Part shown: positions 1-64,000 of the stretch, piece after piece
Numbering within the stretch: position 1 is the first letter of the stretch
Layout of the letters: every line of letters begins with the position of its first letter
Source: Amphiscolops sp. MND2022
Taxonomy: Eukaryota
Assembly (NCBI GenBank): GCA_964187785.1
Contig: OZ076413.1
Span: 43,152,001 to 43,216,000, forward strand
Direction: 5' to 3'
Length of the DNA stretch: 64,000 nucleotides
The notes under the pieces: generated by a model
Database searches by the model: none
Seen by the model: the letters and a program-made list of their open reading frames with translations, nothing else
Told to the model about the DNA's origin: nothing
Translations under genes and position numbers: made by a program

Positions 1-1458
1 ATTTTGTAACGTCAAGCTAGTGACGCACATACTGGAACTGGGACAATGCTCAGGTTGCCTAGACGCGAGACCATAGTCCTAAAGCTAACCTAAACACTAG
101 TTTTTAGTTCCTAAAGGCCTCCTAGGGGACTTTTTCATAAGTCTAAGGAGACTCTTCAAATTAGAGCACCGTGGCGACGTGCCGGCACACTCAAAGTCCG
201 GACACGTCCCACAAGCCTGTAACAACGTATCTTGAGATTCATGCATACTCCCGAGGTCCAAAAATGAGGTTTAGCCAAAGTACATTATAATTGTAGAATA
301 ATGTCTAAAATCACCAAAATTGGGATCTGCTAAATCCAGTTCCATCACAAATCGCCATCTCGATTTAGTACTTTTTTTGCTATAGCACACTTTCAAAATC
401 TTTTCGAAATTTTGTTTCAGCTGCTGACGTTCCATTTTTTACATGATGATTGGATATTTATGTTTTCTATCATAGATAGTCATTGCATGAGTTCCATATT
501 TCCATGTATGGTCTCAGTATGGAGACGAAAGTGTTCAATACTATCTCCTTGAATTACGGCTGTATATGGTTATTACATGGCTCAACTGCACACAGGCAAG
601 ATGTTATTACCATATGTAGTACAATACGTAACATATTATGATTCCCTTCAGATTTTATCAGCAACCTTAGTTTGGACTTTCCGTCACTATTCCTGGATTC
701 TATGTTAAAAATGCTGATGATCAGGATTCTTACGCGATTTTGAGTTAGGGAGTGATCCCTTCAGGTCAACTGATATTGAATCATGATGATGAGTTTTGTG
801 CGGTTTTGTCTTATTTAATGTTGTATGGCATATATTTTACATCATGAGTTGCCTGTAAATCCATGATAATTTTAATAATAATAATAATTCGCATGCTTTT
901 CGCATGGGGTTCACCCACGGAACAAGAAGGCATGGACACATGGACACATGTCCAAACACAGGGACAAGTTTTTGACAGATTTTGAAACAATTGACAGTTC
1001 CTGTGGTAGAGAAGTAAATCATGTAACTTTATTAGTCTACATCAATATTTGTCAATGCTTAAAACAATCTGAGTGGCGTTTTTTGTGACAGTAGACTGAC
1101 ATGAAAAGAGAACCGTTCCAATGTGACTTAAAAAGTACAATGATATTTTTACTAGGGAGCGCTGTCATCTTTTCTGATATTATTTTTATTATATTATTTT
1201 TTATTAAAACTATTTATTTCAGTTCTGGATTCCAAAAATACTTTCTATGGATCAATATGCGAACTCAGGGCATATAAAACGCGCTTCATCAATTTTTACA
1301 GGGTCTTCAGACTTCAAAATGAACAAGTTTAGCTTTATTCAAAGCGTTTTTGGAATTTTATTTTAAAAAATCATAGTTCTATCAGGCTCGGGTCATCTCG
1401 CAGACACGTACCTCAACATATGGTAGTATCAAACTGTTCTGACCCCTCCCCTTGACAG

Positions 1459-4400
1459 TGTATCATCCCCGTGAAGGAAGTGAATCGTCTAGCCCTAGCC
1501 CTCAGTATGTAAGGACCTCAGATGACGTCAGTGGTCACAGGACTACAACACCATCGACGACCCAGCAGCCGCCAACCGAGGACCAACCCACAGCTGTCAC
1601 CGTATACAGACAACCTCCGCCAGATGAAAACACCATGCATTTGGAGCCCCCAAGTCGATTTGGTGTGAGTTTGAAGAAACTTCTTTTCTCCGTTTCCGAG
1701 GGGTGAAACGCCCTTTCGAATACTCTCCCCATAACAAGCCATGGTACCTTATTTGCAGCCAAGTGATCAAGCAATGGTTATGGTTGGCTTGAAGATGTGG
1801 TTTCAAAGTAAATTGCTCAAGATTCATTCTGATTTTTGATGGCTATAAATATTCAACACAAAAATAAATCTGGAATAGGATAGCTAAACTTTCGAAGCTA
1901 TTGAATTTCACTGGATTTGTTGATAGTTAAAGATCAAAGTACAAGAGTGCACAACGCCAGTGGACAAAATTCCAGATCTAATTATTGACGAGTTGAACTA
2001 GTTTATCGACGTGAAAAAATTAGACATATTAACAAAAAAGAATGAAGCATTAAGGTAATAATGATTTTAATATTCTTTTGATAAAACTTGACTTTCCTCT
2101 ATCCGGGCGGTTAACTCCTTTCGGGTCTGCTTTGGCCGAAGCCAGTCACTGCTCAAAAGTTGCACATCGTTTGCTTCGTTACGTTTTTGCGCTTTGGAAG
2201 TTCACCATGCTGGTATTTGTCACAGCCGCCACAGGGCCGTGAAATAATAAGATCAGAGAGAACGCCAGAGGAAAGAAATGGAGAAATTAACCAAGAAGTA
2301 GCTAATAAAGCATCACAAACCTGAAAGAAAACAATCAACAAACAAACACTCATGGATATTGAACAACCCTGTAAGTGCATATTAATATCATCAACCCTCT
2401 GCAGTACCTGAAATACATAAATATGTAAATAATTAAATAATAAAAATTTGTTGTAAATGTGATTTGTTTGCAGTAGCTTGACCAATACGCTGATTGAAGT
2501 TATTCCAACCAGCGCACTGACCAGCCTACCGTCCCAATATCTGCGTAACAAAACACGCTAATTCTCACTGTCCTTTTAATTAACCAATCAGCGCTAAGCG
2601 CGAATGTGCAGTATTAACTCAGTACTATACTTGTCAAGCCACCAGTCAGCAAAGATTGGGACGCACGCCTGGTAGCTCGATCGAATTAATCAAAGTGCTA
2701 ATATACTAAGTGACGTCACGTGTGAAGTGAATACGAATCCAAAGCTTAGAAGAAGCTTAAATTGTGCAGTATTCAATAGCAAAGATCGAAAACGTAATAT
2801 TTATAGCATGAAAAGGTGTGATTGAAGATTTGTCGATCCCGATAATTGGGACGACCGCCGGGACGACCGTTTTAAATTTATAATCTGGGACGACCGCCGG
2901 GGCGACCGTTTTAAATTTATAATCTGGGACGACCGCTGGGACGCTCGCTCAGTCACTCCATCTGATCAATCAAGTACAAATAATCGATGCTAACTCTAGA
3001 TAAATGTTTTGCAGCTTAAAAGAAGCTAAATACCAAAAGAACTTCCAATGAGTAATAATCGATGATGCTTGTAGTATTTTTAACGTGTTCAGCCCACCTT
3101 GTATTTGAGTCAACTTCCCAGGCGGAGCGCTAAATTTCATTAAAAAACAAGAGCCTGGACAGCTGACCGAACGTATTTAATTAATACATGTCTTATAATT
3201 AACCGAATAACAATGTTGCCCCTGTTAAACGTGATATTTGACGATAATATAGTAAAACAACCCCCCAGTGCTACCTTTTCAGTCCTCACATGCAATGTTT
3301 TGTTAATACATAGTTGAGTCAATAGCCCGGTCAAACGGCCAGGCCACTCTAAATGAAATTCGTTACCTGGCGTTCACCCAGGACTTTATCGTTAGCCTCA
3401 ATTTAAAGTGCTAATTAACGGCCATAATCATCTGATTTAGAAGAAATCAGTGCTGTTAGTTCATTTCTTTGATGTTTCCCTTAAATTACTAGTAGTAAAA
3501 TTTGGGATTGTTCGATGATAATTTCATTTCCTTTTCCCGCTTCAGTAGCTAGGTTCATGAATTTCAGTGCCAACTTCACCTTCGGCGTCTTGAAAAGGCG
3601 GGGAATGAAGAAGAAAGGGACGCGGAATTGGGAAGCGGCAGGAAGTGAATTCCCACTTTTCTTTAAAGTGGGTTGAAACCGAATGCCGAGTCCCGAGGAA
3701 GAGTGCCTTATTTGGATTTCCCCGCTTCGGAAAGGACGCCGAGGTGAACAAGGTGTGAATTCACGCGCGGGGTTTTCTCTGCGTGTCTAGCGTAAAGTAT
3801 AAATACCTGAAGCGGGATTAGGAAAAGTTAGTTGACAATTTTATTTTTCAAGTGCGTTTGATTAATCGTTCTCCGGAAATTTTGCTTTTGTAATAATCGT
3901 GGTAATTACTTTTGCTTAATATAATTCCTTTGTTTCGGAAAACTTTGGCAAATTACTAAACTGAAGTCTCCATTACGTTTGTAACGACTCAAGTTTAGTT
4001 GGAATATTGTTTCTCCACTATTTTTACAAGATGCCTGAGAAATCTCAAAAACGAAAGTTGAGGAGTAACCAGTCGACTAGCCAGTTCGACGTAGAAACCG
4101 CAAGCTCTATTAACGACGAAAACACCGTACTTTCGGAAAGGGATTTTGAAGACATATCCAATAAAATTGAGAATAGAATTTCCAAACGTCTTAAAGACAC
4201 TGAACTCAACCAACGCGAGATATTAAAATTGATTGAGAACCTGTCGTCCAAAGTTGACAACCTATCAAGCGTCAATTCTGAACAAGGTTACTTGACGACC
4301 AGAGCTGAGAATAGTGGAAACCCTACTGATGAGCTAGAAGAAGTTAGTTTGCCTAGGAACGAGAGTTCCAACATGGTGACAGGAGTAATTAGCGAACCGA

Positions 4401-7400
4401 CCTCCAGCAACACCCACCCCCGATCTTCGAGCCTGCCGCCTCCAAACCAGAGGCACTCCGACGAAATCATCGACAAGCTGTTAGAATCCCTGTACGCAAC
4501 ACAACAACAGACAGCACAATTACCCCGTCTACCAAAAGCGCTTGCCACGACAATGCCAACATTCGACGGTAAAAACGAAAAGTTTGAACTCTTCGAAGAT
4601 TTGTTTCAAACAAGCTTGAAGGTCCATCCCCAAATAACGGAGCAAGAGAAAATACATTATTTCCACTCCCTACTGCGAGGAGACGCCTTGCAAACCTTTC
4701 GGAACATGACCGAAACAACCAAAACCATTCTGAACGACATCATCGCCGGATTCAGACGACGATATGTAAAACCCAGTCAATAGCCACTGCTAGGTGTAAG
4801 TGGGAAAACCTCACATTTGACCCGGCGAACCAAACATTCCAAGATTTCTTGGAGAACTACCAGAAACTTGCCCAAGAGGCATACGCCGACGATGCACCCC
4901 GCTTTATAGAAACCTCCTTCTACGCAAAAATGCCGATACATCTCAAAAGAGTGTTAAATCAAGCACGCCTTGAAACAGCATCATATGAAACGATGGTCCA
5001 GCACCTAGAGCGGGAGATGGAGCTCAACGGATTGGCAAATCCAGAATCCACTACATTTACCGGCATACACAATGTCGAACCCGCCAACACACCCAATCAG
5101 GGGAGGCACCCGAAAACTGCAAGCACGTGCTTTGGCTGCGGACATCAGGGCCACCTCCTCCGCAACTGCAGGAAGACAAACCGAGACAAACGGAACCAAA
5201 AACCCCCCAGCAATAACATCACCGACCCCTGCGAATCATGTGGCAAATTAAGCCACGAGACTAAAGACTGCTATTCTGGGGCGAACTGGGCAAACCGCCC
5301 TACATGGTGGAAAACGCCTAAATCAACAGGCGCCAACAGTATACCCCTACCACAACAAACTGCACCCTAAACTATACAACAACAATTCAGCAAATCAGCA
5401 GCCACAAACCGTGGCACAACCACAATACCAGCCAAAAAACTACTAAAGCCACGTCTTCGCTTCGGGGACTACACCGACTTCAGATACTACACCATCTCTG
5501 AACCCCCGAAGGACTTCGACAAGGAATTATTTATGGAATGCTCAGGTGAACCATCGATCGACTGGCAGCGATGATGGCTCATAAGACGCATCTTCAAGTT
5601 CAACAAAAACACCTTGGACAAACTCCTCTACCCAGACTGGTACACCCAAAACATCACCCAATACAACACAACACGCAGACCATTACTTCCCAGCTCCACA
5701 CCCGAAACTTACATCTACGACCCCGACTTCGAATGCGACCCCTACTACAACGACACTCTATATGACTCAACAAACCTTGTCTTCAGACAGTCAATCAACG
5801 TACCATTTCATGAATTCATAGCCAAAACCAACATGGACATCTCGACAACTCCAAAAAGGAAAGACGACCTCAATCATACTCCCGAACCACAGGCTGAAGA
5901 AGAATACGACACAGAAATCACCGTGATCGTAACACCTCCAACGACTTCCCTCAAGTCAATCCTCAAACACAACAATCAATCACCACTGGTTGACTTCCAG
6001 TCACCCACGAAACTCCCAGCCACCCCCAATGAAATCCGGGCAGCTATGACGTCGTCCCCCTCCAGTCCAGAGAGTCCTGAACATAAATACTCCACCCCTA
6101 AAACCCTGGTTGACGACACAAAAGCCGGGGACCAAACAATTGCAAGTCAACCCACAACACAACCGAGAACTCGCCGCGTCAAACGAACTCTGACCTGCGA
6201 ATTCAACCAGCAAACAGAAGCTAAAACAGCGACAAACAGCCCACTCATCACTACCCAAACCTCAAGAGAAGAGCCAACCAATCTAGAACAAGATGAAGAA
6301 TGGATTCAAAACAACAAACAATTGCATGAAATTGCAATTACAGACCCAGAAACAAGCGAAAAATGCATACCAATTTTTTCGGCCATCAATCTGAAAAAGA
6401 AAAGGAAAATGCTCTTCGCCCCGATGGATTTCAACAACATTTCAGTCGATGCGCTTGTTGACTCCGGAGCACTCGTCAACTGCTTACCAGAAAGCGAATT
6501 CCAGAAAATCAAAACAGTAAGCCCAGACAACATCCTCAAGGAAATGGATCCACCAACATTTAAATTGCAAGTCGCAAACGGCGAGATAGAAACCCCCACA
6601 AAAACAGTTCAACTACAATTTGAACTAGGCGACTGGACGTTCAAAGAGACGTTCATCGTAGCCACAAAGATGACAGGGCCCATCCTCGGACTAACCTTTC
6701 TCAAAAACAATAGCGCAATCCTCGACGTCAGTCAGGCCCTCTTACATTTCCCCCACCTGACCTAAGCAATTTCTGCAGACGATAACGAGACAATCTCAAG
6801 ACACCATAAAGTCACTACCAAAACCCAACTCACCATCATGCCCGACCATTGTGTAACAATTGAAGCTGGCATCAACCTACGTACCCTGACAAACACCACA
6901 GGAATCATCAACCCTACTGAACCATACTCCGGAGAACACCAACTGGTAGTAGCCAGCTCTCTATCAACAGTTACAAACTCCAAAATCGAAATCAGGGTTA
7001 CCAACACATCTCCAAACCCATTCACCCTCAAAAAGAACACAAATCTTGCAGAATTCACCATTCTATCCCCCCAGGAAGCCAAGCAACTCCACCCACTCAA
7101 CTCTGCAGCCCTAAAAGTATTAGCAGAAGACGATTCCGAACAGGCACTAGAATATGTAAACGAACTCCTCAAATCGTCTGAAAAGCCCCAGACTGTCCAA
7201 AATTTCTGGTTCCCCACACCGGACAACCCAGGAGACCCATCAACGCACACACCTATCCAGAGCAGGATACTGAGAGAAATAGAAGAACTGGAAAACATCC
7301 AGAAACTCAATCCTCATGACAGCCCTGAAGACAGAGCAACTTTCTTATCCAATTTCAAGTGGACGGATTCACAACTCAGTGATGAAGACAAAAAGGACAT

Positions 7401-10400
7401 AGAAGCAATCCTTGTAGAATACAACGATATCTTCGCAAGGCACCGCCTTGATATCGGAATTAACAACGAATTCAAAATAAAGCTCACCCCCAAATCCGAA
7501 CAGCCAGCGTACACTCAAAGCCTACCCTGCCCAGTCAACCTGAAAGACGACTTGACAGTCGAATTGGCGTTAATGCACTACTACGGCATAATCACCACGC
7601 TCCCTTTCAGCAAGTACGCAAGCCCAATAATTGCCCAAAGAAAACCAAACGGACGCCTACGATTGCTAGTTGACTTACGAAAGATCAACAACCTCATTTC
7701 CGACGATTATATAAACAATAATCACCATGTGAGCACCCTCTCGGATGCAGCTCAGCATTTAGCCGGAAAGAAACTGTTTTGCAAGCTTGACTGCTCTCAA
7801 GCCTACCACGTCCTGCAAATGGCAGACCAAAAATCAGTGGAACTCCTGGCGTTCAACTTTGCCAGTCGGACATTCGCCTACCTGCGACTCGCACAAGGGC
7901 TCAGCAGATCTCTCTCCTCCTTCTCGAGCTTTATGCGGGAGTATCTTGACCGAGTCATCAAAGCCGACAAGTGCGCCCAGTACGACGACGACATCGGGAT
8001 AGCTACCCATACTGCCGAGGAGCTGAAGAACAACCTGCGTGAGGTCTTTCAGTGCATAAGAGAAGCAGGTCTGCGTCTGACAATGGCTAAATGCCAGTTC
8101 GGTGCCAAGGAAGTCGAATTCCTTGGACGAACAGTCTCACCCGAAGGAATCGCCCCACAGAGTCACAAGATCAAGAACTACCTCCAAAAACTGTCGTTCC
8201 CAAAAACCAAAAAGGGCCTACAGAGGTATATTGGTTTCGTTAATTATTATCGGAACTACATACCTCGCCTCTCCGAAAAGATAGCACCCTTCCACGAATT
8301 AGTCAAGGCAGACAAACCAATCAAGATCACAAACGAGATCATCGGGACATTCGACAACATCAACAAGGCACTTGAAAACGCTTGTGGGCTATGGCTGAAA
8401 CAACCACTACCCAACAAACAGTACGTCCTCATGACAGACGCGAACTTCAAAAATGCAGGCTACGCCCTCATGATTGAAGAAAACGCTGATGAAAAACTGA
8501 CCTCAGTTAAAAAGACTTACGCCCCGGTAGCGTTTGGTTCCGAGACATTCTCTCCGTCCCAAATCAAAATGTCAATATATGCCAAAGAATTCTTGGCTAT
8601 ATATTTCGCCTTCATGGAATACAGCCACATATTGTGGGGATCGACCAAACCGGTCATCGTCCTAACAGATAACAAGTCCGTCACACGGTTTTTTCAAACC
8701 AAAATAATACCACCAGCCTTGTGGAACGCCTGCGATTTCGTCCTACAATTCAACTTTACGATCGCCCACGTCCCAGGGCGCATGAACACCGCAGCTGATT
8801 TTCTTTCCCGACTTGACCTAGACCCAAAGGAAAAAGTCCAACTCTTAATCCGAGACGACATTCAAACAACACCAATAGAGGTACACATTCAATCCTCCAA
8901 CGTCGCAGAAGAGGAACAGTTCTACTTCCTCCCCGACGATGACATTGAAACCGAAGAACAAATTTGGGAGAGGAAGCAAAGAGCCCGCAAGAAAATTCCA
9001 GGGAACGACACCCCACCAACGCCAGGAGAAGAAGCAAATAACGAAACAGTCCAAACAGAAGACACCACAGTCATATTTCAAACGGAAATAACAAGACACA
9101 ACAAAACCACCGAAGACCAAGAAAACACCCTCCCAACTGACATGCGACACCAACAGGACCAAGACAGTGTCCTCAGAAACTACAAACTACGCCTCCTCAA
9201 AGAACCATACGATGAACACCTGATGGCCACAGACCACAGAGCACTCCGTTACACAGCGCAAGAATCGAGAATCATACTCAAGGACGGACTGCTATACCGG
9301 CAGTACTTCGGAGAAACCGGAACAGTCAAACACCTGCAAGTACTACTCCCGGAGCAACTGGTCGACTCCTTCATCGAGGCACACCATGGAATGCACAACA
9401 AACACCCGGGAATAACGAAAGTAATACAACAATGCAGAGAAAAGTATTACTACCCAAGTCTCGCAGCAAGGATAGCCAAACATATCAACCAATGCATGAA
9501 ATGCATGCAAACAAAACGAACAGACAATCGCCTCCTAACCCCACCAATGATCGACACGTCCAAACTGGCAATGGGACCGGAAGATGCCCTACAAATGGAC
9601 ATCGTCCCCTTCGACGAGCCATCCAACGGATTCACAGCGATAGTCACCGCCATGGACGTCTTTTCCCGCTATCTATTTACCTATTGTGTCACCAAAATAG
9701 ATGCCCGCTCGATCGCAAGAGTACTGGTAGACATAATGACAAGACATGCTTACCTGCCCACAACGATCATAACTGACAAAGGAACTCAATTCATGTCCGA
9801 AGTAATGGCTGACACCACACGCGTTCTAGGCATCCAATTGAAACACGCAACTACAAAACATGCCCAAACAATTGGTATCCTAGAACGCTGTCATGCATCC
9901 TTAAAAGAAGCCCTGAAAATATCAACAGGAGAAAGGAGAACAATGTGGCACCAGTTCGTCCCAACCGCCACACTAAACTACAACACAACCTACCACTCAG
10001 CACTCGGGTGCGAACCCAGTAGAGTATTCCACGGCAGAATACCATACAACGTGCTTGACTTAAAGTTCGGTCTCAAACAGAACCAAACCCAAAACCCAAA
10101 AACAGACATAGGCGAAGAAGTCGTCCAGAAGACCCGGATGATACACCAATCAGTAACCAAACACCTCCTCCACTCCTACATACGGTACAAACAGTACTAC
10201 GATAAAAAAGCTTCTGCCCACCCCCTAGCAGCAAACGACTACTGCTACGCCTTACACCCCCAGGCAAACAACCAGGGATCGAAACTACCTTTTCGCGAGT
10301 ATTTATGGACAGGACCATTCGTAGTAGTTAAAACCCTTCCCAACAACAACTACCTAGTTCGTAAATTACAAACGAACAAGACCCAAATTCTACACAGGAT

Positions 10401-13400
10401 ACGACTGAAACCATGCCCCACGAAAAATCGCCTTCCCGATATACAAGTTCAAACCAAGGACTTTCAACCAGACGATGAAGTTGAAATCCTACATGATGAC
10501 CTATACGCCCTAGCGTGGCAATCAGGGTTTGAACACTTCGTGATGACCCATAACCACGATCCCAACAACGAATCGGCAATCAACCCGACCGATAGTCATG
10601 ACATCTTAGAAAATATTGCCCAGGATGACACCCACGATACCCTAACGGAACCCCAACCCGAACAACAGGAATCCCAACCAGAACCCAACCCAAACCCAGA
10701 GCCTAGTTCCCCCCGCAAAGGCAAATATAACCTTCGCAGCAACCCCCCTTCAAATTGGAAAAGAGACTATGCCTACTACAACCCAATGGTTGTTAGCTCA
10801 AATGAATAAACTTTCAATATGAATTCATGAAATGGTACACCTACTACTCACTCAACTGACCTAAAACTGACTCAAATCCCTACAACTCGTCTACGCACTC
10901 AAGGAAAAACAATACAAAGAGCCAAAAATATACTACAGACTCTCCATGCCCACTACGGACAAATATATCCATTCCCTTTTCTTTGGCTGCAATACTAACT
11001 ACAGTTGATTAAAAGACTTCAGCCCATTCAACAACATACATAATACAGAACAAAGTAGACAAAGTGCCAACAATAATAAAGACCAAACTATAAAGATACA
11101 CAGTTCAACGTTCCAACAAATTTTGAAATCATCATCGCCTCTTTCCTTTCTTCTTGTCCTTTGAAGCACTCGATGAAGCTCGACTCGAAGACAACATTTC
11201 TTTCCGTTCCTGGCGTCTTTGCTGCAAAACCCGGGTAACGTCACTTGACCGCACAGGACTACACATCAGCAGAGACTTATCGACAACATTAGCAGCTGAA
11301 GAAGGTTGCGTACTGGGAGAAACACCTTGAATACTACCAGCATCACGGGACACACTTGCCCCAGCATGTGGACTGACAGCAGCAGCATCGGCAGACGGCG
11401 CAACACTAGAACCACCAGTACCTGCAACAGCCATCTTTGACAGAGTGCCCAGACGATGACGCCAATCATCCATCTGTTCCAGGAAATACGCGTCGAAACG
11501 ATCACGCAAACTGCGGTACAACTCCTGGTGGCAATGCTGATATACCGATGTCCATGGAGAGAAACTAACGTCATCGAAGAAACTCTTTCCAGCAGAGAGA
11601 TTGACCTTTAAATCATCCAGACAGTCTTTTGTCAACAACTCCCCGGAACTGAATCCAGAGAAGGAAACGTAAGACTGCACAGACAGAATAGCTGAAGTAA
11701 GAATCTTTGCTGGAACAGCTACACCACTCAACGAGATATCCACATCAGGATATGACACCTCACGGGGCACCACCAGAACTGAGGACAACTGAACAACACG
11801 CGACAAATGGTCCCGACAACCGAAAGCCTCAGACTCCCGCATGAAGCTAAAAGTGTCTTTGATGGTGGACACCACTCGATGATTCCGTCGACGCAATTCC
11901 ACTAAGAAGGACTTGAATTCGTTACAGGACCCTTCGGCCCCTACATCAGTCAAACGTCCACACTCTAGGTAACAAGCAACCAGACCACGAAAGAGCTCAA
12001 CAGTATATGATTCCTCGCCAAGAAGCAACATATCCGGCGAAAAACAACTCAAACTGGAGGACAGGCGAGAATTCATGAAGGCAGACTCATTCAACACTCT
12101 CAAAAATCCCATGAGCAGCGAGTGACCCTCGCGAAGGAAAGAACGACGTAGTGCAGCAGTAGATCCAACCAATGCCTTCACCACAATTGGCTCTCCAACC
12201 GAACACTCCGCAAATGAGAGGTTTGACCAGGTAGTCAAGGGTTTGCCGACATACTCGCTCCAGGCATCAATTTCAGGAAGTTCAGACAGCTTCTTAACTT
12301 TGCCAAGAAGACTCCAATAAAAGAAGCAGAATTCACTATAATTTCGACAACTGTAGTCGGTAATTTCCATCACGAACTGTTTCTCAAAATTGGCCATGAA
12401 ACACAGAACCAGCACTTGAAGCACACACAGTCGGGACAAAATATGGTCATCGGCCAACACCATCTGACTCAGGTCCTGCGGAACTCTGCTCCGGGATGGC
12501 GAGACAACACCACCCTCCCCCAAGAACAATTTAATATCTCCCCAATGACTGACGATCTCATCGAGAACAACACTGAGAGAGGTGAAAGGGATATCTCGCT
12601 GTTGAATGCAACGACGCAAGGTTGCAAGTCCAAGCATCCAAGACTGATTTACAGCACGTTGTAAACGCAACAACAGATAGTCCAGAAGAGCGAAGCAGTC
12701 CAGAGCACTAGAACCATTTTTACCAGCTTCTTGAACATGCTCTTTGAATACTTTTGGGGTATTTTCAGAAATGAACATGGGCTTGGGGCGACACTGCTCG
12801 ACACACCATTCGGTCACCACATTGAAGAGAGTCGATGAAAACCCTCGCAGGCAAACAGGTGACTGCCCGGCTGGTAGAATTGCAAATATCCGCGTCAGAC
12901 CAATAATCTCAGAATCACAGAGACCCGGCGAGTTAGGTTCCCACAAAATGCAAACTTCACGCAGAGTACCACTAGCAAAACAGTGCACATTGAAACGCCA
13001 ACCATCACGATCCTCCCGCAGACTAACACTGGAAAAGGAATCCTTCACCCATCCTTGCACCCGGCGGAGAATCCGGGGATACAGAGTCTGTCCAATTATC
13101 ACCAACGTTTCAGTCTTGCTCCAGGTCGCCTGAGCGCAATTTGAATCCACTGGAAGTGCCGCCTGAAATTGACTCCACAACCGTCTCAGAAAACGATGAG
13201 AACCCCCACTCCGAAGCAATTCAAATAGGCCTCCAACCAGAGTTGAAGATGGCACGTTGGACACCACCCCAACTAACGCATCGACCTCATCTTCTATGAA
13301 AGGATTCTTCTTGCCCAAGACTACCACAGGAGTCTCCTCGATCTCTGCACGCAACTCAGCCGAAATAGACGACACAGGCACTTCATCGAATCGGGTAGTA

Positions 13401-16400
13401 TACAGTACATCTTCGTGGTCCAGACGATAACGCCGATCCTTTACGAAATGGCTCTTGCGGGTAAAGTGACGCCAAATCTCCGGCTCACCCCGACTGAGGA
13501 AAGACACGTCTCGGCGACACACAGCACAATTGAACCCATTGGGATTCCGGTCAGATCTGCGACTCACAAATAGCTGCGGCAATGGATGACTAGCCATTTC
13601 CTTCCGCAGCACATTCCGCTCCACTTGTCGCAGTTTCCTCCTCTCATACTTAGCAAAGAGCCGGCGTTTTGTCTCTTCTTCCACACTTATCTGGGACTGT
13701 CTGGACTGCATGTAAATCCCTTTTGACTTCAACAGGCGGACGATTTCAGTGAGACCTAAACAAACAAACAAACCAATACACCGAAGCATACACTGATAGA
13801 AGACAACCAGTAATGTGAGAACAGACCAGACGATAGATCAACCAACAAACACATAAATAAACTCAAACGCAACGAAAACTAACGTTTCGACAGACTACGA
13901 TCATCTTCCCGTTTCTGACTCCGTTCCAGTCGAACAGCAGCCTGCCCGAAAGCCAGCACTTGTGAGGAAGACAGGCACACCGCTCCAGCTGGGATATCCG
14001 AGAGACCCGCTAAAGAAACCAACCAGGATGAGACACAAGCCTACAGGGCATACGAAGAAGGACATGGAAATAAAGCAACGAAGTTCATAACGCCAATAAT
14101 AGTTACCTTTCTCCCATTCATTGTGGAGGACTGAACGCTCCAGACCTACACTAGGCCGAGCATGCTGGGTGCGCTCCCGAGATTTCCCAGAAGATGGCCC
14201 AGGTTCGAAAGCAACAGTGCCACCCACGCTGGCAGACGTCCCGCAAGTCACATCGCCAGAAGCTGGACCAGACTCATGGTGAGTACCCGCACCACGCACC
14301 AGCGAAGTATTACCTGGAAAACAATCAATACTCAACATCATCAGTCCTGATGTAACACGACCATGACAGAACGAATACCTACTGGATTTGGGCAACTGCA
14401 GAAACAGTGAGTCATCACTACCCTCGTCATCTGATGAATCCACAACAGACACCCGAGAGCGTTTCGTAGCCGCATCCGGAAGAACAGAATGCAATCGCTT
14501 GCTACGGCGCCCACCAGAACCACCGACAGAACTACCGGGTACAAAATCTGCATCACGAGGATCATCACTATCACCTGCACAAAACCCATATTCCATTAGA
14601 AGAATGACGCGTCTGTTTACTAGCATAAAACTGTTAGCTGGCCACTAACAAATAGCTAAAGGACTTACCCTGTCGGTCACAAAGATAATCCAGAGAATGT
14701 CTGTTGTCACTCTCGGTAGAATGATCCGAGTTGTCACAGTTTCCATCTCCTTCAACATCGCCTTCTTCACTATCACTCTCGTCAATCTGGCCGAAACCAG
14801 CCGCGGGCCGAACAGCAGAACCAGCAATCACAGGAGACTGTGCTACTTCCTCACGATCAACATCAGCTGACTCCTCTGCGATCACCAATTGACCCTCAGC
14901 AGCAGAACTGTCGTCACCCAATCCTTGCTCGTTCCCAGAAGTCAACTCACACTCCGTATTTTCTCCATCACCGCCCCGCGACTCGAACTCACTTTCCAAT
15001 ACTCCAATCTCCCGCGAACGCATAAAGCGCGCGGCAACCTCATCCGTCGACTCAGCCATTTTCAACTATCCAAAGCAATCTAAAAGATAACTACCAAGAT
15101 AAACCAACAGAAGACGTGGCGTAAAACCAATGAGATTATTATTATTCAATACTATTAGTATGACGTAATGGAAGTCATTCAGTCTGCCAGCTGAAAACTT
15201 TCCCATTCATGCAAGCGGCGTGAACAGAAGAAAAGAACGGAATTATCATTCAATTACTCGACCATTCCGCAGAACAGCCGCTCAGCATTACTTACAAGTA
15301 TTACTATTTATTGCATACAATTTATTCACTCATCGGATCAAATGAATTCATCAACACTCAATTCCTCAACCGATTATTTCATTTTGGACCGCGACCAAGA
15401 CGCTGCCCCAGTAAACCCCTGCGCACATTCAACACCTAAAGCGCTTGGTGATAATTGCGAAAATACCCAGTCACTCATCATTGAAGACATTTACGAGATT
15501 ATCAATACTGGGACAGAACATATTGTCCTTTATCATGAGTCGGCGCCGATATCTATCCTAGAAACAGCCCAATCAGACACATTACCATCCAGGAAATTTA
15601 CAAACTTCAACCCAATTATACCGGATGACGAATTCATGAGCCCTCCGAGAGACTACGAACACATGGATAATTGGCTATACAGGCCACACGATGGGTCAAT
15701 CAGCCCAATATCCAGCGACTCCAGTTCCATTGGTTACTTCTCAGGAAGCGACTGGGCAACCGATTCGTCCTGGATGTCTTATGATTCAATGGTACAATCT
15801 ATATTTCAACCCCCCATCTCTTCCCCATTCAGGCCAATTTCACCACTTCTTCCCACAACGGACGTCTCTCATCAAAGCCGGGGACTGTCACAGCCGCCAC
15901 AGGGCCGTGAAATAATAAGATCAGAGAGAACGCCAGAGGAAAGAAATGGAGAAATTAACCAAGAAGTAGCTAATAAAGCATCACAAACCTGAAAGAAAAC
16001 AATCAACAAACAAACACTCATGGATATTGAACAACCCTGTAAGTGCATATTAATATCATCAACCCTCTGCAGTACCTGAAATACATAAATATGTAAATAA
16101 TTAAATAATAATAATTTGTTGTAAATGTGATTTGTTTGCAGTAGCTTGACCAATACGCTGATTGAAGTTATTCCAACCAGCGCACTGACCAGCCTACCGT
16201 CCCAATATCTGCGTAACAAAACACGCTAATTCTCACTGTCCTTTTAATTAACCAATCAGCGCTAAGCGCGAAAGTGCAGTATTAACTCAGTTACTATACT
16301 TGTCAAGCCACCAGTCAGCAAAGACTGGGACGCACGCCTGGTAGCTCGATCGAATTAATCAAAGTGCTAATATACTAAGTGACGTCACGTGTGAAGTGAA

Positions 16401-19400
16401 TACGAATCCAAAGCTTAGAAGAAGCTTAAATTGTGCAGTATTCAATAGCAAAGATCGAAAACGTAATATTTATAGCATGAAAAGGTGTGATTGAAGATTT
16501 GTCGATCCCGATAATTGGGACGACCGCCGGGACGACCGTTTTAAATTTATAATCTGGGACGACCGCCGGGGCGACCGTTTTAAATTTATAATCTGGGACG
16601 ACCGCTGGGACGCTCGCTCAGTCACTCCATCTGATCAATCAAGTACAAATAATCGATGCTAACTCTAGATAAATGTTTTGCAGCTTAAAAGAAGCTAAAT
16701 ACCAAAAGAACTTCCAATGAGTAATAATCGATGATGCTTGTAGTATTTTTAACGTGTTCAGCCCACCTTGTATTTGAGTCAACTTCCCAGGCGGAGCGCT
16801 AAATTTCTTTAATAAAACAAGAGCCTGGACAGCTGACCGAACGTATTTAATTAATACATGTCTTATAATTAACCGAATAACAATGTTGCCCCTGTTAAAC
16901 GTGATAATTGACGATAATATAGTAAAACAACCCCCAGTGCTACCTTTTCAGTCCTCACATGCAATGTTTTGTTAATACATAGTTGAGTCAATAGCCCGGT
17001 CAAACGGCCAGGCCACTCTAAATGAAATTCGTTACCTGGCGTTCACCCAGGACTTTATCGTTAGCCTCAATTTAAAGTGCTAATTAACGGCCATAATCAT
17101 CTGATTTAGAAGAAATCAGTGCTGTTAGTTCATTTCTTTGATGTTTCCCTTAAATTACTAGTAGTAAAATTTGGGATTGTTCGATGATAATTTCATTTCC
17201 TTTTCCCGCTTCAGTAGCTAGGTTCATGAATTTCAGTGCCAACTTCACCTTCGGCGTCTTGAAAAGGCGGGGAATGAAGAAGAAAGGGACGCGGAATTGG
17301 GAAGCGGCAGGAAGTGAATTCCCACTTTTCTTTAAAGTGGGTTGAAACCGAATGCCGAGTCCCGAGGAAGAGTGCCTTATTTGGATTTCCCCGCTTCGGA
17401 AAGGACGCCGAGGTGAACAAGGTGTGAATTCACGCGCGGGGTTTTCTCTGCGTGTCTAGCGTAAAGTATAAATACCTGAAGCGGGATTAGGAAAAGTTAG
17501 TTGACAATTTTATTTTTCAAGTGCGTTTGATTAATCATTCTCCGGAAATTTTGCTTTTGTAATAATCGTGTTAATTACTTTTGCTTAATATAATTCCTTT
17601 GTTTCGGAAAACTTTGGCAAATTACTAAACTGAAGTCTCCATTACGTTTGTAACGACTCAAGTTTAGTTGGAATATTGTTTCTCCACTATTTTTACAAGA
17701 TGCCTGAGAAATCTCAAAAACGAAAGTTGAGGAGTGACCAGTCGACTAGCCAGTTCGACGTAGAAACCGCAAGCTCTATTAACGACGAAAACACCGTACT
17801 TTCGGAAAGGGATTTTGAAGACATATCCAATAAAATTGAGAATAGAATTTCCAAACGTCTTAAAGACACTGAACTCAACCAACGCGAGATATTAAAATTG
17901 ATTGAGAACCTGTCGTCCAAAGTTGACAACCTATCAAGCGTCAATTCTGAACAAGGTTACTTGACGACCAGAGCTGAGAATAGTGGAAACCCTACTGATG
18001 AGCTAGAAGAAAATAGTTTGCCTAGGAACGAGAGTTCCAACAGTATTGCTGGTATTTTGTCCCCGGTAGCATTTTGTCTCTCTTGTGCAGTGACTTTGAG
18101 TATTTCCTCCTCTAGTATTTTGTCCCCTTTTCCTGACATCGTACTTGATATCTCATTTTACTATATTTTGATGTCACATAAATTCATACAACCAGCTGCT
18201 AATTTATGTTAATTTCTCAATATTTTCAGAAACTTTTCCGCACAGGGGATAAGAAAAAAAGTTACTTGAACAATTTATACAATTTATATCCTTTGAACAT
18301 CGTTGACACAACTGCTGTTATTTTCAGGGATTTAGCAACGCTGAAGACACCGAATTTGCACTAGCCGTCTTTGCCGGTCTCAGCGATGACGATCGATTGG
18401 TCTTCATCGATTTGCTGGGCGATGAGTTGCATCGATATATGATATCAGTGGAGCCATCGCTCATCATCAGCTACCTCAGGGAGCATCCCAGGTTGGCCCG
18501 GAGAAAAACGGGGACGGGAACTGACAGTGACAGAATGCGGACTGAGATGATCGAGAGCCTCAATGCAGAGGGGGAACCAAATGATCCGACAATGGAAGAA
18601 AGCTTGAACGAGTTGGCACCGGATGAGATACAGGAAATACTGGAAATCATCGGTAGGAAGGGTGAACGTGTCATTATTAAAAAAAATAAAATATAAATAA
18701 AAAAGGTTATTATGAGATTCAATATTTATTTGCCTAAATTGCTGCGGTAGATTTGTGGGCAAAAAGATGAAAAATACTGAATTTTAGGATTGGGTGAAGG
18801 TTATCTTTTTGACATTTGCAATTTTTGACATGGAAAGTAAGGGGATCAAGTAAATGTGAGAATTTTTAACAATAATTTAAGCAAATAAAGTTTACTATAA
18901 GAATTCGGACTTTTTCCATAGCAAAATCATTTTGGTTACTTTAACATTCCAATTATGCATTGTTTCCCAAAATGAATTTCCGCTGTTTTAAAATTAATCC
19001 AGGCTAGAATCATCAAACATTAAGTAATATCAAAAATATATCTCATGTTTGTACAAGTTGTTTTAATAACTGTTGATAAGAAACCATAGCGCTTTTTGTA
19101 TTTGCAGGTTTCCGAGTGACTCACTCCATGGCGATCGATTACCTCACGACTCTTCCGCCCGACCAACTAACCGAAGTGCTGACCCTTTTGGGTCACTCGT
19201 GTCTCCATGGAGACGACATGGCAGATGAGTGGAGAATCCAGAACTTGATTGACAGGTTACGTAATCTTGACCCGGAGTTGTTGCTGCACATCCAGAACCA
19301 TCTGGGCATGAAGGTCACTGATTCCGATGTCAAAGGTCAGTTAATTCTTTTTTTTTCAGGTCACGTGACCTTGATTTAGTTTTATCATACGACATCTCAT

Positions 19401-22400
19401 TGTTTTCAATGATGAAAACATCAACTCTTTCATATCAATTTTGAACGTTTGGAAACGTGAGAATATTTTGGTTAGATAAAACAAGCCGGGAACGGCCCAT
19501 GTCGGCGCCATATCTAAGGCTCAAAAATAGCAAAAGGACTTCAAAGTGTCAAGTACTCTCCTCTACAGTACCCAAAAAAAATTTCCAAAAATTTTTTGAA
19601 TTTTTTTGAAGTTTCTGGTAAGTCGCATTGTACCGAAAAATGTAAAAGGGGCCCTTTGGCTGTTTTTCAACATCCATTCTTTTGCAAAATAGGAAAAAAA
19701 TGAAGGGTGGACCCTTCGGAGACATTACAAAAATTGCGAAAAAAAAGTCTCACAAAGCCGAAAAAATCTACACAAAAAAAATTTGGTCAAGGGCGGGACT
19801 CGAACCCATGTCCTTCCGCTTGGCAGACCTCAAAAAGCCGTAACCTCTATGCCAGTGTGGTTTAGTGTTAGTGCCAGACAATGTTAGTGCCAGACAGCAG
19901 TGTTAGTGCTTACTTATAAAATTTATAAAATCTGTCAGTTCGTTGGTCTTAAGAAAAGTCACTACTATAGTCTGCGTTTTTCTTCGAAAAGCGCCGACTA
20001 AAAATTGAGAAAGTTGCTTGAAATGTTTTTTTTTTCAGATGTGCTTTTTTTCAGGCTATCTGCGTGCTCTTTCGACCGAGGAAGTGCGCATGTTACTGGG
20101 TGACATTCACTGTCAAATAGGGTTTCCCCCTCCCCCCTCGACCACTCCGGTGATGATGAACGGATCAGTGAAGGACCCGCCCTCTGTTTTCAATCGCATG
20201 AATCTGCTCTCCTTCCTGAAACATTTCACCGCCAGTGAGATTGAGGATCTACTGAAGCAAATAGAGTGCAGGTTCGAAACTGACTGAAAAAATATTCTCA
20301 TTTTGTTGGGGGAGGGGTGAAATCCGTAGATCCCAGCAAGACAAACTACTGCGAAAGCATTTGCCAAGAATGTTTTCATTAATCAAGAACGCAAGTTAGA
20401 GTATTGAAGAGGATTAGATACCCTCGTAATTCTAACCTTAAAGAAATTCGAACCTATTTTGAAAAAATTGCGGAGATATATAGGTTAATATAGTTGATAG
20501 AGATACTATAGTTGCGCAGCATATTCCAGCAACAGAAATAAGGAATTCACCAAACTTTTAAAAGTGACCTTAATCAAAACTGCTGGAACTTTTCACATGC
20601 TGCAGGCAGACTGCGAATGAACTGTTTGCAACCTACAAAATGTTTTAGCCACTATAGGTAAATTGTAAGTGTATACGAAAAAATGAAGCCGCTGCGCCTC
20701 TTTTCTATGACTTGTTTTTGACTGATCGAACTGTATCAACTTATCCAACCAATCAAATTCATTTTCCTTATCTCTCGCTCTCAACTGCTTCAAAGTTTTC
20801 TGAGACTCAGTCGAAGTCAAAAAACAGTAAACATTGAATGCTGAATCATGTTTCATGGATGAAAATGTTCATCTTACGATGCTTTTTTCAATCTGGCGAT
20901 TTTGTTGCTCACTTTCAACTGTAGATACAAATTCACGTTACCCTCAAAACTTAATACAATTTCTCGGAGTTAATGTCTTCTGCTTCCTTTATGTCGCTCT
21001 CAAAACCCGTTATTTCTAACAACAACCTGGATTAAAACAACCCCAAACAGTTAGAAACGCAACAAGGAGCTTTGGAGCATTAAAAGTTATCTATGATACT
21101 CAAAAAGTCTTAACAAAAGTTCTTGGCCAGTTATACGTGCATGTAGAATTTTGAAGCACTTTCATCAACGGAATATTAGTATGTGTATGATTTTCTCGAG
21201 TCAAACCACGGCTGTAAATAATTTTTGAAATTAGGAAGTAAGGTTTTTTGATACAAGAAAGTGAGGAAGAGATGTTTTTGATTGAAAAATCGCTATGAGC
21301 TTTTCATGAGAATTCCCTCAATTCATGAGCATACAAAAAGATTCTACAAAAATCCTTGTTGTGTTGCATCGCCCAACCTTAACTATCAAACCAAATCCTA
21401 GAATTTGGGTGTACTTGGGCAATTTCAGCTAGCATAATATATCACAGAAATTACTCTTGATTTCGACATTATGCAAAACTGTGAAGATGAATAGGGTCAT
21501 ATTCAAACTTCCAATTGCAGGTTGAGTGACGAATACATAGCAATACTGTTGGGGGAGCGCATGGGCAAGAACCCGGCTGACCTTCTGACCTCTTTGAGAG
21601 AGCACGGCTTCAACATCACTATCTCGGACTTTCTGGCTTCTCTGTCTAACGACGAGCTGCTGGAACTGGCCATGAACCCAGAACTCATGAACAGACTGGA
21701 AACACTCGAGAGAAACCCGGAGGCCGCTATGCAGCAACAACAGCAACAACAGCAACAGCGTGAGTTAATAAGTTAATGAGTTGCAACTCATGGGGTCAAT
21801 TTAGGATCCTTTCATCTGAACGGGTTATTATTCTATTAAGGTTTACTCATATTATGGTGACCTCATATCGGTTTGAGTAGTTTGAAGTACCTGCTAATTT
21901 TTAACAATTATTCACGTGTATTTGAATGTTTGTAGGCTGTCGAGAATCTATTTTATTTCAAAAACCATTACTTGAACAACCGTTTTCTCCAACAAGGTTA
22001 GTTCAGTGTTCCGATTATTTAAAAGTTGCCGTTGAACAATTCTTTCAGCTTTATCATTTTCTCAGAGTTTTTAACATGTGTTTTCAACAAACCATTCGAC
22101 ACATAATGTGAGCTATCAGCGATAATCTTCGAGTAAAAATTATTCTCACGAGGAACGCTTTCAACTGCAGCAGGCAATGCCCGAAAAGCAAAAACGAAAC
22201 CGCGTGAACACATAATCCAGCAGCTCATCAACATGCTGATGAACTTATCTGAAGAGGAGCGAAACCGTATCTTCGTGGCTCTCAACAGAGACGATATGAC
22301 AGAAGAGAAAGTTTACGCCTTTCTCAACAGCTGTGACGATCACGTGTTCGAGAAAGTGCGATGCTTTGTAGTAGGATGTGAGGGGGTTCCGTTGCGGCTA

Positions 22401-24286
22401 CAGACGGTTCAGAAAGTAAGACATCTTCACTAATCTACTCGGTGAACATAAAAACGGAACACACAAAAATAAAATCACTCTTCAATTCTATATGGCTTGT
22501 AAGAACGGAAAATGTTTAATTGTCAATCATTAAAAATGCAGCTCTCGTTACGAGATCAAATCTTCAACAAAGCATAGTTCGAACCTTTAGAAAAAGTCTA
22601 GACGTCTTCACCAGCTATCACTTTTGCGTCGAAGAAAAGTTTTTCGTTCGAATGATTGACAATCTACAAAACAAATTCTCAATCGTTTCTCAATTCAGTA
22701 GGGCGGTAGATTTTAAGGACTTTAAGGACTCCGAATAACCACAAATTCCAAAAAGTTTGAATTTAAGTCTCAAATATCCAAAAACTCAAATTTCAAGTCA
22801 AATTTCGTTTGCAATTCTCAATTTCTTCAACTGGTGGCAGAAATTTCAAAAACATGTTTTCAAACAAGATGAAATTCTAAGAAATTTTTGAAGTTGGCAA
22901 ATTTTTGGATTTGTGACAGTTTACGAGCTATTTGGTTCTGAATCATTTTAATCTGAATGAGGCCATTTTAATCAAGGGAGTTGCAATATTTTAAAGCGCT
23001 AGAATTACAGTGTTCACAATTGTTCTGAGACGTTTGTTGACAAATATTTGAAACCCCCCAGAGCCTGAAAGTTTTCGCGTTACGTTTTTTGGTAAGGCTA
23101 GCATGTATCAATGAGAATTTTAAAAAAATCAATCGTTTACAATTTGTTTGAGATAAAAAAAAATACTCGAAAAAGTTAGTAATGCAATGAATTACCATGC
23201 TCTAAACAATATAATGTTGACAATTGCTCTCTTCCCAAGCACTTACTACTATGGAAATCACAGAAACTTACTTGAATTTTAACTCACTTTGATTTTTGGT
23301 ACAATTGTAAGTACAATTTGGTTATGTAGAATGTAAGACTTACGTTATGTAGAGATGTAAGTCTTATAAATATTGTTAACTAAGCCTTATGATATACAAT
23401 AGATTTATGCTGACCTCCTTGCTGAATCTCTGCTTCACTGTCAGTGCTTATAGGTTTTTTGGAGTATGACTGAAGTTCAGAAGAGGAATTTCATGCGGTC
23501 TCTAAAGTATGTGATCCCGATAGAGGACATAGTGTACCAGATGCAGAGGTTGACCCCCGAAGAGTGGACCACCATTGAACACTTCCGCACAGACAAACTA
23601 GAGAGACAGAAACACTGTCCGCCCAGAAATGTTCCACGGGTGAGGTCAAATGCGTTCTCTCGTGTGACGACTAAGTATTGCAACTATCGTGGATGGAGTT
23701 AAAAAGATTTAAAGTTATAACCATAAATGTTTCTGAACTTATCACAATGATTACAGTTTATCAAGTTGCCACGAAAAAGTAGCGGTCAAAATTAGGTTTT
23801 ACTCAGAGAAGAGGTGATGAAACGTTATAATTTTTTGAACATGTATAGTTAATGACCTTAAAGGGCGCGAGAATCTAATGAAAAAGAATTCCGCCTCATG
23901 TAATGAATGTTGCTATTGATAATCATCAGAGAACCACCATGTGAAAATACTAAGCTATTCTGACCTTTAACCTTTCGAGATACTCAAAGGGCCATGTTTT
24001 CAACAGGTCATTCGTTTTTTGGAAAATTTTTGACGCATGCAATATTTTTGATTGCTTTCATTGCCAGGATGCCAAGGATGACAATTACAACTACCGTTAT
24101 GAAGAAATGGTGCGCAGCTCGAAATCATCGAAATCCTCCAAATCATCCAAGACATCTGCAACCAAACGTCCCAACCAGAACGAAAGTCTGGAAAAAGTAC
24201 TGGCCGAAGGAGAGGGGAGCGAAGAGGAAGATTGGGAGTCGTATCTCAGAAGCACGAAAAGTAGCTCCACTAAACAGGAATGTTGA
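1459..24286 (+). CDS. Host gene, part A (5'-partial, spliced): uncharacterised protein with repeated short helical 'L..L..EE...LL' units
   Basis: Phase-compatible AG/GT exons: 1459-1664 (out 0), 18328-18652 (0>1), 19108-19335 (1>1), 20055-20271 (1>2), 21521-21759 (2>1, poly-Q), 22171-22355 (1>0; alternative donor after 22415), 23454-23639 (0>0), 24068-24286 (0>TGA, or a donor earlier). All are open in frame and match ORF-track fragments. The start codon was not found. Confidence 0.75.
2711..2722. promoter_or_regulatory. Overlapping CRE (TGACGTCA) and E-box (CACGTG) in LTR U3
   Basis: TGACGTCACGTG at 2711-2722, also present in the 3' LTR; GTGACGTCAC also occurs twice in the solo LTR near 51.0-51.1 kb. 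Confidence 0.45.
2847..2944 (+). repeat. 39-bp tandem repeat (~2.5 copies) in U3, putative enhancer array
   Basis: Unit TGGGACGACCGCCGGGACGACCGTTTTAAATTTATAATC starting at 2847, 2886 and 2925; repeated in the 3' LTR. Confidence 0.85.
3798..3805 (+). promoter_or_regulatory. Candidate LTR TATA box
   Basis: TATAAATA about 230 nt upstream of the gag ATG, after a GC-rich block; the equivalent site is at 17467-17474. Confidence 0.55.
4374..4386 (+). other. Primer-binding site, tRNA-Leu-like
   Basis: TGGTGACAGGAGT immediately after the LTR-terminal CA; one mismatch to TGGTGTCAGGAGT, the complement of a eukaryotic tRNA-Leu 3' end. Confidence 0.7.
5434..5440 (+). other. -1 ribosomal frameshift slippery heptamer A-AAA-AAC
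   Basis: Phased A|AAA|AAC in the reconstructed gag end frame, two codons before TAA (5444-5446); the -1 frame is the pol frame. Confidence 0.65.
5434..10809 (+). pseudogene. pol: pol polyprotein (aspartic protease, RT, RNase H, integrase) with two in-frame stops
   Basis: One frame throughout, with TGA at 5572-5574 and TAA at 6763-6765. PR LVDSGA; RT LDCSQAYH and YDDD at 7981 (YVDD expected); RNase H MTDA/TDNK; IN HHCC zinc finger, MD/TD/ER DDE triad and WTGPF (GPY/F) motif. Confidence 0.95.
11132..15059 (-). CDS. Spliced antisense accessory gene of the Gypsy element: ~1,200-aa zinc-finger, hAT-transposase-derived protein with degenerate catalytic sites
   Basis: Exons 15059-14669, 14574-14107, 14009-13884 and 13755-11132 total 3,609 nt (1,202 aa plus stop). 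Three GT-AG phase-1 introns all keep the frame, and a fourth frame-neutral 69-nt intron (14382-14314) is probable. Zinc finger CAVC...RHFTRKSH. Confidence 0.85.
15342..15992 (+). CDS. 216-aa Ser/Pro/Asp-rich ORF crossing the PPT and ending in U3 of the 3' LTR
   Basis: Open from ATG 15342 to TGA 15992; the last ~35 codons lie inside the LTR. No recognisable domain. Confidence 0.45.
   Translation: MNSSTLNSSTDYFILDRDQDAAPVNPCAHSTPKALGDNCENTQSLIIEDIYEIINTGTEHIVLYHESAPISILETAQSDTLPSRKFTNFNPIIPDDEFMSPPRDYEHMDNWLYRPHDGSISPISSDSSSIGYFSGSDWATDSSWMSYDSMVQSIFQPPISSPFRPISPLLPTTDVSHQSRGLSQPPQGREIIRSERTPEERNGEINQEVANKASQT
15874..15885 (+). other. Polypurine tract (weak)
   Basis: AAAGCCGGGGAC immediately before the 3' LTR TGT. 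Confidence 0.5.
15886..18042 (+). repeat. 3' LTR (2,157 bp)
   Basis: Copy of 2218-4373, preceded by a purine-rich tract and followed by TSD GTATT. Confidence 0.97.
19478..20004 (+). mobile_element. Non-autonomous Helentron/HINE-like element, copy 1
   Basis: Ends AAACAAGCCG...GCGCCGACTAAAAA; subterminal inverted repeats GTCGGCGC (19501) and GCGCCGAC (19991); short hairpin near one end; A/T-run flanks and no TSD. Confidence 0.65.
19784..19861 (-). pseudogene. Degenerate tRNA(Gly-GCC)-like or SINE-head sequence inside HINE copy 1
   Basis: Minus strand reads A-box-like TGGCATAGAGG, loop CTGCCAA, B-box GGTTCGAGTCC and a terminal CCA; the acceptor stem does not pair and there is an internal TTTTT. 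Confidence 0.55.
20311..20443 (+). rRNA. 18S rRNA gene fragment (~130 bp, non-functional insertion in an intron)
   Basis: GGTGAAAT...GCGAAAGCATTTGCCAAGAATGTTTTCATTAATCAAGAACG...GATTAGATACC matches the conserved central region of eukaryotic SSU rRNA; the flanks are not rRNA. Confidence 0.9.
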
Positions 24287-24747
24287 TCAATAGCTTTGTT
24301 ACAAGTTCAAGGTTCTTCGTGAAGGCAATTGTTCAAAAATTCTAGATCGTATAAAAGTTTTCGCTCTTTAAACACTTGAATCGTTCGCCAACAAATTTTC
24401 AGTTCGAACAAGTTCAGTTCGAAGTTGCGTTTTGGATTTCGTTGAGGTCGCCGCAATCACTTTGATCGAAGTTTCCAAGAATTGACCGCATTTTTTTTCG
24501 GAATGCTCTGTTCAAGTTCTTGTTCTCACTCGTTTTCAAAGTTTCACTGAGTTCAAAAAAGCATCTCGATACTCTAAAATCAGTGTGCAATAAAGTTTTC
24601 GATTTTATCCTTCTATTTAAAAAGAATTGGCAGTACTACCTAAAAAACTATGATCTGAGAAACGAATTATTAATCCGGAAAGTGATTGCACTGATTGAGA
24701 ATGATCAGGAATTAGTTTGAGAAGAGCGATCAACATGCCATTTCTAT

Positions 24748-27700
24748 ATGAAGTCATCTACAAAAACCAAAACACAGTCCAAAAGCAGCAGCAACATGAA
24801 TTACAAATCAACATCCAAGAAAACCGACTCCATGGATTCTGGGGCACCTCAAACTCAAACCAGCAAAACAGGAACAGGTAAAGTGGTGTGAAGAGAGATA
24901 TTTATAAACGCTTTATTCAACAATCCATGACCTAAATTGCGTCCATGAATTGCGAACTGATCTTGCGTTCATGAACGTGAAAACTGAATGGAGCCTGGTT
25001 ACATGGAACACAGACAGTAATGAAGACACCTTATGATGCAATATTAGGCGAGCGAAGAAGTACGAGAGAAATATAATGGCCAGCAGTTTTCGTAGGCGAG
25101 GTTTAACTTCCTTCCTGTCCCGTATTTGTGACATGTTTGTGGTATTTCACACTTTGATCGCTTGCTTATCTAAATCTTGAAAACAAGTTCTTTTTCTCGT
25201 AACTGACGATAGATGGTTTCACTTCTGGTGGAATTATTTTTTTGCACACATTACAGGTCTTCTTGCTTTGCACTTTTTTGCTTTGCTATTTTTGCGAGAA
25301 ATTTGTTTTCTGAGTTCCCAATTTTACCAGTTTCACATCTCTGCACTGAAAGCAGCTTAAACTACCAAGTACACAAATTCGAAACAGGAATAGTCAGCTA
25401 CATTCGACACGTTTATATTTGAGATGGGGTACGAAAAACTCAACAGAAGAACTTCAACATGAAAACTCAACCGATTCTCAAATACGGAAAACTCAACACA
25501 TGAAAATTCAGCACCGAAAACACAACACCGAGAATATTAATGCAAGAATGTTGGAAATTCTATGATGAATTTTCTTCAGTCGCGTTTTTTTGTGGAATGT
25601 CTTGTATTGAAGTTTCTTGGGCTGACATTTCTGGTAATCAATTGAGATAAATGAGCAACGATGAAGGTTTCGAAAAACTTCGACAACGTGCTCTTTTGAC
25701 AAAAAAGTCAAGGACATTTTTTTTGCAAACGTGCTTCTCTTCTTTGTTCGAATTTCCAAAATGAACATGTTTCTCTGTCACGCTACCCTGCTTCGGAAAC
25801 ACTTGAGAAAATTGTATGTAGTCACTGATTGATACAATTACACAATTCAAATTCATAAGCGAGAGGTGCATCAATTTTTGAAAAGCGGTAGGCAATACAA
25901 TAAGGCGGTTGTACCCTGTAGAAAAACAATATGTTCATGTGGGCTTCCCCACAACAATACAAAAATTGTGATGTTTCTTTAATTATTCATGCAACGGTGC
26001 TTGTCCATACGCGTAGGTTATGTCCACTGACGATTACCACGCCTCCCTTTTTTCATTGTCATAATTTTGCTATCATGTTTCACAGGGTTGTACCCTGTAG
26101 AAAAACAATATGTTCATGTGGGCTTCCCCACAACAATACAAAAATTGTGATGTTTCTTTAATTATTCATGCAACGGTGCTTGTCCATACGCGTAGGTTAT
26201 GTCCACTGACGATTACCACGCCTCCCTTTTTTCATTATCTAACTTTTTTGCTATCATGTCATTCAAACTGTCTAAAATAGGCATCTGGTATTTGTCCTTG
26301 GCCCTTGACTCATTTAACGGTCGCGTGTCTATTGCTATTTTGACGGACTTGTCGTTTTTAACGATTACCGTTGGTTAAATGAACACGTCGTCTTGGATTT
26401 CCTCTACTCTTCAATTGTGATTTTCTTTGATCAACATTTAGATTTTTATATCGACTTGACTTTGTGTTTTAATTCTCCTCAGTATTTACTTGAATAAACG
26501 ACTTGTGAGAATGATTTACTTGGTTACTTTCCCCACACTCATATTTTCTTGGACTGCTCTTTTTGGTAGCGGCGAGGCCAACCATGCGCCACTAGGCTTT
26601 CCAGGGCTTTTCCAGGCTTTACATTCTCCATGATGAAGTTGGATGGCCAGCATTCACGTGGGTTACTCTTCTCCATTGCATAAACACGTTCAATATTCAC
26701 TGCCCTTTTTGGCCATTCAGTGTTTTTTGTTCCATAAACCTTTAGCCGTTTTACCCTTTTTCGAACGCAACTGCAAATTCTAGGGCGTTGTACAAAAAGA
26801 TTTGCGTTGTACTTTCTTGTTGTTCTTGTGTAGGATGAACATATCCAAAACTAATGTAGTTGTAATTTTGCCGATCAAAATGAGCTATCTGTCAATTGAG
26901 AGCATGGGAGAATTGACACAGCAATTCTTCCGGCTATTGCATTCTGGAGACAAAGAGGCGCTGATTCAGAGTTCTGTTTCTTTTCTTTACGAAACTTTCG
27001 TTCTAATTTTTTTTACTTCGTCTGTTTTCAAGTCCTAAAATGTTCTATGCATATATTTGTCCTAAATCTGCTTTCTGGCTATTTAACCGAATGATAGGTA
27101 ACCCAATGAAAGGTGGGAGTTTTCTGTGTGATTTGTCCGGTTGTCTCCGTGATAGAGATCACATTTCTGTCATTATTGCTACTTGGAACAAGTCCAGCCA
27201 TTTCTCCCAGTCTATAGCCGAGTTAGCTTTTGCATCGTTCCTGAATATAGCCAGTACCACCGAATGATATAGAGATGTGGAAGTGGTTTTCGAAGGAGAA
27301 AGTTCATTTTGCACTCGCAGCGCCATGTTGACGATGAATCCAATGAACTATTGAATAGTAATGAAGTTGAATGTTGAATTGCTGTAGTACGTAATCTTGG
27401 CAGTTTAGCTTGTGAATGCTGACAACTATTTTTACTTCTGAACACTGGCAGGCATCTAATTACGTATTCAAATGCTAAATGTCTCTAATTAACAATAGAA
27501 ATATATTCAAATGGGAACGAACAATTCAATTGTTAAGTGTTCAAACAAATGCGTCAAGACCCTACCACATGGTCGAATCATTCCACGTTCTGAAGAGATG
27601 TTCTGCAAGATTGTTGCAAGCTTCATTTACAAAAGTTTTTTTCTTACAATGAAGTTTTCAAGACAGAACACCGGGCCCCCTTGAGTATTTGACATTTTTA

Positions 27701-30700
27701 TTTCTTTTAAAAAAACCGTACGAGGGCTGAGTGTCTCTTTTGGGTATAATAGTTGAGAGTTTCAATAGAATTGTGCATATTGAAATGATAGTATACGAAT
27801 TCTACATTCAAACCAACACGAACTGGGGGACTCTTCAATTCGTTGAACATTCAATTCGCTGAACACGTATTAACTTACCGAGCATGGTATGACGTAATGG
27901 AATGAATTGATTTCGGCCAATCAAATTCGAGCATTCAAAATTGCGATAACGTAGTCAACTATGGTCACATACTCCTAGTGCCCTAAATGCAGGAGTGAAG
28001 CGAAGCGGAGCGACGTGCCATATGACCATGCCTCAATATTGCTACATACAACAAATATGCTAATCGCCACAAAATATAACCAAAAGAAAATAATCTCTGA
28101 TGCGGAATTCTTTCGACGCATTGAATAGTTTTTCATTTTTCGACGATTTGAATGTTCGACGAATTGATGTTGCACCCACGAACTGATATCAGGAAAAACT
28201 ATTAGTAATGCTGAGTTTTGATACAGCCAATCGAGGCTCCAAGTCTCGTAATCGCATTCACTTGGGACACCGCTGAACAGATTACCCTGAAAAAGTTAAA
28301 CCGAATCTATAGAAATAATATACTCAAACTTAGGGCGCCAAAAAGCTACTACTTAAGTTTTCGATGTAAATAGTAGTATGAATCAATCAACTAACTCAAA
28401 TTTCTAATCGTGCGCACAAACAGTGCTTCCGAATTCAAATTTCACCGTCAATTATTTTCTGTTTCTTGAGGGTTCGTATAACTGCAGAAGCTTCAAATAA
28501 CGTTCACACCACTTACTAGCAAAAAGTACATATGATAAATCGAGCCAGAAAAGTTCATACAAGAAAAAGACTTTTGCAACAGAGTACGGATTCGATGAGG
28601 AAAAAGAAGAAAAAGAAGAGGGGTACAAATATGAGAGCAAGTAAGGTCTTTCTTCATTCAATTCAGTAGCTTTAAAAAAGTTAAAGGGAGTATTTCACTT
28701 AACTTTTTGTCAGCAGTTTAAACCAAAGTGATCTTATCACAAACAATAATCTTTTGTGTAATAAATTGTTTTCTAGTGTCACTAACATTTCTTAAGTTCT
28801 TTAATGCAAAGATCACTTCATTCTCAAACGAGCAAAGGCTGAAATTGAAATGCGAGAAGTGTATCAAAACATTAACCACTGAGTTGTGTTTATCGCTGTT
28901 TCAGAGTTGAACGAAAATTGATGCACCGTGTCAAACGCATATTTGCTTAACAAATCATAATGGTCGAAAAATTTGATGTGCTATTGACCTTTTCTTTTTC
29001 AAAAAATAGTTTTCATGATCTAAGAGGGTTTAGATTACGAAACAGTTTTGAGATTTCCAGCACAAATTGACCCTGATTTGTTTGATATAACAACAAACGA
29101 AAATAACAACTTCACGTCTGGAACATTCCAAAATGTATCAGAAAGTACTTTTTTGACGCAAACAAAAAATATAAAAACCAACTTTTAAGTGTAATAAGTA
29201 GGGTCTTTATAATGTTTTTTCGTTTGCGTTAAAAAAGTACTTTCTGATACATTTTTGGCATGCTTCGACATAGTTCCTACATTGAGAAACAGAATCTCGA
29301 ACGGCATGCTTTTAGCAATACCACCAATGAGGAAATCAATTTTTAAAACCAATTTTTTTCTATTCATATTATTTTGAGTCATAAAAGCTCTAAGTGCTGT
29401 CCACTTTTTGCTATAAATTTCAAAATGGAGATTAATTGTTTTCAGTTATTTGATACGGAAACATATTGCAACTTTGTCATTCGATCGCCACCCAGTTTTT
29501 GAAAAATTGAAACGAAATCAACAAAATCTTGGATTTTCTTGCAATTTCCTGTTAACGCCTGAAACACTTGATAAGATCTTGAAATAATTTTAGTTCATGA
29601 AAGGCGTTGAATTTTCTGAGAAGCTTCTTGCCAAGATTCTTACCAAGCAGCAGCCTCTTACAAGAGTGCCGTTGGTTTGTTTCAGCGACACGGATGGCGT
29701 GACTGCTCAGTACCATGACAACCAAGGAAGCGCTGAGAGGGAGCAATCCCAGACCTATGCGAAGAGCGAAGAAGGCACGACGTCCGACAAGTCCAAGTGA
29801 GCATTCTATTACATCATACTTTCATAGTGATTGACGGAATATTCCATCATGCATGAGAAAATTGCATAAGAAATGCATTTCGAGGCTTGAAAAAGCTAAC
29901 TGCGTGTTTTTCTCAATGCATTTCTCAAGCAATTTTCGGTACTCCTGACTAAGTGTGGTCCCAACAAAATTTATGCAGCCGGCCTGAAAACTCCTGACTA
30001 AGTGTGGTCCCTAGCAAATTTAGAATAGCCAACGTAAAGCAAACATTACATGTAGTTCAAAACAGCAGAATTCAATTTACTGTTTTTAGTGCGGTTACAG
30101 CCAATGTGTATGGAAGTTGATTTGAAGACGTTAACAAATATGCTAATTAGCATATTTGTTGTATGGCTCCCCGTACTGACAAAATTTTGAATTCTAGGAC
30201 TGCCAAGGATTCCCAAGGACTGGTAAGGACTTGTCAAGTTCTGGACCAGTCCTTACAAGTGCCACTTTTAGCCTTACAAGTCCTGGACCAGTCCTTACCA
30301 GTCCTGGGGAATCCTGGAGATACGCTGCCGAGGACTGGAACACAGAAAATCCAAAACCGATTCAGGGCTTATAAGGGCCAAATAGGTGCTAAATATAGTT
30401 GGAATAACTGTCATTGGGTGCGGGAAGAAGTTTTTTTCAGTATGTTACCTTACGAAAATCGTGAAAAATAGTCTCTCTCGAATAATCATAAAATGATTTC
30501 GAAAATACTTGTTTTTTATTAATTTCGCTGGGCAAACTGTCGAGAAAAAGTCGATACCGGCAGGGCTACCAACAAGCACCTGCATAAAAAAGCACTATTC
30601 ACAATAATACAACAAATGAATGAGGTCAAAAACCATGTTGGATGTCTCTCGAAGTCCATCAAAAAAGCAGATCAGGACCTCGAAAATATCTGATTCTATA

Positions 30701-33700
30701 GTCTTGGCTCGCAAACTGAAAAACAGTTTACACAGACAGGGCTACCAACGAGCAGGCGCATGGAAAAAGGCCCATTCACAATAAAACGTCAAATGAATGA
30801 TGTCAAAAACCATGTTGGATGCATCTCGAGGTCCATCAAAAAAGCAGATCAGGACATCGAAAATATCTGTTTTTATAGTCTTGGCTGGCCAAATGAGAAA
30901 CAGTCAACACTGGCGGGGCTACCAACAAGCACCTGCATAAAAAAGCACCATTCACAATGATACATCAAATGAATGAGGTCAAAAACCATGTTGGATGTCT
31001 CTCGAAGTCCATCAAAAAAGCAGATCAGGACATCGAAAATATCTGTTTTTATAGTCTTGGCTGGCCAAATGAGAAACAGTCAACACTGGCGGGGCTACCA
31101 ACAAGCACCTGCATAAAAAAGCACCATTCACAATAATACATCAAATGAATGAGGTCAAAAACCATGTTGGATGTCTCTCGAAGTCCATCAAAAAAGCAGA
31201 TCAGGACATCGAAAATATCTGATTCTATAGTCTTGGCTCGCAAACTGAAAAACAGTCGACACATACAGGGCTACCAACGAGCAGGTGCATGAAAAAAGGC
31301 CCATTCACAATAATACATCAAATGAATGAGGTCAAAAACCATGTTGGATGTCTCTCGAAGTCCATCAAAAAAGCAGATCATGATTTTAATCTTGCTCCCT
31401 TCAGAGAAGGGGAATAAGATCTAAAGAATAATTTCTGAAGGGAATAAGCTCTAAAATCAATGCATTTTAGATCTTATTCCCCTTCTCTGAAAAGAATAAG
31501 ATATAAAATTTCAGGACCGAAATAAGATCTAAAATCAATGCATTTTAGATCTTATTCTCCTTCTGTAAAGAATAATTTCTGAAGGGAATAAGATCTAAAA
31601 TTAATGCATTTTAGATCTTATTCCCCTTCTCTGAATGGAATAAGATCTAAAATCATGATTTTAATTTTGCTCCCTTCAGAGAAGGGGAATAAGATCTAAA
31701 GAATAATTTCTGAAGGGAATAAGATCTAAAATCAATGCATTTTAGATTTTATTCCCCTTCTCTGAAAGGAATAAGATCTGAAGGGAATAAGATCTAAAAT
31801 TTCAGGATGGAAATTAATCTAAAATCAATGCATTTTGGGAAAACCCCAATTTCTATCATTATATCCGACACTATTGAGCCCAGACATAGTCTCGACTATG
31901 GGAATAGTACCGGAACACTTATTCTGACAATAACCGAGCCCTCATGGGGCATAATTGATACGAAGTACACTTGATAGTGATAGGAAATACAAGCAACTAA
32001 GTTTTTCCTACTGAAATTCAAAATGGCCGCGCCCATTATGCAACTTCGAATTTTTCATCGAAGTTTCTCAAGGACTGCTAAGGACTGCACCAGGACTGGT
32101 AAGAACTTGCGAAATTTTCGAAAACTGGGGAAATCCTTGGCAGTCCTTGGAATCCTTGAGTTATCCTGTCAAGGACTTGGAATCCTTGAGTTGTCCTGGC
32201 AAGGACTTAAGTCCACTGGAGTGTCAGTACGGGTCGGTCGCTTCGCTCCCTTCGCCAAGTAGCAACATTGAGGCATGGCCATATGGCACGTCGCTCCGCT
32301 TCGCTTCGCTCCTGCATATAGGGCACTAGGGGTATGTCAACATAGCTGACTACGTTATAATAACTATTCCGACAAAATATGCAGGGACACACTTACATTA
32401 TAGGGACCACACTTAATAAGGAGAAATCGCATGGGTCTACACTTAGTCAGGAGTACCAAATTTTCGTTTTATTTTCCATTCAAAAGTTCATGCTTTTAAG
32501 GAAGTACAGCAAGATGACTTCAACGAACGACGAAGGTTTGACAGGCACTCGTACCAAGCCGAGTAAAACTTACGATCAGGTGAACGAGGAAACGACAGCA
32601 AAGGCTACAAAGTGAGCTATATTCAGTTTTTCTAGTTCGCTCTCCTTGAGAAATCATTAGCGCTTTTTTTTGGCTTTCATTAACAAGTTGAACATTGATT
32701 TCTTAGATTACATTTGTACCCTAGTTGAGACTGCAGGAACTTTTTACATGCTGCAGGCCTGCATGCAGGGTAATTGTTTATAAAACCTAGAAAATTCAGT
32801 GGTAATTCCGACGGTAAATATTATAGAATTACACTGCATTTTCCACTGCTGCAATTGAATTTGAAAATAAATACCACTTCACCCACCGACACGATCACTT
32901 TGTATTTACACTTCGATTTCTCAACTACTCATCTGATGTGATCACCGCTTCTCAAATAGCACGCTAATCATGACGCTGATTTGCAGTTTACTACGTGACT
33001 GAAGTTATTTACCATTAAAAGGCGGTTAAACTGAAAGCTATTTATTTGCTTTTAAAATTTAAAACTGCTTCTTAATGAAACCTGCAAAACTTCAATCCTT
33101 AAAACTGCCGCCAAACTTTTGATGAATATTTCGAGGAGCTTGATAAAAGTCGAATACAACAGGTAAATATTTTCGCATGAAAGTTTCTGTAAGAGTTTTA
33201 GAAAATCATAATAAAAGTTGCTGGCAACAATAAAGTGCATGCAAAAAGTTCAAGTAGTTTCAACAAGGGTATACTTCAAAGTTAGGTGAACAATAACAAA
33301 AGAGAATGGAAAATTGGTTTTTCACTAGCGCATTTTTTCAAATTTTATTATATTCCGATTTTTATTTTCAAAAACAAGGTCGTGGCTTTATCTGTGGAGG
33401 CATTTGAATTCTTTTTTGGAAAATGTCTAAAAAGAAAACTACCCAAAAAGCACAAAAAATGCAAAGTTTCAATTCTGGACTTTATGGAGTTTTTATTCAA
33501 TTGTTGAATGCTTTCCTCAGTTTGAATATCCAGTAGTTCAATGGCAAAACAAAAGGCTACTCAGCAACTAAGAACTAAGAGATCAACCACAAAAAATAAA
33601 GAAAATATAACCTACAAGGGACGAATAGCTTCAAGTATTTAAAAATTTCTGTATTGTTGAAAGGTTTGTGCCCAACATTTTGTAAAAAGACTCACACAAA

Positions 33701-36700
33701 ATAATTGGCAAAACCTCATCCCAGCCTAATTGGCAAAAACTAATTGGCTGAACATCTAAAACCTCAAAACCGCTTCGTCCCACGATAAAATAAATGAGGG
33801 CTAATATCACGAGGACGATCTCTTTCGAAACACTCGTTCAACTACAAATTACAGTAAGGTTTAACTGAAAAGAACATTGATCAACGAACTGTAATTGTTC
33901 CTATTTTTGTTGATACATATTTATATTCATATGTACATTAGCTTAGTTTTAATACGGAACCATTGTTGCATTCTTGGATTTAGAGTATAGTTTAGTATAG
34001 AAGATATATCAGTATCTAAATTGTTTTACTTTACCAGCAGAAATAGAACATGGCGCAGTCAGCCATCTAGTCTACACTTTTATACTGACTTTATCGAAAC
34101 AAAGAAGATGACACAAGAAGCAACACAAATCGAAGTGCCAAATTTCGAAGCAACAACCGACGGAAAGAAAATATTCAAACCGAAACAATGGCTCGAACGA
34201 TTCCGGCAATATACAGAACGAAAACACAAAAGGGATATAGCAGAACTAATCCGGGGAGAAGAACTGACAACAAACCATTAAGCCACAAAAGAAAACCAAA
34301 TACAAGAATATTTCATTTGGGACTTTGGTCCAGAAGTTCTATATCAAATGACAAGAGCCGAATACAAGACCGAACCGGACAAAATGCCAAAAAACGATTT
34401 ATTTCGGTTTTCCAGTGAGTACTTTTTACCCAAGAGAAAAACATATCACAACCGCGGAGAATTCTTTTGGACCAAACAAACCAAATCCGAGACACAGGAA
34501 GACTTTTGGTGGAGATTGATAGAAAATGAAAAAGAATGTAATTTTGAAAATAAAACTGCCGGAGAACTACTCATTTCAAAATTCATGACCGCAAATACGA
34601 ACAAGGAACTCCGAGACAATTTAATGAAAGAAAAGAAACTGAAATGATTGAAAAAAAGACTTACGAAAAGAAAAACAACAGCATACCAAACCGGAACCAA
34701 TAACAATAAGCCGAGAAAAAAAATCAAAGATGTACTAATACAGAGAATGGATAAATTCAATTCACGACCGATAAATGAATTTAACAACAGACCTTGCAGA
34801 TTCAGCAATGCGTCTCATTGGAAACCAACACATAAATCTCCGGTATTTGACCAAACGTGCAATAACTGCGGAACGAAGGGCCACTTTGCACAAACATGCA
34901 CACAGAAAGAAAAATATAAACGCAAACTTCGGAATGTGATCGATACCGAGAATCTAACGATTGGCGTAGAAAGCGACGAATCAGAATTGAGAGTATATAG
35001 AAGTGAAAGCGATAAACTGAATTGTGGACAGAAACAATTTTTTAACATCGACAGTGAAAATAAACGGAAGGGACAAAGATTTCACAATAGACACCGGATC
35101 GTCTGATAGACAATAAACAAGCCGGGACCGACACAATTCGGCGCCATATCTAAGGCTCAAAAATAGCAAAAGGACTTCAATATGTCAAAGTATTGGTGAA
35201 TTGGGGACCCTATTATGAAAAAATTTTTTTTTGGAAAAAGTCTCACAATGCCGAAAAACACTGAAAGGGGGACACTTTGGGATTTTCCAACATCCATTCT
35301 GTCGCAAAACAGCAAAAATATTGAAGGGGGCCTTTTGGTGAAAATTTTTTTTTCCGGAAATAAAGTCTCACAATGCCAAAAAAACTGAAATGGGGGACCC
35401 TTTGGTCTCACCCTGTATGGTATGTTACGCGGGAAAACAGGAAAAAACCTTTTTGGTTCAGTTCGCTAGTCCAAAGGTGCAATTTGGTGCATAAATATTC
35501 TGTAGAACTTTCGTAGAACTATTTTGGTCAGTTCAGGTGGTCCTAAAAACACTGACGAAAAGCCATGACTATAGTCGACTCTTTCCTAAAGAAAAGCGTG
35601 GACTAAAAAATAAAAGAAACCGAAATCAAAAAAAGTGAAACAACGATACCAAAACGAAGTAAAATTTCGGGGGGGGGGAGGAATGCCGGTAGAGATTGAA
35701 TACGAAAACAACAAACAAAATATTCAAGTATTAAATACCGAACGAAATGACATAACACCGCTACTCGGAATGGACTGGCTAAAGAAATATAAACAAACAA
35801 TTGGAAACATTCAGTTGGACGAGGACAGCCAATACGAAAAGAGAAATATCTTAGAGAAATTTCCGGGTCTGTTCGAAAACAACACAACCATAAGAGATGC
35901 AAGAATAACATACAACTGAAACCGTGACACTCTCCTGTAAAACAAAAAGCAAGGGCAATACCTCTTCACCTACAAGAAGCGGTCGGAAAAAATTGAAAAA
36001 ATAATTAGTCCGGGCATTTGGAAAGTGTGAAACATGTAGACGAAGATTGTTTCGTGTCACCGGTGGTAATAAAGGTGAAGAGCAATAAATCAGTAAAAAA
36101 TAGCTCTAGATTCACGAAAACTAAATGACAGCTGTATTAAAGTCCGCCCACACATGCCGAACACGGAAAAATTGTTGAATCAAATTTCTGTGGAAATAAC
36201 AAAAGACCGAACGAAAGAACTAACGATACCAAAAATAGACCAAAAATGGTCAAATGAAGTTATCGGAAGAAACAAGCGGACAATGTGTATTTGTCATGAC
36301 CGGGGGAACTTCAGAGGCTACTACCGATTCATTTTGGATACGAAATACAAACAAATACAAGTAAAATCTTTGTCCAGTTTGGCCAGTGAACATAGGTTTT
36401 GTATTCTGGTGCCATAATTGTGCTCACTTTAAAAAATCTCGCGGCCCTTTGCGCCAGACTACGGAATCTGTGTTACCACTGGTGTGTCAACCCGGAGAGT
36501 TTGATTTGAACATTAAACACTACTTTACGATACTTTTTGTGGTTAGTTGTTTCGGATCATTTTTTTAGAAAGTCTTTGAGATTTTCATGAGATGGGAAAG
36601 ACAAATCCATCTGATTTATTTGCTTCCAAATTATAACGACCATTTGAAACTCCACATGTTTTTATTGAACATTAGAGGAAATGAAGTGGGTTGACTCATT

Positions 36701-39700
36701 TTGAAATTGATCAAAACACCACTTCAATGTTATCACGTTGATTGATTGATACTTGGTTCGTGGACTAGCTGAACACGTTCTTCGGTTTTACCCAGCGTTT
36801 GACATCTTGAATATCTTACCAAGATCTTGCCAAGCACTTTCCAAAATCTTGCCAAGATATTGCAAGTTCTGGCAATATCTTCGACGAAATTGAAGATAGA
36901 ATCCAAGATCTCGTCAAGATCTCCATGATGAAATCCTAGATCTTGTCAAGATATCAGAGATGAAATCCAACATTTTACCAAGAAATTCAAGATGTCAAGA
37001 TAAAATCCAAGATCTTTCCAAGATTTTCAAAAATTCAAGATTTTCCTAAGATCTTGGCAAGATATTCAAAATGTCAAACGCTGGGTATATACTTGTTGCA
37101 ATATTCATGATCCCCTACAGTGTATTGAACAGCTAGAAATACAAGGTAGATAGAATGGTATAACCAATTCTTACGATTATCTTAGAAATCATGACTCATT
37201 CTTTTGTTTTTTTTTCAAGAGAAACTAATCCGTATACAGACAAGGGATCAGGGTCAGAATCAGCTGGAAAGGCCGCCGCTTCGAATAGTAAGAAATCTGG
37301 CGACAGTGGAGCAAGTCTCAATAACAAGACACGAACTGGACAAGACCCTTACTCTGGCATAGCTTCCGCCCAGAAAGAAAGTAAAGCACAAGAAAGTAAA
37401 AAAGGAAAATACGAAGACAAGTTAGTTTGAGAAAAAAAATCAAAAACCGGGTAGACATAACATTTAGCCCATACAACGTTTCAATATATGGAAACTAGAT
37501 GCCATACAAAAAACATTTTATGATCAAGCTTTGAAATATTTTCATAATGGTCATTGCATAAACTAAATATTCATACAAGGTCATTGTATGACGCCTGTTT
37601 TCCATAAAAGATTATTGTAAAACTGAGTTTATTTCTAAATAAACTTTCAAATTATAAAGGCCGTCGGCTGTTTAAGCTGAAGGTGGAACCGCATATCACT
37701 GCTTTTGACCTCCGCTATCGAAAACGAATACATGGAAGATTTTACAAAACTGTTCGACTTTTTATATTAGCTATAACTCTTTGTAAGAGCCACACCCCTT
37801 TTTAAGGAGATTTGTGCTTCAAACGAGATCAGTCAAAAAATCAGTGTCAGATACCAGATCAGTGTCAGATACCAGATTACCAAAAAAAGATAATTGAGAT
37901 GATAAAAATTCTCACGTTTTTGATAGAAAATGGTTCATGGTTAAGGAGCAGCCTACCAATTCATCGACCTGAGTGTTTGTTGACTACGCTATGCTAGTTT
38001 GCAGTGGGTGGAAAACATTTAGTCCATACAAGGACCATATTATGGCCTTGTTTTATTCGAATATTTTTTAAGTTTTGTGTAGTGCAATCAAACCAAGGAA
38101 TAAAACCAATAAATTTTCAATTAGGTGTCTATTGCTGGTCAATTGAAGGCGGAAAATAACCCGCAGCATAGCGGGCGTCTTGTTGCTCTTGCATGGTCAT
38201 TGTATGACGTTCATACATCACCATATATGACGTTTTATGATCTAGATGTTTTTGCATGGAGGTCAATCCAGGACCTTTCGCTGCTTCTCGAGCCAAAATC
38301 GAAGGTTAGAACGTTGCAAAGCTGAAAGAGCGTGGAAGTGAAATCGAATCGACTCATTGACAAGGGCCTCTTGAGTGATCAATCGGAGTTTTCCTAGCGC
38401 TTGAAAACGTGATTAGTCATGGCATTAGGTACAATCACCTAAACGGTTTTTGATTGTGTCAATGAAATCAAATGCTTCCACTTTGCCTGCTTCGTTAATG
38501 GGACTAAACAACATATCAGTACCTTGTTCGTCAGGAAATCAGAGCGCTATACCTATAACTTTCAATTTTCGTTGTAACTTGTGACCGCTATAGAAACACG
38601 AGCTGAACAGATTTAGTTCTAACAAGACGAGAACGTCTAAAGTCGGCGATATATCTAAGGCTCAAAAAGCGCAAAACATTTTTTTTTGGAAAAAAACTTG
38701 AAATTTTCGAAAATATTTCTCTTTCGGAAAATGTCGCTTAGTGCCGAAAAATGTAAAAGGGGGACCCTTTTTGATTTATAAACATGCATTCTGTTGCAAA
38801 ATAACAAAAAACTCAAAAGGGGGACCCTTTGGGACCCTTTAGTCTAGGCCGGTTTAGTAGGTTACGTTAAAAAAGTAAAAAATGAAAGGAGGGACCCTTT
38901 GGAGACAGAAAAAATTTCGAAAAAAGTTGCACAGTGCCAAAAAAAATCGAAAGGGGGGACTCTTTAGTCCCGTCCGGTCTTGTAGGTTACCTTGAAAAAG
39001 TAAAAAACGAAAGGGGGGCCCTTTGCACTAAGTTTGCTTTGGCCGGACTTGGCGCCTTAGGTGGTTTCAGGATTGTTTCTAAAAAGTGGACCAATCAGTG
39101 TGAGGATTGTAGGCTGAAGAAAAAAAGGTCACTGTTATAGTCGGGCATTTTTCCTTAAAAGGATAAAGCGCCGACTAAAAATGGTAGACACATAAATTTG
39201 TTTGCACGGCGGCATATCTGGGAACTCGACTTAGGCGGAGGGTTTCGCTACTCTTGTCGATTTATATCGAATGCAATTAATCAGCATTCGTCTCAATTTT
39301 TCCCCAGGAGTTTAACCCTAATGAACCTGTGGTACTTTAAAGCAGCCTACCTTTTTTCACTTTCGGATTCCACAAGCAATAGAAAAGTGAATATGTCTCC
39401 AAAGCTGAGAAAAATGTTTTTTTTTACACAAAAATTGTTATAATTTTCCAAAATTCAGTTTTTGGCAAAATCCAGTTCTCTCAAAAGTCTTTGATCATTT
39501 GAAAAAACCAACCCCATACCCTTCCACAAAAAGTCTTTGTGCAACAAACCCCAATAATAGTCTGTTGTTACTACAAGACCCCGGATTAGCCGCGAAGTGG
39601 CGATAGCGGAAAGAGAAACTAAAATTCTGAGAGAGGAGGCGCGGGGCGACAGGGGCTCACCTGACCAAAATGAAAGCCTAATACCAGACCTGTCAAACGC

Positions 39701-42700
39701 GCTTGAGTTTGTTTCTTTGGTACCCGTAGTTGTGGAGATATTAATGATTGAATTTTTTTCAGCTTTTTTGAAAATTTGCGAAACCCCCAGGTCAATTAGG
39801 GTTTAAACTGTGTGCAGACAAAAGCGCCTCAGACAAAAGCGCTTCGCTAATTTTTGAGCTGATTTCATTGCCTCTAATAAAATCTCATTGACGATGTTAA
39901 AACAAAATAATAATTCACTTGTAATGCCCACTTAACATTTTCACACCTAACAAATTCTAATTGAAAACGACTTGAATTGGTAATTTTGACATTTCTGTCA
40001 GTGAAATAATAATTTCTTGAAGAAGCAATTAGTCAATACAATGTTTTGAATAGAAAAACATATAATTATATAATTGGAGTGCGGAACTTAAAATGGGTGG
40101 TTGGAAAAGAGTCAGCAAATGCCGTGTAGCCTCTAATTGGGGCGCTTATGACTGGGGCGCTTTTGACTGTATATTTTGGGCGCTTTTGGCCGGGGAGCAT
40201 TTGTCTGTGGCGTTTTTGTCTGGTAACCGTTTAAACAAGTTGTCGAATTCCAAAAGTTCCTCGGTATGCACAGTTCACCAGACGAAAGTTTTTAGTGAGT
40301 GGATTTTTTCTCTCGAATGAATTAAGTGGTTCGGAATCTCATTAAGAGAGAAAATTACATTATAAAATTTAAATACGCTCCTTCATTTGCTGTATCGTGA
40401 AACCGTTCAATTGAATAAACGTTCTTTCTGTCTTATTTTGTGAATTTACATGCTTAGACCGAGAGAACCAGGGGGTCACTACGACACAAACGCTTCCAAG
40501 AGACACAAGAACTTGTTCGGAGAAGAAGATGATATTGGCTACAACAAAGCTGATAAAGGAAGCGAGTTAGAAACTCTCTCAACACTCGTCTAAAACTTTT
40601 TTTTTCATTCGATTGATTCAGAGCACCTCTGTTAAATAATTTTCCTAGTTTCCTGTCAGAAGATGGAAGGTATACACTAGTATACACTAGGGACAAAACA
40701 GACTAACGAAAATTTTCAAAGCGCAATATCTTTTGATATATTCATTTTAAAAAAGTCTCTGTAGCAAAAGCTAAAGGGTTCTTTCGAAATCGAATCAAAG
40801 TTTTGAAAGTAATATTAAATTCAACTTTCATATTGAACATTTTTCCTGACTGATTTTCACTGAGGCACTTTTTGTTACCAACAGCGTTTTTCGAGATTTT
40901 GCAGAATAAATTTCGGAAAATGTCGAAAGTGAAAAATAAGCGTTGAAACTTTTCTAATTTTATTCAAAACAAAAAGCTCCTGTAATTGTGAGAAAAATTT
41001 GAGAACATTTTGTCCCTAGGGTTTTTGTGTCAAATGAATATGTAAAAATTTATCGCGATGTGAAATTTTTGTTAGCGAAGGCGAATGTCTAGCTTTTCGG
41101 TACCATAATTTATATGTTTTCTAGGGTATGTTTTCATATATAGATTCTAGTTTTATGTCGAGTTCGCATATGCTTAAACAAATAAACTGTGTTGTAGAAT
41201 TTAGGTCGATATTGAAGATTTTTCAAATGATTCGTTTCAGACACTTAAGATCAAAAATGCTCCGTGCCTACACATTGCTCACATTGCTCTCAATGCTCAC
41301 ATTGCTCTTTGCACAAATGATTTGTTTGATTCAATTACCAATGTCATTATTGTCTGTAACTTGTGAGCTCGCAGTTTCAAAAGAACTGGCATTTTGAAAT
41401 CTTCTTTTCTTTTTTTTTTCAACTCAGATTGGCTAGCATATGTTGGATGTTTTTTCTCAGTTCTGGAAGCCGAGAACCGAGGACATTGAATAGAAATGCT
41501 GACTCGAGTTCCAAGAAGTCGAGAGGTTCAGGTACTTCCAAAAGTTACAAGATGTCCACAGGACAGAAAGAGGATATGACACTGCAGGGTACAAATACTC
41601 CTCCTTATGACAAAAAGTGAGTGAGAGAAGTTTCAAGTGTCAAATTTTTAAAATGAGGGCGACCTATTAGGTCTTTTTTCATGCTCTTGAGTAAGAGAAT
41701 CATAAATTTTTAATGATGGTTATCTTTTCATCTTCAATTCAGTAAGTTTTAGTTTCTAAAATATGGTACAAAAGTATGCATAGACCTTGTATAGAAAACT
41801 ATAGTACGAGCAGTACCCGTCAGAAAAGCCCACCCATGGAATATGAATGATAGAAAACAGGACACGATTAAAAGCAAAAATTTGGCGAAAGCTTACAAAG
41901 TAAATGACTTTGGAATTATTTATCGTCAAGAAAATTGAAGCCTAAAATTGTCTGAAAATTTCTTGAAGCAGCAATACGTAGTATGAATAGCATTACGAGG
42001 TGCTTGATTGATGAGATCTTGCTACGATCTTACTACGATAGGTGTGAAGTCCCGTGAGAGTCAATTTGGGTAGTGTGCCTGTCGGTACCAGAGAAATTGA
42101 TATTGTTCTAGACTAAAACCGGAAATGAATTTGAAACTTACGATGTGAACTGAAGAATTCTGTTCTGTTTTCAGATCTTCTGGTGGGTTTTCTTTAGATT
42201 GTTACATTCTCTATATCTCAGCTCTCTTCTTAAAATAAAAAACACAAGTTTAGTCACCAAAACTCATGAACCTTTGTCAGTTTTTTCATCCTCTTTTCTG
42301 TCAGGTTCGAAGAAGAGTGACAGCAATAAACAAAAGCCGAATGCCTCCTCCCAGTATACGCGCTCCATGTTCGGCGATAAGGAACAATACAAGCCACACG
42401 AGGATGATCAGAGTCGTACGGTATCTATGGAAACACCTCCTAGCGAAAAGTCTAAGAAAAGTTAGTTGTCAACCGTTTCTGATATACTTGTACCACATAG
42501 TACTAACTTTTTTTGTACAAATTTCGAATTGTAAACGAAATTGTAAATTATTCTGAGTATGCTACTTTTTATCTTTTTCCGCAATAAATCTTTCAGCCAC
42601 CGTTTGTGCCCAAAACGTAGCCATAGTCTAAAGATATACTCAAAAGAGAGATTTATTCCACTGAACTTGACGACAAAAACTCAAGTTTACTAAGGCTACG

Positions 42701-45700
42701 TTTGAGAAGTTTCTTATCTCAACGTTTCACCAAAAAGTGTCAAAATTTGAATGTGCCAAGATCAGGAAAAACTTTTGATTTGAAATGAATTTTCGTCATT
42801 TTGTTGCAAGTTTTGTGCCCTTTTAGGTTGTTTTGTCGGCATGACCATCCCCACAACGACAATTTATTTAGTTCCTTAACATTTTTAAAAGAAAGAATAG
42901 TGTAAGATGAGCCGAAACGTGTCAACACGTTCAAGATATGAACTTTCGGTGCGAGTTTTGAAACTCTTCTATGGCTTAAGTCTATTGGAAACGCCCGAGT
43001 TTCGATTCCGGTTTTCAACCAATAGCCTTTGCGCTTTTTGAGATGGAAGCGGTGCACCGACTGGTGACGTTCCTGTCTTGATTGAAACAAAATTGCGCAT
43101 AAATTGTCTTTTTTTAAAAAATTTACCGGTTATATATTACTCTAGTGAATGAAAAAAACCCGTACTGTTCTCTAAATAATCATAGCGTTGTTAAAAAAAT
43201 TTGATGATTTTCCACGGAATTGATTTTCTTGCACACTTCCAAACATTCCTGGAACAAATACTCAACCGGTAAATACAACTTGAGGTCAAATGTTCATCGA
43301 GATTATGTACGATCCTGCAAGATCTTGCCAAGAGCTCCGAGAGAAAAGCTTAAAAACGTGCTTGAAATGAAACAAACCGTGAGCCAGCTGCGGATTGATC
43401 AGCGTACTTTCTATGACACAGCCGTTTCTGCAACCAACCAAGCTTAACGTCTTGGATTTCAGCCGACCCTATAGCTAACACTTTGAAAATTGTTGGTGCA
43501 GCTGGTAGTGGGAACAATAGCAAAGTAATTGGAAACGAAGTTGTTGCTTGTTTTGCGAGATTTTTGGCATTTTTGATCACTACCCTGGTTGAAACTGCTT
43601 GACATTTTTTACGAATTTTTGTAGGTTTCCAAGCTAATTTTTTATGATTATATGAAATTCTCAGGAAAATATCCAAGCATTAAATCTTCACTGATTTGAT
43701 TTAATTTTATCAAGCTGCCTATATGATGCATCCTAGAATTGGCGGCAATTCGACGCCGCAAAGTTTTGTAGGTTTTATTGAGACGCGTTCTATTTTTGAA
43801 AGCAGCTGAGACCATCATCAATTTTACCGCGCTTTCAATGCAAATAACTTCAGTCACATTATAAGTTTCAAAGTACCCAGGTTTTCGATCTTTGCAAATC
43901 TGTGCAGATCTGCAGGATTTTTTCTGCAGGGTTCTGCAAAGATCGTTGCACTGAATCTTGAAGATCTATACAGATCTGCAAGATATTTACAGTAGTGTGC
44001 AGATTTTCTTAAAGATTTTTGCAGAAATATGTTCTTCTGCAGCTTCTAAGGAACCAATATACTGTATTTTTGGACTTCTTCAACTACTCTATCGAGTATT
44101 TTAGCTGACCTAGCTAGGGTCAGTCAGTTGAAATTCTCCATCAATAAAAGTTCGTAAAGAAAAAAATTTGTCCCCATTACGGTAATATAGGTGAATGGAG
44201 AAAGTGCAGTTTTGGTAAATGACGGTAATGTGTCCACTTCACTCGAACATTCCAGAAGTGGTTGTTAAACTTTGAGAGGCTCGTTTGCCATATTGACTCC
44301 GTTTTGGAAGATAAAATATGACATGTGGCAACCTTCTGGGTTGGTCGATGTGTTGATAAAGTGTTGTTTTTGTAATATTTCCGCAACACAGGTTGTTGGA
44401 GTATTTATAGTATTGCTGTTAACTTGGAATACGTCATAGTAATTTACTGGTCATTGTTTGGCTCTGTAAAGGTCTGTAATCTCGACAGATCTGTACAGAT
44501 TGCTACAGGAAAATGTTTCATCATTTGGACATAAATGAGACTTCTCTCCAGTTTTAAACATTTTTATTATTCGTTTGACATCCCTGTGGGGTTTTTATTG
44601 CGTTTCTGAGTGTGTCCGTGTTTTTTTGAATCTGCACATATCTGCAAAGATCTGCAAAAATCCTGCAGATCTGCACAGATTCGCAGAGATCGAAAACCTG
44701 GGTAGCGTCATATTCAGCGTGCTATTTGACTAACGGCCTAACGGTGATCACATAAGGTACGTACCTGAGAAACTTACACGTGAAAACAAAGTGATCGCGG
44801 CGGTGAAGAAGTGAATATGTTTTCAGTTTTAATTCAAATAGTGGAGGCTGCATTGTAATCCTACAAAATGTTTCCATGCAGGCTCCCGGAATTTTCCATG
44901 TTTTGTAAAAAAAATAGCCTGCATGTTTTGTTGAGAATTAGCCTGCATCTAGACTAGAGTAGATTCCTAGTAAGAAATTGAAAACGTTTGTGTGAAGAAA
45001 GAATAACCACAGTTTTATCATACTTTTTAAGAATTGTGGATTGTTGTTTTTTATATATTCGCGTCCAACTGCGTTTGATTTTCGGATATGCGCTAATAAA
45101 ATTGATCAAATACGTCCTTTATTATGATGATCGGATAGAGCAACGATCAACTCATCAATTTGAAAGTGACCATACTTTCCTTTACAAACGTTTTTTTGAA
45201 GTTTCCTATCAAATATACTTTATTGGAGTATCATTTCTTTCACTAATTTTTTTTCAGGCTCTGGTAAAGATTCAGTGAACTACAGAAACTACAAGGACAA
45301 AATAGAGGAAGAGGAGCCAAAACCATCCGAAGAAGGTGACCAGGAGAAGGGCTCGGTGGCTTCAGGAAAAAGTTCTGCAGGCAAAGATTACGGCAGCGAC
45401 AGAAACAAGGAAATTTTTGACCCCTTTTGAAAACTTTTTAGTCAGTAAAATGGACATGTGCATAAAGTTACAAGATACTTGAAAGTATTCAGTTCCCGGG
45501 TTGACTGAATATACAATTCAATTGCTTTTCAAATTAACGGCGGTAGCTACCTGAAGAAAAAAACATACGTTACGGTGAAATGACTTCAAATATTTCGGAA
45601 GAAAGAAAGAAGCCAAGGCTGAGTCGTACAACCAATGTTTTGGTTTCAAGATTTTACCTTTGGAGATTACTTTTTGCTATTATAAACTTCAAGTTGGAAT

Positions 45701-48700
45701 TGCTTGAAAATTCCAGCTTTTAATTTTTTTGCAAAAATGAAAAGTTGAAGAGCAAATGTCATAATCACCGGGTTCGACATTTACATTCAACATAACCGAT
45801 AATCGTTGTAGCCAAAGAGTAGTTTTAGGGGCAACCGTCAAATCGATTTTTAAAACAACTCAACAGACGAATGACACTCAGCGCTGCAATTTTCAGGAGG
45901 TGACCGCGATATTGATGACAATGAAAATAGCTTCTTCAATAGTGTCGAGTGTTTTTCTAACCGCAAATGTGTGCCTATTGTGATAGGCTAGGAAAAATTC
46001 AAGTTCCATATTGAAAAAATCTGATAATTACACAAAAAATGGCCCAAAAAGAGCAATCACTATACCTGTGAAATTTCCGTAAACTTATGTAATGAAAGTC
46101 ACCTCACACTTAACATCTGAATACCTTCTGTTTCTACATAAACGAAGACGGAATATTTCATGACTTCCAATCTTTTCATGAAGGACTTTTTATGGATTGA
46201 GTGCTTTGAATATGCAATTTATTCTTTTTGCGGAGGACATTTTATGGATTGAGTGTTTTGCATATGAAATTCGATTCGGAAACTTTGGGATCCAACGCTT
46301 GTTCGCCTTTTTTTAGTCTGCGCTTTTCTTGAAAAGAGCCGACTATAGTCATGGCTTTTCGTCAGTGTTTTTTTTCGATACACCTGAAGTGACCAAAATA
46401 GTTCTACAAGTTCTACAAAATTTCATGGTGTCAAATTGAACCATTTGGCCTAGCGAACAGAATCAAAAAGGTTTTTCTTTTTTTTTCCGCGTAACATACA
46501 ATATCGGGCGAGACTAAAGGGGCCCACCTTTGAGTTTTTTCGGCATTGTGGGACATTTTTTCCCGGAAAAATTGATCTCCATAAGGTACAAAGATACAAA
46601 TAATCTAAGATCTCCCCTTCAATTTTTTTGGAGTATTGCGACAGAATGATTGTTGAAAAATCCCAAAGGGTCCCCCTTTCAGTGTTTTTGGCATTGTGAG
46701 TCTTTTTTTCAAATTTTTTTCCATAACAGGGTCCCCAATTCACCATTCACCAATACTTTGACATTTTGAAGTCTTTTTGCTATTTTTGAGCCTTAGATAT
46801 GGCACCGGTCCCTGGTTGTTTTAAAAATGGACTCATCGAAAAATTTTTGGTGATCAGTTTTCCGTATGATCCAAATGCTCCAACTAAGGATACAACTTTT
46901 TGATGAATTCCATGATTGCAACTTTGTTCCATTTTAAAAGAAAAAGGAGAACTGAAATTTCAGATACACAAAGTTATCAGATGATTTTTGATTTTGGAGA
47001 AGGAGTTATACAACTCTCTGTTGAGTATATAACCAAGACTACAGACAAAAAGATGACTAAATTTTATTTCAATCGAACTTATTAATAAATCAGGGGGAGA
47101 AAAATTTCTCAAACGGAATCAGGAAAAAGGGGACGACGAAAAATACTCGTACAAAATGAACTCAAACGATCCTTATCAGAAAGATGTTGATCAAGAAGAT
47201 GAAGATAAGAAGTCTTATAAAGTTGGTAGCAAACAGAAAGGAGGAAGGTGAGGATTTCTTCTTTTAAAAAATCTCTTGTTGTCACTGATTATTTCAAATT
47301 CGTCAAACCTTTGAGCTCAAATGCTTCACGCACACTGTTATGTTTTTGGAAAGGGAGTCGACGCGACGACGTGTACAGCTTGTTTTCCAACTGAAACTTC
47401 GAGAACGATCTTAGACCCGTGACGCTAGTTTGAACGAAGCTGTCACATCAATTTTTTAAAAACCAGTTTGATTTGATGGAAAGTAGATATTCAGTTTCCA
47501 TGATTGTCTGCTTGCAAAAACGTGTATTTATAAAACATTCGCTCAGATACAAAAACGAGAAATAATGTCCAACAAGATGAATCCAAGACGTGTCCTTGTT
47601 GAGAAAGGTTATCATACTCATTTAGTCTTTATGAATTGCATGATTAGATTGTTTTGTTTTGTTTTCACATTACGTTGATTTGAAAGAATCTTCGTCGAAG
47701 TTAACTGAACTATTTATACTTTAGTGACAGTCTGTTTCCTGACGAGAACAGTGAGAGTTCTGGTCACGCCACCAACCTAGAGTACATGGGTCGTAGTAAG
47801 AGGGGAAGCGGTGCTGCTTCAGGATACCCCCCTGGCGACCAATACGGCTACCACTTCGAGAAGAGTGAAGGTAAGGGGTAGATACAGATAAAGAATTCAA
47901 AGTTTTATTTACCAAATTGAGTATTTAAAATATTCAAACTAAGCATTTACGTTTCCATTACAATCGATTCAGTGATTCTCTATTTTCAAAGATTTTATTT
48001 TATTTATCCTCTGTTTTTCTTAATTGGTTGATGTATTCCATAGATAATTAAAATTTCATAGATAAACTTTCACAATTGTTTCTGAAAATCCTCGAAGATA
48101 ATTTTTCCTTCCCGTTCGAATAGTCAAATCTGAAAAGGTCTGGAAATCAACTACCAAAGAAGACCCCAATTAGTGTAGTTTTGCGAATCCGTTTGATTGG
48201 ATGAGTACCAAAGCACCGATCCACTCATTCTCAAGCTCGTTCAAAAGGAGGCGTCTGCAACCAAATGGGAGACTTTGACTAACCAGAAAGAGTTATTCTT
48301 GAGATCAAACATTTCATAACTCTGTCTGATCATTGGCAACAGTGGTATTATGCAAGCTCGTGGGCTCTTATACCAAGCTGACTCCGAGTATAACACAAAA
48401 CAGCCAATCCTTCTGCCGTCAAAGCAACCCGCTGTACAATTGATATTGTTGAAATGTCATTTGGAAAATTCTCATAATGGAAGTATGCGTCATCTATTGC
48501 AACAGAAATTCTGGATTTTGGGTGTCAGAAATGCATTGCCCAAAAGCCGCTGTGTTCCTTGCAAAAAGTAGGGTGCGGTTGTCCAAGCACCACTCATGGT
48601 TGAGATACCCAGAGAAAGAGTAGTAAAGGTGGTTTTCCATTTACTTTTGTAAGAGTGAATCATTTTGGGGCCAAAAAGGTGAACTACATGGTAAATACTT

Positions 48701-51700
48701 CGACAAAATGCGTGTGCGTCCTTACCTGCCTATCCAAAGAGGGTGATTTACCTAGAAACAGTTTGTTTGCTAGACACTGATTTGTGCTTGAGTTGAGTGC
48801 AATAACACGGTTCCTCGCCAGACGACGTCATCCGTGGACTATTTGGAGTGAAAATGGGATAACATTTGTTCGGGCGAATCTCGAATTAAAACAGTTTGCT
48901 TCACACTGGTGAAACGATTATATGCAAGAAAAATTGCGTCAAAAACAAATCGTCTGGAAATTCAACCCTGCAGTAGCGCCACACTTTGGGTTTCGTGGGA
49001 GCGAATGTTGAAGACATGCAAACTTGCAATTTATCAAGTACTGAATACACAAAGGCTTATTGCCGAGCTTTTAACAACTATTTTTCGCATTACTTTGTGA
49101 CTGTTGACTTTGATCATGCCGAGTTCCAATGACGCTATCATTATCAAAACATTGACACCTCATCATTTCTAGTTGGGTCGGCCGAGCATTGCTTCTCATT
49201 ATCTGCCAAATGCAAGAAATACCAGAATCACAGGGAAATGTTCCTCGTGGCTCAAGCTCACATGTACAACATGTTGTCAAATTGAATTGGTTGAACGAAT
49301 ACATTTCAGTGCACAATGTCCACCAGAATTGGGAAAAGAATGCCTCCAGCTGAAAAAAAACCATATGTGGATAATTGATCATCGTGAAAAAAGATAATTC
49401 TGTTTTACCGCTTTGGAGGAGTGAAAAAAGGTCATTTCGTTAGTGATGGCAATGTTCGTTCTTGTGATATCCTAACTCAGTTGAGAACATTGGTTTTGTT
49501 CCACTTCAGAGACACGCAGGGCCGGCAATGAAAGGGTCTAAAATTTGACATCCGAAATTGACCAACGAAACCATACCTTTTGCATGGTCATTTTTTTAAA
49601 TTCATGCAAACCAAATTACAAAATCCGTGTAAAACATACGAGTTTTCTGAGGGATTTTTGAGGTTTACCAGCAATATCTCTGTTTCTGGTGATTCAGTCC
49701 CCTCCGTTTTTCAACGCCTTGTAGCCCTCTTTATGGTTTGTAATCATCTTCAAGGTTGTATGTGAACATTTTCATTTTTAGTCCATTTGAGCCTACTCTG
49801 TAGACTCTATTTAGTCCATTTGAGCAGAAAGCGCCTAAGATAGTGTATTTACTTTACTGATCACGGGTGTGTAGTTTGTTGTTGTAAATCGGCAGATATA
49901 TTTCTCATAAGTTTATGTTTTTCGCTCAAATTATTGTTTTTATTTTGTTTGCTCTATTACTCTATGTACCTGAGATATTATCGTACAGCCATACTAGAAC
50001 AGAGAGCTTACTTCTTCGACGCAAGTTGTGATTGCCTTTAGGAGTTGAAATATTCAAATTTCATCAAGTCTAAGTTGAGTTTCCGGTGACTTGACGATTT
50101 TTTGCCAGGTATATTAGTCCCAGGGCAGTCCGATCGTTCGAGCGCTTCAGCTATTTGAATCAGCCTTCATAAAACCACGGCATTTGCAAGGATCAAGTTA
50201 ATATTCAGTAGTTACCAAGTCGTTTAGATAGTGGAAATTTAAAGGCTATAAAGATAACACTCGATCATTTTGACGAGAGTTTCAACCAAGCTAATCTGAA
50301 TGATTTTTACAAGTTTTTCCAGATAAAAATCTTTCTCTGTTTAGTTATGCATTGAAGTCAAAATAATAAAAGTGACTATTATGATCTAAATACAATACCG
50401 TTACCCTCAAGGAGATATTTTTACTGGAGATCTGTCACAGCCCGCTCCCGGTCTGGCTTGTGGTTGCAGACGACTGAAGATCGGGAGAGGACACGGAGGC
50501 AATCTGAGATTCCCCAAATCTTATTTTAACTGGTAACTTTAAAACCTTATCTTTGGAATGAACTGTGACTAAGAATACGAAAACGAACGCCCAACTTACG
50601 AAAAATTTAAACAAAATGAGAACAGAAACTAAATTGAAATAAGATGATTTCACACATCTCCGGTAGGACGTCCTTAGTGCGCCAAAATAGAAACATTCGC
50701 CACCTGAAAACTAAATTAAAACACGTCGTGAAATAAAGACCATAGACCGATCCAAACGAAAACATACCCAAAATCACCATTGGAAAAAGGACATTATCTG
50801 AATCTAAAATAGAAACTACATTGAGATGACACACTGAGATATCCACTCCTTTTCTAAGAAAGGCAGCTTAATTGCACTTTGAACAGCAATTAGTGCGGAT
50901 TAGGACGTCGGCACTGCGCTAAGTAAACAAAATAAAGAATACATGTATATTAGATGTCGGTAAAAAGCAGACTTGAAAGTATATAGTGTGACGTCACCGT
51001 TCCGTCCGCGCTCACTAGAGAACCATTCCAATTTACCGCCTATATTAGTGACACTACTTAAAATCATTCCAATTTTCCGCCATAGTGACGTCACGGTGTT
51101 GTCTTCTCGGTGCGGACTAATTCTTACTTCAAATTTGCGTCCACGTTGCGTCCACTATTCTGGACCTCTGGACCAGGCCTAATACTAATCCATCCAAAAG
51201 TTATGATGAATATCAATCAAACTAATTAGTACTAGGAATACGCTTAAAGTGCATGGTGATTTAACAAGACAATTAGTGAGGAATTTGAGGACCTACGCCA
51301 CGTTTCCGTCAAACATTTCCTTTGCCGGGTTAATTCTGCTCTAAAACTTAAGTTGAAATGGAAATTCCCGTATAATGTAGGTGAAAGTCACAGTTTATGG
51401 GCATGACGAAAGTAAATCGATAGTATTTTCGTATTGGAAATGTATTTTCATATGTTTGTATTTTGTACTACATAAAGCGTGTGCTATAACCTTGTTGTGT
51501 TTAATTGGACGCCGGTACGTCGTCGTCCCCTAATCAGGATGGTCATTGCTTTAACCCCAATGTGCATAAATTCAGAATAAATGTTTGTGTTGCTATTGTA
51601 CATTTTGTAATGGTTAAGATCTGATGATAGAAGGTTTTGAACTCTTGCTTGTTCAGAAAATCCACAAAGTGCCGTTCTCACGTCGTCAAACGTTTTTGTT

Positions 51701-54700
51701 CGAAATATTATTTTATGTGCAAGTTAAAATCTGTTGACAGAGTGTTATGTATATTCATCAAATGAATGCTAAAATAATATTAGACAACATTTGTGATTGA
51801 AATATTATTAAATTGGGGCAAAAGTCTGAATTAGACAATTTAGTCCATCAATCCATCAAGCGTCAATGTGTCGTTGTTTTATTTTGATAATCATTAACCA
51901 TTTAATTTGAAACTAATTTGAGATTGTTGCTAATTCTTTAATCTTGTTTCTCTTTCCTTCTTAGCATCATTGGAAATTACAGGGCTGAAAACATTAGTCA
52001 TAGCATTTTTTTCGAGCGAAATATCAAAATTCAGGTATTAGTTGTTCATGCCGGCGTCACCTCAGCGTCAGTTTCTTACGAACCAAAGCAGCAAAACAGG
52101 GAAATATTTCCGGTTTGACAGACTGAAGTAATATCTACTTCCTGCTTGGGAGGAAACAAAAGGACGCCGAGCTGAAATAATATGATTATGGTTGGTGACT
52201 AATACTAGATTAGATTTGCCGTGTCTCAAAATTTGACGGAATGTCGACGCAAAATTGGTAACAAAATGATTTTTGCACCGAAAATACAGGAAATGACTAA
52301 TTATTCGAAGGAAATTAGGATTTATCTCGTGATCAAATGATGCTAAGAGGGTATATATACGATGATTTTAGCTAACTAAGGGACTCAGTCTTTTGCAATT
52401 GTACATTTCAGTTGAATTTTCAATTTCACCAAACTCTTGCCTTGTTCTATCTTGTTAGAAAATATATCTGAAAGAAATCAATTCTTCAAGATCAAACTTT
52501 TCTACAAAAATGTCAACAACAAGAAGCCAGAAAAGAAGGAATGATCAGCAAAGCACCAGTGAGAACGTAAGTGAAGGCTTGATTTCACCCATAGTAGTAG
52601 GAAATTCTTGTCCCTTAAACCAGGACGATGAAGTAGCGGGGCCCTCTATCCCAAAATCCCCTCGGATTGAAAACAGCCTCTTGGAAAGTTTAAGGGCTTC
52701 CTTGAAAGAGGAAATAACATCAGAAATTAAGAATCTTCTTGTCGAATCCCAAAAAGAGATGTTGAAACTCCTAAAACCTGAAACAAGGGGAAACATTAGG
52801 GAGAACACCGAGGAAGAAGTAGAAGAGGAAACTAGAAACTTTTATACCCCTACAAAGTCAGTGAGAATAAGTTCAACTCGAAACGACCCGAGTACTAGTC
52901 GTAACAAGATCTTTCAGCGAATGCAGTGTAAAACTTCAAAACCTTTAGATTATTCAACATAATATGACTCGAGTTATCGAATTTTTTCCGTGAAAAATTG
53001 ACAATGGAGCAGGATTCCGAGAAGAAAAATTTCACTTTTCTTTAATTGAGAGTTTTCATGGTCTAGATATAATGACGTTGTACTTTGAACAGGAAGTAGA
53101 GGATCGACTACAATGAAAGAAGATCCGACCAGTCAGATCTCGTTTCAAGATGGCCAAACAGACGTGGATGGGGGAGAAGCAGGGACTGAGAATGAAGGAG
53201 AAGATTTGCAGAGTGGATACAACAATGACACACCTGAGACAGGGTAGCATGGTTCCAAAGGCGTTCAGAAAATTTGAGTAATTCCACTCTTAAGAAGTAA
53301 CCCACTCCACTAATCGGGTTTTTTTTCGAGGTTTTTGCTGTTATTCATTTACGCAAATTGTAAGCGCAACCGAAAAATCTACCATTCAACCACGTCTACT
53401 TCCACAGCTTGTGTGTACTCTTGATTATGTACTCCAATGAGGTTTCATGCACACCTCGAGCTATTTGAAGAATTAAGGACTCATTCTAGAGCTGAATTTA
53501 TTCGAGAAAAACCAACTCTAAAAATGCAGACCAGGAAAACGGCGATGATTTTTTCTCAAATTAGGGAAAAAAACTAAGCTGGTAGCAAAACTTTTCTGAT
53601 TCATTTTTTTGTGGTTTTCTCATTTTTGTGTCAAAAATGTTTTGCAGGGCGTACGGTTCCTCGGGTCCTGTAGAAGAAACAATGGGTAAACCTGACCGTA
53701 AGTTGCTTCGAATTTTCCATTCCACTCCAACTTCAGTGAAACAAAAGCTTACTGAATAGTGAAGTACTAAAATATTAGTCATAAAACGTTCGGAATATCG
53801 CAATCTGTCCTGCTGTAGTCACCTCTAGTGCGAAAAGCAACCTTGACCAGGAAACGCAGTCCTACTCATACATTAAGTTATGTTTTTATTTTGGGAGCAT
53901 TTTAGGTGCGAGCAACCTATTTAATCATAAATACCCCGTACTGTTCATGTCGCTGTCACCTCTCACCTGTCGTGAGCTTCAGTACTTTAAGTTGTCATAC
54001 CACTATTGCTCTAAAAATCGATGGTACAGCTGACAGTACGAAAATGCGATGAAAATTGTAAAAGTTGTGACATGTAATTTTTAGCCAAATTCAGTTCAAA
54101 AAAACTCATTTCAATACAATTCAGTTTTTGAAAAATTATATAATCAGTTTTGAAATGTTCGAGAGAATTTTTCTGCCAGAATTCTGAAATTAGAAAAGTG
54201 TAAGTGGACCAAAAAGTTTTAGAAAAGAAATGCTTTGAAAGAAACGCTTCATCAAAAGACGAGAGACCTTATTTAGCTGAATTTTGTTCATTTAGTCTCT
54301 TTCCGCGTACTATGTCGCTTCTTCTATAATCACTACTTCAAATCTACTTCACTGTTGCAGCTGGCATTATTTTATTTCATATTTCCATAATGTTCAAACC
54401 GTGGAATAATGCAGTATGACACTCAACCAAAAGTAGCAACAGTAATGTTTTAAGGCAAAAAATACTCGCACAACAAACGGTCACTGTTTGACGAGCAGTA
54501 TAACGAGATGGAAGAGGGAATGGAGGAAAACGAACAACATGAAGAGGGTGAAAATGAGGACAGCGAGGAAGATGATGAATTCGGGGAGGGGGACGAAGAG
54601 GATTCAGGTGCCAAGACTGCATCAGAGGCCCGTGAGGAAGCAAACGAAGAGGAAGAAGAGGAGGAAGAGGAGGAGGAAGCCGAAGAAGTAGCCCGATCTA

Positions 54701-54843
54701 ATTCCTCTTCCGGCACTTATGAATCCAAGAAACGACGTCGGTTCTCTTTTAATCAACGCGTTTTTGATCAATCATCGGTTAGACAAAGGTCTTCAAAACA
54801 AAAACACTTCATAACGCGGCACTTTTTAGTCGGCGCTTTCTGA
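24748..54843 (+). CDS. Host gene, part B (spliced): low-complexity K/E/S/D/G/Y-rich, probably disordered protein ending in a Glu-rich tract; may be continuous with part A
   Basis: Phase-compatible exons: 24748-24877 (>1), 28583-28640 (1>2), 29686-29796, 32501-32611, 37220-37420, 41461-41616 (all 2>2), 42175-42182 (2>1), 42305-42460 (1>1), 45258-~45335/45380 (1>1, donor ambiguous), 47094-47247 (1>2), 47725-47870 (2>1), 53093-53243 (1>2), 53648-53697 (2>1), 54455-54843 (1>stop). Donors such as GTAAGG, GTGAGC, GTTAGT, GTGAGT, GTAAGT. Confidence 0.7.
25907..26258 (+). repeat. 179-bp tandem duplication (2 copies)
   Basis: GGTTGTACCCTGTAGAAAAACAATATG... starts at 25907 and 26086; the copies are near-identical. 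Confidence 0.9.
26700..27290 (-). pseudogene. Possible highly decayed retrotransposon gag relic
   Basis: Broken minus-strand frame containing AIDWEKWLDLFQVAIM, resembling Gypsy gag N-termini; many stops. Confidence 0.3.
27945..28065 (+). repeat. Dispersed repeat; an inverted copy lies at 30146-30167 plus 32260-32362, split by an insertion
   Basis: ATAACGTAGTCA...GAAGCGAAGCGGAGCGACGTGCCATATG...CATACAACAAATATGCTAAT has a roughly 90% identical reverse-complement copy. Confidence 0.75.
30563..31380 (+). repeat. 176-bp satellite-like tandem array (~4.6 copies)
   Basis: GGGCTACCAAC unit starts at 30563, 30739, 30916, 31092 and 31268. Confidence 0.92.
31378..31816. repeat. Palindromic minisatellite built from AATAAGATCTAAA words
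   Basis: Four copies of AATAAGATCTAAAAT-6nt-ATTTTAGATCTTATT (about 31443, 31521, 31587, 31718), with a higher-order period of about 275 bp (31378 and 31653). Confidence 0.85.
33896..36330 (+). mobile_element. Decayed, 3'-truncated Ty3/Gypsy element (short LTR, PBS, gag-PR-RT fragments)
   Basis: TGTTC...GAACA putative LTR (33896-34050), PBS TGGCGCAGTC (tRNA-Ser-like) at 34051, gag fragments with knuckle CNNCGTKGHFAQTC, PR IDTGS, RT fragments (RPHMPN..LLNQIS); frameshifted and interrupted by HINE copy 2. Confidence 0.75.
35115..35610 (+). mobile_element. Helentron/HINE-like element, copy 2
   Basis: Same termini as copy 1 (AAACAAGCCG...CGGCGCCATATCTAAGGCTCAAAAATAGC ... GACTAAAAAA); inserted just after the protease motif. 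Confidence 0.65.
36791..37085. mobile_element. 295-bp MITE with CCCAG termini, TA-flanked
   Basis: About 38-bp TIR CCCAGCGTTTGACAT(C/T)TTGAATATCTT(A/G)CCAAGATCTT with 2 mismatches; interior made of AAGATCTTG-type words. Confidence 0.85.
38621..39181 (+). mobile_element. Helentron/HINE-like element, copy 3
   Basis: AACAAGACG...GTCGGCGATATATCTAAGGCTCAAAAAG ... GCGCCGACTAAAAA. Confidence 0.65.
39807..40230. mobile_element. Possible MITE flanked by TTAA
   Basis: Imperfect TIRs containing CAGACAAAA(G/A)CGCC and repeated GGCGCTTTT words; TTAA on both sides. Confidence 0.4.
43876..44702. mobile_element. 827-bp non-autonomous TIR element with CCCAG termini, TA-flanked
   Basis: About 47-bp TIR CCCAGGTTTTCGATCT.TGC.AATCTGTGCAGATCTGCAGGATTTTT with 2 mismatches; subterminal GCAGATCT words. 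Confidence 0.85.
46310..46822 (-). mobile_element. Helentron/HINE-like element, copy 4 (reverse orientation)
   Basis: TTTTTAGTCTGCGCTTTT ... TTTGAGCCTTAGATATGGCACCGG...GTTGTTTT. Confidence 0.6.
48130..49570 (+). pseudogene. BEL/Pao retrotransposon integrase-region relic
   Basis: Broken frames containing QPILLP, CHLENSHNG, FWILGVRNAL, CVPCKK, IWSENGITFVRANLEL, WKFNPAVAPHFG.SWERM, TPHHFLVG and SDGNVRS; these are BEL/Pao-type motifs. Confidence 0.8.
50433..52906 (+). mobile_element. Solo LTR (2,474 bp) of a second, related long-LTR Gypsy family
   Basis: TGTCACAGCC...GTAACA termini, 5-bp TSD AGATC (50428-50432 and 52907-52911), TATATATA near 52352, CRE motifs, gag-like ORF start at its 3' end. 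Confidence 0.9.
52510..52906 (+). pseudogene. LTR-encoded gag N-terminal segment (132 codons), truncated by solo-LTR formation
   Basis: MSTTRSQKRR... basic start, coiled-coil-like LLESLRASLKEEITSEIKNLL and acidic tail; parallels the segment at 4031-4373. Confidence 0.7.
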
Positions 54844-55912
54844 TTTAAAGCTTCTTCTACTATTTTGGGACTTTTTGACGACAAACGTTTTTTTTTCAGT
54901 CTTGAAATTCTAAAAATCCCACAAAATGACAAAGTGCCAAAGTCCTCTTTCCCATTTTAAACAAAATTTTTGGAATGCGTAACAAAATAGTAAAATGGAC
55001 ACGAGACAAATTTGCCGAGTTTCAGAACGAGACAAAATAACTGATTCCTAAAACAGGACAAAATAGCCAAATAATCACACTTGAGATGAAATAATCAAAG
55101 ACATAATATCCGGAGTTACCATATTCGTTGTAACAAAACACTGAATTTCCTTTCAACACAACACATTTTCGTTGTAATTTCGTAATTATTGTTTTCCTTG
55201 AACTAATTTTCTCTGATTAATCCGCGCACTTGATGTTAGAAGAAGCAAAAATTGGCAAATTTATCTTGTTTTGTAAATCAACTGTTTTGTCTCGTTTTTG
55301 AAAACAGCTGTTTTTGTTCGCTTTAAAATCGACTGTTATGTCCCGCTCTCTGCTTTCCCAGATTTCTCTTTTTTTTTCAATTTTCTGATGTTCTTAGTTG
55401 GTGCTTTTGTAACGAAAATGTTCCCGAAAAATGTAGTGACTAGATTTGCTAACTATTTTTCGCGAGACCACAGAATCACTTCTCAGCAGAGTTTGTTCTC
55501 GCCGCCAGTAGTTACTATGCGCGCTTCGCAAGCAGACGGCCGTCGGTTGGGTGTCTGCGGTGGACTAAATGTCTTTGTTTGCAAACCTTTGACGTGCCAA
55601 ATGGTCCCCCTGGGTTTTCTTATCGGCACTGTGCGTCTTTTTTTTCGAAAATCCTTTTCCCATCTAATTGGGTAGTTTTTGATGTTTTCATTATAATAAA
55701 AGCGTTTATGAGGCCACAGATTTTTCGTTCGCTTATTTTTTATCACTCTGAAAGTGGTGAAATTGTCCTAAAAGCCGTCCTTAGCATTTTAATGAAACAT
55801 TGAGCGTTCTGAACCTAATTTAAACAGGGCCCCAACGTTAGACCTCCCGTCTCTTTAGTTCCCTCTTGTTTTTCTGGCATTGTGCGACTTTGTTTTGATA
55901 ATTTTTAAGGTG

Positions 55913-56493
55913 TTTTTTAGTCGGCGCTTTTTCCCTTAAGCATAAAAGCCCGACTCTTACTGTGAGTAGTTTTTTTTTCAGCTGACAATCTCACTCTGAG
56001 TGGTCCACTTTTCTTACACTTTTCATAAATTTTTGAAAATCTCTTGATAATGGCGCAAAAGTTTGCAACGTCTTTTTACATCATCTGAAAAACTCCACGG
56101 CACCTAAGGGTACTCCCTTTGAGTACTTTTTGGCTCTGTGAGACTTTTTTTTCGAAAAAAAAATTTTTCCACAAAGGGTCCCCCCTTCAATTTTTTGGAG
56201 TTTTCCGACAGAACGGATGTTGAAAAATCCCAAAGGGTCCCCCCTTTCAGTTTTTTCGGCATCGTGAGACTTTTTCCAAAAACTTTTTTTTTCACCAAAA
56301 GTGCCCCTCCTTCAATTTTTTCTGATGATTTGCGACAGATTGGATGAAACTTGTCAAGGTGTCCCCCTGGAACGCCAATTCGGTGGAACATTTGGGTTTT
56401 TCCGGTACCGTAGAAGAGAATACTTTGACACTTTGAAGTCTTTTTGCTGTTTTTGACCCTTAGTTATGGCGCCGACTGTTTTCGGCTTGTTTT
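55913..56493 (-). mobile_element. Helentron/HINE-like element, copy 5 (reverse orientation)
   Basis: TTTTTAGTCGGCGCTTTT ... TTAGTTATGGCGCCGACTGTTTTCGGCTTGTTTT with a GCCGA/TCGGC hairpin. Confidence 0.65.
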
Positions 56494-56883
56494 ACTTTAA
56501 CAGTGAGAAAAAGGCAATTTCAAGCGCTAAATGTATTTTCGGACCAATTAAATTTTAGTTTACTTGAAAACAATTATCTTTTTAAAATTGAAATACATAT
56601 TTTCTGAGCCCAAAAAGATTCCCTGTTAAGTGTAATTTGCAGTTCCTCAAAGCTTCATAATTTACTATAAGGCAATTTCCATGTGCTCAAGAAAACTTCA
56701 TATTCGCTTTCAAAAAGCTAATTGTTTTCATGTAAACAAAAATTCAATCGGGCCGAAATTACCCTTGGCCCTTGAAAATGCATTTTTCTCACTCGGAAAT
56801 TCAAAAAACACCGACCTTACAAAATTATCAAAACAAAGTCACAGAATGCCCAAAAAAAACAAAAAGGGAACTAACGAGACGGG

Positions 56884-59800
56884 TGTTATACCGTTCTTCC
56901 GTTAGATTGACCCCTACAGTACTTCGGTTTACAAATATAGTCTGAAACTACGAGTTGTTAGTAAAGAAACTCAGAAAACAGTTTAAGTTGCAGACATACA
57001 TTATTGCAATACGTTTAGTATAGTATAGTTGCTAAATTGAAAGCATTACATTATACACTCTTTTTATACCTTAGTCTTAGAAAACAACATGGCGCAATCA
57101 GCCAGTTTCTAAATATAACAAAAAAAATTTAAGGCGGAGAAAAACAGAGTACAGAACCTAGAACACAAAGTCTTCGGACGGAAACGCGGTGTTTATACCG
57201 AGACAGTAGTTAGAACGATTCCGGCAGTTTACGAAACGCGAACATAAAATAGACATTGCAGCACTGATAAAATGAGAAGAAATCACTGAATCCGGATGGA
57301 CCGGGAAAAAACTCATTCAAGAAGATTTTGTTTGGGGATTGGGACCGGAAGCTCTATACCAAATAACTCGAGCCGAACAAAAAACGGAACCGGGCAGCAT
57401 TAAAACTGAATATTTATTCCGGTTATTCACTGAGTACTATTTACCAAAACGCAACGGCCAAAACAAACGGAAGAAGAATCACCCGAAGAATTTTGGAGAA
57501 GATTATTCGAAATCGAAAAAGATTTCAACACAATCGCAGCCGAGAAATTATTGATGTCCAAATATATGACAGCAATCACCGACAAGAAACTGCGAGACAA
57601 ACTAATGAAAGAAAAAATATTAGAACTGAAAAAGACGATCAAGCTGATCAAACAGAACACTTTCGGGAAGAACAACAGGAAAAACATAATTCACTAATTT
57701 CGGCAAAAGAAAAACACGTGATAAAAGAAGAACCGATACAAAGAATGGAAAGATTCGGTGCGCCACCAAATTATAGACCGACGGGAATTAGACCATCGAG
57801 TTGGACACCAGCACACAATGGAAACAAGTTGTACCAAATGCGGGAACAGAGGACACTATAAGAAAGTGTGCAGACAAAAAGCACCAACAACCGAACAGTG
57901 AAAAGACTAACCGAAGAAGAAACTGATGACAGAAGTGCAACATCAAGTGATTCGAACGAAAGCATCCACCCCATAAACGAAATAAAGAAAATCGAAGAGA
58001 AAATCAAACACTATACGGCAACAGTAAAGATAAAGGGGATAAAGAAACAATTTATAATCGACATCGGATCACCGATAAAATTAATGGCGCCGGACGAAGA
58101 AATCCTAAAATCAATCGGAAAACCGGAAGTTTTGAACAAATACCAAGACGTAAACCACAATGAAGAGAAATTCCGGGGAAAACTTCCGGGGAAAAATTCC
58201 GGTAAACTTAGAATACGAGAATAACAAACAAAAAATTTAAATCTTGACAACCAAAAAAACAGACATAACATTTTTACTCGGACTGAACTGGAGAAGATGA
58301 AGTGGATGAAGATTGTTTAGTATCACCGGTGGTAATAACAGTTAAAAGTGATAAATCGGTAGAGATGGCATTAGACTCACGGAAACTAAATAATAGCTGT
58401 ATCAAAATGAGACCACACATGCCCAATATTGATGAATTATTGAATCACATTTCGGTAGAGATCACACGCGACCGGACAATGCAATTGTTCATTTCTAAAA
58501 CAGGTCTAGACTACGCGTACGGACAAAAGAAATTATTCGAAGAGACAAGCCGACAATGCGTTTTCGCAATAACCGGAAGGAAATTCAGTGGATACTACCG
58601 ATTGAAAAAACTGTTCCACGGTCTTGCTGATATACCCACAATATTCCGGAAGAAATTTGACCGGAGACTCCATTACAGTACATCAGCATAAATGGATGGT
58701 TCGAGGTAAACAAGATCACGAAAGAAAAGTATTTGACATCTTGAACAAACTGGAGAAGGTGGGATACCCAGCAAGTAAAAGAAAGTCCAATTTTTTCATG
58801 AGCCGAACAAAATGGCTGGGACATGAAATCGATGAAAACGGAATTAAACCGAACTAAGAAAAAGTGGAAGCGATACTACAACTAAAACCACTGAAAAAAA
58901 AACAAAAAAAACTGATATGATTTCTCGGGGCGATACAATACATGGCAAAAATTCTACGGAAACTTTCGGAACGGACGACCGACTGAGAATATTACTGGAC
59001 AAAAATTATCCATGGATTTGGGAAAGTGAACAACGAAAAGATTTCGGAAAGATAAAAAAGATGTTAACCGAAGCACCATGTCCAATACATTTCGCGAAAG
59101 ACAAGTAAAACATAGTAACAATGGACGCTAGCACAATCGGACTCGGAATAACATTATGGCAGATGCAAGATGATGAAAACACAAAACCGATAGCATTCGG
59201 AAGCGAATATCTAAATGAAACAGGAAAGAAATATTCTATCGGTGAACTGGAATTATTAGCAGTTGTGTAGGGATTAGAAAAATTTCGATTGAATATCTAC
59301 GGAAAGAAAGTTCATCTATACATAGATCATAAAGCATTTTGAACCATTGATTAAAAGGAACCGATGTAATAAACAATATAGCGCCAGATTAACACGGTTT
59401 GTTGGACCAATTAACAAATTTTGACATATCAGTACATCATATTGCTGGTAGCAACTTCAAATTCACAAACTATCTTAGCAAAAATCCGGTAGGGGGAACC
59501 ACGTCGGAAGAAAATTACGATGAAGAATTCGTAATTAACATACTGACCGATCAAGCTGAATCGAATTGGAAATACGGATCATTATTCGCCGACCAATCGA
59601 AACGCACTGGGAACAATCAAAATTACGTGACAATAGTACTAAGACACAAAAGGAGCAAGAAAGGAGCCAATCACAAACGAATAGAACATTGGAGAACATA
59701 AGCAACGTGAACAAAACCGAAAAGATTGAAAGAACCACATCCGAGCAGTCCGATAATAGCACTCTAAATTCCAGTCGCAAACCAGCAATAGCAGATAACG

Positions 59801-62800
59801 AAAAGATGGATCGAGAAAACTTCCATCATTGGAGGCAACCCGTGAACTTATGAAAAAAAATATCAGACGGCGAAACAACAGTCCGGAAGCGAAAAGGTTG
59901 GTGGAGAAAGAAACGCGCTATCTAGACCGGGTACACCAAGCCGTCGATATGACCAGCAACGCCGAAGAAAAATTTTCGCGCCACTCCAACCGAACAAAAG
60001 AAGCCGGGAAGAGATTGCCGAAATTGACGCGGAGCTCATGAGAAGAGCAAACAGGCTGGGTAGATGATACCAACCAATCCAAAAAGAGCCCGAAGATAAT
60101 CCGGAAGAAGGAGCACTCGATCAAGAACCGAAAGGTACGAAGGAAGATAGCGTAACATTGCGCGGAGACAACTTGCCAAGAGTTGACTTAAACAAGTACA
60201 ACACAATCGGAAAAGAGGCTAAATACATCTCCTGATCAACCACTTTGTGGGAAATCTGACGGCGAACACAAACATCAAGGAGGAGAACATCAAGAAAGCG
60301 GAATTTGAATTTATGTTGGATTTAAAAACGTCAATTTCAAAAACTCCAAGAGACCCGGAACTCACATTTGTCAGAAGCAGCATGCTGCGAGAAGACCGTG
60401 AAATCGCAGCAGACGAATACAAGCCTTCAATTGAGAAATTATCTATCCGATGGGGCCTTGTGTTCGTCGATGACCAGATAGTGGTACCAATCGACCTCAG
60501 AAGACGACTACTAGATATCTTGCATTTCGGCCATTTCGGAATAACGAAGATGGAAACCGAAGCCAAGATATCTTGGTGGCCGGAGAAGAAGAACGACATC
60601 GAGATAAAAGTCAAAGACCGCACAGCATGCCTCGCACCAGGTAAAAATTTAGTTTACAAATTACCGAAAAAACACTACGGAAGACTAGAAAAAATGACTA
60701 AACCCGGACAAGAGATACAAATTGATTATACCGGAAAATTACACAAAATAAATATTGACGGAAATGTAAAAATACTAATCGCCGTGAATAGGTTTAGTAA
60801 ACGACCAACAGTCAAAATTTGTAGAACTAAAAACCGAAAATAAAAGATTTGACACAATTTCTTTCAAGTAATTTCAATTTATAAGGAATACAGGAAAAAA
60901 TTAGTCCCGATAACGGGGCGCCTTTATATCAAAAGAGTACCGGAAAATTTGTAAAAGTTGGAATGTAGAAATTGATTTTTGTACACCCCGAATACATACG
61001 TGAAACGGAGTGGTAGAACGAGCAATACAAACATTGAAAAAATTGGTTTTAGCAAACATGGAATGGAATACGGAAAGAATCTAACCGAAAAAGTAAACCG
61101 AGCATTTCGAGTAATGCGATTTACCGTAGACACGGGATTAAAGAAAACACTGTTCGAATTGCATCACGGAAAGAAACCAGGAACCAAACTACCGAATATC
61201 GTTGAAGACGGTAAAACATACGGACAAAAGAAATTATTCGAAGACACAAGCCGACAATGCGTTTTCGCAATAACCGGAGGGAAATTCAGTGGATACTACC
61301 GATTGAAAAAACGGTTCCACGGTCTTGCTGATATACCCACAATATTCCGGAAGAAATTTGACCGGAGACTCGATTACAGTACATCAGCATAAATGGATGG
61401 TTCGAGGTAAACAAGATCAGGAAAGAAAAGTATTTGACATCTTGAACAAACTGGAGAAGGTGGGATACCCAGCAAGTAAAAGAAAGTCCAATTTTTTCAT
61501 GAGCCGAACAAAATGGCTGGAACATGAAATCGATGAAAACGGAATTAAACCGAACTAAGAAAAAGTGGAAGCGATACTACAACTAAAACCACTGGAAAAA
61601 AAACTGATATGATTTCTCGGGGCGATACAATACATGGCAAAAATTCTACGGAAACTTTCGGAACGGACGTCCGACTGAGAATATTACTGGACAAAAATTA
61701 TCCATGGATTTGGGAAAGTGAACAACGAAAAGATTTCGGAAAGATAAAAAAGATGTTAACCGAAGCACCATGTCCAGTACATTTCGCGAAAGACAAGTAA
61801 AACATAGTAACAATGGACGCTAGCACAATCGGACTCGGAATAACATTATGGCAGATGCAAGATGATGAAAACACAAAACCGATAGCATTCGGAAGCAAAT
61901 ATCTAAATGAAACAGGAAAGAAATATTCTATCGGTGAACTGGAATTATTAGCAGTTGTGTAGGGATTAGAAAAATTTCGATTGAATATCTACGGAAAGAA
62001 AGTTCATCTATACATGGATCATAAAGCATTTTGAACCATTGATTAAAAGGAACCGATGTAATAAACAATATAGCGCCAGATTAACACGGTTTGTTGGACC
62101 AATTAACAAATTTTGACATATCAGTACATCATATTGCTGGTAGCAACTTCAAATTCACAGACTATCTTAGCAAAAATCCGGTAGGGGGAACCACGTCGGA
62201 AGAAAATTACTATGAAGAATTCGTAATTAACATACTGACCGACCAAGCTGAATCGAATTGGAAATACGGATCATTATTCGCCGACCAATCGAAACGCACT
62301 GGGAACAATCAAAATTACGTGACAATATTACCAAGACACAAAAGGAGCAAGAAAGGAGCCAATCACAAACGAATAGAACATTGGAGAACATAAGCAACGT
62401 GAACAAAACCGAAAAGAGTGAAAAAACCACATCCGAGCAGTCCGATAATAGCACTCTAAAGTCCAGTCGCAAACCAGCAATTGCAGATAACGAAAAGATG
62501 GATCGGGAAAACTTCCATCATTGGAGGCAACCCGTGAACTTATGGAAAATATCAGACGGCGAAACAACAGTCCGGAAGCGAAAAGATTGGTGAAGCAAAG
62601 AAACGCGCTATCTAGACCGGGTACACCAAGCCGTCGATATGACCAGCAACGCCGAAGAACAATATTTGCGCCACTCCAACCGAACAAAAGAAGCCGGGAA
62701 GAGATTGCCGAAATTGACGCGGAGCTCATGAGAAGAGCAAACAGGCTGGGTAGATGATACCAACCAATCCAAAAAGAGCCCGAAGATAATCCGGAAGAAG

Positions 62801-64000
62801 GAGCACTCGATCAAGAACCGAAAGGTACGAAGGAAGATAGCGTAATATTGCGCGGAGACAACTTGCCAATAGTTGACTTAAACAAGTACAACACAATCGG
62901 AAAAGAGGCTAAATACATCTCCTGATCAACCACTTTGTGGGAAATCTGACGGCGAACACAAACATCAAGGAGGAGAACATCAAGAAAGCGGAATTTAATT
63001 TATGTTGGATTTAAAAACGTCAATTTCAAAAACTCCGAGAGACCCGGAACTCACATTTGTCAGAAGCAGCATGCTGCGAGAAGACCGTGAAATCGCAGCA
63101 GACGAATACAAGCCTTCAATTGAGAAATTATCTATCCGATGGGGCCTTGTGTTCGTCGATGACCAGATAGTGGTACCAATCGACCTCAGAAGACGACTAC
63201 TAGATATCTTGCATTTCGGCCATTTCGGAATAACGAAGATGGAAACCGAAGTCAAGATATCTTGGTGGCCGGAGAAGAAGAACGACATCGAGATAAAAGT
63301 CAAAGACCGCACAGCATGCCTCGCACCAGGTAAAAATTTAGTTTACAAATTACCAAAAAAACACTACGGAAGACTAGAAAAAATGACTAAACCCGGACAA
63401 GAGATACAAATTGATTATACCGGAAAATTACACAAAATAAATATTGACGGAAATGTAAAAATACTAATCGCTGTGAATAGGTTTAGTAAACGACCAACAG
63501 TCAAAATTTGTAAAACTAAAAACCGAAAATAAAAGATTTGACACAATTTCTTTCAAGTAATATCAATTTATAAGGAATACAGGAAAAAATTAGTCCCAAT
63601 AACGGGCCGCCTTTATATCAAAAGAATACCGGAAATTTTGTAAAAGTTGGAATGTAGAAATTGATTTTTGTACACCCCGAATACATACGTGAAACGGAGT
63701 GGTAGAACGAGCAATACAAACATTGAAAAAATTGGTTTTAGCAAACATGGAATGGAATACGGAAAGAATCTAACCGAAAGAGTAAACCGAGCATTTCGAG
63801 TAATGCGATTTACCGTAGACACGGGATTAAAGAAAACACTGTTCGAATTGCATCACGGAAAGAAACCAGGAACCAAACTACCGAATATCGTTGAAGACGG
63901 TAAATCATTTATCTGATTGGTCTGAATTTTCTATTTCAGCACCAATTAGGCTAAAAGTACCAATCTATGTGGGCCGAGATGCGGATGGCGAAATCACGAA
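56884..64000 (+). mobile_element. Decayed Ty3/Gypsy element, related to 33896-36330, running off the window end
   Basis: Putative LTR TGTT...AACA (56884-57089), PBS TGGCGCAATC at 57090, gag, PR (IIDIGSP), RT (ALDSRKLN, RPHMPN), RNase H (TMDAS) and IN (HFGHFG, QIDY) fragments with many stops and frameshifts. Confidence 0.85.
58518..63904 (+). repeat. About 2.7-kb head-to-tail duplication of the RT-RH-IN region
   Basis: Copy 1 is 58518-61215 and copy 2 is 61219-63904; junction GACGGTAAA|ACA|TACGGACAAAAG; the copies are highly similar. Confidence 0.93.

What the first reader, a model, noticed from the sequence alone, without database searches (positions are those of the whole stretch)
11132..15079. 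Gypsy retrotransposon carries an intact, intron-containing antisense gene of about 1,200 aa
The ORF track shows three separate minus-strand ORFs, but they join through canonical introns: 14668-14575 (CAGG|GTAAGT...TTTTGTGCAG), 14106-14010 (AAAG|GTAACT...TTTCTTTAG) and 13883-13756 (AAAC|GTTAGT...TTTGTTTAG). All three are phase 1 and all keep the frame, including through a 126-nt exon that lies in a frame the ORF track does not report. The result is 1,202 aa (1,179 aa if the frame-neutral 69-nt intron 14382-14314 is also used). The gene sits between pol and the PPT of an element with matching LTRs and TSD, so it travels with the element. Introns can persist there because they are antisense to the packaged genomic RNA and are not spliced out during retrotransposition. 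Antisense ORFs are known in plant Tat/Ogre-type Gypsy elements, and spliced antisense genes are known in HTLV-1 (HBZ). I do not know of a multi-intron gene of this size in an animal Gypsy element.
Basis: partly seen in the sequence, partly recalled or inferred. Interest (0 to 1): 0.95.

Follow-up and report, generated by a model that had tools for sequence, protein, structure and literature searches.

The report
Backward split gene inside jumping gene
A virus-like jumping gene in an animal genome carries, on its reverse strand, a real five-exon gene for a DNA-transposase-shaped protein; selection has kept it intact across many element lineages, and very different versions of it are swapped between near-identical elements.

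Summary
Window 2218-18042 is a 15.8-kb Ty3/Gypsy element with 2.16-kb LTRs (99.4% identical) and a GTATT target duplication. Between pol and the 3' LTR, on the minus strand, lies a gene running from ATG 15059 to the stop at 11132.

One correction: the "optional" 69-nt intron is obligatory. It is 70 nt in sister subfamilies, where retaining it destroys the frame. The product is therefore 1,179 aa from five exons.

- **Conservation:** In eight subfamilies all four GT..AG pairs are kept; where exon lengths were measured they are fixed while intron lengths drift. Two contigs of another species keep the intron sites they cover but lack intron 3.
- **Selection:** dN/dS is 0.10-0.12.
- **Fold:** The protein has a hAT-transposase fold (Hermes Z 12-13) behind a zinc-finger-like motif. 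There is no sequence-level hAT signal, no terminal inverted repeats, and no family-wide catalytic triad.
- **New here:** The gene behaves as a swappable cassette. Elements with near-identical pol (dS 0.05-0.08) carry versions with dS of 1.5 or more.
- **Also new:** Intron 1 and the 282-bp upstream spacer hold invariant boxes. A second, sense-strand ORF sits head-to-head with the gene.

No RNA data could be obtained, so splicing is inferred. The scan has noted this gene repeatedly elsewhere in this genome.

The parts
2213..2217 (.). Target-site duplication GTATT, left copy
   Evidence: Read directly from the sequence; matches 18043-18047.
2218..4373 (+). 5' LTR (2,156 nt, TG..CA)
   Evidence: blastn against 15886-18042: 99.4% identity over 2,158 columns.
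4374..4390 (+). PBS-like sequence TGGTGACAGG... directly after the 5' LTR
   Evidence: Read directly from the sequence. The tRNA partner was not identified.
4007..6765 (+). gag (DUF1759/Ty3-capsid-like) and aspartic protease ORFs
   Evidence: Pfam hits PF03564 and PF13975. This copy ends in TAA at 6763-6765, where five relatives read TAC or TAT.
6838..10809 (+). pol ORF: reverse transcriptase, RNase H, integrase
   Evidence: Pfam hits RVT_1, RT_RNaseH, Integrase_H2C2, rve and Integrase_p58_C, in that order.
11132..13755 (-). Antisense gene exon 5 (2,624 nt including the stop at 11132-11134): zinc-finger-like motif plus hAT-transposase-fold core
   Evidence: Open in most of the 51 scored genomic matches. 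dN/dS is 0.07-0.09. Fold match to Hermes, Z 12-13.
13756..13883 (-). Intron 4 (128 nt, phase 1)
   Evidence: GT..AG kept in eight subfamilies and in two contigs of another species. Length varies 124-134 nt within the three aligned subfamilies and to roughly 130-180 nt elsewhere.
13884..14009 (-). Exon 4 (126 nt)
   Evidence: Exactly 126 nt in all subfamilies examined.
14010..14106 (-). Intron 3 (97 nt, phase 1)
   Evidence: GT..AG kept in eight subfamilies, length 94-99 nt or more. Absent in the other-species contigs L037 and L043, where exons 3 and 4 are contiguous.
14107..14313 (-). Exon 3 (207 nt)
   Evidence: Length fixed across the three aligned subfamilies.
14314..14382 (-). Intron 2 (69 nt here, 70 nt in sister subfamilies; phase 1); obligatory, not optional
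   Evidence: Retention shifts the frame and gives 54-61 stops in the otherwise intact copies of the two sister subfamilies (L018-L026, L036).
14383..14574 (-). Exon 2 (192 nt)
   Evidence: Length fixed across the three aligned subfamilies.
14575..14668 (-). Intron 1 (94 nt, phase 1) with two invariant boxes at 14633-14648 and about 14598-14624
   Evidence: 91-96% identical between subfamilies whose flanking exons are 69-80% identical. The boxes are invariant in eight subfamilies and occur once per element.
14669..15059 (-). Exon 1 (391 nt) starting at ATG 15059; acidic, serine-rich N-terminus
   Evidence: The start codon and its first codons (M-A-E/D-S-T-D-E) are conserved in six of the seven subfamilies aligned. 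N-terminal dN/dS is 0.22-0.28.
15060..15341 (.). 282-bp spacer between the antisense gene and the sense ORF; candidate internal bidirectional promoter with invariant blocks at about 15110-15131, 15158-15198 and 15207-15225
   Evidence: Blocks are conserved in seven subfamilies, including one whose antisense protein is only 46% identical. Highest k-mer depth in the genomic runs. Right-hand border of the swapped cassette. Promoter function is inferred.
15342..15992 (+). Second accessory ORF (216 aa, sense strand), head-to-head with the antisense gene, running through the PPT into U3
   Evidence: Open in four subfamilies, with pN 0.22-0.29 against pS 0.65-0.74. 37% identical (E 1e-23) to the equivalent ORF of a distant family.
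15874..15885 (+). PPT-like AAAGCCGGGGAC
   Evidence: Read directly from the sequence; abuts the 3' LTR.
15886..18042 (+). 3' LTR
18043..18047 (.). Target-site duplication GTATT, right copy

Best explanation
This is a genuine five-exon protein-coding gene on the strand opposite gag-pol. It is a long-standing accessory gene of a whole clade of Ty3/Gypsy elements in this animal genome, not a passenger.

**Shown.** The exon-intron structure, the start codon and the reading frame are conserved across subfamilies down to 46% protein identity, and in another species. Exons evolve under strong purifying selection while introns drift in length. The coding strand shares the compositional skew of the rest of the element. 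The C-terminal 870 aa fold like a hAT DNA transposase: an RNase H-like core interrupted by a helical domain, preceded by a conserved C-x2-C...H-x5-H motif. The coding block from about 10,850 to 15,100 has been exchanged by recombination between element lineages whose pol, spacer and LTR are 97-99% identical.

**Inferred.** The gene is transcribed leftwards from an internal promoter in the conserved 282-bp spacer at 15060-15341, which may also drive the head-to-head sense ORF. The four introns are removed from this antisense mRNA. They survive retrotransposition because the packaged genomic RNA is the other strand, on which they read CT..AC. The protein enters the nucleus (basic clusters at both ends) and acts as a sequence-specific DNA-binding factor rather than as a working transposase. 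It promotes the element's own propagation, for example by regulating its transcription, guiding integration or countering host silencing. The invariant boxes in intron 1 and in the spacer are candidate binding or control sites. The coexistence of very divergent cassettes on near-identical backbones suggests diversifying pressure, either from host defence or from competition between elements.
For: - **Splice model:** It joins into one ORF.
- **Conserved gene structure:** All four GT..AG pairs and the exon lengths 391/192/207/126/2624 are kept in three subfamilies while intron lengths drift. Intron 2 is obligatory.
- **Divergent subfamilies:** The same four introns are present in four more subfamilies.
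- **Other species:** Intron 4 and the intron 2 acceptor lie at homologous positions in another species' contigs.
- **Selection:** dN/dS is 0.10-0.12 overall, 0.07-0.09 C-terminal and 0.22-0.28 N-terminal. In the other species pN is 0.25 against pS 0.77.
- **Abundance:** There were 13,606 first-look candidates, and most scored copies are open.
- **Architecture:** The same arrangement, with pol on the opposite strand, is seen in L038, L054 and L055 (same genome) and in L043 (another species). L037 and L043 are not from this genome.
- **Composition:** The + strand of the antisense-gene region has the same A/C excess as pol.
- **Fold:** Hermes chains take the twelve best Foldseek ranks (E 6e-5 to 5e-3, probability at least 0.99). 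VIA-align gives Z 12-13.2 over 380-432 residues, with the next class at Z 6.3. Thirty Swiss-Prot hits are all hAT-derived proteins such as ZNF862, FAM200, ZBED5, GTF2IRD2 and Ac. Language-model features agree.
- **Cassette exchange:** Against L036, L033 and L034, pol dS is 0.05-0.08 while antisense-gene dS is 1.5 or saturated. Against L035 the pattern is reversed. Identity profiles show sharp borders at about 10,750-10,900 and about 15,100.
- **Control sequences:** Conserved spacer blocks, start codon and intron-1 boxes.
Against: - **No transcript evidence.** The four listed runs look genomic and show no joints at the predicted introns. No RNA-Seq run was listed. No intron-less copies of three tested exon junctions exist in the genome.
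- **No polyadenylation signal.** No AATAAA-type signal lies within 640 nt after the stop on the minus strand.
- **The hAT link rests on a predicted structure only.** The model has mean pLDDT 71.8 and Foldseek TM-scores are 0.23-0.52. Pfam finds nothing in any of 23 family members even at E 10. A profile comparison with a resident hAT transposase is null, probability 0.2%.
- **The function is untested.** A helper role and a restraining role are not distinguished by any result here.
Confidence: 0.78

Rival explanations
1. The protein restrains rather than helps. It would be an element-encoded repressor or exclusion factor (a transposase-derived DNA binder) that limits copy number or blocks rival element lineages, and the divergent cassettes would reflect competition between lineages.
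For: Very different cassettes sit on near-identical backbones. This fits specificity switching. A DNA-binding fold without a conserved catalytic set suits a repressor as well as a helper. This copy keeps an intact antisense gene although its protease-RT junction carries a stop.
Against: Purifying selection in lineages that have reached thousands of copies is more simply explained if the gene aids propagation. No result here separates the two readings.
Confidence: 0.17
2. The segment is a nested or recently captured hAT DNA transposon, or still encodes an active transposase that moves the unit at the DNA level.
For: hAT-transposase fold. The genome holds many true hAT transposons. Intron-bearing transposase genes are common, so a nested insertion is a plausible ultimate origin.
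Against: No terminal inverted repeats or separate duplication flank the segment. The element's own duplication is 5 bp with TG..CA ends. The gene is present at the same place in every family of the clade and in another species. There is no sequence similarity to resident hAT transposases and no hAT Pfam domain. The position that roughly matches the first catalytic Asp is Ser in 12 of 23 members, and the residue after strand 4 is Gly in 15 of 23. The composition has equilibrated to that of the retroelement.
Confidence: 0.03
3. The ORFs are chance or passenger sequence, and any function lies in the antisense RNA itself (for example double-stranded RNA feeding small-RNA silencing), not in a protein.
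For: Non-coding antisense transcripts of retroelements are known, for example micropia, as cited in PMC7264820. No protein or RNA data exist here.
Against: dN/dS is 0.07-0.28 in this frame. Exon lengths are fixed while introns drift. The antisense strand of pol gives ORFs of at most 182 aa. The predicted structure is a confident multi-domain fold.
Confidence: 0.02

Closest known systems
Antisense additional ORFs (aORF-3R) of plant Ty3/Gypsy Tat/Retand elements (Retand ORF4 with the TRP28 domain, maize Grande gene23, rice RIRE2)
   Same: An extra gene between pol and the 3' LTR, on the opposite strand, present in most copies and in distant species. In Grande it is transcribed from its own promoter and encodes a nuclear protein. 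In Retand the conserved domain carries a transposase-related name (Transposase_28) and is predicted to bind DNA (PMC7264820, PMC11963269).
   Different: The host here is an animal. The protein has a hAT-transposase fold, not TRP28. The gene has four conserved introns; neither plant paper mentions introns in its main text. It is exchanged as a cassette between lineages, and it sits head-to-head with a second, sense accessory ORF.
Spliced antisense genes of complex retroviruses (HTLV-1 HBZ, HTLV-2 APH-2)
   Same: A protein-coding gene on the minus strand in the 3' part of a retroelement, expressed from a spliced antisense mRNA and acting in the nucleus (summarised in PMC11963269).
   Different: HBZ is small, has one intron, starts in the 3' LTR and is a bZIP protein. 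Here the gene is 1,179 aa in five exons, its start lies 826 bp inside the internal region, and its fold is that of a transposase.
Domesticated hAT transposases of animals (ZBED5, FAM200A/B/C, GTF2IRD2, ZNF862, THAP0/P52rIPK, EPM2AIP1)
   Same: These are the best structural matches besides Hermes. They share the BED-type finger followed by the hAT core.
   Different: Those are single-copy host genes. This one is carried in thousands of copies by a retrotransposon and evolves with it. No sequence-level similarity was detectable.
Extra ORFs captured by bdelloid rotifer LTR retrotransposons (env-like, DEDDy, GDSL ORF3)
   Same: Animal LTR elements with recruited third ORFs that are shared and shuffled between retroelement types (PMC5408684).
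   Different: That paper's main text contains no mention of introns, transposases or an opposite-strand gene; its single use of 'antisense' refers to small-RNA reads.

Membership tests
Ty3/Gypsy LTR retrotransposon | Paired LTRs with TG..CA ends and a short target-site duplication | tested here: met
   LTRs 2218-4373 and 15886-18042 are 99.4% identical. The 5-bp duplication GTATT is present on both sides.
Ty3/Gypsy LTR retrotransposon | Pol domain order protease, reverse transcriptase, RNase H, integrase | tested here: met
   The Pfam hits occur in that order in ORFs 5614-6765 and 6838-10809.
Ty3/Gypsy LTR retrotransposon | PBS after the 5' LTR and PPT before the 3' LTR | tested here: met
   TGGTGACAGG starts at 4374 and AAAGCCGGGGAC lies at 15874-15885. 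The primer tRNA was not identified.
hAT transposase superfamily | RNase H-like catalytic core interrupted by an all-helical insertion domain, with the C-terminal part completing the fold | tested here: met
   Model residues 133-703 align to Hermes 87-609 with Z 12-13.2 over 380-432 residues. The next unrelated class scores Z 6.3. Foldseek gives Hermes chains probability at least 0.99 at its twelve best ranks. This rests on a predicted structure with mean pLDDT 71.8.
hAT transposase superfamily | Sequence-level homology, including the hAT dimerisation domain (PF05699) | tested here: not met
   No Pfam family was found for the protein or for any of 23 relatives at E up to 10. hhalign against a resident hAT transposase gives probability 0.2%. 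The genome's own hAT transposons match PF05699 at E down to 2e-20.
hAT transposase superfamily | Conserved D-D-E catalytic triad | tested here: inconclusive
   No residue-level structural alignment was available. Judged by offsets from the aligned ranges, the first Asp would fall at about residues 246-248 of the exon-5 protein. That position is Ser in 12, Asp in 6 and Glu in 2 of 23 members. The residue after strand 4 is Gly in 15 of 23. No invariant Glu lies in helix 682-696.
hAT transposase superfamily | N-terminal BED-type zinc finger | tested here: inconclusive
   C76, C79, H96 and H102 are each conserved in 20-21 of the 21 members that cover the region, in a predicted strand-strand-helix unit. 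Pfam zf-BED is not detected and the local pLDDT is about 50.
hAT transposase superfamily | Transposon bounded by terminal inverted repeats and 8-bp duplications | tested here: not met
   No inverted repeat brackets the gene beyond 12-17 nt chance-level matches inside coding sequence.
Plant antisense aORF-3R (Retand/Grande/RIRE2 type) | Extra ORF between pol and the 3' LTR, antisense, present in most copies and in divergent families | tested here: met
Plant antisense aORF-3R (Retand/Grande/RIRE2 type) | TRP28 (PF04195) domain; host is a flowering plant | tested here: not met
   No Pfam hit. The genome encodes Wnt proteins, so it is an animal.
Retroviral spliced antisense gene (HBZ type) | Antisense mRNA that is spliced and starts in the 3' LTR; bZIP protein | tested here: inconclusive
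   Splicing is inferred from conservation only. The promoter position cannot be tested without RNA data. No bZIP domain was found.

The most novel reading that the evidence does not exclude
A clade of animal Gypsy retrotransposons has permanently recruited a transposase-derived, intron-bearing regulatory gene together with a small sense ORF. Both would be driven by an internal bidirectional promoter, forming an accessory module comparable to those of complex retroviruses. Highly divergent alleles of this module are shuffled by recombination onto near-identical gag-pol backbones, because it is the interface of an arms race with host silencing or with rival elements.
Probability: 0.4. Interest if true: 0.9.

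Novelty: new variant of a known kind. Interest (0 to 1): 0.8.

Why it matters
Antisense accessory genes of LTR retrotransposons are known mainly from plants, and their function is unknown. Here an animal lineage shows the same design in an unusually readable form.

- **Readable protein.** It is large and has a recognisable DNA-transposase fold.
- **Introns as a marker.** The four introns act as a built-in record that the gene is expressed from the opposite strand.
- **Strong selection.** Purifying selection on the coding sequence is strong.
- **A natural experiment.** Several very different alleles sit on almost identical backbones.

This makes an open question directly testable: what do retrotransposon accessory genes do? 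It also documents one class of mobile element domesticating the enzyme of another, and modular recombination in retrotransposon evolution.

Tried and rejected
- **RNA evidence.** The four runs found behave as genomic DNA: contigs cross the introns unspliced and the only joints are unrelated deletions. The RNA-Seq-labelled search listed none.
- **Fossil evidence of splicing.** Three exon-exon junction patterns have no match in the genome at up to 2 mismatches.
- **Sequence-level identification of the protein.** Pfam on the protein and on 23 relatives found nothing. A PDB profile search found nothing. hhalign against a resident hAT found nothing. A profile search of 1.84 billion representatives returned 814 clusters, but the 150 listed are fragments of the same family and give no bridge to named families.
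- **Intron 1 as an RNA element.** There is no Rfam hit and no folding signal on either strand, with z-scores of +1.0 and -0.6.
- **Nested hAT transposon.** No inverted repeats were found.
- **Polyadenylation signal.** None of five hexamer variants occurs within 640 nt of the stop.
- **Host phylum.** Only "animal" was established. The small number of Wnt hits and the roughly 13 large contigs are noted but not interpreted.

Full report
**1. What is there**

The window holds a 15.8-kb LTR retrotransposon at 2218-18042.
- Its LTRs (2218-4373 and 15886-18042) are 99.4% identical over 2,158 columns, begin TG and end CA.
- They are flanked by the 5-bp duplication GTATT.
- A PBS-like TGGTGACAGG follows the 5' LTR, and a PPT-like AAAGCCGGGGAC precedes the 3' LTR.
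- The plus strand encodes gag (DUF1759/Ty3-capsid-like), an aspartic protease, and a 1,323-aa pol with RT, RNase H and integrase domains in Ty3/Gypsy order.
- The host is an animal: the genome has Wnt genes, and no control prokaryote does.

**2. The observation**

On the minus strand an ORF starts at ATG 15059 and ends at the stop at 11132-11134. It is interrupted by GT..AG intervals of 94, 69, 97 and 128 nt, all in phase 1. Removing three of them gives 1,202 aa; removing all four gives 1,179 aa.

**3. Is it a real spliced gene?**

RNA evidence could not be obtained.
- The four public runs that hold the sequence behave as genomic DNA. Their contigs cross the introns unspliced, and none of their joints lies at a predicted intron.
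- No RNA-Seq-labelled run was listed.

The comparative evidence is nevertheless strong.
- **Copy number.** A six-frame search of the 1.07-Gb genome with exon 5 found 13,606 first-look candidates. The 51 scored matches fall at about 97-98, 80-87, 66-67 and 58-59% protein identity, and most are open.
- **Fixed exons, drifting introns.** In an alignment of 30 copies from three subfamilies (76-98% nt identity), all four donors and acceptors are kept except in degenerate copies. Exon lengths are invariant at 391/192/207/126/2624 nt. Intron lengths drift: 93-94, 69-70, 94-99 and 124-134 nt, plus one 52-nt deletion.
- **The "optional" intron is obligatory.** It is 70 nt in the two sister subfamilies. 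The four-intron model leaves their intact copies open for about 1,180 codons. Retaining the intron shifts the frame and gives 54-61 stops. The conserved product is therefore the 1,179-aa, five-exon protein, and the in-frame 69-nt state of the window's subfamily is the exception.
- **More divergent subfamilies.** Four further subfamilies (57-67% protein identity) have the same four introns with canonical ends and an exon 4 of exactly 126 nt.
- **Another species.** Two metagenome contigs, L037 and L043, match this genome at no more than 69% nt identity over about 500 nt, so they come from another species. They carry the gene at 45% protein identity. Intron 4 is at the homologous phase-1 position and the intron 2 acceptor is in place, but they lack intron 3. 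More distant families in the same genome split the large exon further.
- **Selection.** Between subfamilies dN/dS is 0.10-0.12 overall, 0.07-0.09 for the C-terminal 874 codons and 0.22-0.28 for the N-terminal 305. Between the two other-species contigs pN is 0.25 against pS 0.77.

Chance ORFs, a passenger fragment and a purely RNA-level function are therefore excluded as sole explanations.

**4. Does it belong to the element?**
- In every context examined, the gene lies immediately downstream of pol on the opposite strand. These are L031-L036, L038, L054 and L055 in this genome and L043 in the other species.
- No inverted repeats bracket it.
- The plus strand of the region shows the same A and C excess as pol, unlike the LTR and the host flank. 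This points to long residence in the retroelement.
This is consistent with everything seen but remains an inference.

**5. What the protein is**
- **No sequence-level match.** Sequence methods find nothing.
- **Model.** An AlphaFold2 model of the exon-5 protein, built with 22 relatives, has mean pLDDT 71.8 with well-predicted cores.
- **Foldseek.** It places Hermes transposase chains at the twelve best PDB ranks (E 6e-5 to 5e-3, probability at least 0.99). All 30 Swiss-Prot matches are hAT-derived proteins, including ZNF862, FAM200A/B/C, ZBED5, GTF2IRD2, Ac and DAYSLEEPER.
- **VIA-align.** It gives Z 12-13.2 over 380-432 residues, model 133-703 against Hermes 87-609. The next fold class is at Z 6.3. 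Language-model features point the same way.
- **Zinc-finger-like motif.** Upstream of the core lies a conserved C-x2-C...H-x5-H motif in a strand-strand-helix unit, BED-like.
- **Not a working hAT by these tests.** The hAT dimerisation domain is undetectable, although the genome's own hAT transposons hit it at 2e-20. A profile comparison with a resident hAT is null.
- **Catalytic positions not conserved.** Judged by rough offsets, the first catalytic Asp position is Ser in 12 of 23 members. The residue after strand 4 is Gly in 15 of 23.
- **Reading.** I read it as a transposase-derived DNA-binding protein whose family function does not depend on catalysis. The catalytic question stays formally open.
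- **Termini.** The N-terminal 305 aa are acidic and serine-rich with basic clusters, and the C-terminus ends in a basic cluster.

**6. New points beyond the finding**

(a) *Cassette exchange.*
- Against copies L036, L033 and L034, pol dS is 0.05-0.08 while antisense-gene dS is 1.5 or saturated. Against L035 the relation is reversed.
- For L036 and L034, identity profiles show at least 97% identity up to about 10,750, then 46-87% from about 10,900 to 15,100, then 91-99% again towards the LTR. L033 diverges earlier, at about 10,450, and does not fully recover.
- The swapped block is the coding part of the antisense gene plus its 3' end. Its right border is the conserved spacer.

(b) *Conserved non-coding blocks.*
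- Intron 1 is 91-96% identical between subfamilies whose flanking exons are 69-80% identical.
- It contains two boxes that are invariant in eight subfamilies, one around TGGCCAG and one around GACGCGTCA. They occur once per element. There is no RNA-structure or Rfam signal.
- The 282-bp spacer upstream of the ATG holds three blocks conserved even in a family whose protein is 46% identical. A conserved YTTTYAG lies just before the ATG.

(c) *A second accessory ORF.*
- A sense ORF of 216 aa (15342-15992) lies head-to-head with the antisense gene and runs through the PPT into U3.
- It is open in four subfamilies, with pN 0.22-0.29 against pS 0.65-0.74. It is 37% identical (E 1e-23) to the equivalent ORF of a distant family.
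- Its C-terminal motif is encoded by the PPT and the LTR terminus, so that part may be conserved for cis reasons.
- The arrangement suggests an internal bidirectional promoter. This is inferred.

(d) *A break in this copy.* The window's copy has TAA at 6763-6765, between protease and RT, where five relatives read TAC or TAT. Its gag-pol reading frame is therefore interrupted while its antisense gene is intact.

**7. Mechanism**
- **Best-supported.** This is an element-encoded nuclear DNA-binding accessory factor that the lineage needs in order to propagate. It is expressed from an internal antisense promoter and spliced.
- **Why helper.** Purifying selection among lineages that have reached thousands of copies argues that copies with a working gene are the ones that leave descendants.
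- **What is not resolved.** The data do not say whether it activates the element's transcription, guides integration, counters host silencing, or instead restrains rivals.
- **Divergent cassettes.** Very divergent cassettes on near-identical backbones point to diversifying pressure on this module.

**8. Comparison with what is known**
- Plant Tat/Retand-type Gypsy elements carry antisense ORFs between pol and the 3' LTR. In Retand, 97% of clusters encode the TRP28 domain, predicted to bind DNA. Grande's gene23 has its own promoter and encodes a nuclear protein. Function is unknown (PMC7264820, PMC11963269).
- HTLV-1 HBZ is a spliced antisense retroviral gene.
- Bdelloid rotifer LTR elements capture extra ORFs, but that paper does not mention an antisense or intron-containing gene (PMC5408684).
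- Six full-text searches found no animal Gypsy element with an antisense, intron-bearing or hAT-like gene. The library is not exhaustive.
- I class this as a new variant of a known kind.

**9. Earlier notes of this scan**

Earlier notes record the same gene in other windows of this genome, with one follow-up. They also record the sense ORF.

Noticed in passing
window 15342-15992 (+): A 216-aa sense-strand ORF lies head-to-head with the antisense gene and runs through the PPT into U3. It is open in four subfamilies, with pN 0.22-0.29 against pS 0.65-0.74. It is 37% identical (E 1e-23) to the equivalent ORF in a distant family (L038 4225-4755, minus strand). No Pfam hit. Its last conserved motif is encoded by the PPT and the LTR end.
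   Followed up: partly
window 14598-14648 (intron 1 of the antisense gene): Two boxes are invariant in eight subfamilies and more conserved than the flanking coding exons: TTA(G/A)TGGCCAG(C/T)TAAC, and a block containing GACGCGTCA. They occur once per element and give no RNA-structure or Rfam signal. Their function is unexplained.
   Followed up: partly
window 15110-15225: Three non-coding blocks in the 282-bp spacer are conserved in seven subfamilies, with cores TTCAGCTGGCAGACT, TTACGTCA and GTTTTACGCCAC. The spacer also has the highest k-mer depth in the genomic runs and forms the right border of the swapped cassette. A conserved YTTTYAG lies just upstream of the antisense ATG and may be a 5'-UTR acceptor.
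   Followed up: partly
window 6763-6765: This copy has an in-frame TAA between the protease ORF and the RT ORF, where five related copies read TAC or TAT. Its gag-pol frame is interrupted although its antisense gene is intact.
   Followed up: partly
window 4007-4783: The mechanical gag ORF begins inside the 5' LTR, which ends at 4373. The gag, protease and pol ORFs are split over two frames with in-frame stops. It was not examined whether these are programmed or are damage.
   Followed up: no
window 4001-16000: The internal region shows strong strand asymmetry (GC skew -0.19 to -0.25, AT skew +0.20 to +0.30 on the plus strand). This includes the antisense-gene region but not the LTRs or the host flank.
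   Followed up: partly
L037 616-885 and L043 149-442 (contigs of another species): Exons 3 and 4 are contiguous, so intron 3 is absent, while intron 4 is present at the homologous site. This is an intron presence/absence difference in a retroelement-borne gene. More distant families in the same genome (L054, L055) split the large exon into more pieces.
   Followed up: partly
G000 genome-wide: The genome holds many ordinary hAT transposons (2,206 first-look candidates for PF05699). Only a few loci match Wnt. There are about 13 large contigs of 60-100 Mb.
   Followed up: no
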